From assembly GCA_964016885.1 (NCBI GenBank), contig OZ024740.1, positions 217,000,001-217,064,000 on the forward strand: a stretch of 64,000 nt of DNA, given 5' to 3'. Below, piece by piece: positions 1 through 64,000 of this stretch (positions are counted from its first letter, which is position 1; every line of letters begins with the position of its first letter). Made by a program: the position numbers and the translations under genes. Below the pieces are notes generated by a model. The model had not been told where the DNA came from. It worked only from the letters and a program-made list of their open reading frames with translations, and ran no database searches. The stretch is from Eledone cirrhosa (taxonomy: Eukaryota).

Positions 1-3000
1 CAATTCTACTATCTTTATTTAATAACACTAGTTCCTCTATCTCTCTAACAAAAACAACAATTCTACCATCTTTATTCAATAAGACTAGTTCCTCTATCTC
101 TCTAACGACAACAACAATTCTACCATCTTTATTCAATAAGACTAGTTCCTCTCTCTCTCTAACAACAACAACAATTCTACCATCTTTATTTAATAAGTCT
201 AGTTGATCTATCTCTCTAACAACAACAACAACAACAATTCTACCTTCTGTATTCAATAAGACTAGTTCCTCAATCTCTAACAACAACAACAATTCTCCCT
301 TCTTTATTCAATAAGACTAGTTCCTCTCTCTAACAACAACAACAATTCTACTATCTTTATTCAGTAAGACTAGTTCCTCTATCTCTCTAACAACAACAAT
401 TCTCCCTTCTTTATTCAATAAGACTAGTTCCTCTCTCTCTCTCTAACAACAACACCAATTCTACCATCTTTATTTAATAAGACTAGTTCCTCTCTCTAAC
501 AACAACAACAATTCTACCTTCTTTATTTAATAAGACTAGTTCCTCTATCTCTCTAACAACAACAACAATTCTACCATCTTTATTTAATAAGACTAGTTCC
601 TCTCTTTCTCTAACAACAACAATTCTACCATCTTTATTCAATAAGACTAGTTCCTCTCTTTCTCTAACAACAACAATTCCACCATCTTTATTCAATAAGA
701 CTAGTTCCTCTCTCTCTCTAACAACAACAACAATTCTACCATCTTTATTTAATAAGAGTAGTTGATCTATCTCTCTAACAACAACAACAACAATTCTACC
801 TTCTGTATTCAATAAGACTAGTTCCTCTCTCTAACAACAACAACAATTCTGCCTTCTTTATTCAATAAGACTAGTTCCTCTATCTCTCTAACAACAACAA
901 CAATTCTACCATCTTTATTTAATAAGACTAGTTGATCTATCTCTCTAACAACAACAACAACAATTCTACCTTCTGTATTCAATAAGACTAGTTCCTCTCT
1001 CTAACAACAACAACAATTCTGCCTTCTTTATTCAATAAGACTAGTTACTCTATCTCTCTAACAACAACAACAATTCTACCATCTTTATTTAATAAGACTA
1101 GTTCCTCTCTCTCTCTCTAACAACAACAACAATTCTACCTTCTTTATTTAATAAGACTAGTTCCTCTCTCTAACAACAACAACAATTCTACCTTCTTTAT
1201 TCAATAAGACTAGTTCCTCTCTCTAACAACAACAACAATTCTACCATCTTAATTTAATAAGACTAGTTCCTCTATCTCTCTAACAACAACAACAATTTTA
1301 CTATCTTTATTCAATAAGACTAGTTCCTCTATCTCTCTAACAACAACAACCTATTCTACCATCTTTATTCAATAAGACTAGTTCCTCTATCTCTCTAACA
1401 ACAACTATTCTACCATCTTTATTCAATAAGACTAGTTCCTCTATCTCTGTAACAACAACAACAATTCTACCATCTTTATTCAATAAGACTAGTTCCTCTA
1501 TCTCTGTAACAACAACAATAATTCTACCATCTTTATTCAATAAGACTAGTTCCTCTCTCTAACAACAACAACAATTCTACCATCTTTATTTAATAAGACT
1601 AGTTCCTCTATCTCTCTAACAATAACAACAATTCTACCATCTTTATTTAATAAGACTAGTTCCTCTCTTTCTCTAACAACAACAATTCTACCATCTTTAT
1701 TCAATAAGACTAGTTCCTCTCTTTCTCTAACAACAACAATTCCACCATCTTTATTTAATAAGACTAGTTCCTCTCTCTAACAACAACAACAATTCTACCA
1801 TCTTTATTTAATAATACTAGTTCCTCTATCTCTCTAACAACAACACCAATTCTACTATCTTTATTTAATAACACTAGTTCCTCTATCTCTCTAACAACAA
1901 CAACAACAATTCTACCATCTTTATTCAATAAGACTAGTTCCTCTATCTCTCTAACGACAACAACAATTCTACCATCTTTATTCAATAAGACTAGTTCCTC
2001 TCTCTCTCTAACAACAACAACAATTCTACCATCTTTATTTAATAAGTCTAGTTGATCTATCTCTCTAACAACAACAACAACAACAATTCTACCTTCTGTA
2101 TTCAATAAGACTAGTTCCTCTATCTCTAACAACAACAACAATTCTCCCTTCTTTATTCAATAAGACTAGTTCCTCTCTCTAACAACAACAACAATTCTAC
2201 TATCTTTATTCAGTAAGACTAGTTCCTCTATCTCTCTAACAACAACAATTCTCCCTTCTTTATTCAATAAGACTAGTTCCTCTCTCTCTCTCTAACAACA
2301 ACACCAATTCTACCATCTTTATTTAATAAGACTAGTTCCTCTCTCTAACAACAACAACAATTCTACCTTCTTTATTTAATAAGACTAGTTCCTCTATCTC
2401 TCTAACAACAACAACAATTCTACCATCTTTATTTAATAAGACTAGTTCCTCTCTTTCTCTAACAACAACAATTCTACCATCTTTATTCAATAAGACTAGT
2501 TCCTCTCTTTCTCTAACAACAACAATTCCACCATCTTTATTCAATAAGACTAGTTCCTCTCTCTCTCTAACAACAACAACAATTCTACCATCTTTATTTA
2601 ATAAGAGTAGTTGATCTATCTCTCTAACAACAACAACAACAATTCTACCTTCTGTATTCAATAAGACTAGTTCCCCTCTCTAACAACAACAACAATTCTG
2701 CCTTCTTTATTCAATAAGACTAGTTCCTCTATCTCTCTAACAACAACAACAATTCTACCATCTTTATTTAATAAGACTAGTTCCTCTCTCTCTCTCTAAC
2801 AACAACAACAATTCTACCTTCTTTATTCAATAAGACTAGTTCCTCTCTCTAACAACAACAACAATTCTACCATCTTAATTTAATAAGACTAGTTCCTCTA
2901 TCTCTCTAACAACAACAACCTATTCTACCATCTTTATTCAATAAGACTAGTTCCTCTATCTCTCTAACAACAACTATTCTACCATCTTTATTCAATAAGA

Positions 3001-4755
3001 CTAGTTCCTCTATCTCTGTAACAACAACAACAATTCTACCATCTTTATTCAATAAGACTAGTTCCTCTATCTCTGTAACAACAACAATAATTCTACCATC
3101 TTTATTCAATAAGACTAGTTCCTCTCTCTAACAACAACAACAACAATTCTACCATCTTTATTCAATAAGACTAGTTCCTCTATCTCTCTAACAACAACTA
3201 CAATTCTACCATCTTTATTTAATAAGACTAGTTCCTCTCTCTCTCTCTAACAACAACAACATTTCTACCATCTTTATTCAATAAGACTAGTTCCTCTCTC
3301 TCTAACAGCAACTATTCTACCATCTTTATTCAGTAAGACTAGTTCCTCTCTCTCTGTAACAACAACAACAATTCTACCATCTTTATTCAATAAGACTAGT
3401 TCCTCTCTCTCTCTAGCTAACAACAACAACAATTCTACCATCTTTCTTCAATAAGACTAGTTCCTCTATCTCTCTAACAACAACAACAACTATTCTACCA
3501 TCTTTATTCAATAAGACTAGTCCCTCTCTCTCTCTAACAACAACAATTCTACCATCTTTATTCAGTAAGACTAGTTCCTCTCTCTGTAACAACAACAACA
3601 ATTCTACCATCTTTATTGAGTAAGACTAGTTCCTCTATCTCTCTAGCTAACAACAATTCTACCATCTTTATTTAATAAGACTAGTTCCTCTCTCTAACAA
3701 CAACAACAACAATTCTACCATCTTTATTCAGTCAGACTAGTCTCTCTATCTCTCTAACAACAACAATTCTACCATCTTTATTTAATAAGACTAGTTCCTC
3801 TATCTCTCTAGCTAACAATAACAATTCAACCATCTTTATTCAATAAGACTAGTTCCTCTATCTCTCTAACAACAACAACAACAATTCTACCTTCTTTATT
3901 CAATAAGACTAGTTCCTCTCTCTCTCTAACAACAACAACAATTCTACCTTCTTTATTTAATAAGACTAGTTCCTCTCTCTAACAACAACAACAATTTTAC
4001 CATCTTTATTTAATAAGACTAGTTCCTCTCTCTCTCTAACAACAACAATTCTACCATCTTTATTCAGTGAGACTAGTCTCTCTATCTCTCTAACAACAAC
4101 AATTCTAGCATCTTTATTCAATAAGACTAGTTCCTCTATCTCTCTAACAACAACAACAACAATTCTACCATCTTTATTGAGTAAGACTAGTTCCTCTATC
4201 TCTCTAACAACAACAATTCTACCATCTTTATTCAGTGAGACTAGTCTCTCTATCTCTCTAACAACAACAATTCTAGCATCTTTATTCAATAAGACTAGTT
4301 TCTCTATCTCTCTAACAACAACAACAATTCTACCATCTTTATTCAATAAGACTAGTTCCTCTATCTCTCTATCAACAACAACAACAAATCTACCATCTTT
4401 ATTCAGTAAGACTAGTTCCTCTATCTCTCTAACAACAACAATTCTACCTTCTTTATTCAATAAGACTAGTTTCTCTATCTCTCTAACAACAACAACAATT
4501 CTACCTTCTTTATTTAATAAGACTAGTTCCTCTATCTCTCTAACAACAACAACAATTCTACCATCTTTATTCAATAAGACTAGTTCCTCTATCTCTCTAA
4601 CAACAACAACAATTCTACCATCTTTATTCAGTAAGACTAGTTCCTCTCTCTCTCTCTAGCTAACAACAATTCCACCATCTTTATTTAATAAGACAGTTCT
4701 TCTCTCTGTAAATAACAACAACAACAGTTCTACCATCTTTATTTAATAAGACTAG
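1..4755. repeat. Minisatellite, ~55-62 bp unit: (AAC)n-AATTCTACCATCTTTATTCAATAAGACTAGTTCCTCTATCTCTCT; truncated by the window start
   Basis: Direct tandem reiteration with variable (AAC)n and (CT)n lengths. Identical ORFs at 483-812 and 2332-2661 reveal an internal ~1.85-kb block duplication. Confidence 0.97.
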
Positions 4756-5229
4756 TTTTTTTTGCTGTGATATTGTTGTAATGTAGAGATATAGTGGTTG
4801 TGTCATTAGGGTAACTGGACTATCAAAGTAGCAACATCTCTAGAGGTTAAACCACTAATCTCTATATCTACTTAACTGTAAAATCAATTCTCTTAACTTC
4901 CCTCACTCAAGATATTCAAACCTGTCTGTTCCAGGAGAGACCATAGAGGCTAGATGGGTGCTGACCTCCTTTGGCACACAAGATGAACCTACTCCCTTGT
5001 GACTTTTTAACTAATATATTTAGAGTCTTCCAGTTCTCCTATATTGAATTGTTTCTATTTTCATGAATGTTGAGATAGAGATATTCCCAGCTATCCTTTG
5101 CTCTCTCTCTGATATTAATTTCATCTGATTTCCTTCCAAACTATCTTCAACTCTATCTCCTCTGAAATTCCTGTTTACATGTAAACATGTATTCAAATAT
5201 ATTTGTTTACTCACTGACAGACTAATATT

Positions 5230-6105
<876 letters not shown>

Positions 6106-6225
6106 ACGTGTTCCACCGGGGATAACCACAGTAAGTAAGGTACTCGATAGATTAGTAGAGTATATACAACAAAATTTAATATAGAAATGGCTTCTACAGG
6201 ACTAGAACTGTTTCATTTGAAGGAA

Positions 6226-6365
6226 AGCTGTCCTGGTGAGTTTAACTCGACAATGGACTGACATCCTGTCCAGGGGAAAGTTTAGTGCTCTCAACCACTT
6301 CATGCCATGTAATCTGGAATAAGCACCGGCTTCATGAGCCTCCAGACTTATAACAGACTTGACTA
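6226..6365 (+). mobile_element. Degenerate SINE body/tail fragment
   Basis: ATGGACTGACATCCTGTCCAGGGG...CTTCATGC...GGAATAAGCACCGGC...ATGAGCC resembles a conserved invertebrate SINE central/3' domain (recalled, not searched); no head present. Confidence 0.45.
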
Positions 6366-6704
6366 AGGATACTTTACCCAGTTTTCTAATGCTATTCTCA
6401 TTGTGGTGACTGTGTTTGGATATAAACAGAATGTTTATTTTTATGTTTTTTACAACTGCCTAATTTTATCCCATATCATATCAAACTTATTAAAACAGCC
6501 TCTTGTTCTATGAAACAAAAACTACTCATTTTAAAGGAATTCTATTTAAATTTAAATTTTCCTGCATAACTTTTAATATTTAATAACCTTTCGTTAAGTA
6601 ATGTTACAAATACCATCTTAATAAGGAAATAGTTAATTTTAGAAAAGCCTTCCAAACTCTTCATTAATAAATTAAAATACATTATCTTACCATTATCATC
6701 ATTA

Positions 6705-7200
6705 TCTTCTTCTTCTTCTTCTTCTTCTTCTTCTTCTTCTTCTTCTTCTTCTTCTTTTTCTTTTTCTTTTTCTTTTTCTTCTTTTTCTTCTTTTTCTTTT
6801 TCTTTTTCTTTTTCTTCTTTTTCTTCTTTTTCTTCTTTTTCTTCTTTTTCTTCTTTTTCTTCTTTTTCTTTTTCTTTTTCTTCTTTTTCTTTCTCTTCTT
6901 TTTATTCTTTTTCTTCTTTTTCTTTTTCTTCTTTTCTTTTTCTTCTTTTTCTTCTTTTTCTTCTTTTTCTTCTTTTTCTTCTTCTTCTTCTTCTTCTTGG
7001 AAGGATCATAAATGAAGAATCCTCAGGCACACCTTCCACTGGGTCCTATCAGAAGCAACTGTCTCCAACAGGACACCCAAGCAACACCAACCATGCTCAT
7101 AGATCTTAACCTACCATCTTGCTTATAGTCACCTCTGAATCTACTTCTTGACTTTATCCAGTGGTTCTTTCCTTAAACATTCTAACCACTTGTCCATAGT
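6705..7200 (-). mobile_element. (TTC)n-rich tract (6705-6998) abutting a decayed LINE 3' end; likely a (GAA)n-tailed RTE-like fragment
   Basis: The minus strand reads ...LETVASDRTQWKVCL..., resembling the RTE C-terminal 'A.DR..W' motif, then runs into (GAA)n. Confidence 0.45.
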
Positions 7201-7702
7201 ATTGGAACTGTGATCTATCAATTTCCTAGTATTGGAACTGTGATCTATCAATTTGGGAAAGTAGCTGGAACAACTGCCTGATCTCTGCGCTACATACCCG
7301 ATTGAGTAACATTATTCCAAAGACCCTTTGATAGAACCCTATTTCAGATACGCGTTTGTATTCGTGTATTCTTTTAGACTTTCCCCAAGGTTTGTAAGCA
7401 GTATAAGTGATTAAAAATACAATGATAAAAGGGTTAAAGGAACTAATGGAATATTTACTTCCAACAGCAGAGAGACAATGTTTGTGTATATTCCTGTAAG
7501 GTATTGATTTCAGGTTCTACAAACAAACTGCTTCCTAATTCCTTTTATTCAATTAGATTAGACCAAAATCCTATTGAACTTTTCAAATCAATATTATAGC
7601 TAAGAATCTTGCAGTTCTTAACTAGGTTCCTGATTGCTGCTTCATTGTTGCTAGATTCTGCAAAACATTTTTGGGTATTGAATATATGTTTTAGTTAATT
7701 CT

Positions 7703-7803
7703 TATAGCCAGGTACCATTCCTGGAACCGACCCTTTTAGTCACTTTTTACACAATATCTCTGTGTATTAAATGGGTTGATTCCAGGAAGGGTACCCAGCT
7801 CTA
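7703..7803. repeat. ~100-bp foldback / small MITE-like element with ~30-bp imperfect inverted arms
   Basis: TATAGCCAGGTACCATTCCTGGAACCGACCC pairs with GGGTTGATTCCAGGAAGGGTACCCAGCTCTA; there is also an inner TACACA/TGTGTA pair. Confidence 0.75.
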
Positions 7804-7960
7804 AAACATTACTTTAAAAAGGACTCCATGCTGAGAACGAAGTCTATTTAGTAGGAAAAATGGCTTTAAAATGCTTGTTGTTCTTGTTGTTATTGTGGTG
7901 GTGGTTTGATTCTTACAAAATGTGCATTAAATATTCAAACCTTGTGAATTAAATTAGGTA

Positions 7961-8357
7961 CGGAGGTCCCTAAACATTTTAGATTATCAACTCCTTCATG
8001 GAAGCCTTGATACCTCAGCAACCCCAGGCATGTACAAAAAAAAAGATTTATAATAATAATTAAATATAAATGTATACACACACACAAGTATAATGAATCT
8101 TAGAACGCTGGTGTCTTTTTTCTATAGTTTGGCATTGCCCCTTCTTTCCTAACATAAATATTTCCTTCATTACATGACATCAAATAAATATATAAACACA
8201 CAATGGCTATTATTGTAGTTCATAATTAAAAATGTGTATCAGCAAGTTGTATTTTATATATTTTTATTTCTTATACAAATGTCAGAATTTAACCCTGGCG
8301 TTTATTGACCCCCTTTGGACCCCTAGGGGTCGATATCGACCACTTTGGAGACTCCTG
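7961..8357. mobile_element. hAT (Charlie-like) non-autonomous element
   Basis: Degenerate TIRs CGGAGGTCCCTAAAC ... CACTTTGGAGACTCCTG, followed by GTTTAGAA (Charlie-type nTCTAGAn target). Confidence 0.5.
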
Positions 8358-8728
8358 GTTTAGAAGCTCATCAGATGGATTAGACCTATAATTCAAGTGC
8401 CAGCTTTGTCATACACTTTCATGCTGAATCTCCCTGATAATTATATTAAATTTACCCATGTTTTGTGAAATACTCCACTTATATATTTAACAAGGAGACC
8501 ATTGTTTTGATGAAACAACTGAAATATTCCATCACTTTCGTTTTATTTATATTATTATTTGATATTAATAATTTATAAACTGAATAATTTAAACTACAAG
8601 TGAATTATGATAAACACTTAAAAGTTAATCCTTTAAATAAAACCCTTAATTTAACCAGTAGGCCATTCCTTTGATGAAACAACTGAAATACTCCTCAGGA
8701 ATATCAATAACGCATGCATGTATTTTAA

Positions 8729-9190
8729 AAGCTCTGACGTCTGGCAACTGACTTGGTAGACACTCACAAGATTATTAACCATCTTTCCAACATCGACCCT
8801 GAGCACCTTTTTGAATTTCATATATCTAACACCTTTGGAAATGTTTACAAAATCAGAAAACAGCACAGCTCCCATGACTTTCGGAAACATTATTTAATGC
8901 TCAGAGTTGCTGAAGCATGGAACAAACTCCCTGCATTGGTTGTTAGTTGTTGGGACACAGCATCCTTCAAAACTTCCATGCTTCTCACAATATGCCAACA
9001 CTAGACCTGATATTCTCCCTTCATACACATGCACACGTGTGTATGGGGTGTGTGTATGTGTGTGTGTGTATCAGTGTGTCTATCATGACTCATACAGTGT
9101 TCACTTTCCTGACATTTGTACATTATTCTATGTACTATACATGCACCTTTGATGAGTTTAGTGCACCTGAGCACTGTACACAATTATTTT
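8729..9190 (+). mobile_element. CR1-clade LINE, 5'-truncated 3' fragment
   Basis: Encodes ...DLVDTHKIINH...HSSHDFRKH..LRVAEAWNKLP; the 3' UTR ends GTGCACCTGAGCACTGTACACAAT, as in the other copies in the window. Confidence 0.88.
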
Positions 9191-9302
9191 TGTTCATATC
9201 CTTATTACTATATTTTTTACAGTGTTTTGATATTTCTTGTATTACTTCTCAAACTGTTTCACACAATAACTAATATCAATATATTTTCACATCTTTTTTT
9301 AG

Positions 9303-9606
9303 CAACAACAAAAATTACAAGAACAGTTACTGCACCAGCTAAATGAACAATTGCAACTAAACATTCTGCAGCAATCTCAATTATTGCAGCAGCAACAACA
9401 GCAGAATGTGTCAGGTGCACAGTCAGGTCCCCTCCACAGTTCGGTTACACCGTCAGAAAAAAGTAAAAATAGTAAACAGATGAAGCAACGAATGCATGAG
9501 TTAAGTATACAGCAACAACAGTTAATACAACAAATACAGTTCCAGCAACGGCAGTTCCTTTTATCGCAGGGAATCGGACTTGTACAACCGTTTGGTGTTC
9601 CTCAGA
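9303..9606 (+). CDS. FoxP: Internal coding exon of a forkhead box P transcription factor (N-terminal Gln-rich region)
   Basis: Acceptor TTTTTTTAG ends at 9302 (phase 0) and donor A|GTTAGT starts at 9607 (phase 1). The open frame reads QQQKLQEQLLHQLNEQLQLNILQQSQLLQQQQQQ...KQMKQRMHELSIQQQQLIQQIQFQQRQFLLSQGIGLVQPFGVPQ. The motifs EQLQLN.LQQ and QQQQLIQQ.Q..Q.Q.LL.QG.GL match invertebrate FoxP as I recall them. No forkhead domain lies in the window, so identity rests on this exon alone. Confidence 0.8.
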
Positions 9607-9652
9607 GTTAGTAACATTTTTCATCCTCTGCCTCTCTTTCATTATTGTCTTC

Positions 9653-9683
<31 letters not shown>

Positions 9684-9684
<1 letters not shown>

Positions 9685-10130
9685 TGTTTCTATTTTGGCA
9701 CAAGGCCAGCAATTACCCAGTACATATGGAGGCACATGGCTTAGTGGTTAGAGCATTGGCCTTGCAATCGAAAGGTTGTGAGTTCAATTCTCAGACTGGG
9801 TGATGTGTTGTTTCCTTGAGCAAGACACTTTATTTCACATTGCTCCAGTTTACTCAGCTGTAGAAATGAGATGATAGGGACTGGGGTCCATATCATTCCA
9901 CTGCAAAGTGGTCGTGGAGGTACCACGGCAAAAAAGCACCCAGCACTCACTGTAAATGAGGTTGGTGTTAGGAAGGGCATCCAGCTGTAGAAATCAAGCC
10001 AGAATCAGTTCCCGCCCCACCCTTGCAAGCAGGGAAAAGCGGACGTAAAATGAAATGATGATGATGATGATGATGATGATTACTGGTACTTTATTTTATC
10101 GATCCCGTAAGGATGAAAAGCAAAATTAAT
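9684..10130 (-). mobile_element. SINE family B copy (9684-9726 and 10081-10130) split by a SINE-A insertion
   Basis: GGCACAAGGCCAGCAATTACCCAGTAC | TACTGGTACTTTATTTTATCGATCCCGTAAGGATGAAA is the reverse complement of the intact copies at 14407 and 26394. Confidence 0.8.
9728..10080 (+). mobile_element. Full-length tRNA-derived SINE (family A) with RTE-derived 3' tail
   Basis: Pol III A box TGGCTTAGTGG and B box GAGTTCAATTC; CORE-like TCCTTGAGCAAGACACTT; tail GGTTGGTGTTAGGAAGGGCATCCAGCTGTAGAAA shared with RTE 3' UTRs; ends in (GAT)n. Confidence 0.9.
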
Positions 10131-10404
10131 AATAATGATAATAATGGTTTCTGATTTAGGCCCAATATTGGGGGAGGGGAAAGTCGATTAAATCATCCCC
10201 AGTACGTTGCTCAGACAGAACTGTAAATTTGGCTGGGATTGTTACAGCTGGATGCCCTTCCTAACACCAAATAATAATAATAATGGTTTCTAATTGAGGC
10301 ATAAGGTCAGTGATTTTGAATTTTGGTGGGAGGAGAACGTACCTGGATTTATTTTATCAACTATATCATTCTTCAAAAAGTGTCGCATTGATTCTATGTG
10401 AGAA

Positions 10405-11342
10405 ATCATCATCAACACCACCACCACCACCATCATCAACACCACCACAACCACCATCATCATCAACACTACCACCACCATCATCAACACCACCACCACC
10501 ACCATCATCAACACCACCACCACCACCATCATCAACACCACCACAACCACCATCATCATCAACACTACCACCACCATCATCATCATCAACACTACCACCA
10601 CCATCATCAACACCACCACCACCACCATCATCATCAACACTACCACCACCATCATCAACACCACCACAACCACCATCATCATCAACACTACCACCACCAT
10701 CATCAACACCACCACAACCACCATCATCATCAACACTACCACCACCACCATCATCATCAACACTACCACCACCATCATCAACACCACCACCACCACCATC
10801 ATCATCATCAACACTACCACCACCATCATCAACACCACCACCACCACCATCATCATCAACACTACCACCACCATCATCATCATCAACACCACCACCACCA
10901 CCATCATCAACACCACCACAACCACCATCATCAACACCACCACCACCACCATCATCATCATCAACACTACCACCACCATCATCAACACCACCACCACCAC
11001 CATCATCATCAACACTACCACCACCATCATCATCATCAACACTACCACCACCATCATCATCATCAACACTACCACCACCATCATCAACACCACCACCACC
11101 ACCATCATCATCAACACTACCACCACCATCATCATCATCAACACTACCACCACCATCATCATCATCAACACTACCACCACCATCATCAACACCACCACCA
11201 CCACCATCATCATCAACACTACCACCACCATCATCAACACCACCACCACCACCATCATCATCAACACTACCACCACCACCATCATCATCAACACTACCAC
11301 CACCATCATCATAACCATCACTACCACCACCACCACCATCAT
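10405..11342. repeat. Cryptic (CAC/CAT/CAA)n trinucleotide minisatellite
   Basis: Repeated CCACCACCATCATCAACA(C/CTA) units; the poly-His/Pro-Ser/Val-Met ORFs are artefacts. Confidence 0.95.
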
Positions 11343-11538
11343 GTTTTCAACAATTTGCTAGTTACTACTATACCACCTGCTGTTATCTCCATGTTTGTGA
11401 TGTGTATGCAATCAGGGTTGGGTTTAGACCTTGCAGGCCCCGAGGCACTTCAGGTTTTTGGGGGGTACACAAAAAATGAGAATACCCCCCCCCCCCCCAT
11501 TTTACATATCAAAGTTAGCTTGGCGCAAGTAATTGGCG

Positions 11539-12140
11539 CATCATATTTCTCCTATATTAACCCTTTCCCCATCATATTTCTCCTATATTAACCCTTTCCC
11601 CATCATATTTCTCCTATATTAACCCTTTCCCCATCATATTTCTCTTATACTAACTCTTCCTCCATCATATTTCTCCTATATTAACCCTTTCCCCATCATA
11701 TTTCTCCTATATTAACCCTTTCCCCATCATATTTCTCTTATATTAACTCTTCCTCCATCATATTTCTCCTATATTAACCCTTTCCCCCATCATATTTCTC
11801 TTATATTAACTCTTCCTCCATCATATTTCTCCTATATTAACCCTTTCCCCATCATATTTCTCCTATATTAACCCTTTCCCCATCATATTTCTCTTATACT
11901 AACTCTTCCTCCATCATATTTCTCCTATATTAACCCTTTCCCCATCATATTTCTCTTATATTAACTCTTCCTCCATCATATTTCTCCTATATTAACCCTT
12001 TCCCCATCATATTTCTCTTATATTAACTCTTCCTCCATCATATTTCTCCTATATTAACCCTTTCCCCATCATATTTCTCCTATATTACACCTTTCCCCAT
12101 CATATTTCTCCTATATTACACCTTTCCCCATCATATTTCT
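11539..12140. repeat. 31-bp minisatellite CATCATATTTCTCCTATATTAACCCTTTCCC (~19 copies, two alternating variants)
   Basis: 31-bp period (TCATATTTCT at 11541, 11572, ...). Confidence 0.95.
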
Positions 12141-12332
12141 AACGAGACTATATTACCCTTCTGATTTAATTATTGAAATAACAATTATAAGATGTTTAAT
12201 GAAATATCTAACTTTCAACTTAATAACTAAAGACAAATATCTCACTACTTCAATCTGTTATTGTAATAAGGATTTCTACTCTTTTTTTTTTCTTTACTTC
12301 ATCATCATCATCACCATCATCATCACCACCAC

Positions 12333-12366
<34 letters not shown>

Positions 12367-13374
12367 GTCATCATCATCACCACCACCACCATTATCACAA
12401 CCACCACCATCATCATCATCACCATCATTTAACATCCAATTTCCCTGCTAGCAAGGATTGGACTTTAATTAATAAAATGTCAGTGCAATGTTTAAATTTT
12501 AACTTCAACTCTTTAACATAGTACATCTTTTACCTTCCCATGTGTGCCAGAGATGTGGTTTACTCCATGAAGCACAGTCAATGTAAATAAAGCAAATTCT
12601 ATGAAAATATCTATTATATTTTATATTTCACAATTTGTTTGAAGCAAGAAAAGCTAATGTTGTTGATAATGTGTAAATGTATGAGCACTACTCTAGTGTT
12701 TATTGTTTTATCTAAATCTTAGATTAATTTGAAGGTATTTAGTGAATTTAATTTGTTACATTTAGTACATTATATAAGGATGAAAGTATAATAATTAAGA
12801 AAAAAACTACTACAACTACTGCTGCTACTACCACCACCACTATCATCATCTCCACCTTTTATATCGTGACAGCCATGACTTAAACAAAAGGTCTGAAGTT
12901 CTGAGTTGTTACAGCCAAGCTTTAAAATACTTACTTTCCAACTATTTCACCTCAAACAAAGGGTTGGGAAATTTCCCAAATCTAGAACAATATGGATATT
13001 ACTACCTCCATTTTTAGAGACTAGCAGAAAAACCACCCCACGGATGGTTTTCTGTTAGCTTGTGTAGTATGCATATTTATATTATATGCAAATATACATG
13101 CATGTAGATATGATATATCAAATAAAATTGTAATTGACAATATGCACAGAAATTGAAGAGAGACTGTGTTACACTCTCTTCTGTAAGTAAAGTAATCCAT
13201 GATACATTTAAATAAGACGATATTATATATAAACTGCATCATGGTGAAATGTAATGAAACCTTATATAACGATGCAAATATATGGATGTTTATATAAGCG
13301 ATGTAATAAGTGTTATAATATAACGAAGGCTAACCAGAAGTGTTAACATTTGAAAATCTTAAAATAAGCAATCA

Positions 13375-14321
13375 TCTGTGTATATATAAAATTAAGTGTG
13401 TGTGTGTGCGTCTGTGTATTACCTATAGGGGCCTACATCTTACGACCGATTTTCATGAAACTTTACAGGCTCATAGATTAGTCATCGGGGAGTGTTTTCT
13501 ATATATCAGCGTATCGTTTTTTTTATTCCGGGGTCATTCTGCAGATAAAAATCGATAGGGGAGGGGGGCGGGTCACCTTTTTTTAGGTATCGAAAAATAA
13601 GATTTTTGGCTCTAGCTCCCACATTTTGCCACCGATTTCGTTCAAATTTTAAAGCAAAATAGAATTTATCATTGCACAGAATTTATCATTGTAATGGCTT
13701 TATATTTTGTATATGTTGTTCAGGGATGGCGTGGCAGCCGCTTAAATATTCAAAAATACCACTTTTAGACTCAAATTTCCACTTTTTCAGCTCTAGCTCC
13801 TACATTAATCAACCTACTTTGTTCAAATTTTACACTCCGCTAGATCTGATTATTTCACGTCTTAAAGTGGCTTTACATTTTGGACTTTTTGTTCAGGAAC
13901 GGCGTGGCAGCCGCTTAAATATTCAAAAATACCATCTTTTCGCACAAATTTCCGCCTTTTCAGCTCTAGCTCCCACATTTTTCAACCGATTTCATTCAAA
14001 TTCGAAACTTCGGCTCCACCTCACACATAAATCAATTTATTTCGTTCAACTTTTATACTACGATAGAACCTATCGTTGCACATCTTATAGTAGCTTTACA
14101 CTTTGCATTTTTTGTTCAGGGACGGTGTGGCAGCCGTTTAACTCTTCAAAATACGATTTTTTTCCACCTCCCACATATTCCATACGGTTTCACTCAACAT
14201 TTCATCATTTGCTACACTTTATGACCGATTTTCAAGAAACTCGCAGTCATTAAGATCAACACGTTTTCATCAAAGCACATATTATTTTACCTACCCAGGC
14301 AATGCTGGGTACTGCTGCTAG
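13375..14321 (+). mobile_element. Non-autonomous Helitron
   Basis: Starts A|TC(TGTG)TATATATAAAA, then (GT)n. Ends with the hairpin TACCCAG-GCAATG-CTGGGTA (14292-14311), 6 nt, then CTAG|T. Internal ~175-220-bp subrepeats (GTTCAGG..GGCGTGGCAGCCG at ~13717, ~13891, ~14113). Confidence 0.85.
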
Positions 14322-14404
14322 TTATATATAAGAATATTTATGTTTAATCAACAGCTACAAAATTTAGTAGGTAAATTATGTAATATTCATTCATTATTTA
14401 TTCA

Positions 14405-14592
14405 AGTGGATTGGCAGTATCGGTAGAGGGTCGGACGCCATGCTTTGACGCATAGAGTTACGGCCCTTGCCATTCTGAGTTCAAATCCCGCCGAGGTTAA
14501 CTTTACCTTTCAACCTTACGGGGTCGATAAAATAAAGTACCAGTAATGCACTGGGTAATTGCTGGCCTTGTGCCAAAAGTAGAAACAATTAT
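14405..14592 (+). mobile_element. tRNA-derived SINE family B
   Basis: TGGCAGTATCGGTAG A-box-like and GAGTTCAAATCC B box; central CCTTACGGGGTCGATAAAATAAAGTACCAG; tail GGCCTTGTGCC..AAGTAGAAAC. Confidence 0.88.
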
Positions 14593-15256
14593 TTATTCAA
14601 AGTAATCTAACTTATTTTATTAACGGGATAACAAAATGTATTCGGGACGCAGTCCTGCACTCCTCCCTTTATTATAGTTGATTCATAGATTATACATACA
14701 TTGTTAGATTTTTTTTGATTTTTTATTTGATTTTTTACATATTTTGAATTATAAAATACTTTATTTTTTAAATTGTCACATCTACACATTTTTCATATCA
14801 TTTATTTTCAAATACATATCTATATAGTTTTGCATCACCTTATCTTCTCTAGCATACCTTGCTAAAATATTGGTTTATCATCATCATACTTCTGTTTTGC
14901 ACAATTGCATGGCTTTGATGGGTTCTCATGATCCAAGACTAAACAGATCTGATGTGAATTAATTTTGCTCAAACATTCCATGTTTAGCATGGTCTCTACA
15001 GCTGTAAGCCCTTTCAAATGCCAACCGCCTTACACAGTATCTGAATGCATTTTTTATGGCATTAACCCTAATTGTTTACAGAGTGTTCTGGGTGCATTTT
15101 ATCATGACACCAACACACTAGAGAGATTGTCACATGCTTAGCCAGAGAGTTGAGTCCTCTCAAATAGTATATTATTTCTGCTAGATTGCCAAACGCCTCT
15201 AGTATCTCACCATATTTAGTGTTTCAGTGCTTTTACAGTGGACATGTTTTATATTA

Positions 15257-17850
15257 TGTCATACCACCAGCCTGCTCAGTTGTATGTCATACCACCAGCC
15301 TGATCAGTTCTATGTCATACCACCAGCCTGCTCAGTCCTGTCATACCACCAGCCTGCTCAGTTCTATGTCATACCACCAGCCTACCCAGTTGTATGTCAT
15401 ACCACCAGCCTGCTCAGTTCTATGTCATACCACCAGCCTACTCAGTTCTATGTCATACCACCAGTCTGTTCAGTTCTATGTCATACCACCAGCCTGCTCA
15501 GTTCTATGTCATACCACCAGCCTACTCAGTTGTATGTCATATCACCAGCCTGTTCAGTTCTATGTCATACCGCCAGTCTGTTCAGTTCTATGCCATACCA
15601 CCAGCCTGCTCAGTCCTATGTCATACCACCAGTCTGCTCAGTTCTATCATACCACCAGTCTGCTCAGTTCTGTCATACCACCAGTCTGCTCAGTTCTATA
15701 TCATACCACCAGCCTGCTCAGTTCTATATCATACCACCAGCCTACTCAGTTGTATGTCATACCACCAGCCTGCTCAGTTCTATGTCATACCACCAGCCTG
15801 CTCAGTTGTGTCATACCACCAGCCTGCTCAGTTCTATATCATACCACCAACCTCCTCAGTTCTATGTCATACCACCAGCCTGCTCAGTTCTCTGTCATAC
15901 CATCAGCCTGCTCAGTCCTATGTCATACTACCAGTCTGATCAGTTCTATGTCATACCACCAGTCTGCTCAGTTCTATGTCATACCACCAGTCTGCTCAGT
16001 TCTATGTCATACCACCAGCCTACTCTGTCCTATGTCATACCACCAGCCTGCTCAGTCCTATGTCATGCCACCAGCCTGCTCAGTTCTATGTCATACCACC
16101 AGCCTACTCAGTTCTATGTAATACCACCAGCCTGCTCAGTCCTATATCATACCACCAGCCTGCTCAGTTCTGTCATACCACCAGCCTACTCAGTTCTATG
16201 TCATACCACCAGTCTACTCAGTTCTATGTCATACCACCAGTCTGCTCAGTTCTATGTCATACCACCAGTCTGCTCAGTTCTATGTCATACCACCAGCCTA
16301 TTCAGTTCTATGTCATACCACCAGCCTGCTCAGTTCTATATCATACCACAAGTCTGCTCAGTTCTATATCATGCCACCAGTCTGCTCAGTTGTATGTCAT
16401 ACCACCAGTCTGCTCAGTTCTATGTCATACCACCAGTCTGCTCAGTTCTATGTCATGCCACCAGTCTGCTCAGTTCTATGTCATGCCACCAGCCTGCTCA
16501 GTTCTATATCATACCACCAGTCTGCTCTGTCCTATGTCATACCACCAGCCTGCTCAGTTCTATGTCATACCAACAGTCTGCTCAGTTGTGTCATACCACC
16601 AGCCTGCTCAGTTCTATGTCATACCACCAGTCTTCTCAGTTCTGCCATACCACCAGTCTGCTCAGTTCTATGTCATACCACCAGCCTGCTCAGTTCTATG
16701 TCATACCACAAGTCTGCTCAGTTCTATGTCATACCACAAGTCTGCTCAGTTCTATGTCATACCACCAGCCTGCTCAGTCTTATGTCATACTACCTGCCTG
16801 CTCAGTCCTATGCCATACCACCAGCCTGCTCAGTTCTATGTCATACCACCAGCCTACTCTGTCCTATGTCATACCACCAGCCTGCTCAGTTCTATGTCAT
16901 ACCACCAGCCTACTCTGTCCTATGTCATACCACCAGTCTGCTCAGTTCTATGTCATACCACCAGCCTGCTCAGTTCTATGTCATACCACCAGCCTACTCT
17001 GTCCTATGTCATACCACCAGCCTGCTCAGTTCTATGTCATACCACCAGCCTACTCTGTCCTATGTCATACCACCAGCCTGCTCAGTTCTATGTCATACCA
17101 CCAGTCTGCTCAGTCCTATGTCATACCACCAGCCTACTCAGTTCTATGTCATACCACCAGCCTATTCAGTTCTATGTCATACCACCAGCCTGCTCAGTTC
17201 TATGTCATACCACCAGTCTGCTCAGTTCTATGTCATACCACCAGCCTGCTCAGTTCTATGTCATACCACCAGTCTGCTCAGTCCTATGTCATACCACCAG
17301 CCTGCTCAGTTCTATATCATACCACCAGCCTGCTCAGTCCTATGTCATACCACCAGCCTACTCTGTCCTATGTCATACCACCAGTCTGCTCAGTCCTATG
17401 TCATACCACCAGCCTACTCAGTTCTATGTCATACCACCAGCCTATTCAGTTCTATGTCATACCACCAGCCTGCTCAGTTCTATGTCATACCACCAGTCTG
17501 CTCAGTTCTATGTCATACCACCAGCCTGCTCAGTTCTATATCATACCACCAGTCTGCTCAGTTCTATGTCATACCACCAGCCTGCTCAGTTCTATATCAT
17601 ACCACCAGTCTGCTCAGTTCTATGTCATACCACCAGCCTGCTCAGTTCTATATCATACCACCAGTCTGCTCAGTCCTATGTCATACCACCAGCCTGCTCA
17701 GTTCTATGTCATACCACCAGCCTACTCAGTTCTATGTCATACCACCAGCCTACTCTGTCCTATGTCATACCACCAGTCTGCTCAGTTCTATGTCATACCA
17801 CCAGTCTGCTCAGTTCTATGTCATACCACCAGCCTGCTCAGTTCTATGTC
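15257..17850. repeat. 28-bp minisatellite TGTCATACCACCAGCCTGCTCAGTTCTA (~90 copies)
   Basis: 28-bp period; the ORFs cycle through a 28-aa (3 x 28 nt) peptide in all three + frames. Confidence 0.97.
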
Positions 17851-18475
17851 ATCTCCCTGGTTCAGTTTCTTGAGGTCATTCTTCACAACTTCATGTCTGT
17901 GTCTCCCTCTCCTTTTATCTCTCTCCCTCTCCTTTTATCTCTCCCCCTCTCTCTTTCTTAAACACTGAATAGTTTGAATTTGGGAACACTATTTTGGAAT
18001 CATACCCATGCCTCCCTCACTTTCATCATAACAATCATACACAGCATTATCATCATCATCAGTAGCATTATCACCATGATTATCATCATCATCATCACTA
18101 TCCACATTGCCATCACCACTATCAATCACTGTCGTCATCACCATCATCAGTATTTAATCCCTTCAATAAGCTAAGCTGTCCACAGCTGTTACCAAATATA
18201 GTGTAGACATTTATCAATGCCAACACTCATTAAACATGAACAGTTTGGGTGATTTCTAAATAGTATTTGTAGCTGAGTTGTTAGTGCATTGGCTTCAATG
18301 ACCAAATATTTGTTCCAGCTCACTGTGCTCTGAGTTCAAATCCTGCCAAGGTCAACATGGTAGAATGGCCAGGGTAGACTTATATTCAGGGTCAATATTT
18401 TGATGATTTTCAGCAACTTCAAATTCTATGTAAATAAGGTTTTGTATTTTTGCCCATTTCTCAGACATAAAATAG

Positions 18476-18682
18476 TGGTTTCTTATTTAGGTACAAGGCC
18501 AGCAATTTTGGGGGAAGGGAAAGTCGATTAAATCGACACCAGTGCATGACTGGTACTTTATTTTATCGACCCCATAAGGATGAAAGGCAAAGTTAACCTC
18601 AGCGGGATTTGAACTCAGATCATAAAGGGTCGTAATTCTATGCTGCAAAGCATGGCATCCAATTCTCTACTGATACTGCCTC
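18476..18682 (-). mobile_element. SINE family B
   Basis: Reverse complement of the 26394 copy, including GGATTTGAACTC (B box) and CTACTGATACTGCC. Confidence 0.85.
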
Positions 18683-19417
18683 AGCTTATATTCCAGTATA
18701 TAAGGTATTTTGTTACACACACAAACAGCAAGGCAGGTAACTCCGCTTGCTTCAGAATGCCTGACTGACTAAACAGCTTCCATTGTCACAGTTGAGAGAT
18801 TTATCAGTAGAAAGGGCAGCCAGCTGTAAAATAGAAATAAAAAAACAGAAAAAGGAACCAAAACAAAATGACACTTGATCTGAGTAAAAGATCATCACAA
18901 TCATGCAAACATTGTTCTGTGTGTATGTGTATGTGCATACGTGTGCTTGTGTTTATGAGTGCTTGAGTGCGCTTATGTGTATGGGTGCTTGTGTGTGTGT
19001 GTGCTTATGTATGTATATATGTGTGCTTGTGATTATACATATACATTCATATATATGAGCATACAAATATACGAACACATGTATATATATATATATATAT
19101 ATATATAGGTATAGATATGTGCATGCACACGCGCGCACACACACACATACACACATGAGAAACAGTTACTGACAAAACTTTGAAGTTAGTTACTATCAAC
19201 CTATTCCTTGTAAATATACATGTGTTACTCTACAAATATGTATTGAGTGCTCATGTAGTTAAAGGTTGCCTGACTTTATGCATAAAAAAAAACATGGAAA
19301 GACAAAGACACATACATGCACTTGCACACACACACACACACACATATTCACGCAAATAAACAGTGGGCCTCTGTGTAGTTCCTGTACATCAAATTTCACT
19401 CACTTGTAATTAGCAAC

Positions 19418-19703
19418 CAATTCTCAGACCGGGTGATGTGTTGTTTCCTTGAGCAAGACACTTTATTTCACATTGCTCCAGTTTACTCAGCCCTAGAAAT
19501 GAGATGATAGGGACTGGGGTCCCTGTCACTCCACTGTAAAGTGGTCGTGGAGGTGCCACAGAAAGAAAGCACCCAGCACTCACTGTAAATGAGGTTGGTG
19601 TTAGGAAGGGCATCCAGCTGTAGAAATCAAGCCAGAATTAGTTCCCGTCCCACCCTTGCAAGCAGGGAAAAGTGGACGTAGAATGATGATGATGATGATG
19701 ATG
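19418..19703 (+). mobile_element. SINE family A, 5'-truncated
   Basis: Highly similar to 9786-10080; (GAT)n tail. Confidence 0.9.
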
Positions 19704-19858
19704 AAGGTTATATATAGTAAAAGAGATCTGCCTAAGTTGCTGCATAGTCGAACTGAGCATTGAAATTATATAGTTGCAAAAAAATTTCTAAACCAAGCAG
19801 ATTATATATATATCATCATTATCATTAGCACCGTATGTATATATATATATATATATAT

Positions 19859-19859
<1 letters not shown>

Positions 19860-19905
<46 letters not shown>

Positions 19906-20192
19906 TATTCCATTTTATATCCGCTTTTTCCCTGCTTGCAAGGGTGGGACAGGAACTGATTCTGGCTTTCTACAGCTGGATGCCCTTCCTAACACCAACC
20001 TCATTTACAGTGAGTGCCGGGTGCTTTTTTCTGTGGCGCCTCCACGACCACTTTACAGTGGGAGGGTTGGGGGGCATATTGTCTATATGCTTCAGCTTCG
20101 GCTTGTACCCGTAGGAAGTCGGGTCTTCTGTATTACTGCATGACGCCAGAGGTCACGGTCGTGTGTCATCACCTTTGAAAGGTGCAATTGGG
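19860..20192 (-). mobile_element. RTE LINE 3' end (ORF C-terminus plus 3' UTR), the likely partner LINE of SINE-A
   Basis: The minus strand encodes TQLHLSKVMTHDRDLWRHAVIQKTRL*, homologous to [26 protein letters not shown] in the 33-kb RTE. The 3' UTR is nearly identical to the SINE-A tail; (GAT)n end; flanked by (TA)n. Confidence 0.88.
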
Positions 20193-20224
<32 letters not shown>

Positions 20225-20356
20225 TGTATGTGTGTATGTATGATTGGTGTGTGTATTGTGTTTATATATATATATGTGTGTGTGTGTGTGCGTATTTGTT
20301 TGTTTGAGTGGAAAGGGAAGGGAATGTGAGCAGTAGTTTGGATGAAGAGCTGAGAC

Positions 20357-20398
<42 letters not shown>

Positions 20399-20767
20399 GA
20401 ATATACAAAGTTACCAGGGGAGAGAATGAAAAGAGAGGAGTAAAATAGATGATGCACTACAGAGAGGCGGTGGAGCTACACTGACCACATACTATATCAA
20501 AAGAATTGAGCAGTGGACATATGATATGATCAACAGACAAGAGATTAAAAACACAATGTTAATTTGTTTGTTGTTTTTATGTCACAGTTGGAGATTTACT
20601 TTGATGTTATTTTGGAGTTTGGCAACTGACTTGATCTGTGGACCCCCCCTCCCTCCTCATAATGATCTGTGGACCCCCTCCCCCTCAAATAATTACATCA
20701 TGGAACAGTTCTCTGCAATTTAATAACTCACTAACACTGTTATGTTCACTTTTTGTTAACTTCTTAA

Positions 20768-20959
20768 TAGGGTCGGCAGAAAAGTTCATATGCTGACCAA
20801 GATACTCTCATGGACTGACCAAATAAGGTTTATTTTTCGGCAGAGTCTCTGGAAAGAAACAATGCAGTGTTTAATAAAAACAGTAATGCATGTAAGATTT
20901 CACAGCTCTTGCATCATTCCTTCATAGTCAGCCTATGAACTTTTCAGCCCATCCTCATA
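20768..20959. mobile_element. Mariner-type MITE
   Basis: ~28-bp imperfect TIRs AGGGTCGGCAGAAAAGTTCATATGCTGAC ... GTCAGCCTATGAACTTTTCAGCCCATCCTC, with TA flanks. Confidence 0.75.
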
Positions 20960-21610
20960 TTATGTCTCCTATGATAACTCCACTGGCACTGTGCCACTGT
21001 GGCACTGTAACACTGTGGAACTGTGGCACTGAGGAACTGTGGCACTCTTTCATTACATCTGGAAGTTTGATTCTCAATCAGGTCGCTTTGCTCTCACAGC
21101 ATGACACCTTGGACAAGTATCTTCAACTATTACCTTATGCTGACCAATCCCTTGTGAGTGAATTTGGTGGGCAGAAACTGCATAGAAGCCCATCATTTGC
21201 TACTATCAGTTGGTGAAAGTATAGTATACTGAAAAGTGGAGGATGGCAACAGGAAGGGGATTTAGTTGGAAACATTGCTATAGAAAAAAAACAGAAAATG
21301 AGTCACGTGTGTGTGTACCTATGTGTGTCTTTGTGTGCCTGTATGTGTGTGTGTGTGGAAGGTTGTCTTTCTTTTCTCTTCTTTTGCACGCCCACCCCTC
21401 ATTGTTCTCTTTTGTTTGTTACTTACCTTCAATGTTAAACAATGACATCACAAACTTTACAACATATTCCTATTCTTCTCTGCTCCCTGCTCTACCTTAT
21501 TGAAGTGTATCTTAACAAATGTTTTTGTAACTGTCATTAACCCATTATAAACGGTTCCTATTTATATTAAAATCCTCCAATATAATTTTTATATAAGAAC
21601 CATATGTTAA

Positions 21611-21831
21611 CCCTTTAGCATTTAAATCGGCTGTATCCAGCCAGAATTCTCTCACCTCTTTCTGTTCAAACTGGTTGTAATTGGCCACTCATACCGATGT
21701 TAAGGTATTGTTCTCAAAATAAATAATATCAAAATCTCGTAGATTCGATATTATGTGAGAATATTATGTGAAATAAAGCCTTTACCATGAAAATACAATA
21801 GTAAATATAGAGTAATGTAAATGCTAAAGGG
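21611..21831. mobile_element. piggyBac-type MITE, nested in an older TTAA-type MITE (~21541-21920)
   Basis: TTAA|CCCTTTAGCATTTA ... TAAATGCTAAAGGG|TTAA: perfect 14-bp TIRs with a TTAA duplication. Confidence 0.9.
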
Positions 21832-22542
21832 TTAAGTTACAATTTTAGTAAATACTGCAAAATGCTTCATTAATTAATTGAAATATTGTGTATTTTATTT
21901 GAAATATGGTGATGAAAGGGTCAACCTATTGAGTCGACCAGTAAAAATGATTACAAGTAAACCTACTGTCATTTTTTATGGCAGAAGTGTCTCAGCTATT
22001 ACAGATTTATCTGATTCTGTAAGCCACAAGTAGTATCATATGAATTATTTGGAATACTTTACTATTAAATATAAAACATGAAATCTCCATGTCAGGTAAC
22101 TTTGTGGTTTCTTAAACAGAGAATCACTGAACTTCTAAAATGAAAACAAGAATTTATGTATTTCTTTCCTCTGTTGCTATTTCAAGTCACTCATATCTTT
22201 GAGCGGATAAAATTATAAAGATATTTTAGTGTAGTCATTACTTTCAAATATTTTTTTTTATATATAAATCTTAAAAACAATAATTGAAGTCACCTAAATA
22301 GAATTTTTGTAAACTGTACAGCACGTCTATTGTATTAGAACAAAAATTTTAATGCATGTTTTTAGATCTCTGTGTGGTGTATGTTTGTTATGTGTATGTG
22401 TAATATATTATATGATTGTGATGTATGTATATGTCTAGTATTTTACATGGTTGTGATGCATATGTATGTTGTATGTTCATATATGTATATATATATGTGT
22501 ATATATATATATATGTATATATGATATATATATATATGTATT

Positions 22543-22594
<52 letters not shown>

Positions 22595-23692
22595 GATTGT
22601 TGTTTGTGTGGTATAGTGTATGTTCAATTTTTGATAGCGTTTTTCTCTTTTATAAAATTTTAATAAAACCGTATTATTAAAAAATCACATTTATAAATGT
22701 TTCCAGGAAAAACACAAAAAAATACAAATTAATTTGATTTAATCAATTTTTTTTTAAAGAGATTGATTTTTTTGTAGATTTAACCTATACCTCTCTTTTC
22801 ATTAAAACATTTTTACATCTCTTTGTATGTGTGTGTTGGTGTATATATATATCTTTGTGTCTCTGCTAGTGTCTGTGTGAACCTGTATATATAGAAATTT
22901 ATCATTTATTGAGCAAATTCATGATAGAAAAACTTAAGATTTTTCAATTTATAAAAAAAAGAAATTTTTTTCTTAGATTTTTTTTTTAGATTTTTTTTAA
23001 AAGCTTACTCCAGAAGTGATACAATTCTTTGATACATTGTTATTGTTAATTAGTTTATAGAATTTTTAATTGAAGCATTTAATCATCTCCTTTATTATTA
23101 CTTCTGCCAATAATGGTGATTTCTGTGGAGGGGACACACACATCTGAAGTTTAAAAAATATTGTTTTTATTATGTTTCTTTCTTACATTGATGGCATGAC
23201 CAGTGCCATCAGGCTGCTGATGTTGCTGCTGCTGCTGCAGTTGCTGTTGCCACTGTTTACTCCATATATTTTAGTTGCTTATTACTTTAGTCATGGTAAA
23301 TTGCATGCTCAGTTCTAAGAGGTGAACTTTGATAATTATATCAATTAAATGGTTATTATCTGTAGCTAATTAAACTATTAAAACAAGTACCAAAATTAAA
23401 GATAAAGGACAAGTGTTATTTTACATTATGGGTGTGGGCTTTGTGTGTCTCTAGAGGTTCTCTCACTAATAAATTAAGATTAAACAATAATAATTAAAAG
23501 ATAATTAAGATAAAATAATTATTAAAAAATAATCAAAATAAAATAATTATAAAAAATTATTAAGATAAAATAATTAATGAAAAATAATCACGATAAAATA
23601 AGTAATAAAGAAAATATAGGGGGAAAAACGAGATTACTTTAGAAATTAAAGTTTTTTATGAATGTGGATTTTGTCATTTTCTCTCTCAATCA

Positions 23693-24168
23693 TTAACCTT
23701 TTTATGGCCATATTTATAAGAAAAAACTGTAACTGAAGTGACTTACTAAAATGACTGTTTCATTATTTACCCTTTTGATATGAAATCACCTGAAAATTCT
23801 GGTTCTGTGATGTAAACTGAATAATTCTACTGTTATATTTATCTAAAAACCTCCCATCATAATTTTATGTAAGAAACTTTATGTTCAAAACACAATTTTA
23901 ATAATTGTTTCTAGTTTAGGCACAAGGCCAGCAACACAGCATTAATAATGAAAAACGTTTGTTGTATTACTAAATCATTTTCAGAATATTTGAAAGTCAT
24001 ATTCTATTGTGATAACAAAAGATTTAAGATGGTATTTGTAACATAAAAGGTTCTTATATAAAATTATGATAGATGTTTTTAATTTAAATAGGAAGCCTTT
24101 AAAATGTGTAGTTTTGTCTGATAGAACCAGAGGCAAGTATTTAGTGGGTTGGTATGAAAATGGTTAAT
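23693..24168. mobile_element. Cluster of decayed TTAA-type (piggyBac-like) MITE fragments in both orientations
   Basis: TTAACCTTT/TTTACCCTTT starts; CTGGTTCTGTGAT versus ATAGAACCAG in inverse orientation; end TGGTATGAAAATGGTTAA. Related decayed pieces at ~6470-6690 and ~7400-7437. Confidence 0.5.
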
Positions 24169-24318
24169 GCAAGAACTAGGTTCTAGTTTTGATCAATGGT
24201 TGTTATTAACAATTGATTAAACATAGTAACACCTCTACCCCACTTGACACTTCTCTCATAACCCATTGGGCGTTTCAGCAGACGTTTTCACATCAAAAAT
24301 CTTGCAAGATCAAATATA

Positions 24319-24419
<101 letters not shown>

Positions 24420-24546
24420 CATCATCATCATCATTTTTACATCCGCTTTTTTACGTCCACTAACCCATGTGCCTCCTTGTATATATATAATATTGATATA
24501 TACAATGATATTAAATAAATGGAAACTATATTTATAAAACCATATT

Positions 24547-24607
24547 TATTCTATTATATATATTTCAAGGGTACCAAAATTTTGGTACACTATCATCAGA
24601 TAAAATA
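24547..24607 (-). ncRNA. Minimal type-I hammerhead ribozyme motif (core intact)
   Basis: Minus strand: UAUUUUAU-CUGAUGA-[uagu GUACC aaaauuuu GGUAC ccuu]-GAA-AUAUAUAU-A^-AUAGAAUA. Stem I pairs 8/8 (one GU); stem III is palindromic. The base of stem II is U.U. Confidence 0.7.
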
Positions 24608-24721
24608 CGAAGTGTGTTTTATCAATTTTGACATAACCAAGGAGAATATACCTTAACGGTTCAAGTTATCCTTGGATAACTATTCTCCTTGGTTATGTCA
24701 AAATTGATAAAACACACTTCG

Positions 24722-24782
24722 AATTTTATATGATGATAGTGTACCAAAATTTTGGTACCCTTGAAATATATATAATAGAATA
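24722..24782 (+). ncRNA. Hammerhead motif, mirror copy with core mutation (AUGAUGA instead of CUGAUGA); probably inactive
   Basis: ATGATGA at 24730-24736; otherwise essentially the reverse complement of 24547-24607. Confidence 0.55.
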
Positions 24783-24996
24783 AATATGGTTTTATAAATA
24801 TAGTTTGCATTTATTTAATATCATTGTATATTATACTCCAGAAAACTGTAGAGTGCTCTGAATCAGTTATAAACATTTATATTTGTTGAATTACCAACAA
24901 ATTGAATAGCCCTTCTGCTTATAATATATATATGTACATATATTATATATATATATATATACATATATATATTATATACATATATATATTATATAC

Positions 24997-25058
<62 letters not shown>

Positions 25059-25125
25059 ACACACACATATATATATATATATATGTATACACACACATAT
25101 ATATATATATACATATATATATATA

Positions 25126-26350
25126 TCTAGTTTGTAGGAAGGAAAATAGGGTGCCGGTCCCATCCGGAAAATGGCCATGCTCAGTGTGTAGGAAAGGAGT
25201 AGGTAGAAACTCCATTTTATGTCCCAAATGCAAAGTATGGGTGCATAAAAGATGTAGTGGGATCACAGGTAAGCTAACTAAGAACATAGATTTTATATTT
25301 GGCCGGTGCTCTGGTGCAATAAGTAGCAGCAAGTGCGCACTGAATACTAGCTCATTCCATTGCACAGATGGTTCTATAGAAATAGTGGATAGCTTCCATT
25401 ACTTGGGTGACAAAATCACCAGTGGGGGAGGGTGCTCTGAAAGTACAGTAGCTAGAGTCAGAACTGGATGGAAAAAGTTCAGAGAGCTTATACCACTATT
25501 AGCCGCTAAAGGGTTTTCCCTAAAAATGAAAGGCAGGCTGTATGATGCCTGCATACGAACAGCAATGTTGCATGGCAGTGAGACCTGGGCATTGTGTGCA
25601 GAGGATATACGCAGACTGGAGAGGAACGAAGCTTGCATGCTCCGCTGGATGTGTAATAGTAATATACGTGAATGGCAAAGCATAAATGAACTAAGGGAAA
25701 AATTAGAAATAAGAGGGATCAGATGTTGTTTACTCGAGAGAAGGCTACGTTGGTATGGTCACGTGATGCGCATGAAAGACGACAGCTGTATAAAAAAGTG
25801 CAGGGCAATAAAAATAGACGGTAGCCACGGAGTAGGCAGACCCAGAAAAACCTGGGACGACTTGATAAATTCCGACCTCACACACACCTCTCCAAGACAA
25901 TGTCACTGGACCGAGAGCTTTGGCGCTACACAGTAATAGTACCTAATGTACCTAAGTACAAAGTGAAACCTACTACAGTCAGTAGGCACCTCTAACAAAA
26001 TACACCCCTCGTCCCACTACCCCCACACCATCCACACCACCCCTTTCAATGTAAAGTTATGTTGGTACCGCAACATCCAGCCCGAAACAAATGAGGTCGT
26101 GTAGGTGTCACGACAAAAAAACACACAGTCCACGCTGTAATGTGGCCGTGTAGGTAATGCGGTAAAAACCTCCCAGTTCCACACTGTAAATGTGGTTGGT
26201 GTTAGGAAGGGCATCCAGCCATAGAAAACCAGCCAGACAGTCCTATGCGAGCAAGACAACCACTCTTGCCTCAAGTTGGAAAAGTCCCGTCCAAACCCAT
26301 GCAAGCGTGGAATATGGATGTTAAACGATGATGATGATGATGATGATGAT
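25126..26350 (+). mobile_element. RTE-clade LINE, 5'-truncated, frameshifted near the C-terminus
   Basis: [13 protein letters not shown]...F.YLG..I...[15 protein letters not shown]...LHGSETW...[12 protein letters not shown]...GRPRKTW; 3' UTR with (GAT)n; (TA)n on both sides. Confidence 0.93.
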
Positions 26351-26393
26351 ATATATATATATATATATATATATCATTATTTGATTTATTTAT

Positions 26394-26586
26394 AAGGCGG
26401 TGGATTGGCAGTATCGGTAGAGGGTCGGACGCCATGCTTTCCAGCATAGTTACGTCCCTTTACGATCTGAGTTCAAATCCCGCCGAGGTTGACTTTGCCT
26501 TTCATCCTTACGGGATCAATAAAATAAAGTACCAGTAAGGCACTGGGTAATTGCTGGCCTTGTGCCTAAAGTAGAAACAATTATTT
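26394..26586 (+). mobile_element. SINE family B, full length
   Basis: AAGGCGGTGGATTGGCAGTATCGGTAG...GAGTTCAAATCCCGCC (5'/3' acceptor-stem-like GGCGG/CCGCC), central motif and tail as at 14405. Confidence 0.9.
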
Positions 26587-26860
26587 GATTTATTTAGTAC
26601 CCTTTTTAACTGTGGTTACCCCCTATTTTACTCGGGATCGGGATCTACATATATATATATATATATATTAAATTATGGAGCAAAGCTTATCAAATAGAAT
26701 GGTTACAGCTTCAGTCATTTCTTCACTCACTCAATAATATAATTAAGTCAGATTTATTTAAATTCAAACCCAACTGATTAGAGTGTACACTTAAATGTTA
26801 ATAAGTGAGGAAGACGACTTTCTTCTAGCCCACCTTGATCTCTGCGCGCACACACACACT

Positions 26861-26908
<48 letters not shown>

Positions 26909-27360
26909 TACTTGGAGTTCCTTATATTTGTGTAGCTATATATTTAAAATCATCATCATTTTAAAGTCTGTTTTCCCCACCAGCAGAGTTTGGGTGGGTC
27001 TCCACAGATTGAGTCAATACTCAAGCAGTGCTACTGACCCCTCAGATGAGCAGGGGTCCCACATCTTACTTATATATATTCCCATATTATACTAGGTGTA
27101 TTTTATCATGGGATCAGCACTAGGGAGGTTGTCATGTCTTTCATATAGTTGAACAGCCCTTCCGACCCTCTTCTTTAGGTGTTTTTTTCTTTCTGTATCT
27201 ATAGACACATACACACACACCCATACTATATACATATATATATATGTGTGTATGTATGCATATATTTGCGTGTGTGTATGTATATATATATATATCTGTT
27301 TGTGTATATATGTGTATGTGTGTATGTATATATGTATGCATGTTTATTTGAATATATATA

Positions 27361-27685
27361 TATCATCCTCATTTTACGTCCGCTTTTTCCTGCATGCAAG
27401 GGTGGGACGGGAACTGATTCTGGCTTGATTTCTACAGCTGGATGCCCTTCCTAACACCAACCTCATTTACAGTGAGTGCTGGGTGTTTTTATGCCGTGGC
27501 ACCTCCACGACTACTTTGCTGTGGAATGATAGGGACCCCAATCCTATCATCTCATTTCTACAGATGAGTAAACTGGAGCAATGTGAAATAAAGTGTCTTG
27601 CTCAAGGAAACAACACATCACCTGGTCTGAGAATTGAACTCACAACCTTTCGATTGCAAGGCCAATACTCTAACCACTAAGCCAT
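27361..27685 (-). mobile_element. SINE family A, near full length
   Basis: Reverse complement of 9736-10060, including the A and B boxes; inserted in a (TA)n context. Confidence 0.92.
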
Positions 27686-27857
27686 ATATATGTGTGTGTA
27701 TATATATATATATAGATATATATATATGCAAAAGTTCTATTTAAATTGTTGCGATACAACAAGCAAATATTTTTATAACTGATATAAAGCACTCAACAAG
27801 TATTTGGAGTAAACATACGATATTAACAAATGGAAACTATATTTATAAAACCATATT

Positions 27858-27922
27858 TATTTCATTATACATATTTCAAGGACACCAAGTTAAATTATGG
27901 TGTGCTTTCATCAGACAAAATA
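27858..27922 (-). ncRNA. Minimal type-I hammerhead ribozyme motif (core intact)
   Basis: TCATCAG at 27908-27914; reverse complement of the 28050-28114 motif. Confidence 0.72.
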
Positions 27923-28049
27923 TAATAATATATAAGTAAAACAACTCCACTATATAAGTAAACAACTCCACTATCCGGAAGCTTCCAACAGTAATGGTTG
28001 CATTTTTTAAGGGTATGTCAATATCTATTTATAAAACTGATCTATATTA

Positions 28050-28114
28050 TATTTTGTCTGATGAAAGCACACCATAATTTAACTTGGTGTCCTTGAAATA
28101 TGTATAATGAAATA
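28050..28114 (+). ncRNA. Minimal type-I hammerhead ribozyme motif (core intact, sense to FoxP)
   Basis: UAUUUUGU-CUGAUGA(28058-28064)-AAG c ACACCA [loop] UGGUGU c CUU-GAA-AUAUGUAU-A^(28106)-AUGAAAUA. Stem I pairs 8/8 with GU; stem III is self-complementary; AATAAA follows at 28111. Confidence 0.75.
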
Positions 28115-28291
28115 AATATTGTTTTATAAATATAGTTTCCATTTGTTAATATCGTATATATATATATATATAGTAATAATAATAATAAATTTGAAGACTA
28201 AAATCCAAAGAGGGCTTGATAAGGATAAATATATATCAAATATTTAAGAACCGTAGAGCAAATATTTATTAAAATATTTTAATAAATATAT

Positions 28292-28363
<72 letters not shown>

Positions 28364-28413
28364 TGCGTGTGTGTGTATATATATATATGTATATATACAC
28401 ATATACATACAGA

Positions 28414-28451
<38 letters not shown>

Positions 28452-28737
28452 CATATATACATATACATACAGATGTGTGTGTATGTGTATATATATACAC
28501 ATTTTATTAAGTCTACACTGTGAGTGTAGTTACTGTGGATAAACAGGCAAAATATCAGAGTAACAAGACTCACTATTTAGTCTGAATAAAATGAATATTA
28601 AAACTCTACTTTGGTATTGAATACTCTTTGCCCTCAACCATCAATCACACATACACACACACATATACACACATGCACGCGCACACACAGACACATGCAC
28701 ACATATATATATACACACACACACATGTATACATATG

Positions 28738-28958
28738 CATCCTTCAAAACTTCCTAAAATTTGCCAACACTGCACCTGATATTCCCCATTCATACACACG
28801 CAAGCATATGTGGTGTGTGTGTCTGTGTGTCTGTGTATATCACGACTCATATACTGTCCACTTTCCCGACGTTTGTATATTATTTTATGTACTATACATG
28901 CACATTTGATGAGTGAGTTGTAGTGCACCTGAGCACTGTACACAATAATTTTCATTAT
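28738..28958 (+). mobile_element. CR1 LINE 3' UTR fragment
   Basis: GCATCCTTCAAAACTTCC...GTAGTGCACCTGAGCACTGTACACAATAATTTTCATT matches the other CR1 tails. Confidence 0.85.
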
Positions 28959-29129
28959 AAAATTGATTATGTTAATCCAAACCATAAGAAGACCAGTTAT
29001 ACAATAAAGAAATTAATTTATTAAAATGTAGAATATAATATAATATATATTTCCCGAGGAGAATCATATCGAGGGACTGATACCGACTCATAATGAAACA
29101 CATCTAAGTCATAGTCTTAGGTCATCCTA

Positions 29130-29400
29130 TGTCCTGGGACATATTGGACAATGAGTCTTCTCCAATTTACAGGATCAGCTGCGGCCTCTTGTGTAGTTTC
29201 CCAGTCCAATCCTCTGGGGATTTCCTTTGAAAATTGAGCGCCAGGTTTTCTTGGGTCTCCCTTTTTTTCTGCTTGCCACCGACTGGGATCCATCTCATTG
29301 TCACAGAGGTGTCCTAGTACTCAGACATGTGCAGAATGTGTCCAGCCAGTTTCAGGCACCTTTTAGTGATGGTGTCAGTCAGTAGCTTCTTCAGCACTTC
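29130..29400 (-). mobile_element. Decayed RTE-type LINE fragment
   Basis: The minus strand gives LKLAGHILHM ... MRWIP ... KKGRPKKTWRS with frameshifts. Confidence 0.65.
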
Positions 29401-30238
29401 TACTTTACATATATACATATGAAATAGTCATGTAAGAAGACTTGTATTGAATTATTTAATTACTGTGTGTTAATTACTGTGTTAATTGAGATGTGGTTCA
29501 GTACTTACTAAGGATATTTACAGTCTACACACAGTGTTGTTACCCACTGGTGATAAAACACACACACTCACATAATATATACATATGTGCCAAAACTAAG
29601 TGGCCTCATAGTATATCTTAATTATTATATATGTTTGGTGGATGATTGAAAAGCTATGAAAGTATCTCCCATAGAAGAACTTGTGGGTGGTTTAATAGGT
29701 TTGATGGGTAGCTATTGTTAATAATGTATCCAGATGTGAAAATGTTGAATAGTTTAACAGATTAAGGAAACATTGTGTATGTATGTATGTATGTATGTGT
29801 GTATGTATGTGTGTGTATGTATGTTTGTTTGTGTGTATGTATGTTTGTGTGTGTGTATGATGTATGTTTATGTGTGTGTGTTTGTATGTATGTTTGTATG
29901 TGTGTTTGTTTATATGTATGTGTGTTTGTATGTCTGTGTGAGAGAGAGAGGAGGTGGGGAGAAACTGTGTAAGATAGAAAGTGAGTGAGGGGGAGGGGGC
30001 AGAGAGGTGTTGCTAAATTGTGGTGTTTACTATTAAATTAAATACTTTTTGTTAAGCTTTTAGAGCTGAAGTAGAACTTATTTCAGATCCTTTCTCTGTA
30101 AGTGTGTGTGTGTATTGTAAGATGTAGTTTAAGTGTCTCTCTCTCTTTGCCCCTCTCTCTCTCTCTAGTTTTATTTTCATATTACTATTAAATTTCTTGT
30201 ATTCAGCTTCAAAAATACATGTAAGAGAATTATATATA

Positions 30239-30293
<55 letters not shown>

Positions 30294-30304
30294 ATCATTG
30301 CAAA

Positions 30305-31200
30305 CATCATCATTTAACGTCTGTTTTTCATGCTAGCAAAGGTTGGATGGGTCTTCACTGAGTGAGTCAATACTCACACAGGGCTGCTGACCTCCCAGAG
30401 AAGCTGGGTGGATCTGCATTTCGTTTACATATGGTCCCTCACTTTACTGAATGCATTTTAATGTGACACCAATGCTAGAATTGTTGTCTCACCCTTGACA
30501 CAATTGGAGGATCCTCTTAACCCTTTTCAGCATCATTTTGATAGCGGGGTGCCCTTCTTATTGCCAACCACTTTACAAGGTGTACTAGGGACATTTTCAT
30601 GGCACTGACTGAAGAGTATGATGATATGGATGTGTGACAAGTGTGGTGGGATTTGACAGGGGTGATGAAAGAGGAAAGGTGTGACCTCTGATAGCATAGA
30701 GGGAATAGTCACAGCTTCTGTCAGGATTTTTAAAGGACTAATGTGTGATAGTGAGGGTAGCTAAGGATGGGAGTATGGATGGGGTGGGGCTATGCAGTGA
30801 TGGTGAGAATAGCTACTAAAGAGTGCTAGTGGAGGTGGGGGGATGAGTGTGGTCTTATTCTTTTGCCTGTAGATGGATCTTCACCAGCACTGCTTATCAC
30901 CAGACCTTGCAGTCCTTTGTTATATCTATTATGCAGTTTAGCTTCTTAAGATTCAACTAAACTACCTTATCCCAAGACATCTTGGGTCTGACTCTTTCAC
31001 AGGTCCCAACCACTGAAATTTCTCTGCATTTCTTTATAAAACTTTCATCTTCCATTCACATCACATGTCTATACCAACACAGTGTTTATTCATCTTGACC
31101 ATTACATCCAGTTCCTCTTATGCCAAGTTTTTCTCTCAGCTTGCTTATGCTACATTCTTCGTGCACACTAACATTACACATTCATCGGAGCATACTTCAT
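30305..31200 (-). mobile_element. Decayed RTE LINE (ORF C-terminus plus 3' UTR)
   Basis: The minus strand reads LCWYRHVM*MEDESFIKKCREI...RPKMSWD; tail motif TGCCCTT..GCCAACCACTTTACA and a (CAT)n-TTAACGTC end. Confidence 0.7.
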
Positions 31201-31539
31201 CCACCCCCTCTCTCTCTATATATATATTTATATATAATGTGTGTGCATGTGCAGGTATGTATGTTATTGCATGTGTGTGTTTTGAGTTATGTGTGTACAT
31301 ATACATATGTTCTTATATCTATACATGTGGATATGCAATTATTACATGCTAAATTTCTAGAATGTATTTTTGCATGTTTGTGTGAGCATATGCATGTACA
31401 TATGAATGTATATATGTATGCATGTATGTATGTACATAAGTACGTATGCATATATGTATGTAAGTATGTACATATGTATGTATGTATATATGTATATATG
31501 TATGTATGTACATATGTATGTATGTATATATGTATGTTA

Positions 31540-31818
31540 AGAAAGTGGGACTGGTTTTGTGCAGTGCCTTTGCCCACTATAGAAGCTTCACGGCACAGGC
31601 ATTGCTTTATATCTGGAGATCTCTCTGCACTTGTCATCACATGGTACCATGGGCCCAGCACTATGTGTCAATAATTGTCACAAGTGTAGTGTTTGTACCA
31701 AAATTTTCAAGTCGCTGGCTGGATTAAAAAGTCAAATTCGTTCAGCACATCGGTAGGGGTTCTCCTACATGGATATAAAGTAGTGGCCGTACTCGAAAAC
31801 GAGTTGGCAGCCACCATG
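31540..31818 (+). mobile_element. RTE/BovB-like LINE 3' end with C2H2-like finger
   Basis: HKCSVCTKIFKSLAGLKSQIRSAHR*, followed by a short tail with the CTCG-AAAA-CGAG hairpin. Confidence 0.65.
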
Positions 31819-32006
31819 TAAAAATATATGTATATCATCATCATTATCCTTTTACCATGCTAGCATAAGTAAGAAGAGTTATCACAGAACAATTTGGTTC
31901 ACAGTTGTGACCACTGTCCTCACAAATGGACTAGCCAGCGGCTGCATTTTAATCTCATATGTCCCTAAATATTACAGATTGTACTAGGTACCTTTCATCA
32001 TGGTAG

Positions 32007-32856
32007 CAGTACAAGGGAGGTTGTAATGTACCTGACACCACTACAGTACCTTCAGCCCTATACCAATACTAGGGAGGTTGTGTGTACCTGACACCACTAT
32101 AGTAACTTCAGCCCTATACCAATACTAGGGAGGTTGTAGCGTACCTGACACCACTACAGTACCTTCAGCCCTATACCAATACTAAGGAGGTTGTAGTGTA
32201 CCTGACACCACTACAGGACCTTCAGCCCTATACCAGTACAAGGGAGGTTGTAGTGTACCTGACACCACTATAGTACCTTCAGCCCTATACCAATACTAAG
32301 GAGGTTGTAGTGTACCTGACACCACTACAGGACCTTCAGCCCTATACCAATACTAAGGAGGTTGTAGTGTACCTGACACCACTACAGGACCTTCAGCCCT
32401 ATACCAGTACAAGGGAGGTTGTAGTGTACCTGACACCACTATAGTACCTTCAGCCCTATACCAATACTAAGGAGGTTGTAGTGTACCTGACACCACTACA
32501 GGACCTTCAGCCCTATACCAATACTAAGGAGGTTGTAGTGTACCTGACACCACTACAGTACCTTCAGCCCTATACCAGTACAAGGGAGGTTGTAGTGTAC
32601 CTGACACCACTATAGTACCTTCAGCCCTATACCAATACTAAGGAGGTTGTAGTGTACCTGACACCACTACAGGACCTTCAGCCCTATACCAGTACAAGGG
32701 AGGTTGTAGTGTACCTGACACCACTACAGGACCTTCAGCCCTATACCAGTACAAGGGAGGTTGTAGTGTACCTGACACCACTACAGTACCTTCAGCCCTA
32801 TACCAGTACAAGGGAGGTTGTAGTGTACCTGACACCACTACAGTACCTTCAGCCCT
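32007..32856. repeat. 57-bp minisatellite GTACCTGACACCACTACAGTACCTTCAGCCCTATACCAGTACAAGGGAGGTTGTAGT (~15 copies)
   Basis: 57-bp period (ACCTTCAGCC at 32161, 32218, ...). Confidence 0.95.
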
Positions 32857-32971
32857 AGCCCTAACCACTTCACACAGTTTGCTTGACGTAGTTTATTGTG
32901 ACTAGCACTATCATGGCCCCATGTGTATACGTTTGTATATATGTATTTGTGTATGTTTATATATATGTATG

Positions 32972-33009
<38 letters not shown>

Positions 33010-33047
33010 GATGCGTATATGTGTGTGTGTATATATATGTATGTATA

Positions 33048-33078
<31 letters not shown>

Positions 33079-34370
33079 GGCCGAGCTAGAGAAGAAATTC
33101 CAAACATGGAAGCACGGCCTAGAGTCAAAAGGACTTAAAATTAACCTGGCTAAGACCAAAGTTCTAGTTTGTAGGAAAGAAAACAAGGCGGCGGTCCCTT
33201 CTGGGAAATGGTCGTGCTCGGTGTGTAGGAAAGGCGTAGGTAGAAACTCCATTTTGTGTCCTAAATGCAAAGTATGGGTGCATAAAAGATGTAGTGGGAT
33301 CACAGGTAAGCTAACTAAGAACATAGATTTTACATGTGGCCGGTGTTCTGGTGCAATAAGTAGCAGCAAGTGCCCACACAATACTAGCTCTTTCAATTGC
33401 GCAGAGGGTTCTATAGAAATAGTGGACAGCTTCCGTTACCTGGGCGATAAAATCAGCAGTGGGGGAGGGTGCTCTGAAAGTACTGTAGCTAGAGTCAGAA
33501 CTGGTTGGAAAAAGTTCAGAGAGCTTATACCACTATTAGCTGCTAAAGGGTTCTCCCTAAAAATGAAAGGCAGGTTGTACGATGCCTGCATACGAACAGC
33601 AATGTTGCATGGCAGTGAGACCTGGGCATTGTGTGCAGAGGATATACGCAGACTAGAGAGGAACGAAGCTTGCATGCTCCGCTGGATGTGTAACAGTAAT
33701 ATACGTGAACGGCAAAGCATAAACGAACTAAGGAAAAAATTAGAGATAAGAGGGATCAGATGTTGTTTACTCGAGAGAAGGCTACGTTGGTATGGACACG
33801 TGATGCGCATGAAAGTCGATAGCTGTATAACAAAGTGCAGGGCAATAAAGATAGACGGTAGCCACGGAATAGGCAGACCTAGAAAAACCTGGGACGAGCT
33901 GATAAACTCCGACCTCACACACTTACACCTCTCCAAGACAATGTCACTGGACCGAGACCTTTGGCGGTACTCAGTAACAGAGAAGACCCGCCTTGCCAGT
34001 AGGCATCTCTAACAAAATACACCCCGTCCCACCCCCACCACCCCCACCCCATCCACACCACCCCGTCCTATGTAAAGTTATGTTGGTGCCGCGCCATCCG
34101 GGCCGAAACAAATGAGATCGTGTAGGTGTCACGACAAAAAAACACACAGTCCACGCTGTAATGTGGCCGTGTAGGCAACACGGTAAAAACCTCCCAGACC
34201 CACACTGTAAATGTGGTTGGTGTTAGGAAGGGCATCCAACTGTAGAAAACCTGCCAGACAGTCCTATGCGAGCAAGACAATCACTCTTGCCTCAAGTGGG
34301 ACTACCCCCGTCCAAACCCATGCAAGCGTGGAACACGGACGTTAAACGTTGATGATGATGATGATGATGA

Positions 34371-34374
<4 letters not shown>
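33079..34374 (+). mobile_element. RTE-clade LINE, 5'-truncated; uninterrupted ORF C-terminus to the stop at 34012
   Basis: ELEKKFQTWKHGLESKGLKINLAKTK (end of RT), C4HC3 finger, [40 protein letters not shown]; (GAT)n tail; (TA)n flanks; close paralogue of 25126-26350. Confidence 0.95.
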
Positions 34375-34416
<42 letters not shown>

Positions 34417-34711
34417 TTATTTATTAAGGCTAAGTAGTGAGTCTTGTTAATCTTTTTCAGTCTGTAAGTCTTGTTTCACCTGTACACTTACAGGATCATA
34501 TATATATATATATATATATATATTGGAAAAGAGTCAGGACCCTGATTTAACAGCTAGAGCTCAGCCGTCAGTGTCCTGACTCTTTCCCTATTACCCACTC
34601 TCCTACCCTAAGTATTGAGTACTCTGGTGTGTTATTGTCCACCTGGTATTGTACTACACCACACCCTCTTTGTTGTTAAATATATATATATATGTGTGTG
34701 TGAGTATATAT

Positions 34712-34771
<60 letters not shown>

Positions 34772-34889
34772 GAAGGCGTGTGGCTGAGTGGTTAGAGAAT
34801 TGGATTCACAATCTTGAGGTTGTGTGTTCGATTCCTGGACCGAGCGATGCATTATGTCCTTGAGCAAGACACTTTATTTCACATTGCGC
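34772..34889 (+). mobile_element. tRNA-SINE head (SINE-A-related subfamily), 3'-truncated
   Basis: TGGCTGAGTGGTTAG A box, GTGTTCGATTCC B box, TCCTTGAGCAAGACACTTTATTTCACATTGC core. Confidence 0.8.
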
Positions 34890-34989
34890 CTTCTACCTGG
34901 AGTTGCGACCGATAGATAGTATTAGTAATTGGAAAGACCGGCGAAAACATTGTTTACTCAGTCCGATTTGACGAAAGTCGATCTATATA

Positions 34990-35036
<47 letters not shown>

Positions 35037-35408
35037 CTCTCCTGAAGTGTCAGATTCACGATATATAGTGTTGAATACTTGGTATCTAGGATTATAATCT
35101 ACATGGTCAATATTTCATCTACCATTAACATACATTGTACAAATTACAATTTGTATTCTAGCTACAGTGCTTTGATTGGTTCCCCAGTCACATGACCTAT
35201 CTCTTTGTCACATGACTTGTCAGTTTGGCACATACATGGTGTTTAGACATAACATATCATAAATAATTCTCTTAACTTTTGTTTATAAATTATATTATAT
35301 TTTTTGTACTTTTATTTATCTTTCGTTTTGTTTCAACTCCATACCTTGTTTTGTTAACATATTTGTATCCTATTGTTGTTGTTGTTACTACTACTACTAC
35401 TACTACTA

Positions 35409-35617
35409 TGGTTTCTGATTTAGGCACAAGGCCAATAATTTTAGAGAAGAGGAAAGTTGATGAAACTGCCCCCAGTGCATTACTGGTACTTTATTTTATT
35501 GACCCCGTAAGAATGAAAGACAAAGCTAACCTCAGTGGAATTTGAACTCGGAATGTAAAGGGCCGTAACTATATGCCACATATCTTGTCTGACACTTTAG
35601 CGATACTGCCAATTCAC
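35409..35617 (-). mobile_element. SINE family B
   Basis: GGCACAAGGCC...TACTGGTACTTTATTTTATTGACCCCGTAAG...GGAATTTGAACTC...CGATACTGCCAAT. Confidence 0.85.
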
Positions 35618-35769
35618 CAATGACAACAACAACAGCATCAACAACAACAATAATAATAATATTTTGGAAAATAAATTATATTGGTTATTTTGTTAATTTA
35701 GATTCTATTGATACAGTTATTATCTATCAACAATAAGTAGATTTTGTAAATTACTTTCCACTGTGCCTT

Positions 35770-37312
35770 TGTGTATCAGTGTGTGTAGTGTGTAGTGTGC
35801 TTATGTGTGTGTGTGTGTGTAGTGTGTAGTGTGCTTATGTGTCAGTGTGTGTAGTGTGTAGTGTGTGTGTGTAGTGTGCTTATGTGTCAGTGAGTGTGTA
35901 GCGTGTAGTGTGCTTATGTGTCAGTGTGTGTAGTGTGCTTATATGTCAGTGTGTGTAGTGTGTAGTGTGCTTATGTGTCTGTGTGTGTAGTGTGCTTATG
36001 TGTCTGTATGTGTGTAATGTGGTGTGTGTAGTGTGTGTGTGTGTAGTGTGCTTATGTATCAGTGTGTGTAGTGTATGTTGTGTGTCGGTGTATGTGTAAG
36101 TGGGGTTGTATATATGTGTGTGTGTGTAAAGTGAGGTTGTATATATGTAGTGTGTGTGTAAGTGGGGTTATATATATGTGTATGTGTAAGTGGGGTTGTA
36201 TATGTGTGTGTGTGTTTGACTATGAGGATGTATATGTGCGTGTGTTGGGGTTTATATATATGTGTGTGTGTGTGTATATGTATGGAGTGTATATATATAT
36301 ATATGTGTGTGTGTATATGTATGGAGTGTATATATATATATCTATGTGTGTGTGGGGGGGGGGGGTTGTATATATATATGTATGTGTGTATATGTATCGA
36401 GTGTATATATATATATGTGCGTGTGGGGGGGGTTGTATATATATATGTATGTGTGTGTGTGTGTATATGTATGGAGTGTATATATGTGTGTGGGGGGGGG
36501 TTGTATATATATATATGTATGTGTGTAAATATGTATGTGTGTGTGTATATGTATGGAGTATATATATGTGTATGTGGGGGGGGGGGGGTTGTATATATAT
36601 GGGGGAGGGTTAGGTTTTGTTTCATGTTAAATCTAAAATAATATCTTCTGTCTCTTTCGTATTTTACATTAAAAACTGTTACATATCTCTGATACATTAA
36701 TGTCCCCACTTCATTTCTGTTAGTGGACTTCATTTACTACCACCACCACCACTATCATTATCACTGCTAACACCACCACCACCATCACTGCTAACACCAC
36801 CACCACCATCACTGCTAACACCACAACCACCACCACCACCACTGCTAACACCACCACCACTATCATCATCACTGCTAACACCACCACCACCATCATGCTA
36901 ACACCACAACCACCACCACTACCACCATCACTGCTAACACCACCACCACTATCATCATCACTGCTAACATCACCACCACCATCACTGCTAACACCACCAC
37001 CACCACAACCACCACCACCATCACTCCTAGCACCACCACCATCACTGCTAACACCACTACCACCACCAACACCACCACCATCACTGCTAACACCACCACA
37101 GCTGCCACCACCACTGTTAACACCACTACAACCACCACCAGCACCACCACCACCATCACCATCGCTGCTAACACCACCACAACCACCACCATCATCACCA
37201 CCACAACCACCACCATCATCACCACCACTACTACTGCTTACACCACCACCACTACTACTGCTAACACCACCACTACCACCACTACCACCAACACCATCAT
37301 CATCATCATTAA
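35770..37312. repeat. GT/TA-rich cryptic repeats (35770-36610) and a (CAC)n-ACTGCTAA cryptic repeat (36740-37312)
   Basis: Low-complexity reiterations seen directly. Confidence 0.88.
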
Positions 37313-38579
37313 TTTTAAAATTAACCATCAAGAAGTAAATATGAAACATCTACGTAATCTCTTTTCTAAGTAGAAATAGTAGCAAGATATCCCTCAAATA
37401 ACACCTTATTGTCTTATATATCTTTACATGCTAGAAATAGCAGCCAGATCTCCATCAAATCAGTCCTTATTGTCTTCTATATCTTGACATGATAGAAATA
37501 GCAGCTAGATCTCCCTCAAATCACAGTTAACTGTCTTATATATATCTTGACATGCTAGACATAGCAGCTAGATCGCCTTCAGATCACACTTTACTGTCTT
37601 ATATATCTTGACATGCTAGCAATAGCAGCAAGATCTCCCTCAAATCACAGTTTACTGTCTTATATATCTTGACATGCTACAAATAGCAGCTAGATCTCCC
37701 TAAAATCACACTTTACTGTCTTATGTATATTGAAATGCTAGAAATAGCAGCTAGATCTAGCTCAAATCACACCATACTGTCTTATATATCTTGACATACT
37801 AGAAATAGCAGCTAGATCTCCCTCAAATCAAACTTTACTGTCTTATATATCTTGAGTAGCTAGAAACAGCAGCCAGATCTCACACATAGCACATCTTATT
37901 GTCTTATATATATGGAAATGCTAGAATTAGCAGCCAGATCCCCCTCAAATCACACTTTAATGTCTTATATATCTCTAAATGCTAGAAATAGCAGCTAGAT
38001 CTCTGTCAAATCACACTTTACAGTCTTATATAACTTGATATGCTAGAAATAGCAGCCAGATCTCCCTCAAATCACACCTTATTTTCTTATATATCTTGAT
38101 ATGCTAGAAATAGCAGCTAGATCTCCCTCAAACCACACCATAATCTCTTATATATCTTGACTTTCTAGAAATAGCAGCCAGATCTCCTAGAAATCACACT
38201 TTACTGTCTTATATTTCTTGACATGCTAGAAATAGCAGCCAGATCTCCCTCAAATCACAGTTTACTGTCTTATATATCTCGACTTGTTAGAAATATTAGC
38301 CAGATCTCCTTTATATCACACCTTATTATCTTATATATCTTGAAATGCTAGAAATAGCAGCCAGATCTCCCTCAAATCACGCTTTACTGTCTTATATATA
38401 TTGACATGATAGAAATAGCAGCCAGATCTCCCTCATATCACACCTTATTATCTTATATATCCTTACATGCTAGAAACAACAGCTATATCTCCTTCAAATC
38501 ACACCATACTGTCTTATATATCTTGGCATGCTAGAAATAGCAGCTAGATCTCCCTCAAATGACACTTTACTGTCTTATA

Positions 38580-38773
38580 TAATAATAATAATTGTTTCTA
38601 CTTTAGGCACAAGGCCAGCAATTACCCAGTGCATTACTGATACTATATTTTATCGACCCCGTAAGGATGAAGGGCAAAGTCAACCTCGGTGGGATTTGAA
38701 CTCAGATCGTAAAGGGATGTAACTATGCTGGAAAGCATGGCGTCCGACCCTCTACTGATACTGCCAATCCACC
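38580..38773 (-). mobile_element. SINE family B inserted in the satellite, abutting a CR1 tail
   Basis: Reverse complement of the 26394 copy with an (ATT)n tail. Confidence 0.9.
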
Positions 38774-39478
38774 TAATAATAATAATAATAATGAAATATT
38801 GTGTACAGTGCTCAGGTGCATTACAACTCATCAAAGGTGCATGTATAGTACATAGAGTAATGTACAAACGTCAGGAAAATGAACAGTGCATGAGTCATGA
38901 TATACACATGTGTGCATGGAAGGGGTACATCAGGTGTAGTTTTGGTGAATTTCGGAAAGCATGAGGGTTTTAAAGGATGCAGTGTCTCTGCAGCTAACAA
39001 CTGACGCAAGCAGTTTGTTCCATACTTCACAACTCTGAGTGTGAAAAAATGTTTACGAAAGTCATAGGAGCTGTGTTGTTTTCTGATTTTGTAGGCATGT
39101 CCACGTGTGTTAGACACATGGAGATCAAAAAGGAACTCAGGGTTGTTGTTGGCAAGATGGTTAACAATTTTGTGGGTGTTTACCAAGTCCATTGCCAGAC
39201 GTCAGAGCTTCAATGAATCCATGCCCAGGGAAGCAAGGCGTTCAGAGTATGGTAGGTGTCTGATGGAGGGTATGCGCTTGGTTGCTTGTCTCTGAACAGT
39301 TTCCAGGCAGTCAATGTTCTGAGCAAGATAGGGGTTCCAGACTGATGATGCAAATTCCAAGTGTGGTCGTACCATAGCTGTATACAGTTTTAAATAGATG
39401 GCTGGAGAGCGGCTAACAAAGGTCTTGCAGAGTGATGCCAAGACACCCACGGCTTTCTTAACAATCTTAGAGACATGC
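38774..39478 (-). mobile_element. CR1-clade LINE 3' fragment
   Basis: HVSKIVKKAVGVLASL...LYTAMVRPHLEFASSVWNPY...LETVQRQATKRI...NTRGHAYK; contains a stop and a frameshift; (ATT)n tail. Confidence 0.93.
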
Positions 39479-40502
39479 ATCAGTGTTGTGAAGGGAGTAT
39501 GTGGACGCTGGATTTTTCCTCCCAAAATTAATGGTGGTACACTTGTCCACAGCCAGCTTCAGTTGCTAGAAATAGCAGCCAGATCTCCTTCAAATCACAC
39601 TTTACTGTCTTATATATCTCGACTTGCTAGACATAGCAGCTAGATCTCCGTCAAATCACACTTTACTGTCTTATATATCTTGATATGAGAGAAATAGCAG
39701 CCAGATCTCATTCAAATCACACCATACTGTCTTATTTATCTTGACATGCTAGAAATAGCAACTAGATCTCCCTCAAATCACACTTTATTGTCTTCTATAT
39801 CTTGACATTCTAGAAATAGCAGACAGATCTCCCTCATATCACACCTTATTGTCTTATATATGTGGATATGCTAGAAATAGCTGATAGATCTCCCTCATAT
39901 CACACCTTATGGTCTTATATATCTTGACATGCTAGAAATAGCAGCTAGATCTCCCTCATATGACACATTATTGTCATATATCATGATAGCTAGAAATAGT
40001 AGCCAGATCTCCCTCAAATTACACCATACTGTCTTATATATCATGTCATGCTAGAAATAGCAGCTACACCTCCATTAAATCACACTTTATTGTCTTCTAT
40101 ATCTTGACATTCTAGAAATAGCAGACAGATCTCCCTCATATTACACCATACTGTCTTACATATGATGACATGCTAGAAATAGACGCTAGAACTCCCTCAA
40201 ATCACACTTTACTGCATTATATATCTTTACATGCTAGAAATAGCAGCTAGATCTCCCTCAAATCACACTTTACTGTCTTATACAACTTGACATGCTAGAA
40301 ATAGCAGCTAGATCTCCCTCAAATTACACCATACTCTCTTATATATCTTTACATGCTAGAAATAGCAGCTAGATTTCCCTCAGATCACATTTTACTGTCA
40401 TATATCTTGATTGCTAGAAATAGTAGCCAGATCACCCTCAAATTACACAATACTGTCTTATATATCATGACATGTTAGAAATAGCAGCTAGATCTCCCTC
40501 AT

Positions 40503-41012
40503 ATAATAATAATGAAATTATTGTGTAAAGTGCTCAGGTGCACTACAACTCGTCAATATAGTACATAGAATAATACACAAATGCCAGGGAAGTACATGTT
40601 TGTATGTGTTAGCTGTAGTGTTGGCGGATCTCGGGAAGCATGGAGGCCTTAAAGGATGCAGTGTCTCGACAGCTAAGAACTGATGCAGGTAGTTTGTTCC
40701 ATGCTTCAGCAACTCTGAGCGTGAAAAAATGTTTCCGAAAGTCATGGGAACTGTGCTGTTTTCTTACTTTGTGGGCATGTCCACGTGTGTTAGACACATG
40801 GAAATCGAAAAGGCACTCAGGGTTGTTGTTGGCAACATGGTTAACAATTTTGTGGGTGTTTACCAAGTCAGTTGCCAGGCGTCGGAGCTTCAATGAATCC
40901 ATGCCCAGGGAAGCAAGGCGCTCAGAGTTTGGTAGATGCCTGATGGAGGGTATTCGCTTGGTTGCACGTCTCTGAACAGTTTCCAGGCGGTCAATGTCCT
41001 GAGCAAGATAGG
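40503..41012 (-). mobile_element. CR1-clade LINE 3' fragment (young)
   Basis: MDSLKLRRLATDLVNTHKIV...NTRGHAHK...LRVAEAWNKLP; inserted at CTCCCTCATAT|CACACCTTATT of a satellite unit with no obvious TSD. Confidence 0.95.
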
Positions 41013-44000
41013 CACACCTTATTGTCTTATATATCTTGATATGCTAGAAATAGCAGCTAGATCGCCTTCAAATCACACTTTACTGTCTTATATATCTTGA
41101 CTTGCTAGAAATAGCAGCTAGATCCCCTTCAAATCACACCAAACTGTCTTTTTTATCTTGACATGCTAGAAATAGCAGCCAGATCTCCCTCAACTCAGTC
41201 CTTATTGTCTTCTATATCTTTACATGCTAGAAATAGCAGCTAGATATCCTTCAAATATAACTTCATGTCTTGTATATCTTGACATGCTAGAAATAGCTGC
41301 TAGATCTCCCTCAAATCATACTTTAATGTCTTATATAACTTTACATGCTAGAAATAGCAGCTAGACCCACCTCAAATTACACCATACTCTCTCATATATC
41401 TTTACATGCTAGAAATAGCAGCTAGAGCTCCCTCAGATCACACTTTACTGTCATATATCTTGATTGCTAGAAATAGTAGCCAGATCACCCTCAAATTACA
41501 CAATACTGTCTTATATATCATAACATGCTAGAAATAGCAGGTAGATCTCCCTCATATCACACCTTATTGTCTTATAAATCTTGACATGCTAGAAATAGCA
41601 GCTAGATCTCCTTCAAATCACACTTTACTGTCTTATATATCTTGACTTGCTAGAAATAGCAGCTAGATCCCCTACAAATCACACCAGACTGTCTTATTTA
41701 TCTTGACATGCTAGAAATAGCAGCCAGATCTCCCTCAACTCAGTCCTTATTGTCTTCTATATCTTCACATGCTAGAAATAGCAGCTAGATATCCTTCAGA
41801 TATAACTTTATGTCTTATATATCTTGACATGCTAGAAATAGCAGCTAGAACTCCTTCAAATCACACTTTACTGTCTTATATATCTTCACTTGCTAGAAAT
41901 AGCAGCTAGATCTACCTAAAACCACACTTTACTGTCTTATATATCTTAACATGCTAGAAATAGCAGCTAGATCTCCCTCATATGACACCTTATTGTCATA
42001 TATCATGATAGCTAGAAATAGTAGCCAGATCTCCCTCAAATTACACCATACTGTCTTATATATCATGTCATGCTAGAAATAGCAGCTAGACCTCCATTAA
42101 ATCACACTTTATTGTCTTCTATATCTTGACATTCTAGAAATAGCAGACAGATCTCCCTCATATTACACCATACTGTCTTACATATGATGACATGCTAGAA
42201 ATAGACGCTAGAACTCCCTCAAATCACACTTTACCGCCTTATATATCTTTACATGCTAGAATAGCAGCTAGATCTCCCTCAAATCACACTTTACTGTTTT
42301 ATACAACTTGACATGCTAGAAATAGCAGCTAGATCTCCCTCAAATTACACCATACTCTCTTATATATCTTTTCATGCTAGAAATAGCAGCTAGATTTCCC
42401 TCAGATCACATTTTACTGTCATATATCTTGATTGCTAGAAATAGTAGCCAGATCACCCTCAAATTACACAATACTGTCTTATATATCATGACATGCAAGA
42501 AATAGCAGCCAGATCTCCCTCAACTCAGTCCTTATTGTCTTCTATATCTTTACATGCTAGAAATAGCAGCTAGATCTCCTTCAAATCACACCTTACTGTC
42601 TTATATATCTTGACATGCTAGAAATAGCAGCTAGATCTCACTCAAATTACAACATACTGTCTTAAATATGTTGACATGCTAGAAATAGCAGCTAGATCTC
42701 CCTCAGATCACACTTTACTGTCATATATCTTGACATGATAGAAATAGCAGCTAGACGTCCCTCAAATCACGCTTTACTGTCTTTCATATCTTGACATGCT
42801 AGAAATAGCAGCTAGATCTCCCTTGAATCTAACTTTACTGTCTTATATATCTTTACATGCTAGAAACAGCAGCTAGATATCCCTCATATAACACCTTATT
42901 GTCTTGTATATCTTGATATGCTAGAAATAGCAGCTAGATCACCTTCAAATTCCACTTTACTGTCTTATATATCTTAACATGCTGGAAATAGCAGCTAGAT
43001 CTCCCTCAGATCACACTTTACTATCTTATATATCTTGATATGCTAGAAATAGCAGCTAGATCATCTTCAAATTCCACTTTACTGTCTTATATATCTTAAC
43101 ATGCTGGAAATAGCAGCTAGATCTCCCTCAAATCAAACTTTACTTTCTTATTCATCGTGACATGCTATAAACAGCTGTCTTATATATCTCTACATGCTAG
43201 AAACAACAGCCAGATCTCCCTCAAATTACAATTTACTGTCTTATAAATCTTGACATGCTAGAAATAGCAGCTAGATCTCCCTCAAATCACACTTTACTGT
43301 CTTATGTATCTTGAAATGCTAGAAATAGCAGTTAGACTTCTCTCAAATGACACCATACTGTCTTATATATCTTGGCATCTTAGAAATAGCAGCTAGATCT
43401 CCCTCAAATAACGGTTTACTCTCTTATATGTCTTGAAATTCTAGAACTAGCAGCTAGAACTCGCTCGAATTACAACATACCATCTTATATATCTTTACAT
43501 GCTATAAATAGCAGCTACATCTCCCTCAGATCACACTTTACTGTCTTATATATCTTGACATGCTAGAAATAGCAGTTAGATCTACCTCTATTCACACTTT
43601 ACTGTGTAATATCTCTTGAAATGCTAGAAAAAGCAGCTAGCTCTGTATCAAATTACACCATACTCTCTTATATATCTTGACATACTAGAAATAGCAGCTA
43701 CACCTCTCTCAAATCACGCTTTACTGCCTTATATATCTTTACATGTTAGAAATAGCAGCTAAATCTATCTCAAATCACACTTTACTGTCTTATATATCTT
43801 AATATGCTAGAAATAGCAGCTAGATCTTCCTCATATCACACCTTATTGTCATATATCATGATTGCTAGAAATAGTAGCCAGATCTCCCTCAAATTACACA
43901 ATACTGTCTTATATATGATGACATGCTAGAAATAGCAGCTAGATCTCCCTCAAATTATACCTTACCATCTTATATATCTTGACATGCTAGAAATAGCAGC

Positions 44001-47000
44001 TAGATCTCCCTTAAATCACACTTTACTGTCTTATGTATCTTGAAATGCTAGAAATAGCAGTTAGACTTCTCTCAAATGACACCATACTGTCTTATATATC
44101 TTGGCATCTTAGAAATAGCAGCTAGATCTCCCTCAAATAACAGTTTACTCTCTTATATATTTTGACATTCTAGAACTAGCAGCTAGATCTCCCTCAAATT
44201 ATAACATACATCTTATATATCTTTACATGCTAGAAATAGCAGCTGGATCTGTATCAAATTACACTTTACAGTCTTATATATCTCGACATGCTAGAAATAG
44301 CAGCCACATGTCCCTCATATCAGAGCTTATTGTCTTCTTTATCTTTACATGCTAGAAATAGCAGCTAGATCTCACTCAAATTACAACATACTGTCTTAAT
44401 TATCTTGACATGCTAGAAATAGCAGCTAGATCTCCCTCAGATCACACTTTACTGTCATATATCTTGACATGATAGAAATAGCAGCTAGACCTCCCTCAAA
44501 TCACACTTTACTGCCTTATATATCTTTACATGCTAGAAATAGCAGCTAGATCTCCATCAAATCACACTTTACTGCCTTATATATCTTTACATGCTAGAAA
44601 TAGCAGCTAGATATCACTCAAATTACACCATACTCTCTTATATATCTTTACATGCTAGAAATAGCTGCTAGATCTCCCTCAGATCACACTTTACTGTCAT
44701 ATATCTTGATTGCCAGAAATAGTAGCCAGATCACTCTCAAATTACACAATACTGTTTTATATATCATGACATGCTAGAAATAGCAGCTAGATCTCCCTCA
44801 TATGTCACACCTTATTGTCTTATTTATCTTGACATGCTAGAAATAGCAGCCAGATCTCACTCAACTCAGTCCTTATTGTCTTCTATATCTTTACATGCTA
44901 GAAATAGCAGCTAGATATCCTTCAAATATAACTTTATGTCTTATATATCTTGACATGCTAGAAATAGCTGCTAGATCTCCCTCAAATCACACTTTACTGT
45001 CTTATATATCTTGACATGCTAGAAATAGCAGCTACATCTCCCTCAAATTACACCATACTCTCTTATATATCTTTACATGTTAGAAATAGCAGCTAGAGCT
45101 CCCTCAGATCACACTTTACTGTCATATATCTTGATTTGATAGAAATATCAGCTAGACCTCCCTCAAATCACACTTTACTGTCTTTCATATCTTGACATGC
45201 TAGAAATAGCAGCTAGATCTCCCTTGAATCTAACTTTACTGTCTTATATATCTTTACATGCTAGAAACAGCAGCTAGATATCCCTCATATAACACCTTAT
45301 TGTCTTATATATCTTGATATGCTAGAAATAGCAGCTAGATCACCTTCAAATTACACTTTACTGTCTTATATATCTTAACATGCTGGAAATAGCAGCTAGA
45401 TCTCCCTCAAATCAAACTTTACTTTCTTATTCATCGTGATGTTCTATAAACAGCTGTCTTATATATCTCTACATGCTAGAAACAACAGCCAGATCTCCCT
45501 CAAGTTACAATTTACAGTCTTATAAATCTTGACATGCTAGAAATAGCAGCTAGATCTCCCTCAAATCACACTTTACTGTCTTATGTATCATGAAATGCTA
45601 GAAATAGCAGTTACAGTTCTCTCAAATGACACCATACTGTCTTATATATCTTGGCATCTTAGAAATAGCAGCTAGATCTCCCTCAAATAACGGTTTACTC
45701 TCTTATATGTCTTGACATTCTAGAACTAGCAGCTAGATCTCGCTCAAATTACAACATACTATCTTATATATCTTCACATGCTATAAATAGCAGCTACATC
45801 TCCCTCAGATCACACTTTACTGTCTTATATATCTTGACATGCTAGAAATAGCAGTTAGATCTACCTCAAATCACACTTTACTGTTTAATATCTCTTGAAA
45901 TGCTAGAAAAAGCAGCTAGCTCTGTATCAAATTGCACCATACTCTCTTATATATCTTGACATACTAGAAATAGCAGCTTCACCTCTCTCAAATCACACTT
46001 TACTGCCTTATATATCTTTACATGTTAGAAATAGCAGCTAAATCTACCTCAAATCACACTTTACTGCCTTATATATCTTAATATGCTAGAAATATCAGCT
46101 AGATCTGCCTCATATCACACCTTATTGTCATATATCATGATTGCTAGAAATAGTAGCCAGATCTCCCTCAAATTACACAATACTGTCTTATATATCATGA
46201 CATGCTTGAAATAGCAGCTAGACGTCCCTCAAATCATACTTTATTGTCTTCTATATCATGACATTCTAGAAATAGCAGACAGATCTCCCTCATATCACAC
46301 CTTATTGTCTTATATATCTTGACATGCTAGAAATAGCAGCTAGATCTCCCTCAGATCACACTTTACTGTCATATATCTTGATTGCTAGAAATAGTTGCCA
46401 GATCACCCTCAAATTACACAATACTGTCTTATATATCATGACATTCTAGAAATAGCAACTAGATCTCTCTTATATCACAGCTTATTAGCTTATGTATCTT
46501 GACATGCTAGAAATAGCAGCAAGATCTCCTTCAAATCACATTATACTGCCTTATATATCTCTACATGCTAGAAATAACAGCCAGATCTCCCTCAGATTAC
46601 ACATTACCGTCTTATACATCTTGACCTGGTTGAAATAATAGCAAGATCCCCCTCCAATTACACCATGCCATCTTATATATCTCGACATGCTAGAAATAGC
46701 AGCCAGATCTCCCTCATATCAGGGCTTATTGTCTTCTATATCTTTACATGCTAGAAATAGCAGCTAGATCTCCTTCAAATATAACTTTGTCTTATATATT
46801 TTACATGCTAGAAATAGCAGCTAGGTCTCCTTCAAATATAACTTTATTGTCTTATATATCTTGACATGCTAGAAATAGCAGCCAGATCTCCCTTAAATTA
46901 CTCCATACTGTCTTATTTATCATGACATGATAGAAATAGCAGCTGTACTCGCCTCAAATCACAATTTACTGTCTTATATATTTTAACATGCTAGAAATAG

Positions 47001-47521
47001 CATCTAGATATTCCTCATATCACACTTTATTATCTTATATTTCTTGACATGCTAGAAATAGCAGCCAGATCTCCCTCAAATCACACTTTACTGTCTTATA
47101 TACCTTGACATGCTAGAAATGACAGCTAGATCTCCTTTAAATTACACCATACAGTCTTATATATCTTGATATGCTAGAAATAGTAGCTAGATCTCCTTTA
47201 AATCACACTTTACTGTCTTATATATCATTACATGCTAGAAATAGCTGCCAGATCTCCCTCCAATTACACTTTACTGGCTTATTAATCTTGACATGTTAGA
47301 AATAGCAGCAAGATCTCCTTGAAATCACACTTTACTGTCTTATATATCTCGACTTGCTAGAAATAGCAGCCAGATCTCCCTCATATCACGCCTTATTGCA
47401 TTATATATATAACTTTACATGCTTGAAATAGCAGCAATATCTCCTTCAAATCACCCTTTACTGTGTTATATATATTTACATGCTAGAAATAGCAGCCATA
47501 TCTCGCTAATATCACACCTTA

Positions 47522-47622
47522 ATCCCGCCGAGATTAACTTTCATCCTTACGGGGTCGATAAAATAATGTACCAGTAATGCACTGGGTAATTGCTGGCCTT
47601 GTGCCAAAAGTAGAGACAATTA
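47522..47622 (+). mobile_element. SINE family B 3' half inserted in the satellite
   Basis: ATCCCGCCGAG...CATCCTTACGGGGTCGATAAAAT...GGCCTTGTGCCAAAAGTAG. Confidence 0.88.
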
Positions 47623-48555
47623 TCTTATATATCTTGACATGCTAGAAATAGCAGCCAGATCTCGCTCAAATCACCTTTCCTGTCTTATAATCTAGCATCT
47701 AGATCTCCCTCTAATTACACCATACTGTCTTATATATGTTGATATGCTAGAAATAGCAGCCAGATCTCCCTCATATCACACCTTATTATCTTATATATCT
47801 TGACATGCTAGAGATAGCAGCCAGATCTCCCTCAAATCACACTTTACTGTCTTATATATCTTGACATGTTAGAAATAGCAGCCAGATCTCCCTCAAATCA
47901 CATCTTATCGTCTTATATATCTTGACATGCTAAAAATAACAGCAAGCTCTACTTCAAATCACACTTTAATGTCTTATATATCTCGACATGCTGGAAATAG
48001 AAGCCAGATCTCCCTCATGTCACACCTTACTGTCTTATGTATCTTGACATGCTAGAAATAGCAGCCATATCTCCCTCATATCACACCTTACTGTCTTATA
48101 TATCTTTATATGCTAGAATCAACAGCTAGATCTTCATATCACACTTTACTGTCTTATATATCTTTACATGCTAGAGATAGCAGCTAGATCTCCTTCAAAT
48201 CACACTTTACTGTCTTTTATATATTTACATGCTAGAAATAGCAGTTAGATCTCCCTCAGATCACACCATACTCTCTTATATATCTTGACATGCTAGATAT
48301 CGCAGCTACACGTCCCTAAAATTACGCCATTCTGTCTTATATATCATGACATGCTAGAAATAGCAGCTAGATCCCCCTCAGATCACACTTTACTGTCTTA
48401 TATATCGTGACATGCTAGAAATAACAGCTAGATCTCCCTCAAATCACACTTTACTGTCTTACAAATCTTGAGATGCTAGCAATAACAGCAAGATCCTCCT
48501 CCAATTACACCATACCATCTCATATATCGCAACATGATAGAAATAGCAGCCTGAT

Positions 48556-49291
48556 CCCCCTCCACAGCACTAATATCAAGAAGTCTTCCTGTGAACGTGA
48601 CCTGGGCATTACGGTCAGCAGCGATTTGCGTTGGACGAGGCACGTCTCTAAAATTGTCAAGAGGGCCGAGGGTGTCTTAGCATCACTCAGCAAGACCTTT
48701 GTCAGCCGCTCTCCAGATATCTATTTAAGGCTGTATACAGCTATGGTGCGACCACACTTAGAATTTGCATCACCAGTCTGGAACCCCTATCTTGCTCAGG
48801 ACATTGACCGCCTGGAAACTGTTCAGAGACGTGCAACCAAGCGAATACCCTCCATCAGGCATCTACCATACTCTGAGCGCCTTGCTTCCCTGGGCATGGA
48901 TTCATTGAAGCTCCGACGCCTGGCAACTGACTTGGTAAACACCCACAAAATTGTTAACCATGTTGCCAACAACAACCCTGAGTGCCTTTTCGATTTCCAT
49001 GTGTCTAACACACGTGGACATGCCCACAAAGTAAGAAAACAGCACAGTTCCCATGACTTTCGGAAACATTTTTTCACACTCAGGGTTGCTGAAGCATGGA
49101 ACAAACTACCTGCATCAGTTCTTAGCTGTCGAGACACTGCATCCTTTAAGGCCTCCATGCTTCCCGAGATCCGCCAACACTACAGCTAACACATACACAC
49201 ATGTACTTCCCTGACATTTGTGTATTATTCTATGTACTATACATACACCTTTGGCGAGTTGTAGTGCACCTGAGCACTTTACACAATAATT

Positions 49292-49330
<39 letters not shown>
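48556..49330 (+). mobile_element. CR1-clade LINE 3' fragment with open ORF2 C-terminus (stop at 49189)
   Basis: CERDLGITVSSDLRW..HV...LYTAMVRPHLEFASPVWNPY...LETVQRRATK...YSERL..L...L..RR...D; (ATT)n tail. The 5' junction shares CCCTCCA microhomology with the satellite. Confidence 0.96.
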
Positions 49331-49333
<3 letters not shown>

Positions 49334-52300
49334 CAGATCTTATTGTCTTTTATATCTTTACATGCTAGAAATAGCAGCTAGATCTCCTTCAAATCACACT
49401 TTACTGTCTTATGTATCTTGATGTGCTAGAAATAGCAGCTAGATCTCCTTCAAATAACATTTTACTGTCTTATATATCTTGACATGCTAGAAATAGCAGC
49501 TAGATCTCCCTCATATCACACCGTATTGTCTTATATATCTTGAAATGCTAGAAATAACAGCCAGATCTCCCTCATATCACACCTTATTGTCTTATATATC
49601 TTGACATGCTAGAAATAGCAGCTAGATCTCCTTCAAATTCCACTTTACTGTCTTATATATCGTGACATGCTATAAACAGCTGTCTTATATATCTCCAAAT
49701 GCTAGAAATAACAGCCAGATCTCCCTCAAATTACTCTTTACAGTCTTATAAATCTTGACATGCTAGAAATAGCAGCTAGATCTCCCTCATATCACACCTT
49801 ATTGTCTTATATATCTTGACATGCTAGAAATAGCAGCTAGATCTACCTCAAATTACACCATAGTGTCTTATATATCTTTGCATGCTAGAAATAGCATCTA
49901 GATATCCCTCAAAACACACTTTATTGTCTTATATATCTTTACATGCTAGAAATAGCAGCTAGCTCTGTATCAAATTACACTTTACAGTCTTATATATCTC
50001 GACATGCTAGAATTAGCAGCCAGATATCCTTCATATCAGAGCTTATTGTCCTCTTTATCTTTACATGCTAGAAATAGCAGCTAGATCACACTTTACTGTC
50101 TTTTATATCTTGACATGCTAGAAATAGCCAGCAGATCTCTCTCAAATCAAACTCTACTATCTTGAAATGCTAGAAATATCAGCCAGATCTCCCTCAAATT
50201 ACCCCATACTGTCTTAATTATCATGACATGTTAGAAATAGTAGCTAAACCTACCTCAAATCACACTTTACTGTCTTTTATATCTTGACATGCCAGAAATA
50301 GCTGCTAGATCTCCCTCGAATCAAACTTTACTGTCTTATATATCTTTACATGCTAGAAATGGCAGCCAGATCTCCCTCCAATTACACTTTACTGGCTTAT
50401 AAATCTTGACATGCTAGAAATAGCAGGAAGATCACCTTGAAATCACACTTTACTGTCTTATATATCTTGACATGCTAGAAATAGCAGCCAGATCTCCCTT
50501 ATATCACACCTTATTGTCTTATATATATTTACATGCTAGAAATAGCAGCCAGATCTACCTCATATAACACCTTATTGTCTTATATATCTTGACATGCTAG
50601 AAATAGCAGCCAGATCTTCAAATCACACTTTACTGTCTTATATAGCTTTAAAAGCTAGAAATAGCAGCCATATCTCCTTAAAATCACATTTTACTGTCTG
50701 ACATATGTCGACGTGCTAGCAATAGCAGCTAGATCTCCATCAAGTCACAGTTTACTGTCTTATATTTCCTGAGATGCCAGAAATAGTAGCCAGATCTCCC
50801 TCAAATCACACTTTACCGTCTTATGTATCTTGAAATGCTAGAAATAGCAGCCAGATCCCTTTCATATTTCACTTTATTGTCTTATATATCTTGACATGCT
50901 AGAAATAGCAGCTAGATCTCCCTCAAATCACACCATACTCGCTTATATATCTTGACATGCTAGAAATAGTAGCCAGATCACCCTCAAATTACACAATACT
51001 GTCTTATATATCATGACATGCTAGAAATAGCAGCTAGATGTCCCTCATATAACAATTTATTGTCTTATATATCTTGACATGCTTGAAATAATAACTAGAT
51101 ATCCCTCATATCATACCTTATGGTCTTATATATCTTGACATGCTAGAAATAGCAGCTAGATCTCATTTAAATCACACTTTATTATCTTATATATCTCGAC
51201 TTGCTAGAAATAACAGCCAGATCTCCCTCATGTAACTATTTATTGTCTTATATATCTTGACATGCTTGAAATAGTAGCTAGATATCCCTCATATCACACC
51301 TTATGATCTTATATATCTTGACATGCTAGAAATAGCAGCTAGAACTCCTTCAAATCACACTTTACTGGATTATATATCTCGACTTGCTAGAAATAGCAGT
51401 TAGATCTACCGCAAACCACACTTTACTGTCTTATATATCTTAACATGCTAGAAATAGCAGCTAGATCTCCCTCATATCACACCTTATTGTCATATATCAT
51501 GATAGCTAGAAATAGTAGCCAGATCTCCCTCAAATTACACCATACTGTCTTATATATCATGTCATGCTAGAAATTGCAGCTAGACCTCCATTAAATCACA
51601 CTTTATTGACTTCTATATCTTGACATTCTAGAAATAGCAGACAGATCTCCCTCATATTACACCATACTGTCTTATATATGATGACATGCTAGAAATAGCA
51701 GCTAGATCTCCCTCAAATCACACCATACTCGCTTATATATCTTGACATGCTAGAAATAGCAGCTAGATCTCCCTCATATCACACTTTACTGTCATATATC
51801 TTGATTGCTAGAAATAGTAGCCAGATCACCCTCAAATTACACAATACTGTCTTATATATCCTGACATGCTAGAAATAGCAGCTAGATCTCCCTCATATAT
51901 CACACCTTATTGTCTTATATATCTTGACATGCTACAAATAACAGCTACATCTCCTTCAAATCACACTTTACTGTCTTATTTATCTTGACTTGCTAGAAAT
52001 AGCAGCTAGATCCCCTTCAAATCACACCAGACTGTCTTCTTTATCTTGACATGCTAGAAATAGCAGCCAGATCTCCCTCAACTCAGTCCTTATTGTCTTC
52101 TATATCTTTACATGCTAGAAATCTCGCTCATATCACACCTTATTGTCTTATATATCTTGACATGCTAGAAATAGCAGCTAGATCTCCTTCAAATTCCACT
52201 TTACTGTCTTATATATCATGACATGCTATAAACAGCTGTCTTATATATCTCCAAATGCTAGAAATAACAGCCAGATCTCCCTCAAATTACTCTTTACAGT

Positions 52301-55300
52301 CTTATAAATGTTGACATGCTAGAAATAGCAGCTAGATCTCCCTCATATCACACCTTATTGTCTTATATATCTTGACATGCTAGAAATAGCAGCTAGATCT
52401 ACCTCAAATTACACCATAGTGTCTTATATATCTTTGCATGCTAGAAATAGCAGCTAGCTCTGTATCAAATTACACTTTACAGTCTTATATATCTCGACAT
52501 GCTAGAATTAGCAGCCAGATGTCCTTCATATCAGAGCTTATTGTCCTCTTTATCTTTACATGCTAGAAATAGCAGCTAGATCACACTTTACTGTCTTTTA
52601 TATCTTGACATGCTAGAAATAGCCAGCAGATCTCTCTCAAATCAAACTCTACTATCTTGAAATGCTAGAAATATCAGCCAGATCTCCCTCAAATTACCCC
52701 ATACTGTCTTAATTATCATGACATGTTAGAAATAGTAGCTAAACCTACCTCAAATCACACTTTACTGTCTTTTATATCTTGACATGCTAGAAATGGCAGC
52801 CAGATCTCCTTCAAATTCCACTTTACTGTCTTATATATCTTGACATGCTAGAAATAGCAGCTAGATCTTCCTCAATATCACACTTTACTGTCATATATCT
52901 TGATTGCTACAAATAGTAGCCAGATCTCCCTCAAATTACTCAATACTGTCTTATATATCATGACATTCTAGAAATAGCAGCTAGATCTCCCTCATATCAC
53001 ACCTTATTGTCTTATATATCTTGATATGCTAGAAATAGCAGCTAGATCTTCTTCAAATCACACTTTACTCTCTTTTATTTCTTGACATGCCAGAAATAGT
53101 AGACAGATCTCCCTCATATCTCACTTTACTGTCTTATATATCTTGACATGCTAGAAAAAGCAGCCAGATCTCCCTCAAATTACACCATACTGTCTTATTT
53201 ATCATGACATGATAGATATAGCAGCTAGACTTCCCTTAAATCACACTTTACTGTCTTTTATATCTTGACATTCTAGAAATAGCAGCTTGATCTGCCTCGA
53301 ATCAAACTTTACTGTCTTATATATCCTTACATCTTAGAAATAGCAGCTAGATATCCCTCATATCACAACTTGTTATATTATATATCTTGGCATGCTAGAA
53401 ATAGCCAGCAGATCTCCCTCAAATCAAACTCTACTGTCTTATGTATTTTGAAATGCTAGAAATAGCAGCCAAATCCCTCAAATTACCCCATACTGTCTTA
53501 TTTATCATGACATGATAGAAATAGCAGCTAGACCTCCCTTAAATCACACTTTACTGTCTTTTATATCTTGACATTCTAGAAATAGCAGCTTGATCTGCCT
53601 CGAATCAAACTTTACTGTCTTATATATCCTTACATGTTAGAAATAGCAGCTAGATATCCCTCATATCACAACTTGTTATATTATATATCTTGGCATGCTA
53701 GAAATAGTAGCCAGATCTCCCTCAAATCAAACTCTACTGTCTTATGTATTTTGAAATGCTAGAAATAGCAGCCAGATCCCTCAAATTACCCCATACTGAC
53801 TTATTTATCATGACATGATAGAAATAGCAGCTAGACCTCCCTTAAATCACACTTTACTGTCTTTTATATCTTGACATTCTAGAAATAGCAGCTTGATCTG
53901 CCTCGAATCAAACTTTACTGTCTTATATATCCTTACATGTTAGAAATAGCAGCTAGATATCCCTCATATCACAACTTGTTATATTATATATCTTGGCATG
54001 CTAGAAATAGCCAGCAGATCTCCCTCAAATCAAACTCTACTGTCTTATGTATTTTGAAATGCTAGAAATAGCAGCCAGATCCCTCAAATTACCCCATACT
54101 GTCTTATTTATCATGACATGATAGAAATAGCAGCTAGACCTCCCACAAATCACACTTTACTGTCTTTTATATCTTGACATGCTAGAAATAGCAGCTAGAT
54201 CTCCTTCGAATCAAACTTTACTGGCTCATAAATCTTGACATGCTAGAAATAGCAGCAAGATCTCTTTGAAATCACACTTTACTGTCTTATATATCTTGAC
54301 ATGTATTTTTACATGCTAGAAATGGCAGCCAGATCTCCCTCCAATTACACTTTACTGGCTCATAAATCTTGACATGCTAGAAATAGCAGCAAGATCTCCC
54401 TCTAATTACACCATACTGTCTTATATATGTTGATATACTAGAAATAGCAGCCAGATCTCCCTCATATCACACCTTATTATCTTATATATCTTGACATGCT
54501 AGAGATAGTAGCCAGATCTCCCTCAAATCACACTTTACCGTCTTATATATGTTGACATGTTAGAAATAGCAGCCAGATCTCCCTCAAATCACATCCTATC
54601 GTCTTATATATCCTAACATGCTAGAAATAGCAGCTAGATCTCCCCCAAATTTCACCTTATTGTCTAATATATATTGACATGCTAAAAATAGCAGCAAAAT
54701 CTCCTTCAAATCACACTTTACTGTCTTATATATCTTTACATGCTGGAATCAACAGCTAGATCTTCAAATCTCACTTTACTGTCTTATATATCTGGATTTA
54801 CTAGCAATAGCAGCCAGATCTCCCTCATATCGCACCTTATTATCTTATATATCTTGACATGCTAGAAATAGCAGCCAGATCTCCCTCAAATCAAAATTTA
54901 CTGTCTTATGTATCTTGAAATGCTAGAAATAGACGCTAGACCTTTCTCAAATGACACCATACTGTCTTATATATCTTTACATGCTAGAAATAGCAGCCTG
55001 ATCTCCCACAAATCACACTTTACTGTCTTATATATTTTGAGATGCTAGAAGTCATAGCTAGATCTCCCTCATATCACACCTTACTGCCATATATATCTTG
55101 ACATGCTAGAAATAGCAGCTAGATCTCCACCTAATCACACTTTAATGTCCTACATATCTTTACATACTAGAAATAACAGCCAGATCTCCCTTAAATTACA
55201 CATTACTGTCTTACATATCTTGACATGCTAGAAATAGTAGCCAGATCTCCCTGATATCAAAGCTTATTGTCTTCTATATCTTTACATGCTAGAAATAGCG

Positions 55301-58300
55301 GCTAGATCTCCCTCATGTCACACCTTATTGTCACATATATCTTTACATGCTAGAAATAGCAGCTAGATCTCCTTCGAATCGCACTTTATTGTCTTACATA
55401 TCTAGAGATGCTAGAAATAGCAGCTACATCTCCCACAAATCAGACTTTACTGTCTTATATATCATGACATTTTAGAAATAGCAGCTAGATCTCCCTCATA
55501 TCACACTTTACTGTTTTATATATCTTGACATGCTAGAAATAGCCGCTAGATCTCCCTCAAATCACACCATACTCTCTTATATATCTTGACATGCTAGAAA
55601 TAGCAGCTAGACCTCCCTAAAATTACACCATACTGTCTTATATATCATGAAATGCTAGAAATAGCAGTTAGTTCTCCCTCAAATCACAGTTTATTCTCTT
55701 ATATATCATGCTAGAAATAACAGCAAGATCTCCCTCACATTACACCATACCATCTTATATATTTTTAAATGCCAGAAATGACAGCTAGATCTCCCTCAGA
55801 TCACACTTTACTAGCTTATAAATCTTGACATGCTTAAAATAGCAACTAGATCTCCCTCATATCACAGCTTATTAGCTTATGTATCTTGACATGCTAGAAA
55901 TAGCAGCAAGATCTCCTTCAAATCACATTATACTGCCTTATATATCTCTACATGCTAGAAATAACAGCCAGATCTCCCTCAGATTACACATTACTGTCTT
56001 ATACATCTTAACCTGCTAGAAATAACGGTAAGATCCCCCTCCAATTACACCATGCCATCTTATATATCTCGATATTCTAGAAATAGCAGCCAGATCTCCC
56101 TCATATCAGGGCTTATTATCTTCTATATCTTTACATGCTAGAAATAGCAGCCAGATCTCCCTCAAATCACAGTTCACTGTCTTATATATCTTTACATGCT
56201 AGAAATAGCATCTAGATATCCCTCAAATCACACTTTACTGTGTTATATATCTTGACATGCTAGAAAAGGCAGCTAGACCTCCCTAAAATTAGACCATACT
56301 GTCCTATATATCATGACATGCTAGAAATAGCAGCTAGATCTCCCTCAAATCACAGTTTATTCTCTTATATATCTTGACATGCTAGAAATAACAGCAAGAT
56401 CTCCCTCAAATTACACCATACCATCTTATATATGTTTAAATACCAGAAATAGCTGCTAGATCTCCCTCAGATCACACTTTACTATCTTATATATCTTGAC
56501 ATGCTAGAAATAGCAGCTAGATCTCCCTCATACAACTGCTTATTAGCCTATATATCTTGACATGTTAGAAATAGCAGCCAGATCTCCTTCAAATCACACT
56601 TTGCTGTCTTATATATCTCTACATGCTAGAAATAACAGCCAGATCTCCCTCAGCTTACACATTACTGTCTTATAAATCTTGACATGCTAAAAATAGCAGC
56701 TCGATCATCCTCAAATCACAGTTATATATCTTGACATGCTAGAAATAGCAGCTAGATGTCCTTTAAATCTCACTTTACATCTTACATTATCTTGATATGC
56801 TAGAAATAGCAGCCAGATCTCCCTCAAATCACAGTTCACTGTCTTATATATCTTTACATGCTAGAAATAGCATCTAGATATCCCTCAAATCACACTTTAC
56901 TGTGTTATATATCTTGACATGCTAGAAAAGGCAGCTAGACCTCCCTAAAATTAGACCATACTGTCCTATATATCATGACATGCTAGAAATAGCAGCTAGA
57001 TCTCCCTCAAATCACAGTTTATTCTCTTATATATCTTGACATGCTAGAAATAACAGCAAGATCTCCCTCAAATTACACCATACCATCTTATATATGTTTA
57101 AATACCAGAAATAGCTGCTAGATCTCCCTCAGATCACACTTTACTATCTTATATATCTTGACATGCTAGAAATAGCAGCTAGATCTCCCTCATACAACTG
57201 CTTATTAGCCTATATATCTTGACATGTTAGAAATAGCAGCCAGATCTCCTTCAAATCACACTTTGCTGTCTTATATATCTCTACATGCTAGAAATAACAG
57301 CCAGATCTCCCTCAGCTTACACATTACTGTCTTATAAATCTTGACATGCTAAAAATAGCAGCTCGATCATCCTCAAATTACAGTTATATATCTTGACATG
57401 CTAGAAATAGCAGCTAGATGTCCTTTAAATCTCACTTTACATCTTACATTATCTTGATATGCTAGAAATAGCAGCTAGATCTCCCTCAAATCACACTTAA
57501 TATGTTATATATCTTGACATGCTAGAAATATCAGCTTGAACTCCCTCAAATCACACCATACTCTCTTATATATCTTGACATGCAAGAAATAGCAACTAGA
57601 CTTCCCTAAGATTACACCATACGGTCTTATATATCATGACATGCTAGAAATAGCAGCCAGATCTCCCTCATATCACACGTTATTGTCTTATATATCTTGA
57701 CATGCTGGAAATAGCACCTAGATCTCCTTCAAATCCGACTTTACTGTCCTATATATCTTGACATGCTAGAAATAGCAGCTAGATCTCCCTCAAATCATAC
57801 TTTACTTTCTTATATATCGTTACATGCTAGAAACAGCAGCTAGATCTCCCTCAAATCACACTTTACTGTCTTTTATATATTTACATGCTAGAAATAGCAG
57901 CTAGATCTCCCTCAAATTACACCATACTCTCTTTATATATCATGATATGCTAGAAATAGCAGCTACATACTCAAATCACAGTTTATTCTCTTATATATCT
58001 TGACATGCTAGAAATAACAGCAAGATCTCCGTCAAATTACACCATACCATCTTATATATGTTTAAATGCCAGAAATAGCAGCTAGATCTCCCTCAGATCA
58101 CACTTTACTGTCTTATATATTTTGACATGCTAGAAATAGCAACTAGATCTCCATTATATAACACCTTATTAGCTTAAATATCTTGACATGCTAGAAATAA
58201 CAGCCAGATCTCCAACAAATTACACTTTACTGTCTTATAAATCTTGACATGCTAGCAATAACAGCAAGATCCCCCTCCAATTACACCATACCATCTCATA

Positions 58301-60720
58301 TATCTTGACATGCTAGAAATAGCAGCCAGGTCTCCCTCATATCAGAGCTTATTGTCTTCTATATCTTTACATGCTAGAAATAGCAGCTGGACCTTCCCCA
58401 AATCACACTTTACTATCTGATATATCTTGAGATGCTAAAATAGCTGCTAGAACTACCTCAAATCACACTTTACTGACTTATATCTCTTTACATACTAGAA
58501 ATAGCAGCTAGATCTCCCTCAAATCACACTTTACTGTCTTATATATCCTTACATGCTAGAAATAGCAGCCTGATCTCCCACAAATCAGACTTTATTCCCT
58601 TATATATCTTGATATGCTAGAAATAACAGCAATATCTCCCTCAAATCACACTTTACTGTCTTATATATGTTGAGATGCTAGGAAAAGTAGCTAGATCTCT
58701 CTCATATCACACCTTATTGCCTTATATATCTCGACTTGCTTGAAATAATAGCTAGATCTCCTTCAAATTACACTTTACTGTCTTATATATCTTGACATGC
58801 TAGAAATAACAGCAAGATCTCCCTCAAATCTCACTTTACTGTGTTATATATCTTGACATGCTAGAAATAGTAACCCAGATCTCCCTCAAATCACACCTTA
58901 TTGTCTTATATATCTTTACATGCTAGAAATAGCAGCTAGATCTCCCTCAAATCACACCTTACTGACTTATATATCTTGACATGCTAGAAATAGCAGCTAG
59001 ATCTCCCTCAAATCACACCTTACTGACTTATATATCTTGACATGCTAGAAATAGCAGCTAGATCTCCCTCAAATCACACTTTACTGTCTTATATATCTTG
59101 ACATGCCAGAAATAGCAGCTAGATCTCCCGCAAATCACACTTTACTGTCTTATATATCCTTACACGCTAGAAATAGCAGCCAGATTTCCCTCATATCACA
59201 CCTGATTATCTTATATATCTTGACATGCTAGAAATAGCAGCCTGATCTCCCACAAATCACACTTTACTCTCTTATATATCTTGATATACTATAAATAGCA
59301 GCAATATCTCCCTCAAATCACACTTTACTGTTTTATATATGTTGAGATGCTAGAAATAGTAGATAGATCTCCCTCATATCACACCTTATATTTCTTGTCA
59401 TGCTAGAAATAGCAGCTAGATCTCCCTCAAATCAGAGTTTAGTGTCTTATATATCTTGACATGCTAGAAATAGCAGCCAGATTTTCCCCAAATTACACCT
59501 TACTCTCTTATATATCTTGACTTGCTAGAAATAGTAGTCAGATCTCCTGCAAATCACACCTTATTGTCTTATATATCTTTACATGCTAGAAATAACAGCT
59601 TGATCTCCCTCATATCACACCTTATTAGCTTATATATCTTGACATGCTAGAAATAGCAGCCAGATCACCCTCTAATCACACTTTACTGTCTTATATATCT
59701 TTAAATACTAGAAATAGCAGCAAGATCTCCTTCAAATTACATTATACTGTCTTATATATCTCTACATGCTAGAAATAACAGCCAGATCTCCCTCAAATTA
59801 CACATTACTGTCTTATAAATCTTGACATGCTAGAAATAACAGCAGGATCCACCTCCAATTACACCATACCATCTTATATATCGACATGCTAGAAATAGCA
59901 GCCAGATCTCCCTCATATCAGAGCTTATTGTCTTCTATATCTTAACATGCTAGAAATAGCAGCTAGAACTCCACCTAATCACAGCTTACTGTCTTATATA
60001 TCTTGACATGTTAGAAATAGCAGCTAGATCTCCCTCAAATCACAGTTTCCTGTCATATATATCTTGACATGCTAGAAATAGCAGCCAGATTTTCCCCAAA
60101 TCACACTTTACTCTCTTATATATCTTGACTTGCTAGAAATAGTAGCCTGATCTCCCACAAATCACTTTACTGTCTTATATATGTTGAGATGCTAGAAATC
60201 GTAGCTTGATCTCCCTCATATCACACCTTATTGCCATATATATCTTGACATGCTAGAAATAGCAGCAAGATCTCCTTAAAATCACACTTTACTGTCTTAT
60301 ATATCTTGACTTGCTTGAAGTAATAGTTAGATCTCCCTCAAATCACACTTTACTGTCTTATATATCTTGACTTGCTTGAAGTAATAGTTAGATCTCCCTC
60401 AAATCACACTTTACTGTCTTATATATCTTGACATGCTAGAAATAGCAGCTAGATCTCCACCTCATCACACTTTACTGTCTTATATATCTTTACATACTAG
60501 AAATAGCAGCCAGATCTCCCTCAAATCACACTTTACTGTCTTATATATCTCGACATGCTAGACATAGCAGCCAGGTCTCCCTCAAATCACACTTTATTGT
60601 CTTCTATATCTTTACATGCTAGATATAGCAGCCAGATCTCCCTCAAATCATACTTTACTATTTTATATATCTTGACATGCTAGAAATAGCAGCAAGATCT
60701 CCCTCAAATCACACCTTATT

Positions 60721-60870
60721 TTTTCAAACCAAAAGGTTACATTGGACAAAGATGTCCCACCTATGCAAAAAAAAAATCGTAGGAAGGTCACAGATGTGTC
60801 ACCTTTGATCATAGTTCCACTGAATCACAGTGTCTGACCTGGGGCTAAACAATAACAATAACTATTGGCA
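60721..60870 (+). mobile_element. SINE-like 3' tail continuing directly from the last satellite unit
   Basis: ...GGTCACAG...CCTTTGATCATAG...CTGACCTGGGGCTAAACAATAACAATAAC; resembles a cephalopod SINE tail ending GACCTGGGGCTAAAC(AAC)n (from memory). Confidence 0.6.
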
Positions 60871-60999
60871 ATGTCAACACTAACAACAACAACAATCAAC
60901 ACTCACCAATATATCCTTATAACACTAATAATAACAACACTAACAACTTAATAACCATGATTCTGTCAACTATTGTCACTCTACCCTCACAAAAATGTT

Positions 61000-61822
<823 letters not shown>

Positions 61823-63099
61823 GTCTATACATCTATCTCTGTTGTGTAAGGGAATCTAGTTTGAGTGTGAAAGGTTTCAGTGAAGATGCAACAGCAGGCC
61901 GTTGGTCGGTCAGTGGTAGAATGGGATCGGAGTGAACTGACCAGTGAAAACACAGCACTAAACAAACATATAAGCTTGTGTTCCAGTCTTTTTCATTTTT
62001 CCTTTCTGATTTTCTTTTTTTTTTCTTTTATTCTTTTTGGTTTTTCCTTCATCTTTTGCAAACATTGAAAAATCTATGAGCAGAGTTTCTTTTAACCTTG
62101 TCCCCCTCCCCTATCATCCTTTCTGGGTTTGGAGAGCAAACCTTATCCTGTCGCATCTGTTTTTACTGATTGTCATCGACACAACACTCTCAGAACGTGT
62201 GTAGTGTTTACTGAGATCCTGCAACTAAACAGACATGATTCTGCTGTGATTCAGCTCTTTCCTTCCTTTTAGATCATCTTATTCAACCATCTGTGAGCAT
62301 TTCTAAATATTGGTTAGTCTTAGAAACTAAAACATATTTTGTCAGTCAATACTCTCCTGAATTGTGTTTAGGCCGAAGTTAATTTCTCCAGTCGAAAATG
62401 TAAATGGTTTTGGCGTTTCGTAAACAAATCGAAGCAACAGTGATAAGCAGCAGGGACTTGGTAAATAAAGCTGAGCAAACGAACGCCGCCGCGATGGTGT
62501 TATTCAAGTCAAATTTCAGAATAGAATCATAGATTCTGATTCAAGGATTTCTGACCATTCCTAAGGGAGAGGATTGGGAAGGAAGGAAAGGTAGGTGGAA
62601 GGGAAGAGAAGGCTGAGGGTTATAGAGTGGGTGTCACTATGAAAGTACACGAGAAATTGCATAGAAACTAACAAGGGAGAGAGATGGGCTAGTTGTGGGT
62701 TTTATGGAGATTTTGAGAGATAGAGAATGAGAATAACTAAGATGAGAAAGGAAAGATAGGGGTTTGTGCTATATAAAGACACTTAGGTGGGGGTGTATAA
62801 ATGAGACATTGATTATACAATGTTTATCATGCAGGGGGGGGGGGTTATGTCACAGAAGTTGTAAAGGTTATATAACCACAATCACATCAACACTTATTTT
62901 ATCTAGGAATTGGTTGGTTGCTGGAGAATCTGGATACTTTTCACCATACCACTCCAATGACCACTGCCACTGTTTACACCACCACCACTCCAGGCACAAT
63001 TACTACTACTACCATCATACACTTTCCTTTCATTATCCATCATCATTGACAACTACCAACACATTACCTACCTTCACTATCACATCACCACCACAACCA

Positions 63100-63545
63100 T
63101 CACATCACTACCACCACGTACCACCATCACTACCATCACGTACCACCATCACTACCATCATGACCATCACCACCACCACCATCACTACCACCATCTCCTT
63201 CATCACCACCACCATCACTACCACCATCTCCATCACCACCACCATTACCACCACCATCAATTCCACCATCACCACCACTATCATCACCACCACCACCATC
63301 TCCATCACCATCGCCATCACCACCACTATCATCACCACCACCACCACCATCTCCATCACCATCACCACCACCACCACCATCTCCATCACCACCACCACCA
63401 TTTCCATCACCACCACCATCACCACCACTATCATCACCATCACCACCACCATCTCCATCACTACCACCATCACCACCACTATCATCACCATCTCAATCAC
63501 CACCACCATCTCCATCACAACCACCACCATCTCCATCACCACTAC
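63100..63545. repeat. (CAC/CAT)n cryptic trinucleotide repeat
   Basis: Seen directly; the Thr/Ile- and Val/Met-rich ORFs are artefacts. Confidence 0.9.
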
Positions 63546-64000
63546 ACAATATCTTAGAAAACTCATATATCCACTGTATTGATTGTGTGTTGGGAGTGAC
63601 AGAGCGAGAGAGAAAGAAAGAAAGAGAGAGAGAGGAAGAGACAGACTGACAGAGAGAGAGAGAAAGAGACAGACTGAGAGAGAGAGAGAGAGAATCAATT
63701 TGCCTGTATTTGTTTAGCATGAAGTGTCACATGAATAGGATGGGTGTGTGTTATTATTTACTGCCAGTCACACACACATATATCATATATACACACATCA
63801 CCCTCCCCCCACATGACACACATATCATACACACACATCAAACACACACACATATACATCACCCACAATACACACACGCATCACACACCACACATGACAA
63901 ACACAGTACCCTAACATAGTACCCAAACACAGTACCTGAACATAGTACCCTAACAGTGTTAGAATACATCTCTCTACCCTAACAGTAGTACATCTCTCTA

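Follow-up and report, generated by a model that had tools for sequence, protein, structure and literature searches.

Two diverged palindromic elements lie in (TA)n arrays within a 64,000-nt stretch of the Eledone cirrhosa genome (hereafter, the window), raising the question of whether they constitute a mini-element family of their own that acts on the gene hosting it. The original prediction described them as ORF-less, Penelope-derived ribozyme cassettes inside a FoxP intron. We find that the palindromes are short copies of the hammerhead-bearing terminal repeat (pLTR) of a very abundant Penelope-like element (PLE) of the Hydra clade, and not a separate family of mini-elements. Published Hydra PLEs, a family from octopus among them, already show hammerheads, insertion into (TA)n, inverted copies and tails. 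With respect to the host gene, two FOXP-CC exons lie on the plus strand, 12.7 and 32.9 kb past the end of the window, and a Q-rich exon at 9303..9606 (plus strand) is in matching phase. Pfam and Atlas searches gave this exon no name; it likely belongs to FoxP. Both elements likely reside in the intron between the Q-rich exon and the FOXP-CC exons.

The two elements are approximately 71% alike over their length and lie in opposite orientation. Element B (27728-28157) is flanked by a (TA)n target array on its left (27684..27727) and by further (TA)n on its right (28153..28172), and its inverted arms, 27810-27927 and 28045-28162, are 118 nt long and 97% identical. On the minus strand it comprises an 88-nt tail (27728..27815), which matches the tails of ORF-bearing loci at 92-99% identity, and a 5'-truncated inverted pLTR copy (27816..27927), in which a type I hammerhead motif with an intact core (27858..27922) is predicted to be cut after 27866. 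An inversion junction formed by a 21-nt tandem duplication (27929..27951, plus strand) leads into a tail-less plus-strand copy of the last ~205 nt of the transposon (27952..28157). This copy holds a second type I motif with an intact core (28050..28114), and A28106, named in advance as the residue after which cleavage was expected, lies directly before the predicted cut.

Element A (24498-24922) has inverted arms of 151 nt (24498-24648 and 24681-24831) that are 98% identical. Its tail-less minus-strand copy (24498..24678) is a whole solo pLTR, running from the common 5' end TATCC to the TA end and 98% identical to loci L180 and L181, and contains a type I hammerhead motif with an intact core (24547..24607; predicted cut after 24555). 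The junction is a small perfect hairpin with a 7-bp stem and a 2-nt loop (24665..24680). Beyond it lies a 5'-truncated inverted copy on the plus strand (24681..24831, from the inverted-arm comparison), whose hammerhead motif (24722..24782) carries a C3>A change in the core (24730) and a change in stem I (24722) and is predicted to be inactive. A tail of ~90 nt (24832..24922, plus strand), homologous to the segment that separates the 5' pLTR from the start of the ORF in full-length copies, abuts a (TA)n target array (24923..25126). The predicted embedding of inverted palindromes in (TA)n thus held for both elements, with arms 97-98% identical and flanking TA arrays, although the supposed spacer is in fact more pLTR, contributed by the tail-less copy, which extends farther in the 5' direction. 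Within each element the arms diverge at only 1-3 positions, which points to recent insertions. Each palindrome very probably represents one pLTR insertion, consisting of two 5'-truncated copies head to head, one of them with a tail of ~89 nt.

A descriptor scan of both strands of the entire window returned exactly three type I hammerheads, all within the arms of elements A and B, and no match in 300 Markov controls of 24000-28800. Three of the four arms have the expected intact core, the plus arm of element A being the exception, and the type I fold with a palindromic stem III is as originally described. No Rfam hammerhead model matched the window, either at the gathering score or at E<=10. 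Stem II is longer than originally described, with 3 bp, a mismatch and 5 bp, and opens with A-U or U.U rather than G-C. For the wider family we sampled 74 genomic copies chosen by a motif outside the ribozyme, of which 65 could be parsed in the hammerhead alignment. The core is intact in 58 of these 65 copies, and C3, U4, G5, A6 and G8 are each invariant (65/65), as against a variable N7 (T40/G12/A8/C5). Pairing in stem II reaches 95.8% of cells, compared with 38-53% in slid controls, and three pairs are altered on both sides across genomic copies. The inner C.C mismatch recurs in 64/65 copies. At 10.1-11.1 the pair is A-U in 52/65 and U.U in 6/65, rather than the canonical G10.1-C11.1; U adjoining both core boxes also occurs among printed Hydra hammerheads (PMC8557442). 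Across subfamilies a constant core thus accompanies a variable position 7 and a covarying stem II, and the hammerhead fold is therefore under selection in the transposon.

All 20 loci chosen by their ORF contain pLTR sequence, in accord with the Penelope origin proposed for the palindromes. Near-identical pLTRs (98%) end long ORFs encoding reverse transcriptase (RT) and GIY-YIG domains; those at the 3' ends of loci L097 and L100 are 98.5% and 98.1% identical to 27952-28157. One locus (L089) reads, in order, inverted pLTR plus tail, pLTR plus tail, a 743-aa frame, 1.7 kb, and pLTR, giving a unit of ~4.3 kb; the 3' UTR of the family measures 1.5-1.9 kb. Partial-tandem pLTRs with an inverted 5' copy and an optional tail are found in L087, L089, L093, L096 and L101, and the hammerhead sits on the ORF-sense strand near the 3' end of the transposon. 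At 2 of 20 A-type loci (L180 and L195), the sequence 1.3-1.7 kb upstream encodes the C-terminal end of a sister ORF with 62-66% identity. None of the loci examined yielded a full-length ORF with an A-type pLTR; L106, where such a pLTR seemed to precede an ORF, proved to be an independent insertion with (TA)n after it. The supposed ORF-less family consequently represents ORF-bearing PLEs of the Hydra clade whose insertions were truncated, and the spacing of the arms ranges from 92 nt to 4.3 kb.

The ORF protein carries the RT signature YRDD at 352, DKT118 in place of DKG, and an RWK motif in the form RIRWR (R37 W38), with R where 75% of homologues have K. Its cysteine motifs are CxCx5C (CNCRNKSNC601), CxxC (CDLC699) and CxH (CRH726). 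The GIY-YIG residues VVY620..YVG635, R646, H650, E705 and N721 are conserved across 92 aligned proteins; a single, unconserved Cys lies between VVY and YVG, and CCHH and GxKF/Y are absent. By these motifs the protein conforms to the diagnostic list for the Hydra clade (PMC8557442, section 11); a Neptune-type reading of the Cys linker was dropped after the motifs were checked against the Hydra definition. The predicted structure (pLDDT 89.7) has telomerase RTs as its top Foldseek matches (3du5 and 6zdq; E 4.5e-9 and 6.5e-9). A Pfam search with the protein gave no RT and no GIY-YIG match and a PDB sequence search gave no match, while PF01541 occurs in 31-50% of members among its Atlas neighbours, which provides a lead. 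At ~4.3 kb the unit exceeds the 3 kb below which Hydra elements are said to fall "generally", a word that makes length a tendency, not a rule (PMC8557442).

Exact-pattern counts in the genome, for which reversed-pattern controls gave 0, show how abundant this family is: the 42-nt hammerhead core of element B has 3,364 copies, the 37-nt core of element A has 19, and a 32-mer of the pLTR just downstream of B's core has 38,181. Among the 74 sampled copies, 68 end in TA, in agreement with the proposed (TA)n targeting, 24 have a tail, mostly of 88-91 nt (20 of 23 measured), and 63 have no near inverted partner, indicating that most are single arms. Copies end in (TA)n at one or the other of two fixed positions, which are separated by ~89 nt and both lie at TAT/ATATA. 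In a non-random set of 58 head-to-head pairs, which includes duplicated loci, exactly one tail is present in 48 (p=1e-7 against independence), none in 6 and two in 4; the arms are at least 95% identical in 44 of the 58, and the 41 pairs spaced by <1 kb have spacings of 92-539 nt. We found no published counts of one-tail pairs or of a common 5' end in the literature.

These head-to-head, truncated pLTR copies in (TA)n are best explained, with high probability, as one insertion by the element's own RT and endonuclease. The GIY-YIG domain would nick both strands of the (TA)n array. Reverse transcription would be primed from both nicks, from one at the inner and from the other at the outer start point, where in each case the RNA offers a short TA-like match. 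Both cDNAs would then halt prematurely or run to the 5' end of the RNA, and be joined end to end. We infer this twin priming from geometry only; similar junction palindromes have been read as self-priming on an antisense template (PMC3846280). In the active transposon, tandem same-sense pLTRs could form a hammerhead dimer, and selection would keep the hammerhead there.

An alternative is that the palindrome or the solo pLTR is a non-autonomous element in its own right, transcribed from its own pLTR promoter and, in the manner of a retrozyme or SINE, mobilised again in trans, and animal retrozymes have indeed been argued to come from PLE pLTRs (bioRxiv 10.64898/2026.07.22.740005). The common start (AC)TATCC in 22/62 scored B-type copies and in 11/30 of a second sample, at which the minus copy of element A also begins, would fit, as would the far greater frequency of short than of long copies in the samples examined. 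Genome-wide, 2,404 copies have the pLTR start and 533 have one native 8-mer upstream, a contrast that exaggerates the common 5' end since the upstream sequence varies among subfamilies; the direct figure is the 11/30 above, and the TA-plus-start pattern, with 9 copies, is too rare to inform on this end. A common 5' end is, however, equally explained by the RNA start of the full transposon. Furthermore, junctions and spacings vary from pair to pair, no common junction was noticed apart from local duplications, the pLTR variants match those of ORF-bearing copies, and the window holds no tandem same-sense hammerhead array of the retrozyme type. We therefore regard a separate non-autonomous element as improbable. 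DNA-transposon MITEs with long TIRs, a TA target and a chance hammerhead would account for the long inverted arms and TA flanks, but not for the 63/74 copies lacking a near partner, the tail at one end, the variable spacing or a core conserved with covariation; the arms are, moreover, part of an RT-encoding element. Instead of MITE-type ends there are an asymmetric tail and ORF linkage, which rule this reading out for practical purposes.

The preferred reading, of truncated PLE insertions, also bears on the proposed function. The idea that the cassettes are a regulated cleave-or-fold switch on FoxP pre-mRNA draws on the intact core that element B has on the FoxP-sense strand and on the stems III of A and B, which could pair mutually (-3.2 kcal/mol). 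However, the antisense arm of a head-to-head pair is transcribed before the hammerhead from either strand, a same-sense dimer partner is absent inside each element, and the FoxP-sense core of element A is mutant. The computed hairpins of the two elements (-186 and -235 kcal/mol) retain no hammerhead fold, and stem I of element B has a computed probability of 0.000000. PLE hammerheads, in addition, showed no cleavage as monomers (PMC4209133) or required the PLE protein (PMC11167929), and the low arm divergence points to recent insertions. A switch is accordingly unsupported and very unlikely. As the hammerhead is predicted to be buried in a long hairpin, the stubs are most likely inert except as double-stranded RNA in the FoxP intron.

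Among known systems, the closest are the Hydra-clade PLEs of Craig et al. 2021 (PMC8557442), including Hydra-1_Obim of Octopus bimaculoides and Penelope-13_HM, for the latter of which an inverted 5'-truncated copy and hammerheads on both strands are recorded. They share a single ORF with RT and C-terminal GIY-YIG domains, DKT, CxCx5C, no CCHH, a 3' hammerhead and (TA)n insertion. The Eledone family differs from Hydra-1_Obim, as far as could be compared by eye, in its N-terminus and hammerhead, and also in its ~4.3-kb unit, clear pLTRs (Hydra-1_Obim is listed without), ~89-nt tail, longer than the 30-40 nt in print, and tens of thousands of copies. The minimal PLE hammerheads of Cervera and de la Pena 2014 (PMC4209133) are likewise type I, with a long stem II and a palindromic stem III that does not close as a monomer, and occur as pairs 100-700 bp apart on opposite strands or, in many cases, as single motifs from truncated PLEs; the window motifs differ in lacking the G10.1-C11.1 pair and the extra base after A9, and in their 8-bp stem I and the inner mismatch of stem II. 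Poseidon PAc of Anolis carolinensis (Frangieh et al. 2024, PMC11167929), which cuts and extends both strands in vitro, shares two insertion end points bracketing a tail downstream of the hammerhead and an AT-rich target. In PAc the start points are located within the ORF and share no homology with the target, whereas the Eledone tail lies in the 5' UTR and its end points at TAT/ATATA could pair with a nicked TA array. Animal non-LTR retrozymes are also short, ORF-less, hammerhead-bearing and PLE-related, but form tandem same-sense units, in contrast to the inverted pairs of variable length seen here.

The palindromes themselves, as truncated insertions of a known transposon clade, matter little. 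The parent family, whose copies are young and number in the tens of thousands and whose ORFs are near-intact, would allow large-sample tests of inverted and tailed PLE insertion, whose origin is called unresolved (PMC8557442 and PMC11167929), and, for a hammerhead variant not picked up by Rfam, supplies a deep set of covarying sequences. The pLTR hairpins are candidate ADAR substrates: octopus is reported to have an exceptionally large proportion of near-perfect dsRNA loci, along with hyper-editing, neither being assigned to repeats there, and heavy Penelope editing is reported in a lizard (PMC5625713). Tentatively, a massive Hydra-clade expansion in this genome may record the PLE mechanism, in which the two nicked TA strands would each be extended on the same RNA from one of two fixed TA-like points ~89 nt apart. 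Each pair would thereby gain one tail, and the template would often be just the short segment from the RNA start to these points. Such insertions might yield thousands of near-perfect 100-150 bp hairpins and thereby a major source of intronic dsRNA and A-to-I hyper-editing.

The original prediction placed two palindromic elements in the window, and both are real: the arms of element A (24498-24648 and 24681-24831) are 98% identical, those of element B (27810-27927 and 28045-28162) are 97% identical, and both elements adjoin TA arrays as described. A and B are about 71% alike by sequence comparison. A hammerhead descriptor applied to the whole window returned three motifs, every one inside an A or B arm; 300 Markov controls built from the 4.8-kb region gave no match. 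Of the hammerhead cores expected in all four arms, three were found; in the fourth, on the plus strand of A, core position C3 is changed to A at 24730. The Rfam hammerhead check gave no match at the gathering score or at E≤10. The supposed spacers consist of the additional 5' sequence covered by the copy lacking the tail (an extension of about 89 nt on one copy of a pair) together with a junction feature, a small hairpin in A and a 21-nt duplication in B.

Location inside a FoxP intron is reasonable for both elements, since FOXP-CC exons lie downstream on the plus strand and a Q-rich exon (9303-9606), matching them in phase, lies upstream; the upstream exon is a putative FoxP exon. Satellite and tandem arrays in or near the locus comprise a 61-nt satellite of about 347 copies with higher-order periods (37371-38581 and 39564-60718), 57-nt arrays (1-4757 and 32010-32857) and a 28-nt array (15255-17852). 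A LINE-like ORF, presumably RTE/BovB-like, is represented on the plus strand by two copies of its 3' portion (24890-25936 and 32906-34012), comprising a cysteine-rich stretch and an RT C-terminus; one of them lies between the two palindromes. tRNA-like heads at 9735-9798 (plus) and 27627-27684 (minus) probably belong to SINEs, and a further stretch that looks SINE-like, at about 26393-26580, is similar to an insertion in the 3' UTR of another locus (L180).

Pattern searches of the genome revealed 3,364 exact copies of the 42-nt hammerhead core of B, 19 of the 37-nt core of A and 38,181 of the 32-mer just 3' of the ribozyme, with no matches to reversed controls of all three. A protein search yielded 96 scored copies of the associated ORF at 88-100% identity; in many of them the frame stays open over at least 700 aa, and the anticipated link to Penelope ORFs was borne out by pLTR (Penelope terminal repeat) sequence in 20/20 loci picked by ORF. 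At one locus, L033, an RT and endonuclease frame is followed by a 1.5-kb 3' UTR and by a hammerhead in the same sense as the ORF, while the opposite end bears a short tailed copy in inverted orientation; L089 has the textbook order of inverted pLTR with tail, pLTR with tail, ORF, 3' UTR and pLTR. Terminal pLTRs of L097 and L100 are 98% identical to 27952-28157, and the tails of A and B align with the stretch from the 5' pLTR to the ATG. For the A-type pLTR, 2 of 20 loci (L180 and L195) lead, on their upstream side, into the final part of a sister ORF that is 62-66% identical; no complete A-type ORF was found. The sole species-named close homologue of the ORF comes from Argonauta hians. In nested copy clusters (L035, G000:C1:168373000-168382000; L033, 5320-5900; L130), TA arrays from older copies are landing sites of newer insertions.

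The 742-aa protein of locus L087 contains RIRW, DKT, YRDD, CxCx5C, VVY..YVG with no CCHH, and also CxxC and CxH; GxKF/Y is absent. These clade-motif columns are kept across 92 aligned proteins. By its motif set the ORF fits the Hydra clade of Penelope-like elements, as the motifs match the definition of that clade in PMC8557442. Pfam and PDB sequence searches with the ORF gave no match, and telomerase RTs are the top structural matches of its predicted structure (pLDDT 89.7). Between its RT and endonuclease, the L087 protein has two stretches rich in asparagine and modelled with low confidence (residues 484-510 and 588-597), like the N-rich inserts of rotifer Penelope ORFs (PMC3846280, in part). 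A second Hydra-type ORF fragment (L033, 5945-7318, minus strand) is 39% identical to the L087 protein, with motifs that by eye are nearer Hydra-1_Obim; more distant fragments occur at L023, L041, L182 and L193.

Conservation was assessed in 74 copies that the downstream 32-mer located at 70 loci in the opening part of contig 1, with four previously examined matches omitted. Nine were excluded for deletion or truncation within the motif, two of them also changed in the core. As predicted, the core is conserved: 58/65 kept copies are intact, under a filter tolerating three mismatches in 15 and hence slightly biased toward intact cores. C3, U4, G5, A6 and G8 are invariant, and A9, G12, A13 and A14 each occur in 64/65, whereas the free position N7 varies (T40/G12/A8/C5); stem III self-complementarity is kept across the 65. 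Among 39 related sequences (35 hand-picked to cut duplicates, plus the four window arms), pairing holds in 95.8% of cells, three stem II pairs are altered on both sides, and the covariation score was reached by 0/500 shuffles; pair-count measures were no better than shuffles (250/500 and 495/500). Stem I sequence is likewise strongly conserved. The conserved core, varying N7 and stem II covariation indicate that the fold of this predicted ribozyme is maintained in active lineages. The first pair of stem II is A-U or U.U rather than G-C, and a C.C mismatch in this stem is near-invariant (64/65), with a bulge in one subfamily. The pLTRs of loci L107-L176 fall into four or more subfamilies, each with its own stem II and tail sequence.

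How the palindromes arise is suggested by their tails and end points. TA stands at the end of 68/74 copies and a tail is present in 24/74, being 88-91 nt long in 20/23 measured. From 229 distinct copies in scored loci we took adjacent head-to-head pairs less than 4.7 kb apart; in this set, which is non-random, includes duplicated loci and was chosen without regard to tail state, 48 of 58 pairs have exactly one tail, six none and four two, against about 28 one-tail pairs expected under independence (tail frequency 97/226; p=1e-7). In the four two-tail pairs the plus copy is the inner pLTR upstream of the ORF. Arms are at least 95% identical in 44/58 pairs. Spacing ranges from 92 nt to 4.3 kb, so the palindrome is no fixed unit. 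In full-length sequence both insertion end points fall at TAT or ATATA. Of 80 B-type copies examined, partly chosen as pairs, 18 were set aside for identity below 88%; among the 62 scored, 22 begin within 3 nt of (AC)TATCC, as do 11/30 in a second sample and the A minus copy. We read this motif as a putative RNA start. In a Poseidon Penelope-like element, cutting and extension affect both strands, and two RT start sites bracket the tail (PMC11167929, in part). For the palindromes here, we propose twin priming from the two end points. Self-priming on an antisense template is the rival account, and is the one preferred for similar junctions in PMC3846280 (in part).

A cassette that either cleaves or folds into dsRNA, as had been envisaged, is not borne out: the antisense arm comes first on either strand, and the hairpins computed for the two elements reach -186 and -235 kcal/mol (z -22 and -33), with a probability of 0.000000 for stem I of B. 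Stem III of a monomer requires a 2-nt loop, disallowed by the folding model, and pairing of the palindrome as a duplex gains no more than 2-3 kcal/mol. A monomeric minimal hammerhead was uncleaved in PMC4209133 (in part), which also describes opposite-strand hammerhead pairs 100-700 bp apart.

The Eledone family is new, but its clade and its arrangement are already known. Hydra-1_Obim of Octopus bimaculoides, which the supplement of PMC8557442 (in part) lists as hammerhead-bearing and preferring (TA)n, differs from the Eledone family in a comparison by eye; Penelope-13_HM, listed there too, has an inverted copy as well as a hammerhead on each strand. Available portions of PMC13282606 give Penelope families of Octopus vulgaris without mention of ribozymes; those of PMC8969392 treat inverted pLTRs and tails as routine, and those of bioRxiv 10.64898/2026.07.22.740005 deal with tandem retrozymes. 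The family, its copy number and the one-tail-per-pair count did not turn up in literature searches, although Repbase/Dfam or supplements may already hold the family.

An inverted partner lies within 650 nt of 11/74 copies, at seven loci; extrapolated to the genome, this would amount to thousands of hairpins of this kind. By analogy with PMC5625713 (in part), these inverted-pair hairpins are plausible candidate substrates for editing.
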